Source: Chrysomallon squamiferum (Eukaryota > Animalia > Mollusca). From it: a stretch of 64,000 nucleotides of DNA. Within the stretch, counting starts at the first letter, position 1; every line of letters starts with the position of its first letter. This document shows, piece after piece, positions 1 through 64,000 of the stretch. The position numbers and the translations under genes are program-made. The stretch is taken from the NCBI GenBank assembly GCA_012295275.1, contig CM022672.1, positions 6,510,001 through 6,574,000 of the forward strand, written 5' to 3'. The notes under the pieces were generated by a model. That model did not search any database. It was not told the DNA's origin and worked only from the letters and a program-made list of their open reading frames with translations.

Positions 1-325
1 TTAATCAAATTCACTCTCTGAGTCTTTAAATCAGAATATTATTAAAAAATATAATTATTGTATAATTATACAATTCAACAGTTAGTTAGCTTTCATGTTC
101 TTTACAATTTCTCTGTAATAAAGTAATGCTGAACTTTCAGTCCTCACTTACAAAATATACCAAAAGTCACACATTTCATAAACAGATTTTAAACTGATGC
201 TGGAAATAAAACCTTTCAAAAATCAAACACGAATATGAAATATAAAGATGTATCTGCAATTTTAACTGAATGAGTGTTAATAAAAAATGTTTATACAAAT
301 GTCTTTATTATAAATATCATCACTG

Positions 326-580
326 TCACATTATTCTTATTATTATTCATTCATTTATTTTTTGAGTGCTTTTCAGTCTTAATTAAATAAATTTAAAAAA
401 AGGTTTATAATATTTAAAAATCACTGTGGAAAACCACTCAAGTTAGTCACATTATTATTATTATTAATTAATTAATTAATTTTTTTGAGAGCTTTTCAGT
501 CTTATAAATAAATTAAAAAAAAGATTTATAACATTTGAAAATCACTGGTGAAAACCTCTCAAATTAGTCACATTATTCAT
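326..580. repeat. ~120-bp tandem repeat (just over 2 units) in the CTR1 3' region
   Basis: gtcacattatt...gcttttcagtctt...aaaatcactg...aaaacc.ctcaa.tta repeated at 326, 446 and partly 567. Confidence 0.85.
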
Positions 581-724
581 TATTTAATTATGTTCATTAA
601 ATTTTTGTTCATTGGTTAATCAAATTTACAAGTGCTATTTTTATATTAATTTTTTTTTTTTTTTTAAATTTAAATAAAGATCAAGCAGCATTGAATCAGA
701 ATTGAACTGTTGTTAATCTCTAAG

Positions 725-926
725 TTAATGACAATGTTCATTAACATCAATGACCATAGCCCTCTTCCATCCAAATATGAAATATCCAGCACCAGCTCCG
801 AGAACAACTGCCAGACAGAGCCAAGCGTTGTATGTCATAAAGACCAACATAAGGCAGTAACTGACAAACACCTGCACCATGTGTAGAACGGTCTGCAGAA
901 AGTGGCTGAAGTTTAACAGTCTGGAC
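725..926 (-). CDS. SLC31A1: CTR1 last coding exon (TM2, TM3, HCH tail)
   Basis: Acceptor ttttgttccaaag|G TCC AGA, stop TAA at 727-725. Confidence 0.95.
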
Positions 927-1221
927 CTTTGGAACAAAAAAAAAAACAACAAAACAACTGTATAGAGTATCAGTAATAATGAAATTTGTAATGGTAACAA
1001 GAAGAGTAGTAGTGGTGGTGGTGGTGGTGGTGATTTTTTTATATATAAAGTGAATTTTTTTTATATATATAATAAAATAATTAAAACTAATAATAATAAT
1101 AATAAAACAACAACAACAACAACAACAATAATAAAGTAAATATTATAAATAATACTAATAATTATTTTTTAAATGAAATAAAAAATAAAATAAAAAAAAT
1201 AAAAAATGAAACAGAATACTT

Positions 1222-1302
<81 letters not shown>

Positions 1303-1700
1303 TTATTTTGTTCATTTCCACATAAATGATATATATAAAATAATTAAATAAATATATATCTATATATTGACAAAAAAGCAGAACAAAAAATAACTAACAA
1401 CATCAAACAATCATTGCAAATATTAATAATGTCCCTGTTCTTCATAACTATACTCTTTTAAAATGGGTTGATGAAAGCTGGCTGGAATGAATGCAGAATA
1501 TGTTTACGGTTTTCAAATACCAATTGGATTTTGTAAGCAATACTTTTTATTTAAAAATATCTCTGTTGAAGCTGATGTTTGGTTTATACTTGATCATAAC
1601 AATGTAAAAATTATAAACACAATGGCTGGGAGTGTGCAAGAAGACAGAAAGCTGAGATATGGACAGAAAAAGAAAGAAAGAAAAAATAAGGAATAAAAAC

Positions 1701-1739
<39 letters not shown>

Positions 1740-4700
1740 TAGTGGTTTATACCGCTTCTTGGTTTGTTTTATAAATATTAAATTTTAATTTTCAACCTAA
1801 ATTATATTTTTAATGATTCTTATGATCCAGATACTATTCACATTTCAAAAAGAAGTAAAAAGCTAAAAAGTAAAAACAAATGGCATAGATGTGATAGTAT
1901 AATATAACAGAACATGCCATTATTATTATACGAGTATAAAAATATATTCTTTCACCACATGAATATTTTTATTAATAATAATAACATCTGGAAATATATA
2001 AAAAAGGATAAATACCAAAGGTTGTATCTATGTATTTGATAATTGATATTTTGATTTAAAAGGCTTAAAAATTTAAGAAAATCAAACTGATACTATAATG
2101 CGACAAAATCGTGAAAGCAAAAGACTATTAATGTATGCTGAAGTGACTACATGTGCTAAATTACTATAATAAATCTTCATGACTTTATTTATCATTTTAT
2201 CTCAACAATACATAATATATGTACATTGTATGTACATCAAGGCATAATAATTAACAAATTTAATCAAAACAAATTTTGATTAGTAATAAAAAAACCATGT
2301 AAAAAGGCGGAATCAACTTTAAAAAGAATAAAATATTTGCAGAAACAAGCAAATAAACAAACAAACAAATAAATAAATAAATAAACAAATAAATAAATAA
2401 AATCTGATTAAACTTGTAACAACATTTTTTTAAACTAAAATTACTTTAAGAAGATTAATGTTTTTTTTTTTTATTAAGTAGAAATGTGTAATGTCTATAA
2501 ACATTAAACATACTTAAGACAATACTTACAGCTGTTTAGAATATTTATTAATGTTATTAATTTAAATTAAACATTTTATCTGTCCAATCTGTAAAGATAA
2601 CATGTGTAAAATGAAAAAAAACAGGGTTTCCATTAGCGTTTGTTTTAAATAAAATTTTATTATTACTTTCTTATAACTCTACAGCATTTTTAAAAATACT
2701 TTTATAAAAGGATGTTTCTGTATGTCTGTATTTTGTATTTGTGTACAATATTTTCTTGTAACTGACAAAGCTCTATTTAAACTTGATGATTTTGTAAGAA
2801 GGTGTATCTATCTACATTATGATGTTATATCTGTTTATTGTTTTGTGTATGTGTGTTATATGTATCGGTTTGTGGTGTGTGTATTTATGTATTCAGCACA
2901 TTTATGCTTTGTCTGTAATGTTTGTATGCATTACATTACTCTGTATTTCTGTCTAATTTGACTTAGCAGGAAACAATTCAAACTCAAATGACATTTGAAC
3001 AAACATTTACTTAATAAAATCATCATTCAAGTATTTTTTCTGCATACTTCGTTCCATCATCTCTAATGGAAACCCTGTTACAATAACATGCAAAGATTAC
3101 TGAAAGAAGAAAAATACAATAATAATAAAATAAAAATAAAAATAAAGAAGGTTAAATAACTGGGAAGGTAGATGCAAGGCAGGGTTAGTCATGCTTTAAA
3201 AAATTATGTGTGAGTACCATCCAGAGACTTGCTCAGTGCCTAGAGTGATTTTGATGTTTTCAGAGTTTTGGTAGCTTTTCATACAACCAAGCTGAACATC
3301 GCCATGCTCGCTGGGCTTACAAGAGTTAGGGGAGGCAGTACAAGCACTGAAAAGAAAGAGGACAGCAGATGGTGGCAAAAGACAGAACTAGTTTGAGACT
3401 TCTAGTGGGCAATGACAGAGGGTAATCAGAACAGTGACTGTTATGATGTTCATGTATGCACAGAGTTTGGGATACGAGTATTGAGGCTGGTCTGTGTTAA
3501 CAACTGATTTTGATTGGTTTTTTTTTTTTTTGGTGAAGACTCAACAAGGGTCTTTGTCAGTAACTGATTGTTGATACCTCTTTATATAAATATTGAAACT
3601 TCAGAAATCCAGACATGCTTTTAAGTTAATCTTAACTTTCAAAGATGTATGTGTATCTTTAAATTAATTTTTAAACTTTAGAAATATAGATATTCCTTTA
3701 AGTTGATTTTAAACTTCAGAAATCCAGATACATACCTTAATGTTCATTTTAAACTAAAGATAACCATTCCTGTTTGATGTGGATAATGGTTTTAACATGA
3801 AGGAGATATATAGATATCATTTTCTCATTAACAAATTAATAAACAACCTTTTCAGCTATAAGTGAAAAAACAAGTGATATAGTGCTTTCATAAAGATGTC
3901 AAAGGTATACTTGAGTTCCTTTTCTAACACAGACAGGCTAACTTTGGCCATCTGTATTGTCAAAATATTGCTTTTAGAATGAAGACACTGTTTCAAAATT
4001 TATTTTTTATATTATTACTATTATTTTAATTTATTTCTTAAGATGTAGAATGTATCTTTTAACTTCTCCAAAGAGCTTTATGAGGCATACATTATCTGCA
4101 CAGCTACAGAGAAAAATGTCTGTAAAGTAAGACCACCATCTTCTATTAAAACAGCAAAATAAAGAAAGCAGCACTACTGTTAATTCATGCCAGCAAAAAG
4201 AGACACATGCAAATGATGAGACACTAGTTCTAACATGATCAAGATTTAGTAAGAAATTAGTCAGGGAAAATCAGTCAATTTTAGTATTTGAGAATGATCA
4301 CAGAAAGCTACTTTTAATAGCAGACAGTATTAATGAAGCATGCAGTACATTACTGGAACATAACTAAAAAGGAAAAGATGACGAAATATTTGTGCTTTTT
4401 TTCTAGGCTCCATTTTACCATTGTTACAGAGACTAATGTTCAGACTGCAAAGTTTTTCCATTCTGTTTTAATAAACCTTTGAATTCCATTCTGATACATT
4501 TATATTTCTTTATTCGTATAGTCTAACCAGACTGTAACATGAAATTCCAGAGATTTTAATACTTACAAGATCCTAATATTAATTTAATATTGAAGTAGTT
4601 TAAATATCTCTTCATTATCCACTTTGACATACTAAATCTTTTTTAAAATTTAATAAACTTTCTCAAACTGAATTCTAAGACAACGATAAACAATTCTGAA

Positions 4701-6016
4701 AAAGTATAATACATTTTTCCAATTTTTTAGCTAATACGGTTAAGACCATAAAAAGAAAAAAATATATACTTCTTGTGTCAAAAATCTCTTTTCTCTCTTT
4801 TAAAAAAAAAAAAACAACATATTTGAAATATATAAAATAAACTGAATTAATAAAATAAAAATTTACTTACGATAGCGAATCACCAGGTTCAACCACCATA
4901 GGCTCTTTGGAAGATGTGGTGGAAGTTCCTGCAGGAAGAGAGATGGAGCTGATGTATCGCCTCTTCTGATTGGCTTGATGCAACAAGTTTTCTCTTAAGT
5001 ATTTCAGACCCTCATACAGAGCACCCAAGATGAAGATGACAATGCAAGCACCAGCCATTTCTGTAATAAAATAAAATAAAATAAAATAAAACTAATGTTA
5101 AAGAGAATGCAATAAACTTCACTGAAAAATATTTAAATAAAGATAAAAGAAATAATATTTAAAGAAAAATAATAAATAAATTAATAAACAACAACAACAA
5201 CAACAACAACAACTATAATAATAATAAAACAAAAATAACAATTTAATAAATTAAAATAAAATAAAATGGAAAATAAAACAAAAACAAAAAATTGAAGCAT
5301 GTATTTACAAATACATTACTGGCGTTATTTTTATTATTTTTTTATTTTTAATATTATAAAATCTTTTAAATGATACATATTATTTTATGATTGTCTATAC
5401 ACAACACAAAATACAGTAAAAATTATTTGCATTAAGTAACAATTTATATCAAATATTAAATAAAAGATAAAAAATTAATTATAGAAATTTAGATTTAAAA
5501 AAAAAAGAAATTCAATTAAATAAATACATGTAAAAATAATAATAAACAATAAATAAATAAAAAAAATAGAAATAAATAAAAAATAAAAATAAATAAATAA
5601 ATAATAAAATAAATAAGTAAATAAAAAATAAATAAATGTATAAATAGGTGAGATTTTAAGTTCAAATTAAATTGGTATATATTTATTTATTATGTTTTAA
5701 ATTTTTATTTATAAAAATAAATTTCAATATGGTTGATAAAAAAGATAAAATATAATAAAGATTACTGAAATTTTATATAAATCTAAAAACAACAACAGCA
5801 ATGGCATCTTTTAAAAAAAAAAATTCTTCCCTCAGTAGTTTAAGCAGTTATTTATCTAATAAACTTTAAAAAAAGATCTGAAAGCTAAAGAAAAATAAAG
5901 AATAATATTAAATTATGTTGAAAAAACAACAGAGAATTTAACATATTAAATTTAAAAACTAAATACGATTAAATAATAAAATAATGTATAAATAATAATA
6001 ATAATAACAATAGTAG

Positions 6017-6069
<53 letters not shown>

Positions 6070-8751
6070 ATAATAATAATAATAAAATAAAGTAATCGAA
6101 AATTATAACATTATAAAATAACTAAGAATTAATAAACTAAACTATCCAAATAAATTAAGTTCTATTTTAAAAAAAATAATATTATCTACTATTAAAAAAA
6201 AAAGTTTTATTTTTTTTAATGATGATTATCAGCCTGTCACCCCTCAACCCCCAAAAAACTCTACAATGAAAAACAAAACAAAAAATAAAATAAAATAAAT
6301 ACATAAATAAATAAAATAATAAATCTATCAAATAATAGCCACATAAAAAAATAAAAAATAAAAAACCTCAAGGTGATATGCATTCCTTAAATAGTGTAGT
6401 CAGGTTTACCTGTTTATCTATGTATCATAAAGAAACACAAACATTTGTCCAGATAAAAATGTCTGAATCATAACCATAACAATCAAATCATTGTGTCTTT
6501 TTTTAAAGTTAGTTCTCTTTAATAATATTTATGTGGTCCAAGTTTGTTGTTTTCTTATTTTAATTTTATTTATTTATTTATTTTTATTCTTTATTTATTT
6601 ATTTATTTTTATTATTATTTGTGAATATTTTAAAATGAAAAGACATTAAATTATTATTATTTTGTTTAATTATAAATTTTATTTTATTTTATTTTATTTT
6701 ATTTTATTTTATTTTATTTTATTTTTTTTTTTTTTTTTTTATTAACAGAATTTTATTCGAAAAAAAAAAAAAAAAATTTTATTTTATTTTATTTTATTTT
6801 ATTTTATTTTATTTTTTTTTATTTTTTTTTTTTTTTTTTTTTTTTTGAGTTATATATTAACAGAAACCTAACAGTTCTTGAAGATTATTTTTACAAAAGG
6901 CAAATTCTTTATTAGGAATAGAAATTTTAAAAAGCAAAAACAAAACAAAAATAAAAACAAACAAACAAAATCATTCAAAACACAAATCTGTAATATTAAT
7001 TACAATACATCTATTTTAAAATTTAACTATGAAGTACGCAAACATTAATCGGACAATTGTGAATTTTTCTATGTTAAATTAAAAATATTTTGAAAATTAT
7101 AATTTCATTATAGATTACATGATACTGAAAAGATAATAAAAATAATAATAATAATAAATTTAAAACAATAATAATAATAACAATAAATTTAAAAACAATA
7201 ATAATAATAATAATAATTTTAAAACATAATAATAATAATAATAATAATGAAAACAAAAAATCAAAACAATCCAAAAGATATTTGTGTCAAAATCATTAAA
7301 TTTTTTATTATAAATGAACAAACAAATAATAATTTTTATTTCTTCATAATTTAAAGTAATGAGCCATAAGTCAGTAGAGCTTGGGGATCTGTTACCAAGA
7401 GCAATGCAGAAATAATGCTTAAACTTTAAAAAAAAAACACCATCGTCACTTTTTTCTTTTTTAAAAAAAAAAACATTTCTAAGACTAATGTTAAAACTGT
7501 CTTGAACTGAGAACACAAATATGTATCAAAGACATAAGTACTGAAAGCTTTAGTAGACATAAGCATGTTTTATACAGTCGATTGATTGATTGGCCTCGAG
7601 TTATTTTGTTAGATGCGACTCAAAAAACATGTTTTAACAAACTGAAAATAATCTCTGATGCCTTTTCCATGATAATGTCACATTCTGGTCAAATAGTATT
7701 TTAATAATTTGATGAAACATGTCCTCCTTTAATCACAGAAAATATTGCATCAGAAAAATATTAAGTTAACATGACAAATCTGAATGTGTGTTAAATGTTC
7801 ATCTAACAATTTAAGTTATTTTAATAACTGAATTTAGGACTTAAACATCAGTGAACTTGTTTAATCAAATATATTCTATTTGACTATTGTAGAAATTTTA
7901 ACATGTTTATATGTCTATCTAACAGTTTATGTGGGTTTTGGGGGGGTTGTTTTCTTAATTTCTGTATTCTGGATGAAAATACAAATTTTAAAATGATGTA
8001 GGAGAATGTAATGGTAGAGAAACATTTTTTTGACACTGTATTTATTTATATAACAAAACAACTTTCAGAGATATATATATTGACCTACAGTTCTGTTCTT
8101 CTAATTTATAAATAAATAAATAATTTATAAATTCATGAATAAATAAATAAATAAATAAATAAATAAAAAAATAAATAAAAAAATAAATAAATAAATAAAT
8201 ATACTGAACAAAATTGAAAAATTAAAAAATAAATAAAAGAAACATTTAATTTTTAATTTTTTTTCCTTTTTAATGAATAAATATATCTTCTTTTAATTTA
8301 GTCTTTATATTTTTCTTAATTTCTGTATTCTGGATGAAAATACAAATGTTAAAATGATGTAGGAGAATGTAATGTTAGAGAAACTGTCATGGTACAAAAA
8401 AAATTTAATTTTATATTGTAAGAAAGCTCATATTTTTTTTACACTGTATTTATTTATATAACAAAACAACTTTCAGAGAAATATATATTGACCTACAGTT
8501 CTGTTCTTCTAACTTATAAATAAATAAATAATTTATAAATTCATAAATTCATAAATAAATAAATAAACAAACAAACAAACAAACAAACAAACATATTTAA
8601 AAATTTTAAAATTTAAAAATAAATAAATAAAAGAAACTAAGTAATTTTTTTAATTGTTTCCTTTTTAATGAATAAATACATCTTCTTTTAATTCAGACTT
8701 TATATTTTTCTTTAAAATAAATACTAATATGCCATAACATATTAATTTAAA

Positions 8752-8788
<37 letters not shown>

Positions 8789-9704
8789 TAATAATAATAA
8801 ATAAATAAGTGTAACATTAAAAACAAGTAGGATAAATATTGAAAATGATAAATATATATATCTATTTATATATATTAAACATTCTGCCATATCATAACTT
8901 AATCTGCACAGTCATAATGAATTGTGATATCAACACTCACGTCCTGCATTTGTTGTTCGCAGGGATTCAAACAGAATATATTCACAGTTTCCTGCATGAA
9001 AATACATCTGAAAAACAAAACACAGCATGGAAAACATGGACTCCTGCACAGAGGCAAAATAAAGTTAAAACAACAACAACTAAAGTCATCTTATTAGTAT
9101 TACTGTTACATTATATTATTAGGTACGTGTATGCATAATTAATAATTATAATGTTGGTGCATTTATTTGAATAATAGTGTATGCAATTGATTTTGTTTAT
9201 GAAATTTTTTTTTTTATTGGTATTTTATATAAAAAAAAAGTTAAACAATGTTATTTTTTGCAAGGTTTAAGAGTGAGAAAAAAAAACAAGAAAAGATTAT
9301 ATAATTTTAATATATATTAAATTTGATGAACTGAAGAGAATGAAAGACAAAGAATGGCAAAAAGAGACAAAAGACATTGCAACGAAAGGTAAGACAAAGA
9401 GTCAGAGATAGAACAAAAAAACAGAGAGATAAAAAGAAAGATAGAGAGAGACAAAGAGACAAACACAAACATGTGAAAAGGGAAAAATAAATTTTTAAAG
9501 ATTCAGAGAGAGAGAAAGTAAAAGAAAAAAATGTGCACAGATAACAAGAGATGGAGTGAAAACGTTTGGAAAGATTTACAAAGAGAGAATTAAAAAGATT
9601 AAATAACAATTTACCATCATCATGCCAGAACCACATGGACCAGTACTGTTGCCTTCTGGTTCTGGTTCTGGCACCGCATGAATCATCATTTCACCGTTAT
9701 TCAT
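725..9704 (-). CDS. SLC31A1: High-affinity copper uptake protein CTR1 (SLC31 family), ~182 aa (191 aa with optional microexon)
   Basis: Coding exons 9704-9615, 9007-8941, 5060-4871, [3074-3048], 926-725, all GT-AG and frame-consistent. Protein [30 protein letters not shown]|[22 protein letters not shown]|[24 protein letters not shown]...[47 protein letters not shown]...NEHCH*. Hallmarks: Met-rich ectodomain, NST sequon, MxxxM in TM2 (MLVFM), GxxxG in TM3, C-terminal HCH. Confidence 0.95.
1223..1300. repeat. (AG)n microsatellite
   Basis: Direct reading. Confidence 0.95.
3048..3074 (-). CDS. SLC31A1: Candidate 27-nt in-frame CTR1 microexon in the cytosolic loop (adds VSIRDDGTK)
   Basis: ttgtaacag|GGTTTCCATTAGAGATGATGGAACGAA|gtatgc; phase 2-2, matching the host intron; no stop codon. 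Confidence 0.65.
4871..5060 (-). CDS. SLC31A1: CTR1 exon (TM1 and cytosolic loop)
   Basis: ttattacag|AA ATG GCT ... CTA TC|gtaagt; LYEGLK motif typical of Ctr proteins. Confidence 0.93.
7836..7940 (+). repeat. ~110-bp dispersed duplicate, second copy at 20783-20895
   Basis: aacttgtttaatcaaatatattctatttgactattgtagaaattttaacatgtttatat is identical at both sites. Confidence 0.85.
7951..8712. repeat. ~360-400-bp tandem duplication in a CTR1 intron
   Basis: ttcttaatttctgtattctggatgaaaatacaaat...tgacctacagttctgttcttctaa at ~7951 and ~8313. Confidence 0.9.
8941..9007 (-). CDS. SLC31A1: CTR1 exon (MYFH...ILF)
   Basis: ttttcag|ATG TAT TTT CAT ... GGA C|gtgagt. Confidence 0.92.
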
Positions 9705-9710
9705 GTTTGC
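9615..9710 (-). CDS. SLC31A1: CTR1 first major coding exon (ATG at 9704; Met-rich ectodomain)
   Basis: atttcag|GCAAAC ATG ... ATG ATG ATG|gtaaat. Confidence 0.88.
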
Positions 9711-12700
9711 CTGAAATTTTAAAAATATTTATCACTTATTTGCCTTAGTATTTCTTATCCGAAATTCTTATTGGTTTAAATGAACTTTGGAATGAAAATA
9801 AAGCTTAAACACAAAATTAAAAAATTGTACATGTACACAATCATACACAAGTAATGCTTGATGCATTAAAAAAAGAAGAAGAAGAAGAAAAAGATTAATA
9901 ATAATAATAATGCATAGATAGACAGATAGAGAGGTTGATTGATTGTCAGAGAGAGGGAAAAAAAAAAAACTTTGACAACAGAGAAAATATCAAATCACAA
10001 TCTGCACATTTTTCAGTATGTGAATTTACATATTTTTTTCAATTTCAATATATTTTAATTGTAATTTATAAAGAAAGCAAGTAAAAGGAAAAAAAAAAAA
10101 AAAAAAAAATAGAAAAAAGTTATTAAAAACAAATGAATAAGAAAAATCCTCATAAAATATCTATATAATAATAATAATAATAATAATAAAAAGAAAATAA
10201 AGAAATAAATTTGAAGAAAAAAGAAAAAGGAAAAATCTGATGAAAAACAAACAACAAAGGAAAACAATATATATATTTTTAAAAAAAAGGAAAACAAAAC
10301 AAAACAAAAAGAAATACTAACACAAAAAAATATTTATAAAGAAATATCCACAATACACCTTAAAAAAAAAAAATAATAATAAAAAAAACCCCAAAAAGTG
10401 AAGAAAAAAACTAAAAATAATAATAAACACTCACAGGTAACAAGTTTTCACAGACAGAACTGTATCAAAGAAATGGTTAAATCAGTTGTATATCAAGTAA
10501 ATTGTATTTAAAAAATGGTATTAAGCTTTGCGCTTACTCATCCCACTAACAGACCACTGAGAAAAATCCTTTCAAATGGGCCTATTTCGTACACCTGCTG
10601 AGACTAACAGTTTAAATGACAGCATGATTTCATTGGTCAGTTAGGGTATGAAATAAAATCAAAGACGAGAGGTAACCCAAAGCCAGTGTCATTTCAAAGT
10701 GACGTTACTGTCATACAGAACAGGGAAGGAGAAAATTTCAACTTCAGTTATCTTTAGTAATAAATGAACAGTTAATTATTAATTATTATTATTATTATTA
10801 ATTAAATACCTTTAAATCCCAATTTTAGAAAAAATCTTTTTTTTTTTCCTTCTAGTTTCTCTAATCACATTAAAATTTATAAAATTTTACTGCTGTTGTC
10901 TTTAACTATTCAAGTCACATTAATATTAATCATTTGCTGATGCAACAATAATAAAGATCTAAAAATAGCATCATTTTGGCCTCATCAGTGTTAGTGCATT
11001 TAGTTCAACTGTTAAGTGTTAGCATCAACTGTTAAAAAACCACAATGTACATACTACAATGGTGGCTTTATAAGGATACCCAAAACACCTTCATTCACCT
11101 TCCCATTTTGCCAGAACTGTTGCTTCTTTTGTTTTAATTATTAGCATTATTCTTTTTTTTTTAAATATTTATTTATTTACTTGAAAGTTAAATCCCTCTG
11201 AATGAAGACATGCCTCTTTTCTGACTTCGTGGATTGTCTGCTTCAGATCATCGGTTATTTGGCTGTGCCTATTTGTGTAGATAATATTACCAGGTGGTCA
11301 GATTTAGATCAAAAACGTTTATAATATGTATGATATCATTAATATATGCCTATTTATAGAATATAATTTTAATCAAATTATTTTCAAGAAAATATTTGAC
11401 AAATGGTTATTATTATTATTATTATTATTATTTTTTTTTTTTAAAAAGGTACTTATCTGAAACATTTTATTTACTAAATTGTTCTGAGATGTAATTTTTC
11501 AAACCTATCAAAAGATGATTTTACTGTTACTGGTTCTTTATTCTTTTCTTTTAAATTTAAAAAAACCAAAAAAAAACCAGGTCCAAGTTTCTGAAAAATG
11601 TTTCAGCCCAATAAATGAAATTTATATAAATACAAATACAAATAATAATAATAATAATAATAATAAAAACCCAAAGTAAGCTGAATTAAGAAAAAAAAAA
11701 AAAAAAAAAAAAAAAGAAAGAAAAAAAAAGAGAAAAAGATAGGTTCTATTGACGTCATACCGTTGTATTCTGCCCAATAAAAAATGACATTCTGGCACGA
11801 TACTGGCCTAGTAAAAATACAAATCACTATCTACCAAAAAAACACCTAAAAATAAACTGGTTCAAAGAAAGAGATTAGTCTTTTAATAATCAGTCATGCA
11901 TTCACCACGAACCTGATGCAATAAACTTCAAGAGTGAACTGACAAAAATTCCATCATTCTTTTTTGAAAACATTTTAAAAATATTTCTTATGCTTATGCA
12001 AGTTGTAGTCTAGTTACTACTCAAGATCCATTTTTTTAAATTTGCAAACTAGCTGTGAATGTTTATTTACACATTGCATCTACATATAAATTAATCTGAT
12101 GCAATACATGCTAATAATTACATAATCCATGTTACGTTTTCAAAAAGTTTACAAATTATCATTAACTTTTATATCAAAATAAACATATTATATAAATATT
12201 GTTTTTAAATTAAAGAAAAGAAAAAGAAAACATCAGCTTTTTTATTACTTTGGCATTACTGCATTGTTTTATTCAAAGTTCTAATCATTTTGATATTTTG
12301 TTACATTTACATGACACACCAACCTGATTACAAAAGTAACTCTATAGTCACTCTATCAGCAGTTTCCCAAAGCTGTGATTCAGCAGAAATCAGATGCTGC
12401 AAGTAACACAGTTAAAAGTGTACTAGCAACCGAAAGGCAACCCCTCCCACCTCTTTCCAGTTATTTTCAACCAGACTTAAGTACTTTGTGGACGATCTCA
12501 AATTTATTTCTTCTTTCCAATGACAGGACAACCCCTGAGTGTAACTTAATTATTACTGATACAAATACCATGATAATTTGCATACTTGAAGTCAACACAG
12601 ATTTGACAGAAATACAAACATACATGCACGCACAATTCAATTTATTTGTGAAGATGTAACTGGTAGCCTAACACAGTTGAATAATTTATAATTCAGTTCA

Positions 12701-15700
12701 GTTTATTTATTATTTATATGAAAATTGAGATGATAAAATCATCTTCCCTTATATAAATACATATGGAATAAAAAAATAAAAATAAAAGAAAACTTCAAAG
12801 ACAGAAAATAAGTAAATACACACAAAACATGCATTGTAATTTAACAAAACCATATTAATTAAAAATAATAACCAAAATGACATTTTCTATATCTTCTGTA
12901 TTGGAGATTTCACATATGAATTCTATTAGCTATTAGTTTAAATTAATTCTTTTCATTATATTTTCCGAAAATTACAAAAAAAAATTATTTTGATTAAAAA
13001 AAAAAAAGAAATAAAAATAAAAAAAATAAAAATCTGAAAATAAAATTAATTAACAAAATAAAAAACATTTAAAATTCTAAAAGGTTGTTTTAAAAAAAAA
13101 GAAATAAAAAATAAAAAATAATAAATAAAAAAATCCACCCCATAACAAAACTGCTAAGTAAACACATTTCTTTTGTTTGTAATTTGATATTTTACCTTTC
13201 AGTGAAAACTGATAAAATCCCCAAAACCTCTTTAAACCTCTGTCAAAAACAAAATCTTGCACCAGTGAATATTGAACTCTTAAATATGTATCCCTCAGTT
13301 TGAAAAGCAAGATTTATACCAGTCTAGATAATGAGTTCGAATGATTATAGGTGAGTGTAAATGAAGATTATGTACCTAGCCGATAACATGAACAATGAAC
13401 CTAAAAAAACTGCTGACTGTCACATACCTTTCAGATCACGTTTGGCCTAATTCACTAACCATAAGATCACTCAAGCTTGGAAGTAGAGCAGATATGCTCT
13501 TTTGTTGGACAACACACTCATAAATTTTTACACACACTGAACCAAAATTTTAATGCAATATTTGAATGAGTTAAACTTGTTTGCACAGTCAGAAAAGCAG
13601 ACGCCAGTAGCAGACGTGTCAGTGTGACTCTTCCAAACACTGCTGTGATCCGAGTGCAAGGACACCCACCCAGTAAAGCTTACAAGCACAAAACTTTTTA
13701 ACCATGACCCGATTTAAAATATACTTTTTATGCTGCTGTTGCATCAGTTATTTTCCACTTATTGAGCAATGATTTAAATATATATATATATGTATGTGTA
13801 TATATATATATATATATAATTACTGACAGTTGACAAAGCAAGGATTATGGATCATAGTCCAAGTCATTGCTGTTATTACTGTATACAAAATATTATATAA
13901 ATATAAAGCAATGTGGAGTATGTAGGTGGTAATGAAAATACATATAATGTAAGACAACAGCACTTATCAAGTTTACAGATATTTTTCTATGTCGTAGAAA
14001 AGACATTATCAAGATTTATTAGCATCATCATCATTTGTTATAAAAATATTCTGCAGCAGTCAATAAAAAATGTAAATAAAAACCTGCTATTAATGGAAAA
14101 CATTTAGTCAGTCTTTCCCTTCATTGCTACAATATTTATTAATAATTAAAAGCTGAGAATTTGCCTGTTTGTAATATGCAGATACCGATAATAATAACAA
14201 CCTTTTGCTGATACAATTTATTTATTTAATTTTAATTTTTTCCCCCAGTATTTCCAACACACACATTTCTAAATTTTTTTAATAAAAATTAATATTTAAA
14301 TTCAGTTCCAACAAATGCTCCATAATTAGTCTATCATAAGATGTTATGTTCTTCACTGTTTAAGGGAAGGTACAATTTAAAAATTCTGCCTGCTGGTTAC
14401 TAAGATCAATTTATGTAACAGAAGCAGATATAATCATTCCTTTGCATGCCACCTGAAATCTATTCAGTAACCTTAAAACATTTTTAAAAAAATTAAAAAG
14501 TATAAAAAGAAGGAAAAGGAGAAGAAATCTATAGCTATGCATTTGATTAATAAGTCTTTAACACCGATATGTTATAGATGGGATTATTATGCATTCTTGG
14601 TTGGGATAAATCAAGGTCATTCAAACTACTGCACTAAGTAGACATCAGCATTATATTTTTTATAATATTTTAATCAGTCTATTCAATTCATGTGACACAT
14701 TATCTACCTTTTCACTATCATTCAGACAATAAAGAGTACTTCAAAAAAAAAAAAAAAAAAAATGAACTTTAAAATTCAACAAAAGCCTTGAGATTGCAAG
14801 GTCAAATACCATTATGTCTGACACTACATGACAAGAATCAGACAGTCAGATTATCTCTGGTATCAGCAGATTCAAAAATACTTGATACAGACTATCAACA
14901 CAAACATTAAACAACCCATATCTTGTAGTCACCTGCAAAAACCAAAAACATGTCGCTTATCAACAACACATTATCTTTGAGTATACACTAATATCTGTCT
15001 CCAAAACAGTGATGATGCAAATAATTTATCTACCTACTTACTTCATAAGAGAAAACAACTGCTGCTGATGAAATATGTATACATACAGGTACTGATATCA
15101 GATATATAATATTAGTCACAAGGAAGTTAATGAAAGAATTTTTTTTTTAAAATAAATAAACGAGAGAAATGTTTGCATATGACCCTAGGCTGATGAGCCA
15201 AAGAAATTGCCAAACATCACGAGTTTAACAGGAGTTACTTCCGTTTGACATGTTTAACTAACAAAACAAGATTTACACAGCTCATGTCTTAACATTCAAT
15301 ACTTTTTTCTTCTTCTTTCTTCTTTTTTTTTTTCAGATAAATTTTAGTATTCAGTAACATACATTCATTTTTCATTTTCTAATGTGTTAGAGGTCAAACC
15401 TGTTATAATATTATATATTTCTATCTATCTATCTAATATACATATGGACAAACACAGACACACATTTTGTTTGTGGGTGTATGTGCATTTTATATACATA
15501 TAATGATATATAGACAATGTCATAATAGGCTTGACCTCTAGCAAGTTCATGTTACAACAGTAAATTTGTTTACTTAATAAAATAATTTATCTACACACAT
15601 ACATACGTTTACACACATGCACACACAGATACAGATACAGACATATATACATGCATACATTTCCTAACACACCCACACCCGCACATTTATAAATACACAC

Positions 15701-15719
15701 AGAAACTTGCTGCATGCAT

Positions 15720-15771
<52 letters not shown>

Positions 15772-18700
15772 CACACACTTGCTGCACATTCACACACACA
15801 CCTACACCTACACATGCATATGAACATAAATTATAATGATCGATCACTAGATCTGTGAACGTGTGGAAATGCATTTATGCAATGACATTGATTTAAATGG
15901 GTCAGCTGACTTTAGTGTCATTTTACAAAATGACTAACGATGGATGATTGTACTGTATGCTAAAGCAGACCAATTTAAAAAAAAATAATAATCAAATTAA
16001 AAATAAAAAACAATGTGGAAGAAAGTTTTTTTTTTTTAAAATGAGATAACAAAACCTGATTTTTTTTTTTTGGACTCAGGTTTTAGTTGCTTCCATGAAA
16101 AAAAAAAAAAAAAAAAAATTAATTTGAAAGGCAATATACACATATGCTCTAAAAATATTATGAATGTCCAATAAATTAATTCTTTTACAGTTCTTTTATG
16201 CAGTCTTTGATAAAAGATTTCAAATTTTGTAATTATTCCCTCAAAAGAGCCACTCTGAAATTAACAAAGTAACCTATATCCCTGTTTATCCACTTTTCAA
16301 TGTCAAATATAAGGAAATCTTAAATAAACGAGTCAACTGAGAAATTAGTTTTTGTTTCCTGGCCACAACCCCACTGGACAAGACAATATCTCCTGCAGAA
16401 CTTCCCTAACTCATTTTACAGTCAATTCTAACAGTTAAAACTATCTCCAACAGTCTTTACTACAAACAGAAAATTAGCCATTTGAATTCCATTCATAGGC
16501 ATGAAAGTACATGTCTATATATACAGCAATACAACATGAAATTAAGTGGCTAATATTCTGTATCAGTTTTTTTTTCCCCTCTGTTATTATTCCTGCCCAT
16601 TAGACATCATAAATGCTTTGTTTAAGTATTATTTTTCTTTCATTGATAATTATATGACCAAGAAGTAATGGTAACAATGAAAGAATGAGTGATTTGTTTA
16701 ATGACACTTCATGCCCATTTCAGTGATTACTGTATTCAGTACTGAATATATAATTATGATATAAAAGATGAAGTCTAGGGTTACTATAGACTGCTCTTAT
16801 CTGACAACAGCAAAATATTTATTTTAAAAGCACCTTCCCATACGTCGCCATATGGACAATGAAGAAGAATCACAGATTTGGAGTTTTAAACCGAAGTATT
16901 GTTACTCGTAACAGCCACTGATCAAACTTGTGTCTGTAAACAATGTTTAAAAATAAATAAAAGAATAAAAATGTTAGAAACATATAACAATAGAAAGCAT
17001 GTAAATATTTAAACTCACATATGATGGGTTTTTTTAACCTCTTAACTGATGCAATAGGTTTCAGAACGTTTTTATAAAAAACGAAATAAAAAACGAAACA
17101 CAAAACAGATTAACCTGGATTTGAAACTTGAGTCTCTGTTATTGCTGTGAAAACAGTTGAAGTGTGACAGGACACTGAAATTCAAGTTACAATAACACCT
17201 ATTTAGGTTACTTACAGTCCATGCCCATACTAGTCACCACAAAATTCATACTTTTTTTTACTGACTTAATATATTCTGTCAACAATAACATGGCTGGTAT
17301 AAGGTACAATAAATAATACACAGTGAAATAATACAGTTATCTAATCCTTAATAGTTGAAGTACATACTGTCAATAAATACTGATGTTTGTAAATTATTAC
17401 TCTGGTAAATAAAATTCTGTTAAGAGTACTTACAATTTTATATAGCGTTATGAAGTAATAAAAAATGTCACATTTTTAATAAAACATTAGAGTTTAAGTA
17501 GATTTTCCTAGGAACCTACAACAGTTAACGATCATTAAAATTTAGTTTTTATTCAGTACTATAAAAATAAATCTTATACACTGAAAAAGATTTATGCATA
17601 AGCCTGTTTTCAAAAGCAAAATACAGTAAATAACAAACATTAAAATATCTTTTTTATGAATAAATTGTTTTCAAAGCTAATTACTACAATTAACAACCAT
17701 TACATATTTTTATTCAGTACCAGAGTGATTTTTTAAAATTTTATATGAGAAAAAAAAAAAAAATAAAAAGATTTAAAAAGACAGTTCTGGAAAAAGAAAT
17801 AAACAATAATACTACTACTAATAAAAATAACCTACAAATTTATACCAAAATGATAAAATGATTTATATGACATTTTTAAACATCATTCAGTTCTGAAAAT
17901 ATTATTTAAACTTGCTGACTATGCTTGTTGTTGTTTCACAAAAGTATCGGATGAAAAAAAAAAAAATCCGATCCTGTTTCACTTCATGCTTTGACAACAA
18001 TGAAAACAGACACAGAGATGTTTTTTCCGTGATCTGCAAAGGTGTATCTGATGACATCTGACAAAAAGCCAGACGTAACAACGTGTAAACTAATATCATT
18101 GATGACGCAATTGCCACCTCAGAGTTCATGGAGCTCTGGGATTGGATTCCATGTGGCTCAAGGCTATACATTTTTTTTAATATTTTGTTTTATTTATTAT
18201 TTTGTCCTTAGTGAACTGAAAAGGACACGGATGTCAGCATCCGAGTAATTTTCAGTTGATTTATTCGTTTTCTGTTTTATCTTTCATAAACTGAAAAGAA
18301 CTGTTATCGGCATTAAAATAATTTAAATTTTTATTTTTCTATGAAAAAAAATAAAATAATAAAATAAAGAATAATACTATAAATATTGTAATTTCTTATA
18401 ACATAAATGTATTATGTTATAAAAAATTATGACATTTATATGACATTACAAAAATAATGAAGAAAATTAGTTGTTATCAATAACTGAAATGACTTATTTT
18501 AAGTACAGATTAATACTACAGTCCTTTAAATATGCTTTTTGACATTTTGAAATATATAATATAATGAAGAATATTAACTAGAACAAATGCAACATACTGT
18601 AGGCTTTACTTTCACATTCTTGATAAAATCAACATAATTATTAAAATACATTTAAATATATAATAAATATATGTCTTTATAGTTTTTAAATTTGCTTTTT

Positions 18701-19331
18701 GACATTTTGAAATATGCAATGTAATGAAGTACTCTAATGACTGAATTCTGGTAGAGTAGGTGCTCAAGGCAATTGTTATAGTAACATATGTTATAGGTAA
18801 ATATGTCAAAAATAACGTATAAATAAAATTAAAAAAACTTCAGATTTTAACTTTTCTGCCCAAAGGTAAAGTTCATATAAAAAAATATCTTGCAGCCATC
18901 AAAATCATCTGATATTAAGAAATATGACAAACAGTACTTTCACATTCTTAATAAAATCAGTACATTATTAAAAATTTAAAGATAAAATCTTTTCTTTTAA
19001 ATAATTTATATTTAACAGCTTCTTGTTTATAATAAAAATTAAAAAATTAAAAAAATTAAAAGATAAATAAGTAGTTATCTGTTTTTCTTTAAGTATTTAA
19101 TTTTTAAAGTAAAACCATACAAGTGGATGTTCAATTGTTTTTCATAATATTATCAAGGGTGATAATTAATTCATTCATTTGATGTTTGAAGAAAAAAAAA
19201 TAGAAAAAAGTTAAAAATAATTATAATGTATGTATTAGATTGTTTAATATTTAAAAAACAAAAATAAATAAAATTTCATATATTGATCACTGTTATTACA
19301 AAATATTATTTACAATTCACAAACATTTACA

Positions 19332-19366
<35 letters not shown>

Positions 19367-20595
19367 AAGCATTATGAAAATTGCCAAAATATGTTATTAA
19401 ATTAATAAAGAAGTCTATGACATATTCACCATGATTTACTATAGCCATGCACATGTTTTTATTAGTTTATATTCATATTCATAACTTTGTTATTTTAATG
19501 AGAGAATAAGACACTGACAATTACTTAGTTTGGAACTATTATTATTATTTACATTACAATTATCACTGCTACTACTACCACTGCTGTTACTACTTCTGCT
19601 ATCATCATTATTACATTATACATTATTAATATCATCATTATTAATCTATCATTATCATCATTAATATTATTGCTTAAAACATACCCTATATTTTTGTAGA
19701 GTCATTCTGTTTTTACTGAAATATGTAATGTTAAATTAAACCAGAAAACAAATGATTACATTTAGCATCTTCTGCAAACTTTAGGTTTTGACCTCACTTA
19801 ACAAATAAATATTTTATTTTTATTTTTATACATGAAATACTAAATAAAAACTAAAATACCAATATACTACATCATTAATAATACTGATAACTCAGTCTAT
19901 GGAAATCTGTCATAAAATTTTGGCATTTTCTCTACAAAATATTGGCCAGCTGTAACAAAATTAATCATGTGTATTTATACATAAAGAAATTATTCAAAAA
20001 TATATTTTTTTATGTATTAATATGAACTGAATAATCTTAATACTTACTGTCAGTGATACAACCATACTTGTACTGAAGTTAAGTAACTGACAGCTGAAAT
20101 TCTATACAAATATATCACTTTCCATGTCTGTAACATTATACTATACTACAATTATTATTATTATTATTTTATTTTATTTTTTTTAAAGGTTTGCTCAAAG
20201 TGAAACAGAAACTAAACCATATATTTTTATTATTAATTATTCACATTATGGTTGAAATGATTCTTTTTTTGAAACAACAGGCTTTGGTGCTATGTCGTAT
20301 GTTAAATTTTTATTTTTTATTTCATATAAGATAAACCCATTTCCAAATACTAACTTTAAGTATTGTTATTTTCTTGGCCTAAATTACATGTTGTAAAATT
20401 AGTTGAAGACTGAATTGTCTGTTTTAAAATTACTAATAGTTTAAATTATCTTTTTAAAATTGTCTGTAGAATTATGGCTTAAAATCTAGTGTTCATCAGA
20501 AACTGGGTTTAGTTTCTAAGAAGTTTCAGTTCTATGTTCTGACTTGCAGACTGTCACAGGAATTCTGTTCTTACTATATCTCATAATCCAAACGT

Positions 20596-20655
<60 letters not shown>

Positions 20656-21441
20656 GCAAGGACTTTAATATACATATAGTGATATACAAAAAAAATAAAA
20701 GAACAACAACATATATATATATATTTATTTATATTACTTCTTAGGTTTGTAATAAAATAAATAAATGATTACAAATAATTGTGGACTTAAAACATCAGTC
20801 AACTTGTTTAATCAAATATATTCTATTTGACTATTGTAGAAATTTTAACATGTTTATATAACAATTTGTGACTTGTTAACAGTTTATGTGGGATTTTGAG
20901 AAAAATGAAAACCTACATATCAAGTTTTACCCTCTGTCTTATAAATAATATATTATAGAATGTAAATTAAATGTTAATAAATCACTTGATCATGTTTACT
21001 TCAAAAAGAAGTGGAGTGAAAGCAAGCCATTCCAAATAAGTTCACGAATTGCATCATAGTTCAAAGAAATCGTTTAAAACTGACATGCTAATATTTACAT
21101 GAACTACATCTTACGACCACTGAAAAAACAAATTGCTGACAAATACAGTAAACTTAAAAAGAAAATACATATATATTGTTTTCTTTTAAAGTCTACTGTA
21201 TTTGTTATATATTATTATATAGATATACTTAGCTATAGTATAGAGATAAATGCTTATTGATATATAATTAAACTTTCTGATAATCATAATGTAGTACAAG
21301 ATTTTATATTATGTGTTTTATTTTATATTAATACGTCTAAGCATTTTCGATTGTATTATGATTTTATTTATTATTAAAGAAATGTAGTTATACGAACTCG
21401 CTTTGTTAAGAAAATAATCATCTAGTAGATCTACTACTTAC

Positions 21442-21600
21442 TTTGTTAGTATATTTGATCCAACCACCTGTCTATTCGACCTTTAAACAGTTATGAGCCA
21501 AGAAATAAACCTGTTTGTCAGTTAAAATTTCTCGTTTCGTCGTACGTGCTGAGTTTCCTGTTTTCAGCTGTCATATGTTCACAACGACAATGCCGTATGG
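21442..21600 (-). other. SLC31A1: Probable CTR1 non-coding first exon (5' end approximate)
   Basis: Donor caaa|gtaagtag at 21441, next to the CpG-enriched patch at 21520-21670. Confidence 0.5.
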
Positions 21601-22880
21601 CGCACATGCATCTCGTAGTGGATAACCTAGTTCATACGTCATCAACAAATGCGTGCGTCAAAATCAAACAAAACTCAGCCTATTTATATGTTTCTAAAGT
21701 AATTTATCTGGAATATATGTAACAGATGTAAATATTATTAAAATAAATTTGTTGATTTTTGTATATTTATATATTTTTTTTTTATCATGCATTTCTCAAC
21801 TTGAAAACCGGTATCAAGTATCAATAGAGGTTCATTCATTTAAGTCTATTTGCGTACGTGACACCGAGAACTCTTCTTTGAGTGGGTAATAATGAGTATT
21901 TTTTTATGCTTACAAAGTTAAATGTTTGGTTTCGTACTCGGAAAATACATGAAATTAAAAGATGTATATTACATGAATTCGTTGTTATTATTTATACACT
22001 TAATTATGAAAATATCAAATATTTTGTAACATTTTAATTTTATTTTGTAATAAGGAAAATTATCATAACTATTTGTACGGAGCCGTACACATATTTCTTT
22101 TCTTTAAATGACACATAAAAAAAGAAGCAAAAAGGCCAGACCTCTGATCATACAAAACTTGTTTTATTGATTTCTCAGCAATAAAAAAAAAAAATGTTTT
22201 ATTTCTTACATCTTTAAATAAATTAAATGACTTTACATTGTAGTAAAAATTAAATTTTGCTGAACCCATTCAAATGTTATTCTGTGCTCACCGATGACCA
22301 ATTTGAATTTTTATACATACCTACAAATTCATATAAATGACGTCCCAAGATAGATTTTAAAATTAATTCATTAAATTCACACTCCAAAATAACCATTTGA
22401 TGCTGAAATTTCTTTCAGAAAGTTGATTATTATTCCGTTTCAAAGTTATAACAAATGGTTAATCATGTATAATGCTCACTCCACCTTTTTTCTTTCTTAC
22501 TTTCTTATTTACGAAATGCTGGGTTTCTCACATCTATTAAAATAACCGATCTGCTTTTCCTGATAATAATTATATATATATATATACAAATAAATCAAAC
22601 AGACATTTACTGTATTATTCCCGTTTGAGACAGATTCCAAAAGCAAAGTATCAAAAATGCCGAAATAAGTGCTTGCCTGTCGGTTTTAATTTCTTATCCA
22701 AGTTATTTTTTTTCTTAGATAATTTGGTAATTTTACTTTTGTGATTTTATTTGAAACCAATAACACTATTAAAATATGATTTAGAAAATAATTATTTCAT
22801 GGATGCGAAATCACAGACATTCTTACTTTCAAAACGTTTTGGTCAAGCAATCACCGCCTCTAATCTCCTCCTTTATTATC

Positions 22881-22928
<48 letters not shown>

Positions 22929-23127
22929 TAGATGTATCAGCCAAGGTAAAAAAAAAAAAGGAAAAACTAAAAATCACACGGCTTTCGGTCAATTTATTTA
23001 CTCACAAAAGTTATACTTGGCTGGCTCTGCTTAAAAAAAAAAATAAAACAGGAACTCTCACATGATTTTCGCTTTCAAAGTTGTGATGTTGGTTTTATTT
23101 TTATAAAAATAAAATATTAATGAAAAT
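21520..23127. promoter_or_regulatory. Divergent (bidirectional) promoter region between CTR1 and FKBP15
   Basis: Local CpG enrichment in otherwise CpG-depleted DNA, CRE-like half sites (tacgtca, tgcgtca), head-to-head gene orientation. Confidence 0.6.
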
Positions 23128-24772
23128 ATGTTTTTCAGTGCAGACGATGATGAGCAGGATTTTGTGGGTCCTGAACCTGGCAGGTACCAGAAAATTACTA
23201 AATAAATATATTAAGCCATTGACAAAACAAGAAAACCTACTTATATTACACTATTTCAGAAATAAAAATTTAAGTATCCACCCCCTTCAGTGCTTCATTG
23301 TATCGATAATACATGTTGATTAATAAGATCATTATTTTTGAAACCAACAACAATGCGTTAATTAAAAATTAAGTCATAATGATCACAAATGAAAAGACAT
23401 ACTATTGAATTATATACAGTGATAAAAGTAAATGACAATTTTAAAGACCAAAACATTATTATTAATAAAATGAAAAATAACTGAAAATTAATAATGACAA
23501 CAATAATAATTAAATAGAAATAGAACTATTAATAGAAATATTATTGAAAAATTTTAAAATTTTTGACATAAAAAATATTTAAGCTAACTTTGTATACTTG
23601 AAGAAAAAATGTAAAAATTTTGAAATATTTAACAAATCTGATATGTTTATTGAAAATTCTCATTTTTGAATCATGAAAATAATTATTTCAGACAATTCAG
23701 AAAGTTTATTTTTAAAATCATGATAAAAAAAAAAGAATAAGGGGAAAAAAACAATCACACACAAAAAAGCAAAACATTCCCCCACCCCAAAAAAACCCCC
23801 AGAAAAGAAGAGAATATTGCTATATTATTATAATTATATTTCAGATCGAAACTTGCTAGTTTGTTTGGAATGGATAAAGCTAGTCACCAAGGTGGGAATG
23901 AATCACTGACCTATACAGCTCCCAAACAACCAAAAAAGAAAGGTAAGAACAATGAAATTTTGTTGAAAAAACACAACATACATTTGTCAGCTTGTATTTC
24001 ATGTTGAAAAGATGTACCTTAATGGCTTTTGAAACATTCTTTTTCTTAACCAGTGATGTATTCTAAATTAATTCATTGATAAACTGCACATACTCGGATA
24101 TGCAAGCATGCACATAACACTGCAGATTTCTTTAGCAGTTGGATGTTGCTATAGAGAATGTCACTTTTTATTATGATTATTGTTTTATTAATTGTTGTTG
24201 TTTGTTGTTATTTTTAATTTTTATTTATTTACTTTGTTGTATAATTAATAATGACTAATTAAGAGTCAAAAATGTTACCATGTAAAATACTTTGAACACT
24301 ATTATTCACAGACATATGCATTTATTTATTTATTGATTGACGTTTAATAGGTCCAGAAGTTGCTGACACTGGATCTGCTCCTGCTGTTGTTGTGGCAACT
24401 GTTGTCCATGCATACAAATTGTAAGTTAATTGATACGATGGTTTTATCTTTGAAAGCATTTTAATATTATTTTAAAAAAAAATTAATAATAATAAGTTAT
24501 AATAAAAAATGATGTTTGAATGATATCTAAATATATATTTCAAAATAAGATAATTTAGGAATTATTATTATTATCATTATAATCCTCATTATCATCATCA
24601 TCATTGTCATTAAGGTTTTTTTGCTTTTCCAAGTTATTTTATGTTTTCATAATTTAATTAAAATTTACACGAATATATTTTCATATTGTCTCTGTCTAAA
24701 AAGATGGTGAAAGTAAGTTACTCACAAAACAACTAATCTTTCAGAACTTTATAATCTCTATGTTATGTCTAT

Positions 24773-24807
<35 letters not shown>

Positions 24808-27800
24808 TAGAGTTGATGGTCACTACTCAAGTCAAGGGAAACTGGGGGCAACTATTTTAGCTAATCATTCTTCCAAAGATGTAAGTTTTTTGTCTTCTAA
24901 TACATCTTTTACTACTGAAAATATATTCATTACTGTTTTATGTTCACTAAAACTGTAGCAACAGCATTTTCTGATTAATATTTAGGATAATCGTTTAAAA
25001 AAATAAAAGATTAAATATTTTACACATGTACAGTATTTTACATAGCAGTGTTTTTTTTAATATTGTTATAATGCTTTTAAATCAGAATGTGTACTTTGCT
25101 TGTTTTAAACAATCATATGTAATTTTTCTTGTACAGTTTGTTCTCTTCTTATTTATGTACATGATATTTTAAGTTTAGATTTGGATTATAACCTAACACA
25201 TTTTTAATTAATTAATTTAATTTTAATTTTAATTTTTTAAACTTTTCAGTACAGGATATTGCTGTATGTTAGCAAACAAAAGCAGGTCACTAATGCCAGA
25301 ATCACACCATCTTTCACATACAGTGTACGTATTAAATAGTTGTTTTTAAAATTTCCAAGAAAATAGTCTTTACTGTTTCTTGATACTGAAATTAATCTTC
25401 TGTATTGTATTTCCATTTTCACATTAGTCTGATTTGCTGCCTTTCTCGTAATCTATTCTACTTAAGTCTGAGACTGTTACAAAATGGTATTATATAAAAT
25501 AAAAAAAACAAACATTGTGTAACATTTGTAATTTTATTGTTACTGTTGTAAATTTCTTCTTGTATATTTTTATATTTGGCTTCAAATTTTTGAAATGTTA
25601 TTATATTTGTTTTTAGATACAACCTAATAACTATGCCAGTTTCTATGATGAAGGTAGAATCAACTGGTCGGTAATGTTTGACAAAGAAGAAACAGCACTA
25701 CAATTTGCAAAACAGGCAAGTGTTATTGTATACACATACACACATATATACAGAGAGACAAATGCATGTGTGTGTGTGTGTGTGTGTATCACTATCATAA
25801 CTCATATAAGCTGATTTTACTCATTCATGATTAAGCAGTGTTCATTAAAGATCTTTTTCATGTCTAAATATACATTTCTTCACAAGCATTTCTTATTCAG
25901 TTTTCCAACTAGAAAAAGTAGGTAAAAACAAACAGATATTTACATTAAATAAGTGGATAATTGTTCTGGAGATTTTTCTAACTGTGAAATAATTTCTGTA
26001 ATGTTGGCTTGTTTTGTAAATGTTATGTTTGTGTGACAGGTTGCACTTGCTAAAGCAAACAGTGCTGGTCCAGGCATGGACAGTGTTATAACTCAAGATC
26101 TAGTCCTGGGAGAAGGGGGACAACTAGATGTGGGTGACTCAGCTGAAATACAGTACACTGGTTGGTTCATGACAAATGGAACATTTGGTCAGGTAAAATT
26201 TCATATCTTGGATTCTGATATTTGTAATTTTTTAATATTTTTTTAATATTATTTTATCATCAGCACATGGGATTCTGACCAAATCTTAACTGATCTTGTC
26301 ATATAAATCTTTTATAAATGTAGATTAGAATTTATTTTAAAATAAGAAAAAAAAAAAAAATATATATATATTACAACTGTAAGAAAATATTAAGAATATT
26401 TTGAACAGCATTTTCCTTTATTTTTCAGATGTTTGACAGTAATGTGAACTCAGAAAAGCTTTTTCGATTCAAGCTGGGGAAAGGAAAAGTTATAAAGGTG
26501 AGTAAAATTTATTTGTATTTATAAATCATGAAGTAGTTTACTAATCCCATTATACTTCTTCAACATTTGTTAAAAAAATATTAAACTAAAAAGAAACTTT
26601 TCCCAGGAATGAAAATAAACATTTATATTGAATTAGATATTAATTAAACTTAAATATTTTAAATAATTAAGATTTTATAACATTGTTTTTTTTGGTCTTT
26701 TTTAACTAAAATTACTGACTTGATTATGCCTTTTTATTTTTAGGGATGGGAGAGTGGAATTTTGGGAATGAAAAAGGGAGCTAAGCGGCTTCTGATAGTA
26801 CCTCCCCATCTAGGTTATGGCAGTCAAGGAAAGGGTGACAAAATCCCTGCAAACTCAACACTTATCTTTGATGTGAATGTTGTCAGGGTAAGTTTTCCAT
26901 TATTTTCTTAAATCAGTTTATATTTTACTTACTTCATTTTCAGAAAACCTGTGTTGATACGCATAAAAACCCACTGAATTTTGGCTTATGACACTTTTAT
27001 TAATAAGAAGATAATTTATTTTATCCTTTTCCTTTCTCACCAGAACATATTCTGAATTTTTAGATGTGTTGATTTATCTTTGGTTAAAAAAAAAAAAAAT
27101 ATATATATATATATAGCAATTATAATAACTTTTAACAATTGGATTGTCTCTTTATTTTTGTTATTTTATCTTTCTTAGTGCTATTGCAGATACTTCAGTA
27201 TTTTGCTTTTATCTTGTAAGCAACAGTGAACAGATGGACTATTGATGTGGTTAAAAACTTCATTTTTAGAAAAATTAGTTGTTGTGTTTTTTTTTTTTTT
27301 TTTTTGTTCTTTTAAATTCTATCATTAGTTTGAACTTATGAACTCTTTGATAACCTTTATTTGTATGTCTTGGGATGTTTAGGTTAAACTTCTAAAAGGA
27401 GACTCCCCTTCAGACTCCTCTGCTGACACGCCCACGCCTGTCTCCTCAGATACAGGAGATGGCGCTTGGGACACAGAATCAGTAAAGGATCGTTCAAAGT
27501 CCATCTCAGAACAGCTTTCACAAGTACGTTAAATTACAGCAAATCTGTCTGTGTGTGTGTGTATCTGTCTGTCTGTCTGTGTTTGGGTGGTCTGTGTGTG
27601 AAAGTGTGTGTTTTTGTATGTCAGTGTATGTATCTGTGTGTATATAGCAGTAGAGTCAAGTATATAATGATAAAGTTAATTTTCTTGAGCATTTGAGCAA
27701 TTTATTATTACTAAAGATTTGATGTCTGCAGAAAAAAAAGTCTTACTAGCATACAAAACATTGGGTCCTTTATTGGTTCAAACTTAGTTAATTTTAAACT

Positions 27801-29432
27801 AAACTTCAGTTTAAAAGGATGTTGTGTCTGAATTTTTAAACAGTTTATTTTATTTTGCAGTCTCCAAAGACTGACAAAGCTAAGTTGATTTCACGGATGG
27901 CGAAGATGGGACAGCCAATGTTGCCAATGTCAGGAGCGATACCTGCACAGGTTGACGATGATGAGCTAACACATGATATGGTGAGTTTAGTTTTGTTTCA
28001 TTTCTGTTTTGTTTTGTTTTGTTTCATTTCTGTTTTGTTTTGTTTTACATAGCACTTTATTGCTTTAAATTGCATTGCATTATGTGGTTGTTTTTTTTCA
28101 AAATTTTTTATTCTGTATAATTTTATTTTTATTCTGTTTTATTCTGTTTTATATTTGTTATTTTAGTTTACTTTTATTTTCCTTTGTGTTATTTTATTTT
28201 ATTTTTATTTTATTTGTATGTGTATATATATATATATATATAGAATGTTTTTCTTTCTGTTGTTTGATTTTATTTAATAGTATTTTTAAAAATTTTTAAT
28301 TTTGTTTATTAACTGTCATTGTTAATCATCACATTTATAAAACTCTTCTTGCCTGATTCTCTGACTTTGAACAATGAAATATATTAATTTCCTTTAGCTG
28401 ACACCTGACTGCGCAAGCCTCAGTTGTTCAGGTTAAACCTCATTTGAATTGTTTACACAGTTTAGTGTTACTTAGTATGGAGGAGTAACATAAAAAAAAA
28501 AAAAAAAAAATTATAATTAAATAAATAATACAAAAATAAAATAAAAATAAAAACATTTTGAAAGTATCAGTATCTGTCACTGATATTAATCAGCAAAATT
28601 TGTATTACTGTATCCAATTTTGATCAGATAATACCCAGACATTATCTACTAATGTGTAGGTGTGTAACTTGTACCTATCTGTAGCTGATAAGTAAGCTTA
28701 TTGCTAATCTCCTGCACTGAAAGATCATGTGATGAAGCACAATTATGTCATGTGATAGGTTATCATACTATGAGCCATCACCTCCTCTTACAAGTATTGT
28801 ATATAATACTGGAGATTTTTAGATCATAATTAATATCTGTTGGTGACAAAATAGCTAAATTGCTTTCTATTTAAAAATAAATAAATTCATTGTAAGTAAA
28901 AAAAACAAACAAAAAAGGTATGTAAGAAAAAAATGCCACCCACTCCAGATAATTTGTTTTATCTTGCGTCATATAATACTTCCTGGTTATTATATATGAT
29001 GTATATATCCTTCAGTCATGTAAATAAATAATCAGACATTTTGTATTCTGTTTTAATCATTATTAAAGACAAATGTTTTATTTGAATAGTGTACTGTTGA
29101 TAATTAAAAAAAAAAAAATCATTGTCATAATTTTTTTTCTTCCTTCACACACAAAATGTTAATGTCTTGTTAATTAGTAAGGAATAATTTTTGATGTACA
29201 TTAACAAGGTCCATTAACAAGGTCCACAGTTTTTTTTCAATAACTGATTTACTTCAGCCAGTTAACCTGAATACTTTACATTAAACTGACAAAGCTTGAG
29301 CAGCCCTATAGTTCTTATCAGATATGGCTGATATTCAATCCATTTAAGTAATGAATAGGCTTGTGTCAAATATTGTTGATGTTTCATTTTTATTTCTCAA
29401 TTATGCTATGTATATATTTTTTATTTTACAAA

Positions 29433-29466
<34 letters not shown>

Positions 29467-32400
29467 TACACATATACATCACATGCTTTCAGTTTCTCTT
29501 TCTCTCTTGCTTTCTCACATTCTTTCTCTCTCTCTCTCTGTTTCTTAATACATGAAATATCATGATTTGGCCATTAAGAACAGGTACTAAAGTATTAAAA
29601 TGCTCAACTTTTCTAGGCCTCTTTGGAGTCTCCTCAACATTCCGAGCACCATGTTAAACCAGCTTTGGCGAGAAAACCTGAATTGAATCAGACATCACCA
29701 CAAGTCATTCAACATCCAGTGGTGCAACCAGTGGAGCAGCCAGTACAACAACCAATGGCACAGATGATGAACCAGGCACCCCCCCAGTATCAGACCATGC
29801 AAGGGCAGCCCGCATTCCTTCAGAGTACGTGGAGGTCTTACATATATAATTCTTTGTTCTTTCTTTCACTGCTTACATTTAAAAAAAAAAGTTTCATTAC
29901 TGTTATTTTAAATAATTAATCAATAGTGAAATAATAGTTAGTAACTGATTTTTATTTATATGCCAGATATGTGACCAGTATGACACTTAATAACTTAAAA
30001 CATAAAATATTTAAATATTTCAGACTTACCTGCTGCCCAGCAGCTTTCAGTTTATCAGCCAACCAATCTGCTACAACAACAGCAACAAGCTGCGATGTTG
30101 CAGCAACAAAACATGGCCGCTGTAAGTCTACTAATGTACATTTAGTGGAAAAGAATAATTGATAAAAGTGAAGTTGATGTGGTTGTTAGAACTGTAAGAA
30201 TAAAGAAATATAGCTGTTAGGTATTACCCAAACTTACCTACATAATGATTTCATATTTAACAAAACCACTGAATAATAATAATTAAACAAATTAACAATA
30301 ACCTTTATATTTTTGGCATTACCAAATTACAAAACAACAAAAACAATAATAAGAATAATGAAATGTTTAAAAAACTCGTGTTTGTAGTTACTATAAGCAT
30401 GTCTTTCTTTTAGATGTTTAACAGATGTTATTTTTAGACCTAAAAGTCAAATTTTGTTTACTTTGATTTTTTATATATGTTTTCATATTTCTTTGTTTTA
30501 TTTAATTTGTATATTTTAGGGACTTCAGCAGCCAAACTTCCAACAGCCTGCAATGGTACCAGGCCAGCAGTATGCAGGTATGTTTTCTTAAATTCATATT
30601 CTTAAAGCAAATTGTGTTTTTTTTAACATAGCTTTAAATAGTTAAAGAAAAAATAAATAAATAGTAATAATAATAATAAAGAAATGAAACCAAAAAGGTA
30701 AAAATGAAATATTTGGGTCAGTTAAGACAAGTCTGGACTAAATTAATATCTGAGATGATAACAGAATAAAAATTAAATGGTGTGCTCTTCAGCAGACTGT
30801 TTTCATTACTGTCACTTTTATCCAGTTACAGTTTAGTGATCTAATAATAATAATAATTATTATTATTTTATTTTATTTTTTTTATTTTTAATATTCTGTA
30901 TCTAGGAGTAGTTGTAATATTATTGCTAAGATAAAACAGAATGTTAATGAAAATGTGTTTTATCTTTCATAAATTTTAACATGTAATGATTAATAAGTTT
31001 ATTAACAGGATTCCAGATTAATTAATTCCAAATGAATTGATTTACCAATAATATGGAAAGCTGAAATATCCAAGTTCAGCACAGCACTTTTATTTCCAGT
31101 ATCCTCTACCCATCTTATTTCTAACTTTATATTGATATCCTAGCAGAAGATGATTGCACCATCTTACCCACAAAATGTGCTTAAAATAATAAACTCTAAA
31201 ACACACATTGCATAATCTACCACAAAGTCTGCTCTTAAAAAAAAAAAAAATATATAATAAAATATCCTGTTGAATAAATTTAAATCCTTACAGTGTCAAA
31301 AATCTCTAACATCCTCCTACAAGTAATACAACAATTCTTTCATGTCCTAATGAACTATTTCCTTTGAAACTCATATGTGGAATCCATAACATTTGTCATT
31401 TGTTAGATAAAATATTATGTTTACATACACACAAGGTTAATGTCACTCCAGTCCTCTTTATTCTGTGGCACTCACCAGCCTCCTGATTTGGGTTAGAACA
31501 AAAGTTTGTAGCATTCATCACCCAGAAAGATGCCAAGTTCTGGGAGGATGGAATCATAAAGCAGCCTCAAAGATAGTGAAAGGTAGTGGAAACAAAATGG
31601 CAGACGTATGACTGAAATAAATCTATGTACAATATTGTCTTTGAATTTCACTCCAAAAAATGCTATAAACTTTTAAATTCCAACTCAGTATTTAATATCC
31701 TTACACACCTGTAAACTCACCTTTCCTCTGCACCTTCTGTTCTTACCTTTCTTTACCTAGGCGTGTCGTTTCTAGGTGGAGTACCTCCTGCCACGGCAAC
31801 CAGTCAGCCTAGCACAGTGGACACCCTCGTGCCAGTCCTCCTGTCAGAGACGAGACAACAGAACACTGAAGTGAGACTGTCGGTCAGCAAGATGTCCGAC
31901 AAGGTGGACAGAATTTTAGAAAAGGTTGGTTTAAAGTCTGTTTGTCTGTGGATGATGGTTTAACAAAATTCTTTATAACTGTTTTCTTGGCCAGAAGGCT
32001 AACTTAAGGAATGATAATCATGCTTGTCTAGCCGTCAAAAACAGCCACAATACTTTTCAAAAAATTATTTTTAACAAAATTATAATTTTGCAGTATGTTT
32101 TATCCTATTAAAGCTCTGTTAACATTTCTCTCACCTATTAACTGACCATATTGAAGCTGCTCTGCCATGGAAAGGAGTAGATATCAACCAGATATTTTCT
32201 GTAAAGGGACATTAGAAAAAGGTTTGAAATCCTCTGCACTAGGTAATTGGTCAGGCCACATAAAATCAGACAATGTTATATATATATATGTTTCTTTAAA
32301 TACAGTCAGATTGTAACATATATGATGCAGTTATTGAAGTTGCCACAGCCATTTAACATATTCCACAGATACCAGAATAGTTAGGAAAAAAAAGAATAAC

Positions 32401-33811
32401 TGAATGAAATGGCTGTCTTCTGCACTATTTTACAAAAATAATTTTATAGATAATTTTAAATTTTTTTGTTTTGTTTTGTTTTGTTTTTGAATTTTCATTT
32501 TTAAAATTTTATTATTATGATTACTTTTTAGTTTTTAATATTTGTTTATGGCAGTTGTTAGAAAGACATCTGTTTTCTGTTTCTGACAACAGGTTGACCA
32601 TCTGGCTGTTCATGGACCTGGGTCAGCTCTGGCACAGACAAGCCTGGCTCCCACCATGGAGACTGGAGTACTGCTTCAAAACATTACTAGAATAGTGCAG
32701 GTCAGTTCAGTTTGTTTTTACTGTTCACATAATAATACCTATACTACTACTACTACTACTACTACTGCTGCTGCTACTACTACCTCTGCTGTTATACTAC
32801 TACTATTACTACTGCTGCTACTACTACTACTACTACTACTACTACTATTATTATTATTATTATTCTATTCTTCTATTCCTATTCCTATTCCTATTTTTAT
32901 TCTTTTTCTTTTCATTATTAATATTACTGCATTTTGTAATAGCCACTTTCATTTAAAATTAATAACACAGAAATTTAAATAAAAAAAAGAAAATAGAAAA
33001 GTATTAAAGCCCACAAATACTTAAAACTTAGTTATTTTGTAAATTAAAAAAAAAATATATATAATTAATTTCAGGAAAATGAAACACTGAAGAAAGATGT
33101 TTTTGAAAAGAGTGGGAAGATAGAAGCTCAGAATGATAAAATTGCAGAATTATTACAGAAAAATCAGAGGTTAGCGCTTTTGTTTTCTGTCTGTCTGTCT
33201 GTCTGTTACGTGAACTTACTTAAAATTATTGTCCAGTCTTTTAAAAAGTTTATTTGCAAGATACTTGATTAATACGATTCACTCTGTTAAGGATTTATAT
33301 ATTATTGACACTATTCATGTTTAATGTGATTTATTATTTATTTTTATTCTAAAAATTTTAATATTTTAATGATGATTTTATTATTTATTTTTATTCTAAT
33401 ATTTTAAAATTTATTTACAAGATACACTTTCAATATGATTTTTTTTTTTTTTTAATTTTAAATTTTATTTACAAGATTCACATTGAATATGATTCATATT
33501 TTATTATTTATATTTTACAAGATTTTATATTATATTGATAAGATGCAGGTTTAATTTGATTCAATATAGTTACGAGATTTTAAATTTTGACTACACTTAC
33601 ACATAATTATATATTTTATTTGTGAAAACAAGACTGTTGTTTTCTCTATGTCAGGTTTGCAGAACAAAGTAACACTCTACTGGAAGAGAGAAATGTGGGC
33701 TACAAGTTGTCAGCTGACCAATCCCAAGCCAAAGTTCTGGCCCTTGAGCAGGAGAAGGTTGGTAAAGTTTAAACAAAACAATATGACTTGACCTTACTGT
33801 TAGACCCAAGA

Positions 33812-33842
<31 letters not shown>

Positions 33843-35418
33843 GTATGCCTGCATGAAATTTTTATTTTTTATTATTTTTTTTTTTCAGCTTGATCTAAAT
33901 TATTATTGACATTTCAGTAATGTCATGATTTTCTAGTTCAGAAATAAACGGTTATTATGACATTATTTTCATTAGAACTAACATCTTAATTAAATCTTTA
34001 CTCTTTGTATCATAATATTAGTACCTTTGAAAACAATTTATTAATGAATTGTGAAACTTTAGGCAATCATATCACCATTATTTTCTTTTTCTTTTTGTAT
34101 CTCAACAAAAGACAACTCTACATATTTCAGGTCAAACTAACCACAGAGCTCGGTTCTGTATCTTCTGACCTGAGTAACCTGCAGCTGGAGATAGCAAACA
34201 TCCGAAAGAGTGAGGCAGAAACCAAGCAGAAACTTAAAACAGCTGAGGATCTCATACTCAAGAAGGAGGAAGAATACAACAGAATAAAGTTACAAGCTTT
34301 AGGTAAGATTCATCAGTAATTTGTCAGCAATGTTGGTAAGGCACTTGTTAAGCTAACAATGGTTTTAAGACTGTTAGATGATTTAGTGATAAAAAATTTG
34401 TAACAAGCACATTCCAGTGGTAATCAGGATGAAGAAGTTATTCATATAAATTAATATTAGTAAGACCATTCAGTTTGTGGAATCTTAGTAGTCTGTTATT
34501 CATTTATTTATTTTGTGTTAGATTATTCTGAATTTTGGGCCTTTATTTAACTGATTGGTGGTGTTTTTCAAGAATGAAATAAAATGACATGGAAAACAGT
34601 GGCAAAAGTTTTTGATAGAACTGCCAAAATTGTCTGCTTTACTTATGAAGTAATACACTTCAGCTTTATAGATATGACAGTATTTTTTTAAATTACCTAA
34701 CCTAATTTGCATTTTTATCCATTAATTTAAACATTTTTCATGTCAAATTTATTTTCAGATGACGAGAAGAAGATGTCTGAACTGGTGAGCAGTCTGCGAG
34801 CAGAAAAACAGCAGCGCAAGTCACTGGAGAGTCAGCTGAATCAAACACAGGAAGAACTTGGAGATATGAAGACTTCACAGCAAAGTCTTGAAAGGGTTTG
34901 TGTTATTTTTTACGTAAAATTGGTTTACATCGTTCATGTTTTACGGTAGTTACACTTGAAATACATAACTCTGGGAGGCAGACAGTGCAATAAATTTTGC
35001 AATAGATTTGCCCCCTGTATTCTTCAGAGAGTGTGACTGGTGCAGGCATGCTTCACAACAGTTTGCTCTGATTAGAACATTAATTTTTTCACTCACTTTT
35101 TCATTCAATGTAATAATAATGTAAGATTTGTTATTTCAGTACATTTATTTTTACTGATGGATAATTTGTAATACTTGTTGCTTAACATGACTGACAGTGT
35201 TTATTAATGTTTGATTTTGGGGAATAGAACTGGTTTATGTTATTTATTTGTTGGTACGGAATAATTTGTAACAACATTTCTGAAAAAAAGGTTGAAATGT
35301 TTATTATTCTGAGTAAATTCAGTGTTTATGTTAAAAAGTGTATTTGTTAGTAATTGTTAGTTTATTTATTTATTATTTCTTCTAGTAAATACTTGTTTAT
35401 AAATTATAAAGTTGTTTT

Positions 35419-35450
<32 letters not shown>

Positions 35451-38400
35451 GTACAAATTAATCATTTTTAGAAGCTCTCACTTGAGAACCTCTCAATATG
35501 AAAATGTATGAATAATAGTTAATATGTATATTTATGAATATTTATTAATCGTTTATAGCATTGTTTTATTTAGAGGATGAGTTATTTTATTATTCAGTAA
35601 AATAAACAGGTAACTGAACACTGATGTTTTTAATGTGTGACAGTTTAATCCTGCTTTCAGAACTTGAGTGAAAGAAAGAGAAAAGCAAATGAAGAAAGGA
35701 GAAAACTAGAAGAAGATATGGAAGACCTGAAGATGAATTTAGAAGTAATTAATATAATAAATTTGATGTTTACAATAAAAATATTCTTATATAATTTACA
35801 CAACTCACTGTGTTTCCTCAAGGCCAGCTTTTATAAGCAAAGGAAATTCAAATTTTATATTCCATTTTAAATTTTAATTATATTATTATTATTATAAATT
35901 TAATACAAGTCTGGTCATCTTGAAAAAAGTCTATTTCATTTGTAACAGCAGCCTCATTTATAATGGCATGCCTTTCAGTAATTTTAATAAACTTTTAAAA
36001 TCTTTGTGACTCTATTATGTATTATATAAAAAATAACAGTATTTCAGAGAATACAGAGATTTAAATGTTACATCATTTCAGAGTGAAATCCAGTCACTCA
36101 GAGATCGGCTTCGAAAACAGAAAACATCTGTTGATGTTTCTATGGCAGACAGAGTGAGAGAATATTTATTTTATTGACATTTACCAGATATTATTTTATT
36201 TATCACTTTAACTTTTTAAATTTATTTAATTATATGGATTAATTGTTTTTATTATTTTTTATTAAATATGCATTAGTCTCCACACTGTTAATAAATTTGA
36301 TGTAATTATAGAGTAATTAAGGATTTGATAAAGGAATAAATGTATAAATTTCACAGAGAGTTGCTAAGTGATACAGTTCTGTGCTAATGCAGAACAGTTC
36401 ACAGGGTGAATATGCCATTATGTGTCAGTTGGACAGCTTCAAAAAGGTTATGGTATATGCTGTCACGTTTATGGGAAGGTACATGTAAAATATCCCTTGT
36501 TGCTAGTTGATAAAAATATCCCAGAGTGTGGCTGTAGCAGGTTTCCTCTCTTTTCCTGTAATAATTGATACATGTTATTGAGAAATAAAATATTAATTTT
36601 AAAATATTTTGGAGTGTTATTTTTACATGTATTTTGCTTTGTTCAAAGCAGAGTCTTAAAGAATTTTTTTGTTTATTTTTTTTTATTTCTTTTTTCACTT
36701 ATAAATAACTGTAAAAATCTGCTTGTTGTGATCTCTCAGATATCAAAGTTAGAGGAGGACATTGGTCAGGAATGGCAGGAAAAGTGTGACAAGCTGCTGA
36801 AGTCTGCTGAAGAGAAACACAACAGAATTGTCAGAGACCTGGAAGAGGAGAAGGAAACACTGCAGCAGAAAACAAAAGAACTGGAATCCAAGGTGAATTT
36901 TGCAAAAATTCATTTTTACTTCTTCTACCTGCCTTTAGTAATTGTGGATTCTTTTTTCATTATAAACCTTGTAATATCTAAATTTTTGATCATATATCTT
37001 CTAGCATATGATCTGTTATTCTGTGAATGCAAATGAAGGGCTGAAAACCAGAGTGATGATCTGAAAGAAATATACAATGAGATTAGATTAGGGATAGATG
37101 TAGAAACGATTCAACAGGCCCCAAAGAGTCTAATACATCTAAATACCATTTAAAGACATTTCTGTTTCATATACTTCAACAACTAGTTCCAGATCCTTCA
37201 CATACTATTTTTGTTAAGAAAAGAAAATGTGAAGGAATCACGTGATGAATTTATTGTTACAATTTGTTCCAACTTGAACGTGATGTGTTGTGTTAAACTG
37301 ATGTCAGTAATGATTTAGACGATGTTTCAGTCTTACACTGTAGATGATGATTCAATTGTTCTGTGTAGAAATGTCATGTCTGTGATGTATTTTTCAGATT
37401 CAAGTCATGCGTTCGTCGACAGGAACCAGTGAACAGTTGATTTCCCAGCTGCAGGACAAAGTGGAGGACCTCTCTGTGTGGAAAGATAAGGTAAGCAGTT
37501 CATCTATTTTACTCTCAGTAACTGAATCTACTTCAGTAATTATTATTTTTAAATATGTTACTGCATATTTCAGAATTATCAATAATGAGAGAATTATTAA
37601 TTCATGATTTAAAATTATTTTCTTTGTTGTGGTGCCATATTGGAATGACATTTCTGATATGGAGCAGCACACATAATTTTAAAATATTTTGCAACTTAAA
37701 AATGTTTTAATGTACTTAAATATACTGTAATGTATAATAATGATGTAATTCTTCACTGAATGTATTCCAAACTAATTTAAATGAATATCTCTTCAACAGT
37801 TACTGCTGCTAGTACTACTGCTAATACTAATTTATTTATGTTTCCTAATTTTATACTCTCTCATGTTTTTACATGTAGAAATAAAGGCAGTAACTCAGAA
37901 AACAAGACTTAACAAATTAATAATTAAATAAAACACAGCAAACGATATCAGTCGTAATTTTCTTTATTACTAATACATTTTTCAAATGTTCTGTCAGTAT
38001 GATAACTTGAGAAGTCAGGCCACGTCTATGAAAGAAAGATATGAAGAGAGAATCAGTGATCTTGAAGAGGAGCGTGACTCCATCTTGGACAAGGGGAGAC
38101 AACTTCAGATTCAGAATCAACATTTGCAGCAGTCATTATCTCAGGCACAGACCCACACTGTTCCTAGTAGTACTTCTGATACTTCAGCAAATGTTGCCAC
38201 AGAAGTAAGTGATTAAACCATATATGTCCATGTTATTTTAGACAAGATTTATATTGTTTTAAGTATATTCATTTTTATTTATTAGATTGGTTTTTAATTT
38301 TTGTTTAGACTTTGTAAAACAAAGTGTTTAAGTTTTTATTTACTGTATATAATTTTCAACTGTAGTTAACCAATATAAAAATATATTCTGGAAACTTAAT

Positions 38401-38723
38401 TAATTGTATTTATTACTTTTCACTACTTTTTGATGATTTGTTGTTCTTGTTATTTTTTCTTTTATACTTCCTATATACTATTTTATTTTATTTTTTTATT
38501 TTTCATTTTTTTTATATTGTTAAGTCAAATTTGTTAACCTTAATCACATACCGGTCACTTTTACATTAATTTTATAGGTGAAAAAAATAATGAACAATGT
38601 ATACCGTAGTCTTCGAGAAGAATTTGATTCAGAAGAATCCTACATGGGGTCAGAAATATTGGCCATCATTTTAAATGCTATCAAGGTACATTTTGAATTA
38701 TTTGAGTAAATAAATCTTAGTAT

Positions 38724-38755
<32 letters not shown>

Positions 38756-39748
38756 TTATTTATTTATTTTGTTTTGTTTTGTTGACCTTTGATATTTGCA
38801 CCTGTATTAAAAATGGAATTTACTTTATATGTTAGCTTCAGTTTAATTTCAAATAATTCTTACTTTTGTAGTTAATGAATTAAAATTGATTTATTAAATT
38901 AATTTTATATATATATATTTATGTATATACATATACAGTTTATTTATTTTTAATTTTTGTTTTTTAAAAAGCAATTTTTCAGTGTTGGCTTCAATATTAT
39001 ATTTCATTGTCATTTTGAACTGACAGTTTATATTATTATTATTATTGTTATAGTTATTGTTTCAATATTATTATTACTTTTATTATTTTTATTATATTCT
39101 TTTTCTTCTTCTTCTTCTTCTTCTTCTTATTATTATTATAATTATTTCAGACAACAACATTGTCTCTAATGAATGCAACAGCTACTGAAACAACACCTAA
39201 AGAGGAAGAAGAAGAAGATGAAGAAAATGAAGAAGAGGATGATGAGGAGGAGGAGGTTGAACATGAAGAAGAAGATAAAACAGAAGCGAGTAAAGAACAG
39301 ACGTCTGAAGTGAAGAAAACAGAAGATAAAGGTTATATCATTATACATGCATACATACATACATACATACATAACAAAAAAATAAATAATAAAAAAATAA
39401 AATAAAATAGTATATAGGAAATATAAAAGAAAAAATAACAAGAACAACAAATCATTAAAAAGTAGTGTAAAGTAATAAAAACAATTAATTAAGATACATA
39501 CATACATACATACATAAATACATGCATACATATATTCATACGTACATACATACATACACACATACATGCATACATACATGCATACATAAATACATACATA
39601 CATGTATATATATATACACAACACACATGAACAGTTCAACTGAAAAATGAAAAAATATATAGTGGAAAAGGGCTTTCATCCTTTTCAGTTATCTTGAAAG
39701 TGATAAATGGTCAGTAAGCGCTTTTGCAAATAAACTCTTAATATGTGT

Positions 39749-39808
<60 letters not shown>

Positions 39809-42198
39809 GTATATATTTTCTTTTCATTATATTTGCATAATGTAAATTGTTTATATATAAATTAAATATTTTTCCTTTTCTCTATTTCACCCTCCTTTTG
39901 AACAATTATTTTTATTAAATTTATCTGTGACATTATGAGTATATAAGTTAGGAGAGAAAAGCATGTTGCCATTAAATTATTATAATAATATAAATAAATA
40001 AATAAATACATAAATAAATAATAGTAAAAGATTTATTACTTGAAACTTTAAAAAAATAATAATAAATTAACTTTTTATCTGCATTCTTAGTTAATATTAA
40101 TTACTATAAATAAAAATGTTAAGTTTATTAATTTTTATAATTTTTTTTTTTATCTCTGTTGTATTTGATTTCAGTGAACTCTGAGACTGTTGTGAAACCT
40201 GAAGTTGTCATAACAATGTCAACACCAGAAGTGTCCGAAGTTTCTGAAGTTGTGAAGTCCACAGTCCACCATGCTGCAGAAGCTTCCCCAAGTAATATTA
40301 CTGGTAAGAATGATATTAATTTTTCTGTTGTGAGTGACTTTAAATCTTTTCTTTGAATCGTGTTTATATTGCAAAGTATTGTTAAAGTTAACAGTTATTA
40401 CTGTTTGGTTGTGTTTACAAAACTGTTGAATTCAGCTGGTCACAGTGAAGCTAATACACGTAATGACATTCATTTTCAGTTCAAAATCTGTTTGTTCACT
40501 TGTTCCTCTTGTTTTTTCAAAGATTTTCTCACTGAGTGATGTGTCTGACAAAAATGAAGCTAATTTTGTTTTATGTACAAAATTTAACTTCAGTTAGATT
40601 ATTTTTTTCTTTCACCATTCTACAAAGTTTTTTTTTTGTGTAAAAAATAAATAAATAAATTAGTTTTGAAAATATATATATATATATATTGTTTTTATGT
40701 ACAATTTCATTCACAGTGATAAATATCTTCTTTTTTCTTTTCTTTTTTTCTAAAAATGAAACCATAATCAATATGATATATTTAATTTTAAAATATCTTA
40801 TGTACATTTTTCCCAAAATAATGTTTCTGGCAAAAAAATTAAACTAATTTTACTTGCTTCATCTCTGGATTATTTCACTTAGTTACATCGCTATTAAGTA
40901 TTGCATGTTCAGAAACAGTTTTCTCCGCTATTTTTCAAATGTCCTTTGTTGTAAAAAACGATACTGTTTTAGTGTGACAACATTCTGATACTCATTGATC
41001 TGTTATTTTGTATGTTTAGCTACATCTGTTTGTTTTAATCATTCTTTACCTGTATGTACATAGCACTGCACCACATTGCAGTCTGCCAAGTTTTTTGTTA
41101 GTATTTATGCGTGATGCGTGTTTTTATTTTTTATTTTTCTGAGTTTATTTATTTATTTAATTAATTAATTAATTAATTTAGTTATTTATTTATTTATTTA
41201 TTTAAATTATTATTTGACATAGTATGTATTTCTCTATTTTTATGATGTCTAATTTTTCAAAAGAACAACTACTAAGTTCATTTGTGTGTACAGCTAGTAA
41301 CCGTGGAAATGAGCAAACATTAGATCAGATTGAACCTGTAATAGAAAGTTCTGTGTCACCATCTGTTGGCGACCGTGGAAACAGGTACTATAGCAACACT
41401 CTAAATAAACTAGAAGGTTCTTCCATAACTGAATATCAGACATCAGTCACTGAAACCGGGAAAGATGAGAAACCAACTGATGACCTTGAGAAAGCCATAG
41501 AGCCTGTTATCGACTGTTCCTGGACTTTTGAAACAGGTGATCATGGAAACAGGAGCTACACCAGCAAGTTAGATAACTCTGCTGCGAGTTTGGCTGGTGA
41601 AACTGTTGGAAAATCGTCGACTTTTGAAATCGTAGGCAGTCCACAGAATATTCAGTGTGGAGAAAGACTGGACGAAACTAATAATCAAACAGAAGAAAAG
41701 ATTCAGTGTTCGTCATCATTTGTAACAGGTGACCAGGGAAATACCTCATACAGCAAAACACTCGACAAGCTGGTAGACAGACCTGCTGTGGTAGAAGAGA
41801 TTTTTGAAAGTTCAAATCTGCAAGGTTTGGGTGATTTGGGGAATCCAAGTCACAGAGAAAAACTCAACAAACTGAAATCTGAAACAGAAGTTCCTTTCCA
41901 AACGATAGGTTAGAAATATTAATTATCTGGCTATATATATATATATATCTGTCATGTATATATATCAATATATATATATTACTAGATACTTGTTAATAAT
42001 CATTAGATTTTCTGCTTTGTTGTAACCTAACCATCAATATATTTTTTTTATAGTATTATATTGTTATGATTTTTTTGATGTAATGACTGTGATATTGAAC
42101 ATTCAAGTGTAATTTTTATTAATACATTTATTATATATTTTTTTTATATTATTGCATTGTTACTATTAATGTATTGTTCTTGTTATTATTATTATTAC

Positions 42199-42287
<89 letters not shown>

Positions 42288-42635
42288 TTTTATATTATTT
42301 TATTTTATTTTGCTTTTTATTTGTTTTTGCCTGATGCTTTTTAATAAATTTCTCTATTTTGTTTGTTTTTGTAAAAAATAATTTTTTTTTTTTTTTTAAT
42401 TATAACTTATGTATAATATTTATGTACATAAACAAAAATTCTTAATGTAACAAGCTTCAAAAATTTGCTTTTTAATATTTTGTATTAGTTTTCTATTAAT
42501 TAGTCAACTTTATGAATTATTTGTTGTTGATATAATATTCTATAGTTGCTTAATGCTTTCTTTCATTCATTCTTTGCTTAAATATCTTTACTGCTAACCA
42601 TAATCCTTTATAGTTACTTCATTGAATTCTCACAC

Positions 42636-42686
<51 letters not shown>

Positions 42687-43592
42687 CTAAAAACTCATGC
42701 ATGCACACATCCACATATAAATACAGTATTTAAGACACATATGATGTTATTCTACTTTTCTTCCATGCCAAAATAAGAACTGTTAAACATTACCATTATC
42801 ATATACATGTCTTGATGTGAATATATCTTTTTCATAGTTGTGATTAAAATAAAGATTATAACTAATTAAAATAAACTGTTGATGTTAGATCTTTATTTTT
42901 TGGTTTCTTTCTTTCTATGTAACTGTATATATATGTTTTCATTCAACATGTTCATTAATAGCTATACACAGTTCATGTACAGAAAATATTCAGATTTTCA
43001 TTACAGTTCTGTGATGAATGGAAATATAAACTATGGTTTATTATGATATTGTGAATTAACAAACTCTATGTTTATATTTTGTTGTTTGTTTTTTCAACAT
43101 AATCTCTTTAAACCATTTTTTAAATCTTTTTTTCATTATTATTATTATTTTTATTATTATTATTATTTTAACTGCAGTTAGTATAAAATAGCCTAAGAGA
43201 ATTTTGTCTTCTTATTGTTAACTTTTAATATTTTTCTTTTTTTTGCTGGCATATAATGGTGCAGAGAAATGTATATTTATCTATTTATTTACCATATAAT
43301 AATAATAATAATTATTATTATTATTGTTGTTGTTATTGTTATTATTATTGTTATTATTGTACTGTTTCTACTATTGCATTCTTCTACTGCTGCTTATTAT
43401 TATTATAATTAATATTGTTGTTAGTATTTTTTAATTATCATTATTAATGTTATCATCATCATCATCATCATTATTACTGTGGTTATTATTATATATTACT
43501 GTATTATTATTTTTGTGATTGTTGTTATTGCATTGTTGTTGATGTTGTTGTTATTATTATTATTGTTATTATTATTATTATTGTGGTTTATG

Positions 43593-43633
<41 letters not shown>

Positions 43634-46600
43634 TCAGATGATTATGAGACTGCTACTGATACAAACACAAACACAGAAAGCGAACTTACAGAAATGGATG
43701 AGAAGTCCAGTCTACAAGGTGAGCAGATTTTTAATTTTTTCCATTTTATAATTACCTGAATAGGAAAATTAATCAAAACATTATTTCATATCTCACATTT
43801 TATATTTTATGTTGTTGTGTTGAAAATCATAACGTATGTTTAATTAGCGTATTCTTTGGAAGATCAGAAATCTCTTTTTGTAAGAAACAGAATGATTTTT
43901 ATTTTATGTTTAGATTTTATAATTAATAATTTGAAAAAATGGAACAAGATGAAGTAGAAACGGGAAATAATGTTAAAAAATAAGAAAAGTATAATGGTTT
44001 TTATTATTTTTTTATTAACAGTGTTGTCTTTCGATGAACAGAAATCTGGAGAGCAGGAGAAAGATAACGAAACATCAATTTCAGACGACAACGTCACTAA
44101 AGAAATCAGTGATCACCCTGGAAGTGGTGATGGTGACACAGTGAACAAAACTAAATCAGACACAATAATGCCAGCCTGTAATGAAAAAGACGATGTCAAA
44201 GAAATGATTAATGAGGACGTTCTGAGTGAAGGTGCTAAAGAAAAAATCCCAGAACTGAACAGTGTTGACAGGTCTGATGCAGTAGATGTCACAGCTATCG
44301 TAAAAGAAATCAAAACCGATTCAAAAGATGTTAGACCCGATTTGAAAGAGGTCGTTTCTGATACAAATGATATCGTTTCTGATCTGTCTGATGCCAAGTC
44401 TTTCATGATAATAGGCAACACTGGCGACAGGACACCAGACTCCGAATCGGATAAAACCAATATCACGTCTCCTGCGGAAGATGCCAAATCGGATAAAACG
44501 AACAAGGTCTCGGATCAGAAAGAAGCGATCACGTCCTGAGAGGTTGAACAGCATGTTTGACGCAGATGACGTTCCCCTGGCTGAAGGTAACAAGTCCAGC
44601 AACAAGTCTGAATTTCCCGATCCAGACCGGTCGCTGGTTCAGAAAGACACCGAGCAGATATTTCTCCAGTCGGAGGAAAACTTTCCCGTGGACCCTCTGG
44701 GAGGACTGGCCAATGGTTCTGTTGCTAACAGCACCCTGCTGACCAGCAAGGACAGGTCCATTTCCAGTGCCAGCAATGGGAAGAGCATGTCTGGGTCCAG
44801 TTCTGTAAAGTCAGACAGTCTTCCAACTCTGGCTGGCAGAGAGCCTCCCCCACTGTTTGATGATGATGATGATGATATTGATGATAGGTGAGATACTTCT
44901 TTGTAATTTTTACTCGTCTACTGGAAATGGTAACAAACGAAATGGTGAAACAAATGATAATTAAGTGAATGAAAAGATCGATATAAAAAACCAAACAAAA
45001 AACATTGGAAGAATCAATAAAATTAATGATTGTTGAGATTTCATTATGTCAAAAATAAAGAGCTGGTAAATAAATAAATATAAATAAGATATTGACAGAT
45101 TTTTTATTTGTTTTAAAAATGCAAAAACAATAACAAAATTAATTTTAAAAAATAAATGCAAATAGTGTTTCTGTTAAAAAATATCCCGTAAAATAAGCAG
45201 TATTAAATGCTATTTATTCATGTTTATTTTGTAATTTGTAATTTGTCTCTGACTTATTATACAACATAAAATACTTTTATTAATTATTGAAATAGAAAGA
45301 GTGAAAGACACTTGGGATTCTCAGTTTTACTTTTTTATTTCTTTATTTCTTTATTTTTTTTTATTATTATTATTTTATTATATATTTTTTAATTGTTATT
45401 TATTTTATTATATATATATTTTTCTTTAATTTTACTTTATATGATTTTATTTATTTATTCTTTTTATTTTTATTTTTTTATTTTTTTTTCTGTTTTATTT
45501 TTATAATACTCTTTTTAAATTTTTTTTTCCATTTTACTTTTACTTTATTTTTTTTTTTCAAGCATCAAATCAAATCAAATTAATATTTGTTAAAAAGAAA
45601 TGCTGCAACTACTACTAGTACTACTACTATTACAATTACTACTACTACAACTAATAATAATGAAGATTATGATAAATAAATAAATACTTCTTTTTTTTCC
45701 AAAATTGGTAATCCTTGATAATGAAAAAAATATAGAAGACTGTCTATAGTAAAAAAAAAAAAATTTTTTAAAGTTTCAAATTATCCAGCAGTCTCTAATA
45801 TCTTCCTAATTTATTTATTTGAACTGGGTTTGAAGAAAGTTTATTTATTATCTAATTGCAGTGAATTATTTGGTTCTAACAACGTAACAGCAGACACATC
45901 TGTTAGTAAAGAGGACACAAAACAATCCGATAACAAGGACAGTACGAAGTCAAAACTGCCAAGTAAAACTGAACTTGTTGATGTGAGTCCTTTATTTATT
46001 TATTTTTTTTTTTTTATTATTTGAGAATGAGTATAAGATGATTAAATAAATAAATAAATACTAATAATGATGATGATAATAAGAATAAAAGTAATGATGA
46101 TAATTAATTATAATAGAGAATAATAAAAATAATAATGATGTTGTTAGTAAATAATGATATAATAAATATGATGATGATAATTGTTATAAATTATTACTAT
46201 TATTGTTGTTATTTGTTATTATCATTATTATTAACTGTAATAATAATCAAAACTGTTTTTCCTATTTAAAATTATAATATATTTTAATATAATTGATAAT
46301 TATGTTGTAGAACAAAACTTTTGTTTTCCCATATGCAGAGATAAGCCAGTACACTTTAAATGTTAAATAGTTATTTTTATTTACTGCAGTTAAAAAGATT
46401 ATGGTAAAAAACAAAAACCAAAATAAAAACAAACTGTAGTTATAGTTATAACCTAATTTTTATCTTATATCTTTTTCTCCATTTCCCTTAGGATAAATAA
46501 ACATAATATGTAATTTTATGTAATGTGTGTGACTGTATATTTACACATATACGTACAATTTAAATATTTAACTTTGTTTTATTATTTAAATTCTAGGATT

Positions 46601-46671
46601 CCAAGCCAGCTCCACCTCCTCCATTGTTTGGAGATGATGATGATGATGATGACCTTGACTGGTTGAGTTAG
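23128..46671 (+). CDS. FKBP15: FK506-binding protein 15 (WAFL) orthologue, ~1670 aa if the exon-31 frameshift is corrected
   Basis: 33 exons: 23128-23183, 23845-23942, 24351-24420, 24811-24880, 25250-25324, 25617-25715 (GC donor), 26040-26192, 26429-26497, 26744-26887, 27383-27523, 27861-27980, 29617-29824, 30024-30121, 30520-30577, 31761-31924, 32593-32700, 33075-33169, 33655-33757, 34131-34302, 34759-34895, 35661-35744, 36082-36153, 36740-36892, 37398-37490, 37998-38204, 38578-38685, 39151-39331, 40175-40303, 41294-41908, 43638-43718, 44022-44887, 45862-45982, 46597-46671. N-terminus [12 protein letters not shown]...KLASLFGMD...[11 protein letters not shown]1-like region, FKBP PPIase domain, [16 protein letters not shown], long coiled coil, [16 protein letters not shown] and C-terminal [19 protein letters not shown] all resemble vertebrate FKBP15. 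Confidence 0.93.
26040..26887 (+). CDS. FKBP15: FKBP15 exons 7-9: FKBP-type peptidyl-prolyl isomerase domain
   Basis: [11 protein letters not shown]...FDSN...[38 protein letters not shown]...[11 protein letters not shown]. Confidence 0.95.
41294..41908 (+). CDS. FKBP15: FKBP15 615-nt symmetric (phase 1-1) exon with four GDxGN repeats
   Basis: gtgtgtacag|CT AGT ... ATA G|gttaga; open frame in register with the flanking exons. Confidence 0.75.
44022..44887 (+). CDS. FKBP15: FKBP15 exon 31, acidic and disordered, broken by an apparent 2-nt deletion at ~44535 (TGA 44537-44539)
   Basis: Two overlapping ORFs in different frames (43970-44539, 44481-44891); only the second joins in phase to exons 32-33. 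Confidence 0.75.
46597..46671 (+). CDS. FKBP15: FKBP15 terminal coding exon
   Basis: ttctag|GAT TCC AAG CCA ... [15 protein letters not shown]. Confidence 0.92.
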   Translation, partial: DSKPAPPPPLFGDDDDDDDLDWLS

Positions 46672-48208
46672 CCAATCAGATTGCTTGTTACAGATTTATT
46701 TAGTGCTGAATCAAAACATCACAACCTGTAGGGCTTTCACTGTCCGTTTTATATAACTGTTTGTGTCTTGTGTGCTCAGACACATACAAAGTTTGTGCCT
46801 TTATTAAAATCACCAGAATATGTAAAAATCATCATGTAAGAAGTGTGTAAATGCAAGTTTATGAAAATAGTGGTTTATGTTTTGTAGTGAAAATTTCGTA
46901 AAATTAAGTATTTTACAGTAGATAGTAAATAACTGAGGTTTTTTCGTTCTGTACTGAAAATTATTAAAATATGTGTTATAAAATAACAAAACAGACACTA
47001 ATTTATTTTTACATATATTATTTTATTGTTCTGGAATGACAGTATAATTGTACTTGTGTTTTAATTAAGAATTTTTAAAAATATTTTTTTTTATAGTTTG
47101 TTGGTTTAAGTTCTATTAATTTTTGTTTTCTTTTTCTTATCTTTAAATTTAATTATTTATTATTATTATTATTTTTTAATTGTTGGCTGTATAAAAAATA
47201 GCTGTTAACAGATTGCCAGGAAAAGAAATCTGAAAAATTAAAATAAATAATATCGTTGAAAAAAAATGACACAGTTGATATAATTTAAAAAAAAATAAAA
47301 AAATGAACAAGCAGATGTAATATTTAAAACAAAAATTTCTCTCTTTCAAATGTAGACATGATTTATTCTCTCTGCACAAATTTAAAAACATTTATATAAA
47401 TAATTATTTTCCACTCTTACAGATGTGAAAAAAGTGTATTTAATATTAATGTGTTTTTTTTCTTCTTCTTCTTTTTCTGTTATTTTTGTAGGTTTTTTTC
47501 ACTTTTCTACTTTTACTGGCTTTTATTTATTTAAAATTAATCTTACTTGTTTAAGTTTCTTTCTTGTTGTATATATTTTTTATAACCTTATTGATCAGTG
47601 CTAATCTTATCATTATTATTATTTAATATATTGTTTTGTTAATTTTATTAGTAGAATTTGTTCTTAGACTCATCGTTTTAGTATCATGTTAAAATAATCT
47701 TGTCATTATTATTATTTTATATATTGTTTTGTTATGTTTATTGGTAGAATTTTTTGTTTGACTCAAGCTTTTATTATCACATTAAGAAAATAATCTTCCA
47801 TTATAAAATAAAATCAAGGCTCAGATTTTTCTCTGTGTAATGTATACATGTAATATAGGTACAGATCAAGGTTTTTAAGGAGGGGATGATTTGCTTGCTG
47901 GTAATCATTACTGCTGAAGGTTTTTGAAAAATACAGTGATGACACTAATAGTGTTTTTTATCCATCACAGAAATACTGACTAAAAGAGAGAGTTATTGTG
48001 ACAGCCAAGCATAGCAACAGCTTTATCTAATTAGCCTGTCAGTTGTTCACTTCTTTATGCAGTGTATGAAAAAATTCAGTTTCTAAAAGAGTAGCTAGGC
48101 TTTTCAAAATAAAACACTACATATATATCTATATATGCATGGATGGATAGATGAATGGGTGTATACATGTGTGTATTATATATGTTGACCTGTGTATGTA
48201 TGTATTGG

Positions 48209-48239
<31 letters not shown>

Positions 48240-48574
48240 CTGTGGGGGAATGGGTTGATGATAATGTGTTTGTTCAGTAATGATAATAAGGAGAAAGAGA
48301 CCAGACCCTTTAAGAATCCCTGAATCTTCACTTGTAATTAATTTATTTTAAATTTGTTAATGATATATATATATTCCTCATTACATAGAGAAATATTGTA
48401 TCTTTAACAATAGTTTATCATGCCAAAGAAGTGTTTAATATAAAATAAGATTCTGTAATAATGCAGTAGTTGCTTTGTATCAAATTTATTGATCTAACAA
48501 GGAAAACATGATTATGAGATAATTGTGTAATAAAATAGTCTTATGAAAATTGCTTAATTTATTGTTCATCATGT

Positions 48575-52610
<4,036 letters not shown>

Positions 52611-53292
52611 CTTCTCCTCATCCTCTCTTACTGATTCTGTTATATAATAACGTTAATAACATCAGGTTCTGTATCGTCTGACCATGACAGGCGTGCACTA
52701 ACGCCAGTGGACGCATGCAGCCATTACATGACTGATGAATATTATTTTGGTAGCAGAATCATCCATACTTTTTACAACACAGAGAGAAAAAATCAATCTA
52801 CTCAGTAATAAATTTACGGGGCAATTTGGTAGTTGTTAAATAAAAAAGAAGGAAAAAAAAAAAAAACGATTAATGTTCAGGATGTCATATATCTTTCCTT
52901 ATTCCTGTTTCGCCTTTTTTTTTTTTTTTTTTTCCCCCCTTAAACTACTTCAATTTACGAAACATCCTGGATATTGCAAAAACATAAGGTTTTTCAGGAA
53001 AGGAGATTTTCCGTTTAGGGTGAGTTTTTCTTATCTTTTCATTTTTATTTACTTTTCGGAATAATAAAATTTTTTTTATTAAAAGATATATGAAAAGCAT
53101 AATTATATATCACAAACACACCTATGTAAATGTGGATATACTTTTCAAATTATTTGTGTATATATAGATATATAAATACATACCAGAATATGACTCATAG
53201 AGAGAGGGAAATGGTTATCCGTTTTGTCTTTAGGTGAAGCAGCTCTTGAAAACTGAATTATACTAAAGTAATAAATTTTAGAGAAATCTCTG

Positions 53293-53330
53293 TATAAAAG
53301 AAGGAGAAATCGCCATGTCATTTTAGTACG
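53293..53330 (+). promoter_or_regulatory. TATA box (TATAAAAG) and initiator-like site of micro-exon gene A
   Basis: tataaaag at 53293-53300, tcatt/ttagt ~25-30 nt downstream, first donor gtaagt at 53389. Confidence 0.6.
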
Positions 53331-53384
53331 TGTTACTGTTTTCAGCTTATAAAACAGATTTTTCTACTTTTGTATTTTATTTTA

Positions 53385-53500
53385 ATGTGTAAGTATGGAA
53401 ATAGTAGTAGTGGTAGTAGTAGAAGTTGCTGTAGTTGTTATAATAGTAGTAGTAGAGGTAGTAATAGCATATATGCCGTGGTAGCAGTTGTAGTAATAGG

Positions 53501-53531
<31 letters not shown>

Positions 53532-53730
53532 AGTAGTTGTAGTGGTTTTAGTAGTATAGTAACAGTAATAGTAATACAGGAGTAGTAATAGTAATAATAA
53601 TCGTAGTAGTAAGGTGGTATTTCAAGTGATAACACCGTAGTAGAAGTAACAATAGTTAGGGCAGTAGTATTCATTGTAGTTGTAGCAGTTGTAGCAGTGG
53701 TAGTATCTGTTGTTTTTATTACTATTATTA

Positions 53731-53800
<70 letters not shown>

Positions 53801-54811
53801 TGACAATGTTAAATTTGTGCGCTCTTGCTTTTATTTTGTTTTATTAATTTTCCAGACTTGGTCAAGATGCGGTCCCTAGCATTTCTCTTTATTGTGATTT
53901 CTTTACAAGGTAAGCTGTTCATAATGTATATATATTTTTAATAAATGTTTTAAAGTACGTAAACCACAACACTGTCGTTTATTTTTTAAATAAAGTTACT
54001 CATACTGTCTTATTTGGTTTAGTTAAACTATTTGCAGAAAAACCTCTTTTTCTTTCTTTCTTTTTTTTTTTTTTTTGCTGTTGTTATTATTGTTGTAATT
54101 GTTGTTGTTATTGTTGTTATTATTGTTATTACTATATTATAGTTATTGTTTGTCTTTTTAGAAGGACAGCTGGTCTTTGTTTTCATTATAATGAGTTTTA
54201 ATAATAATAATAATAATAATAATAAATTTAATAATAATAATAGAAAAATAAAAAATAAAAATAAAAAAAATAAATAAATAAAATATAATAAATAAGTAAG
54301 TACGTAAGTAAGTAAACAAACAAACAAACATTATTAATACAGTCGACCCGCCTAAACTCCAGATATGAAAAAACGCAGATGCTCAAGACATTTATATGAA
54401 ATGACGTCATTTTACCATGTTATACATAGTCATAACTTGAAACTCCAATGTTATATAACACTTAGAGCTGCTGATTCGTACTGACTGCAGTATTCTATTA
54501 TGTGACACCACATAATTTACAGTATAATTTACTGTAAAAAAAAGAAAGAAAAAAAAGAAAGAATTTCGGACATTAGTTTGTGAGAACAGCGGATAAGGTG
54601 GTTTTACTATATTTCAAATAATAAACGCAATAAATGATATATACATATGAGAATGAAAATGGTAATTTGATAATACTCATGACTGGTCTGAAACACCATT
54701 AAAAAAAAAGAAAAGAAAAAGTTATTTATGCTTAAGTTTATATATTTAATTATTATTAATGTTGTTGTTGTTTATTATGTTGTTATTATTGTCATTGTTA
54801 TTACTGTTGTG

Positions 54812-54849
<38 letters not shown>

Positions 54850-55258
54850 TGATATTACTGTTGTTATTTATGTTGTTATTTTTATTATTGTTGCTGTTGT
54901 GTTGTAATTATTGTTGTTGTTGTTGTTATTATTATTATTATTATTTTTCTGTTGTTGTTGTTTGTTGTTTTCAATAATTTTCATCTTTAATTTCTCCGTC
55001 TTTCAGTGATACTGCAACATTCTGATATAATTTCAGCGGAGGTAAATTTGTTTCTGAACTTTTATCAAATATGTTCTTGTTTGATTTAGTCAAATACTTT
55101 AACTTTTATTAATATATATATATATATATATTTTTTTTTTTGGACTAAAGAAATACTTATTAATTTACCTTTCTCTTTTAATCTTTTGAATAAATTTAAT
55201 AAAATTACCGAACATATTAAAAGCAACAAAAAAAAAATAAAAAATTAAAAAATAAAAT

Positions 55259-55289
<31 letters not shown>

Positions 55290-55464
55290 TAATAATCTGT
55301 GTCTGTTTATCTGTATATCTGTCTTCCTATAGAGATACATACACATGGACATACTACATGCACACACACATTTGTCGTTAATACATACATACACAGGTTG
55401 TCCTGATGGCAGTAGGGTCGAATCTCGTCAGAGGCATCTGACGGGTTTGTGAGGTCGTGACTGG

Positions 55465-55544
<80 letters not shown>

Positions 55545-58149
55545 TGTTATCATTATTATTAATATACTGTATTAATAAATTGTTTCACATATTTAGATAA
55601 CAAAATTCGTTCTTCTAAAATTAGAGTATACGTTTTATATATTAACATTATTATTATTATTTCAGACCACCCAAACAACTTTTAGTCCTGTAAGTATTCC
55701 TTTTTTTAATATACAGTAAACTCTCATACATCAGACTACGATCTTAGCGGGTCCAAAATGTAGCGGTCTAATTGCTTTATGTCTGATTTCCTTCCAAATA
55801 CAGGATACCTTTTGAACATGTGCGATGGCTGATAAGGGGGCGTTCCAGGTAAGAGCAGCCTGCACAGATGAAATCACACCCCAACCACACTCCACGTCAA
55901 GCTTATCAGTGTTTAGCAAATGTTTTAAAAGCTTAGGCCGAAACGTACCGAATCGTCCATAAAAAGCTGTGTTAAATTCTAAGAAATTAAAAGAAATTAA
56001 TCAAACTTAAATTAAATATAGGTTGAATCAGTTGCATACAGGCTTACGTGTTTTTATGTTGAGTGAACTTGTCGCATTCAATAACAAAACGCAACGTGAG
56101 ACGTTTTGTAACAGGTTTATAAAGTACGTGCACACTGAATGTGCTAAGAGGAGTTACTTACTTCTAACTGTTAGTGAAGTTAAATACGTTACTGGCAGGA
56201 AGCGAATATTTCGCACGACTATAACATAAGATTTGCCAAAGCGTACCAGTTTGGTACGAACATACCACAAATAGCAGCACTGTTTCTTAATATGATCTTT
56301 TAGTGACAATAAGTGTTAACTTTTTAAATAAAACATTTGTATTAAGGAATTAAAATTATTAAACAAATATATTTATATGCAAAAACAACCAAAATAAAAA
56401 AATATATATGAAAAAAAGAAAAGAAAAAAAGAAATGAAAATGATAGTCTCTTGTTAAATACGATTTTCATTTTAAACAGTATCATTAACTTGTACTGTTA
56501 CACGACGATAGAAAGCGTAAGCAGACAAACATTTTTACTGTTACGTCTTCTAGTTTAAGAAATTAACTGGGATGTCTATAATACAGTAACCATGTAAATT
56601 TTAATATATATATATATTAATCTATCTATTTGTTGTTCGTGTATCTATCTGTATATCTATTTGTCTTTCTCTATAGATACATATACATGGATATATTATA
56701 TGTACACACACATTTGTCATTAATACATACATACATACATGCATACATATACAGTCCGCTTTCGTAATGCGGGCGAATGGGTGCCATACGTTCGAGTCTC
56801 GTAAGCGGCATCTGACGGGTTTGTGAAGTCGTGACTGAAATTTGTCCTCCTGCGTCAGTGCGTTCCCGAATATTGTCTATTTGCAGAGGCTATTCAGACG
56901 TACATAAGACAGAGAATATTCAAAATCATAAACTATATACATACATACACAAGTACACACATACATAGATACATACGTACATACATACAGTGAATTAAAC
57001 TTTAATATTTTCGTATCAAATAACAGTAATAAATTCGTTCTTCTAAAATAACAGTATACATTTTATACATTAACATTATTATTATTATTTCCTGAGGTTT
57101 ATTTTATTTCAGGCCATAGAAACAACAACTGCCAGACCTGTAAGTATTCGTTTTTTAATACACAGAAAACCCTCGATTTAACAGACTTCCTTCATACATC
57201 ACACTTCTATCTTAGCGGGTCACAACTGTAGCGGTCTAATTGCTTTATGTCTGATTTCCTTCCAAATACAGGATACCTTTTAAAACTATGCGATGGCTGA
57301 TAAGGGGGCGTTCCAGGTAAGAGCAGCCTGCACAGATGAAATCACACCCCAACCACACTCCGCGTCAAGCTTATCAAACAGTGTTTAGCAAATGTATTAA
57401 AAGCTTAGGCCGAAACGTACCGAATCGTCCATAAAAAGCTGTTTTATTCTAAGAAATTTAAAGAAATTAATCAAACTTACATTAAATGTAGGTTGAATCA
57501 GCGTTTTTGTACCTGTTTAGTGAAGTTACCGAGTTCACTCAACTTGTCGCATTCAGTAACAAAACGCAACGTAAGACGCTCTGAAAGAAGTTTATAAAGT
57601 ACGTGATTACGAATCAGCTAGAAGAGTTATTTACTTCTAACTATTAGTGAAGTTAAGTACGTTACTGGCAGGGAGCGAAACAAAATATATTAGGATATAA
57701 AATAAGATTTGCCAAAACGTACCAGAAGAAGTCAAAGATACCAAGTTGGTTCGAACATACCACAAATGGCAGCGCTGTTTCTCAGTATGTTAAAATAAAC
57801 CATCTGATATCTTTGTGATCTTTTAGTGATAACTTTTTAATTAAAACATTTGTATTATGGAATAAAAATTATTCGAACTGATCTGTCATATTATAATTAT
57901 ATTCACATAATTATTATCATTTTAAAAACATTTGTTGTTTAACTGATCTGTGATGTCAGCTGACAGACAGCCATTCGCTGCGTCGGTTAGTTCGTTAAAT
58001 CGAGGGTCTACTGTATTTAACGTATTACAGGTCTTGTCAGTCAATTTTTACTTATTTAATTATTTTGTTTATTCTTTGTTATTTCATATTATTATCATCA
58101 TCTTAAATAAACATAAAATAAAAAGGAAACAATATGGTTGTTGTTGTTG

Positions 58150-58187
<38 letters not shown>

Positions 58188-59732
58188 TTTTTTAATTAAT
58201 TTTGTTTATATATTTATTTTTAATTTATTTATTTATTTAAATGTAAGGACAACGGTTTAGAATTTATTTCCGACTAGATGATTTTATTTTTATTTTTAGG
58301 CAACGAACACTACAAATAATGTAAGTATTTCAGTTTTATTTTATTTTTATTTATTTATTTCGTTTACTTTTATTTATTTATTTATTTATTTATTTTATTT
58401 ATTTATTATTTTTTTGATTTTTTTCTAATAAAACATATTATATTTTAAAATTCGCATACACTTCAGTAATAATAACTTTTTATAAATTCTATAAAACTTA
58501 TTTTTAAAGCACTATATATTAAAAAAAAAGAAAAAAAAAAGATGCAAAATCTATTTAATGAAGAAATAGATAAAAACGGAAACAATGTATTTATTTATAT
58601 AACCAGGAACAATAACTGATATGCACAGCAAAATAATGAATTTAAAATATTAATGTTTAACAAGCAGATTTATCTCCCTTCAGACTTTTTAATTTTTTTA
58701 AATTGAACGATTATTTATTTATTCATTTACTTATTTATTTATATGTTTATTTGTTTGTTTGCCTGTCAGATTATGTTTTTGTTTTTCTTTAATTTGAATT
58801 AATCATAAAAAGAAAGTATTAAAATTTATTTCTGAAATGTTTATTTTCAGGTCGCAACCACTGTTGTAAGTATTTCTACTTTGATTTATTTATAAGTTTA
58901 AAAAACTCTCTTTCATAAATAATTATGTATGTATATATGTATGTATGTATGTATGTATGTTTGTATATGTATATATGTTTGTATATGTATATATGTATGT
59001 ATAGAGGTATGTATGTGTGTATGTATGTTTGTATGTATATATGTATGTATAGAGGTATGTATGGGTGTGTATGTGTGTATCTATGTATCTATGCATGTAT
59101 GCATGTGTGTGTGTGCATGTGCTTATGTTTGCACGCAGGTATGTATGGCATTGTAGTTTGTATATATTATATTTATCTATGCATGTGTGTGCATATGTAT
59201 TTAGGTATGTGTGTATACATGTACATGCATGTGTATACAGGTATGTCTGTGTTTGTATGTAGTCATATATGTATGTGGGTGTGTATGCATATGTATGTAT
59301 GTGCATGTGTGCTCGTTTTCTGATAACAGTGTTAATGTTATACTTTCTTTATAATGAATATTTTTTATTTTTTGCTTTTAGACGCAGGAAACTTCAACTA
59401 ATGTAAGTAGTATTCGAAATTTTGTTAAGAATTTGATATTCACATATGTGCGTAAAAGTATGTATTTATGTGTGTATATTATAATTTTAAATAGGAAAAA
59501 CTATTACTACAACAAATAATAACAATAACAGTTATAATCGTCATTATTAATATTATTATCAGTGTTATTACTATAATTTTTTATTATCAGCATCATAGTC
59601 ATTTGTATTATAATTATTTATTTTCAATATTCTTATTATTTATTATTATTAAAATTAATTATAATTAATTATCTCAGATATCATTATTACTACTAGTACT
59701 ACCACTATTACTACCACCATTACTACTACTGC

Positions 59733-59765
<33 letters not shown>

Positions 59766-59912
59766 CCTATTATTATTGTTATTATCTTCAAAAGTAATGG
59801 TATCAATATTTATTTATTTAATTTATTTCAGAACTCCGGTACTTTGAAAGGAACTGGGATATTTGTTTCATTTCTTCCTTTCCTGCCATTGATTTTGACC
59901 AGTATCAACTGA
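53385..59912 (+). CDS. Micro-exon gene A: 93-aa secreted, Thr-rich, putatively GPI-anchored mini-mucin
   Basis: Exons 53385-53388, 53856-53909, 55007-55041, 55666-55689, 57113-57139, 58300-58320, 58851-58865, 59382-59402, 59832-59912 join in frame to MYLVKMRSLAFLFIVISLQVILQHSDIISAE-TTQTTFSP-AIETTTARP-ATNTTNN-VATTV-TQETSTN-NSGTLKGTGIFVSFLPFLPLILTSIN*. All introns are GT-AG with strong consensus. AATAAA at ~60034 and ~60112. The start could be the second Met (53867). Confidence 0.8.
54340..54609. mobile_element. Degenerate TcMar/Tigger (MER2-like) MITE
   Basis: TA-CAGTCGACCCGCC start, internal gcagatgctcaagacatttatatgaaatgacgt similar to MER2-type elements, degenerate inverted end gcggataaggtggttttacta-TA. 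Confidence 0.45.
55396..55465 (+). mobile_element. SINE fragment, internally deleted
   Basis: ggttgtcctgatggcag...tcgaatctcgtcagaggcatctgacgggtttgtgaggtcgtgactgg. Confidence 0.65.
55666..55689 (+). CDS. Gene A micro-exon, 24 nt (TTQTTFSP)
   Basis: tatttcag|ACC...CCT|gtaagta, phase 0-0. Confidence 0.8.
56755..56940 (+). mobile_element. tRNA-derived SINE, 5'-truncated copy
   Basis: Aligns with 60340-60528 (gttcgagtctcgt..gcggcatctgac..cagtgcgttcccgaatattgtctat); followed by (ACAT)n. Confidence 0.75.
57113..57139 (+). CDS. Gene A micro-exon, 27 nt (AIETTTARP)
   Basis: tatttcag|GCC...CCT|gtaagta, phase 0-0. Confidence 0.8.
57163..58013. mobile_element. Non-autonomous Tc1/mariner-pogo DNA transposon (MITE), ~850 bp; truncated copy at 55714-56360
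   Basis: TIRs CAGAAAACCCTCGATTTAAC (57163) and GTTAAATCGAGGGTCTACTG (57994-58013), 18/20 match; TA flank on the right and at the left end of the other copy. Confidence 0.8.
58300..58320 (+). CDS. Gene A micro-exon, 21 nt (ATNTTNN)
   Basis: tttttag|GCA...AAT|gtaagta, phase 0-0. Confidence 0.78.
58851..58865 (+). CDS. Gene A micro-exon, 15 nt (VATTV)
   Basis: attttcag|GTCGCAACCACTGTT|gtaagta, phase 0-0. Confidence 0.78.
58925..59312. repeat. Degenerate (TGTA/TG)n low-complexity tract
   Basis: Direct reading. Confidence 0.9.
59382..59402 (+). CDS. Gene A micro-exon, 21 nt (TQETSTN)
   Basis: gcttttag|ACG...AAT|gtaagta, phase 0-0. Confidence 0.78.
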
Positions 59913-60310
59913 AGACGATGTTATTACCGCGACATTGCATTTTTATGAAGCTGACAGCGGTGTTAGCTGATGTTTAATTTTTATAAGTATTTTAAAATAT
60001 ATACAGAATTTTATATTACACTTCACAGTAACAAATAAACATGATAATGTATTTTATTGAATACGACAAAGCTGAAATATAGCAGCTATAATGTATCTAT
60101 GTTATAAAGAGAAATAAATATTTATTGTAATTTATTTCGATTGGTCTGTTGTTTTATATAACATTTCTGTAGTCGTCTGTCTGTGCATTTATTTGTCCAA
60201 ACCTATAAGCATGTGCGTGCATATGTTCGTACATACAAACATACATACATACATTTTACAAATACATGAACACATACATGCTACATATGTGCATTCATTT
60301 AAATACAAAC

Positions 60311-60528
60311 GTGGTTGTCTTGAAAGCAGAACGGTAACGTCGTTCGCCTTCGTAATGCGGGTGAATGGGTGTCATACGTTCGAGTCTCGTCAGCGGCATC
60401 TGACAGGTTTATGAGGTCGTGATTGGACTTTGTCCTCCTGCGCCAGTGCGTTCCCGAATATTGTCTATGTGCAGAATCTAATCAGACATTCATAAGACAG
60501 AGAATATTCAAAACCCTAAACTACGTAC
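60311..60528 (+). mobile_element. tRNA-derived SINE, near full length
   Basis: A-box-like aagcagaacgg, B box GTTCGAGTC, aaaccctaaactac tail; homologous copies at 56755-56940 and 55396-55465. Confidence 0.75.
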
Positions 60529-61053
60529 AAACGTGTTGAGTCTGTATATATATATATATATTGCAGTAATAGTATTATTTAAAATTCATATAACTTACGT
60601 AGGTATAATATATGTTAAATTAAAGCACTTTTTCACTTAAGTATAGATTTACTGTTTTGGTATTTAGTTAATTTTATGGAGAGACGTTCGAAAGAAATGT
60701 AACACCTAAACAATACATCGCATACAAACAACTGAAAATTAGTTTTTCTTCGTTCTGACTTCTGTGTCAACATTATCATTAATCAATGATACACATAGAA
60801 CTGAACGTTTTCTGCTTTTAGACATACGTTTTTGTCTGAAATTATAATAATGACATATGAATACAACAATTTAAATTGTACTCTTTTTTTCTACACATTG
60901 TAGCGATTACTTTGACTTATTTACGTTGCCAATGAAATAAATCATCTTATTCTTATTTTTACCTATTTTAAAAATATATTAAATTATATTTACATCCAAA
61001 TACAAGTTTGACTACAAGTTCTAAATATGTCTCCGTGGTTCATTCAATCAGTC

Positions 61054-61137
<84 letters not shown>

Positions 61138-61191
61138 CTCTATCTATCTATCTATCTATCTATCTCTATAATCTATCTCGCTCTCTATCTA

Positions 61192-61231
<40 letters not shown>

Positions 61232-61400
61232 TCTATCTAACTTTCTGTTTATCGATCTGCCTACATACCTGCCTATATTTCTATCCATCTTCCTATCTAT
61301 CTGTATATTTAATTATCTATCATTCTATCTGTCTGTCTGTCTGTCTGTCTATCTATCCCTCTGTCTATCTATCTGTTTCTCTATTTATAAGCCTTTCTGT
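61054..61400. repeat. (ATCT)n/(GTCT)n tetranucleotide repeat
   Basis: Direct reading. Confidence 0.9.
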
Positions 61401-62048
61401 CTGTTTAAAATCGTTATATAAACATCTGACTTTTCAGTATCCTGTCTGCTTGTCTACTGGTCTACCTACCTAACTATCTATCGACTTAACTATAATTATA
61501 TTACAAAGCCATTTTATCAGTAATAAATAAATAATATATAATCAGAACACACAAACAATACACAATTCATTTCTTTCTAGTGAAACTGTAATTGTACTTG
61601 TTGATTATTATTATGTAAACACATGTTTGTCTGTACGTATATGTATGGTTGTGTGTGTTTATGAGTGTGTGTATGCGTGTACGAGTGTATAGTTTGTATG
61701 TGTATGTGTGTGTGTGTGTGTGTGTATGTAATTTATTGGTGTTTGCACTAACACAAAATTTATTAAAACTAATTTTATTTTTATATTTACGGTCATCTCA
61801 GGTTGGTATCAGTTTTACATTAGATGAATCACCAGATATAACAGACGTAATTAAGTAGGTTATCTCTTCTTTCAGTGCACCCATCGACATGCATTAGCAA
61901 ACTAATTTATTATTCGACTTACCATTACATCTTAAGCATTTTAATTTTTACTACACACATTTACATAATTGAGAACGTATATACTTTACTCGATGACTCA
62001 GAAAGGTATTAAATTGTCGAGTCTCTGCATGTTATTTTGAATGATTTC

Positions 62049-62138
62049 TATAAAAAGAATGAGCAACAGAAATGCTTGTGTATATATTAAAAGATTTTCC
62101 CCCTATCTTCAGGGTTCGACAAATACCGTCTTATCGAG
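62049..62138 (+). promoter_or_regulatory. TATA box and 5'UTR exon 1 of gene B
   Basis: tataaaaag at 62049, donor GAG|gtaaaa at 62139; aaaagattttcc resembles aaacagatttttc in gene A exon 1. Confidence 0.5.
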
Positions 62139-62386
62139 GTAAAATTTTATCTTTTATTATTATTATTATTTATTTTATTTGAATATATTGATAATATACT
62201 TAATGTGATGAAATCAGAGTTAACTGACGTTGAAATTCTTTAATTAATTAATTAATTATTATTATTATTATTACTGTGTTTTTGTTGTTGTTGTTGTTCT
62301 TATTATTGCTGTGAATTTCATTTAATAATATTATTAATTAATTAATGAATTAAATTTATCATTGTTATTTGGTTGTTGTTGTTGTT

Positions 62387-62449
<63 letters not shown>

Positions 62450-62465
62450 TTAAGATTCCAGAAAG

Positions 62466-62579
62466 ATGGTGGTTATTAATTATTCAATCACTTTAAAAAT
62501 ATTAATCTTCCGTGAGTATGTTCACAGCTTTTCATGATTTCCATGTCAATATTTGATTTTTGCTGGTTTCATACCTGTA

Positions 62580-62612
<33 letters not shown>

Positions 62613-62940
62613 CGTTGTTATGAATTATGTATCTATCTATCTAACTGCCTACTTATATATATTTCCATATATCTATCTGAATCTCTATTTATCTGCCTCT
62701 CTATCTATCTGTCTAGCTAAGTAGCCATATATTTCTTTATTTTTTAAATCTTATTGGTTTATTTATTTATTTTAACTTCAGTAATCATACAAATAACTAT
62801 TTGTTAGCTTGAATGTTATCAATATTCATACGAATAAATAATCTAAAACATTTTATACATTTTTTATAAAAATTAATTTACATTATTTTGTTTTAGTTAT
62901 TTTGGCAGTTTCATTTGTAAAGATGGATGATCCACCGACT
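62466..62940 (+). CDS. Gene B (5' part only): secreted protein with the same exon architecture as gene A
   Basis: Exons 62455-62511 (ATG 62466) and 62897-62940 give MVVINYSITLKILIF|LILAVSFVKMDDPPT|gtaagta. The signal peptide is split by a phase-1 intron and followed by a phase-0 donor. No further exon was found in the window. Confidence 0.68.
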
Positions 62941-62956
62941 GTAAGTAAATAAATAA

Positions 62957-62999
<43 letters not shown>

Positions 63000-63009
63000 T
63001 GTGTGTCTA

Positions 63010-63648
63010 CAGTGGTACCTCAACTTACGAGAGCTCCAACTTACGAGTTTTCCGAGTTACGAGCAGTCGCCCGGTCGATACTTTGCTTTGAGTTGCGAGA
63101 TAAAATCCGAGTTACGAGCGAGCTTCAGATACGCCGCTGCTAGTTGGCGCAACGAACAACATAACATCCAGCCAGCATCACTCATTTGCTTTGTGGTTTT
63201 GCGAGATGGAAAAATCCGAGTTACATTATTTGACAAAATGGATAACGCAAAGGACAGTGCTCAGAAGTTGGATGATGTTCATTGAATTAAACATAAAATA
63301 CCAGCCAGCATGTAATCAAGTTGGTTTGTACGACGCGTTACTTTCGCCGATATGTAAGCATCTCAGAAGGAGTCGATAAAGACCATAACTCAGCCAAAGG
63401 CGATAAAATTTTGTGCTGCGGATTCTGTCCATGAAAATGGTTCCTAACCAAAAGTTTATTTCTTTACATTCTCTTTAACTTTTGAAGAACAATATTTGGA
63501 TGATGTTTTTTGATTTAAAAACACGTTACAATAAAATTTTTTTTTTTTTTTTTTAGAGGGGAATAGAACGGATTAATGGTATTTCAGTTAACTTAATTTG
63601 GGAAAATTGATTTGATATACGAGCAAATTGTCAGTCAAGGTACCACTC
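63010..63648. mobile_element. Tigger/pogo-like MITE
   Basis: TA-CAGTGGTACCT ... AGGTACCACTC-TA terminal inverted repeats; subterminal ttacgag repeats. Confidence 0.8.
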
Positions 63649-64000
63649 TATATATAAATTTAGAATGAATAGTTATTTTTTTATTTTGTCTGTTAAAATA
63701 TATATATATAAATATACAGAAATATGTATATATTATATATAATATATATAATTTATTATTATTATTATATATATATATATTTATTCAAGGTAAAATAAAA
63801 CACTTTTTTTTTTTTTTTTTTTTTTTTTAAAGGAAAGAAAAAAAAAAGAAAAAAAAAATTTCAAATTTGTAATCAAGACAATAATATATTGGGAAACCAG
63901 ATATTATTTTCCTTTCCGTTCTTTAATTAAAATGGCACCTTCTTAAAATAATTTAAATTTGATATCAATAAAACCGCAAGCAAAACAAAACTAGTATAGT

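What the first reader, a model, noticed from the sequence alone, without database searches (positions are those of the whole stretch)
53293..60120. Hidden micro-exon gene encoding a combinatorial GPI-anchored mini-mucin (MEG-like architecture, CD24/CD52-like product)
Seen: DNA with no meaningful ORF holds nine strongly signalled exons that join into one 93-aa frame, between a TATA box and AATAAA sites. The product has a hydrophobic signal peptide, a ~38-aa ectodomain with 15 Thr + 2 Ser, and a small-residue site (N-N-S-G) followed by a spacer and hydrophobic tail. The ectodomain is built from five symmetric phase-0 exons of 24, 27, 21, 15 and 21 nt, all ending T|GTAAGTA, so any subset can be skipped in frame (up to 32 isoforms). 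Established: signal-peptide exons followed by runs of tiny symmetric exons define schistosome micro-exon genes, which vary by exon skipping; CD24 and CD52 are tiny GPI-anchored glycopeptides. Inference: this is a variable surface or mucus glycopeptide system that standard annotation would probably miss.
Basis: partly seen in the sequence, partly recalled or inferred. Interest (0 to 1): 0.88.

Follow-up and report, generated by a model that had tools for sequence, protein, structure and literature searches.

The report
Snail micro-exon surface mini-mucin gene
A marine snail carries a spliced gene with no relative found in protein databases; five tiny threonine-rich exons build almost all of a short protein that is predicted to be sugar-coated and tethered to the cell surface, a gene design described mainly in parasitic flatworms, though mix-and-match use of the exons is untested.

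Summary
Nine exons (53320-60120) join into a 93-aa frame (likelier 88 aa from the second ATG): signal-like start, five phase-0 exons of 24/27/21/15/21 nt (15 Thr in 36 aa), and a GPI-type tail. Five such cassettes occur against 0.12 in shuffles. One RNA contig (1 of 3 RNA runs, depth 2.5) covers exactly the 21 nt of exon 8 and the last exon, so the gene is spliced. Its length fits at least 4 of 5 micro-exons included; skipping is not shown. The organism is a gastropod near Gigantopelta aegis (neighbouring CTR1 78-91% identical). New: exons 4 and 5 come from a ~1.4-kb tandem duplication carrying a transposon remnant; the exons differ at 8 of 24 nt (5 of 8 residues) against 9% in flanking introns, a hint of diversifying selection. 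No homologue of the tail peptide was found. It meets a published structural definition of a micro-exon gene without shown homology to flatworm MEGs. GPI anchoring and O-glycosylation are rule-based predictions. The scan noted similar micro-exon mucin genes in another genome (e1-8665917). Verdict: real orphan gene, new variant of a known design; the combinatorial claim stays open.

The parts
53293..53300 (+). TATA box (TATAAAAG)
   Evidence: sequence; function inferred
53320..53388 (+). exon 1, mostly 5' UTR; start site inferred at about 53320-53325; holds the weak first ATG at 53385
   Evidence: donor T|GTAAGTAT; start site inferred from TATA spacing
53856..53909 (+). exon 2 (54 nt): likelier ATG at 53867 and hydrophobic core of the predicted signal peptide; phase-1 intron follows
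   Evidence: acceptor 99.5th and donor 99.9th percentile of window sites; hydropathy
55007..55041 (+). exon 3 (35 nt): end of the predicted signal peptide; moves the frame from phase 1 to phase 0
   Evidence: weak acceptor, good donor
55666..55689 (+). micro-exon 4 (24 nt, phase 0), first copy of the duplicated unit
57113..57139 (+). micro-exon 5 (27 nt, phase 0), second copy of the duplicated unit
58300..58320 (+). micro-exon 6 (21 nt, phase 0); carries the one N-glycosylation sequon of the predicted mature peptide
58851..58865 (+). micro-exon 7 (15 nt, phase 0)
59382..59402 (+). micro-exon 8 (21 nt, phase 0); covered by RNA over exactly 21 bases
   Evidence: depth table, arithmetic
59832..60120 (+). 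exon 9: 26 codons (small-residue omega candidates, 6-residue spacer, hydrophobic tail), stop 59910-59912, 3' UTR with AATAAA at 60034 and 60113
   Evidence: RNA contig on 59833-59931
55300..57860 (+). tandem duplication of a ~1.4-kb unit (about 55300-56360 and 56640-57860), each copy with one micro-exon; flanks about 90% identical
57162..58014 (.). element with 26-nt terminal inverted repeats (likely non-autonomous DNA transposon) just after the exon-5 donor; truncated copy at the same place after exon 4 (55724-56360)

Best explanation
This is a spliced, lineage-restricted snail gene whose product is predicted to be a short (about 38-residue) threonine-rich peptide, likely O-glycosylated and likely GPI-anchored on the cell surface, and which likely diversifies mainly by tandem duplication and rapid amino-acid change of its micro-exons. 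Shown: exon structure, open frame, RNA over exon 8 and exon 9, the exon 4/5 duplication, and the excess of exon over intron differences. Inferred: the signal peptide is cut after about residue 25 of the 88-aa form; GPI transamidase cuts at the small-residue site (N-S-G) at the start of exon 9 and swaps the hydrophobic tail for a lipid anchor; 17 Ser/Thr and one sequon carry glycans. The result would be a dense glycan brush with no folded domain, working like CD24 or the membrane-lining schistosome MEGs. Each micro-exon ends in T, lacks the usual exon-side donor match and carries a full intron-side GTAAGTA, which likely keeps such small exons included; full or near-full inclusion is taken as the main form, with skipping possible but secondary. 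The likeliest role is a glycocalyx component on an exposed epithelium that meets microbes or lectins (inferred, about 50%).
For: Frame and composition. Cassette excess over shuffles. RNA contig X1 record 8: 340 nt, matching 59833-59931 from its position 242; X1 depth in the two bins over exon 8 equals 8+13 = 21 bases at that contig's depth, zero in the next two bins. 241 upstream letters fit full inclusion with 43 nt of exon 1, or one skipped exon; two or more skipped would put the 5' end within 17 nt of the start of the TATA box or upstream of it. Omega candidates 19-26 residues from the end, no charged residue in the last 20, best 15-residue hydropathy 2.1. Exon 4 vs 5: 8 of 24 nt and 5 of 8 residues differ against 66 of 710 intron columns, Fisher p 0.0014. 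Of 15 control donors 1 has T at -1; 0 of 13 FKBP15 donors have GTAAGTA.
Against: No SignalP, NetGPI or NetOGlyc run. The divergence test rests on one exon pair; 7 of 620 overlapping 24-column intron windows also reach 8 mismatches, though 0 of 26 non-overlapping ones do; intron homogenisation by gene conversion would give the same pattern. No homologue found, so conservation is untested. Tissue and partner are unknown.
Confidence: 0.62

Rival explanations
1. Combinatorial MEG: the same GPI glycopeptide, but exon skipping routinely makes many of the 32 possible isoforms, varying stalk length and glycan sites.
For: All 32 subsets keep the frame, giving 22 distinct lengths, 0-17 Ser/Thr and 0-2 sequons; skipping exon 7 while keeping 6 and 8 creates a second sequon. 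Skipping is documented for schistosome MEG-1, -2, -3 (PMC4015677, passages) and for the O-glycosylated STP exons of CD46 (PMC2118878, abstract). Donors of exons 4 and 5 score only 3.8 bits against 7.8-13.1 for controls.
Against: The one contig fits 4 or 5 of 5 exons included. Symmetric phase follows from origin by tandem duplication and needs no skipping function.
Confidence: 0.2
2. The product is secreted, not anchored: a mucus or shell/skin matrix glycopeptide whose hydrophobic C-terminus drives self-association.
For: Schistosome MEG-8 proteins have a Thr/Ser/Pro-rich disordered middle and a hydrophobic C-terminus, proposed to form a mucus-like net (PMC4671649, passages).
Against: The tail has the full omega-spacer-hydrophobic order of a GPI signal and runs to the last residues.
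Confidence: 0.1
3. A gamete-surface glycopeptide (CD52-like role on sperm, recalled), evolving fast through reproductive rather than microbial interactions.
For: Fast exon divergence and absence from databases fit this; rapid evolution of mollusc gamete proteins is recalled, not tested.
Against: No tissue data; the RNA hit is from a library labelled metatranscriptomic, tissue unknown.
Confidence: 0.06
4. Chance splice-like motifs in AT-rich DNA, or a decayed gene.
For: 25% GC DNA is rich in T tracts; no database homologue.
Against: Shuffles, intact frame, and RNA covering exon 8 to the base and exon 9.
Confidence: 0.02

Closest known systems
Schistosome and tapeworm micro-exon genes (MEGs), especially Thr-rich O-glycosylated MEG-4, -8, -14, -29, -32 (PMC4671649, PMC8293314, PMC4413821, 10.1101/2020.04.08.031872; passages read)
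   Same: Signal peptide, run of symmetric exons of 36 nt or less, small domain-free Thr-rich product, transposon-associated exon duplication (reported for MEG-3.1), fast amino-acid change.
   Different: Host is a gastropod, not a parasitic flatworm; predicted GPI tail rather than a transmembrane helix or secretion; five micro-exons only; no sequence homology shown; skipping not shown.
Schistosoma mansoni polymorphic mucins, SmPoMuc (PMC2576457, passages read)
   Same: A 27-nt mucin exon duplicated together with its flanking introns as a unit of about 1 kb; introns highly alike between units.
   Different: SmPoMuc has up to about 20 units with introns over 93% identical and 15 exons; here one recent duplication, and the micro-exon part is nearly the whole mature product.
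Human CD24 (PMC9990587, passages read) and CD52 (recalled)
   Same: Very short mature peptide (30 aa for CD24, 38 predicted here), O- and N-glycan sites, GPI anchor.
   Different: No homology shown; the CD24/CD52 mature peptide is not built from micro-exons (recalled); anchoring here is predicted only.
CD46 STP exons (PMC2118878, abstract read)
   Same: Small Ser/Thr/Pro-rich exons encoding an O-glycosylated stalk, one of 15 residues skipped in frame.
   Different: CD46 has four folded SCR domains, a transmembrane domain and a cytoplasmic tail; here the stalk is the whole protein.

Membership tests
Micro-exon gene (structural class, definition in 10.1101/2020.04.08.031872) | At least seven exons | tested here: met
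   nine exons; RNA covers exons 8 and 9 only
Micro-exon gene (structural class) | [quoted passage not shown] | tested here: met
   5 of 9 phase-0 exons in one run (6 of 9 if the 54-nt exon 2 is counted)
Micro-exon gene (structural class) | Signal peptide, no known domain | tested here: met
   hydropathy peak of 3.0 near the N-terminus (no SignalP); no Pfam match for the last-exon peptide, the only part scanned
Micro-exon gene (structural class) | Protein variation by exon skipping | tested here: inconclusive
   one low-depth contig, consistent with 4 or 5 of 5 exons
Schistosome MEG families (by descent) | Sequence homology to a named MEG family | tested here: inconclusive
   no hit for the last-exon peptide; the spliced protein was not searched; such short low-complexity queries are weak
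GPI-anchored proteins | Small residues at omega to omega+2, short spacer, terminal hydrophobic stretch, no cytosolic tail (rules recalled) | tested here: met
   four omega candidates, 0 charged residues in the last 20
GPI-anchored proteins | Anchor attached in cells (PI-PLC release) | not testable with these tools
   needs expression experiment
CD24/CD52 family | Sequence homology | tested here: inconclusive
   no Pfam or database hit for the tail; works-like resemblance only
Mucin-type glycoproteins | Dense O-glycosylation of a Thr/Ser-rich region | not testable with these tools
   17 of 36 micro-exon residues are Thr/Ser; glycosylation itself untested

The most novel reading that the evidence does not exclude
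A free-living (possibly symbiont-bearing vent) snail independently evolved a schistosome-style micro-exon system: a GPI-tethered glycopeptide whose five micro-exons are skipped combinatorially and evolve under diversifying selection, varying the glycan surface shown to bacteria, with a second such gene starting 2 kb downstream.
Probability: 0.15. Interest if true: 0.8.

Novelty: new variant of a known kind. Interest (0 to 1): 0.55.

Why it matters
The papers read describe MEGs in schistosomes and tapeworms and tie them to immune evasion. Five searches of the open library (listings only) showed no title reporting a MEG-type gene in a mollusc; subscription journals are largely missing. A spliced MEG-architecture glycopeptide gene in a gastropod suggests the design is a general way to build fast-evolving surface glycopeptides that gene finders miss, not a parasite invention. 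It offers a cheap test (one amplicon) of whether symmetric micro-exons exist for skipping or simply result from exon duplication.

Tried and rejected
No whole genome is held, so paralogue counts and synteny were not possible. Runs X3 and X4 show no contig on the exons; contigs drop rare transcripts, so this is no evidence of absence. Homology searches used only the last-exon peptide with 14 or 4 upstream intronic codons: 12 candidates, none at E<=10 among longer proteins; none among 22-70 aa proteins; 2 hits among 1.84 billion representatives, both multi-stretch matches (8 and 6 stretches); the one inspected is an unrelated repeat protein. The ESM Atlas did not complete. Rfam gave only sub-threshold microsatellite matches. 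A candidate 37-nt exon at 56480-56516 was rejected (acceptor -5.1 bits, not a multiple of three). Paralogy of the downstream gene at 62049 was tested and not shown: 52, 24 and 341 of 500 shuffles reach the DNA scores and 444 of 1000 the protein score. A Ly6/uPAR-type gene was considered from the phase-1 signal-peptide intron and GPI tail (recalled) and rejected: the product has no cysteine. Two paper searches returned nothing. Supplements were not read; annotation tables of vent-snail genomes may already list this locus.
Full report
Setting. The window is about 26% GC and rich in microsatellites. It holds a CTR1 copper transporter on the minus strand (Pfam Ctr) and FKBP15 on the plus strand (FKBP_C and FKBP15 domains; stop near 46670). 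The last CTR1 exon is 91% identical to Gigantopelta aegis, the best of 281 hits, the next at 82-83%; two other exons are 78% and 83% identical. The organism is therefore a gastropod related to, but not the same as, that vent snail. G. aegis hosts endosymbionts (PMC7895826, search listing only); whether this species does is not shown.

Observation. The nine exons are present as described. Joined by coordinates they give a 93-aa frame, 282 nt with stop; the second ATG (53867) has the better context and gives 88 aa. The five micro-exons are phase 0, 15-27 nt, and encode 36 residues with 15 Thr and 2 Ser. With a splice matrix trained on 15 donors and 15 acceptors picked by eye from the neighbours, their acceptors rank at the 98.8-99.9th percentile of 6050 AG sites and donors at the 91-99th of 6600 GT sites. 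Five cassettes pass in the region against mean 0.12, maximum 2, in 300 shuffles; thresholds were set from the real exons, which favours them. None of 20000 letter shuffles reaches 15 Thr.

Expression. Four runs were listed, three RNA. In X1 a 340-nt contig of depth 2.5 matches 59833-59931 from its position 242, with 2 other letters. X1 depth in the bins over exon 8 is 0.67 and 1.08, which is 8 and 13 bases at depth 2.5, exactly the 21-nt exon, and is zero in the next two bins. Run X2 carries the same exon inside unbroken intron sequence (59330-59676). I infer that the X1 contig is a spliced transcript; the joint row is not printed because a masked repeat lies at 59677-59832. X3 and X4 show nothing on the exons. 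The 241 upstream letters fit full inclusion plus 43 nt of exon 1, or any single skip; two or more skips would need a 5' end within 17 nt of the start of the TATA box or upstream of it. This assumes the model's exons and promoter.

Product. Hydropathy peaks at both ends. Exon 9 begins with small residues (N-S-G), then six spacer residues and a hydrophobic stretch to the end, with no charged residue in the last 20; four omega candidates pass recalled rules. Removing both signals would leave 38 residues, 36 from micro-exons, with 17 Ser/Thr and one sequon. There is no cysteine and no domain. All 32 exon subsets keep the frame. No homologue of the tail peptide was found; the spliced protein itself was not searched.

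Evolution. Exons 4 and 5 sit in two copies of a unit of about 1.4 kb. An 850-nt element with 26-nt terminal inverted repeats starts 22 nt after the exon-5 donor, and a truncated copy lies at the same place after exon 4; flanks outside the element match equally well (63 of 67, 90 of 103, 22 of 24), so the unit was duplicated after the insertion. Introns differ at 66 of 710 columns (9.3%), the exons at 8 of 24 nt plus one codon indel, changing 5 of 8 residues, with 0 or 1 synonymous-only codon depending on gap placement (Fisher p 0.0014). This is one pair, 7 of 620 overlapping intron windows reach the same count, and gene conversion of introns is an alternative. All five micro-exon donors have T at -1 with GTAAGTA, against 1 of 15 and 0 of 13 control donors, which fits common descent by duplication and a strong intron-side donor that makes up for the weak exon side (inference).

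Comparison. The gene meets the structural MEG definition used for Hymenolepis (10.1101/2020.04.08.031872, passages). Schistosome MEGs include Thr-rich, predicted O-glycosylated and membrane-anchored members proposed to line the oesophagus (PMC4671649, passages), show high dN/dS and a transposon-linked exon duplication (PMC8293314 and PMC4350168, passages), and are described in schistosomes and tapeworms (PMC4413821, passages). SmPoMuc duplicates a 27-nt exon with its introns (PMC2576457, passages). CD24 is a 30-residue GPI glycopeptide (PMC9990587, passages). CD46 skips O-glycosylated STP exons (PMC2118878, abstract). Each element of the design is known; the combination in a snail did not appear in my searches. 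An earlier, unchecked scan note reports similar micro-exon mucin genes in another genome (e1-8665917).

Verdict. A real, spliced orphan gene of MEG architecture (about 92%), probably GPI-anchored (about 75%), with a hint of diversifying selection. Routine combinatorial skipping is about 25% likely on present evidence. New variant of a known kind; interest 0.55.

Noticed in passing
window:62049-62940 (+): A second gene seems to start 2 kb downstream with the same layout: TATAAAAAG at 62049, a non-coding exon to about 62138, a 57-nt exon with ATG (62455-62511, phase 1) and a 44-nt exon (62897-62940) ending T|GTAAGTA, together encoding a hydrophobic signal-like start. Sequence similarity to gene 1 is not significant; the rest lies beyond the window.
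   Followed up: partly
window:728-9750 (-) and about 23845-46670 (+): CTR1 (SLC31A1) and FKBP15 lie in divergent orientation. The same pair is adjacent head-to-head in human (recalled), which would be old microsynteny.
   Followed up: partly
window:55804-55848 and 57272-57316 (+): Both duplicated units hold a 45-nt candidate cassette inside the transposon remnant, with a strong donor (11.5 bits), modest acceptor (4.7) and an in-frame stop at codon 4; if ever included it would truncate the product before the tail.
   Followed up: partly
window:59388 and 57120 (+): Alternative acceptors: 59388 would shorten exon 8 to 15 nt in frame (RNA depth fits the 21-nt form); 57120 would give a 20-nt frameshifting exon 5.
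   Followed up: partly
window:59877: The RNA contig reads G for C, the first base of a Pro codon in the hydrophobic tail (would be Ala); one contig at depth 2.5, allele or error.
   Followed up: no
window:56754-56944, 60342-60523, 55418-55463: Three copies of a 190-nt SINE-like element (89-91% identical) with a TACA-repeat tail; two lie in the duplicated units.
   Followed up: no
window:63008-63650: A TA-flanked element with 21-nt terminal inverted repeats, likely a non-autonomous DNA transposon, in the intron after the second gene's third exon.
   Followed up: no
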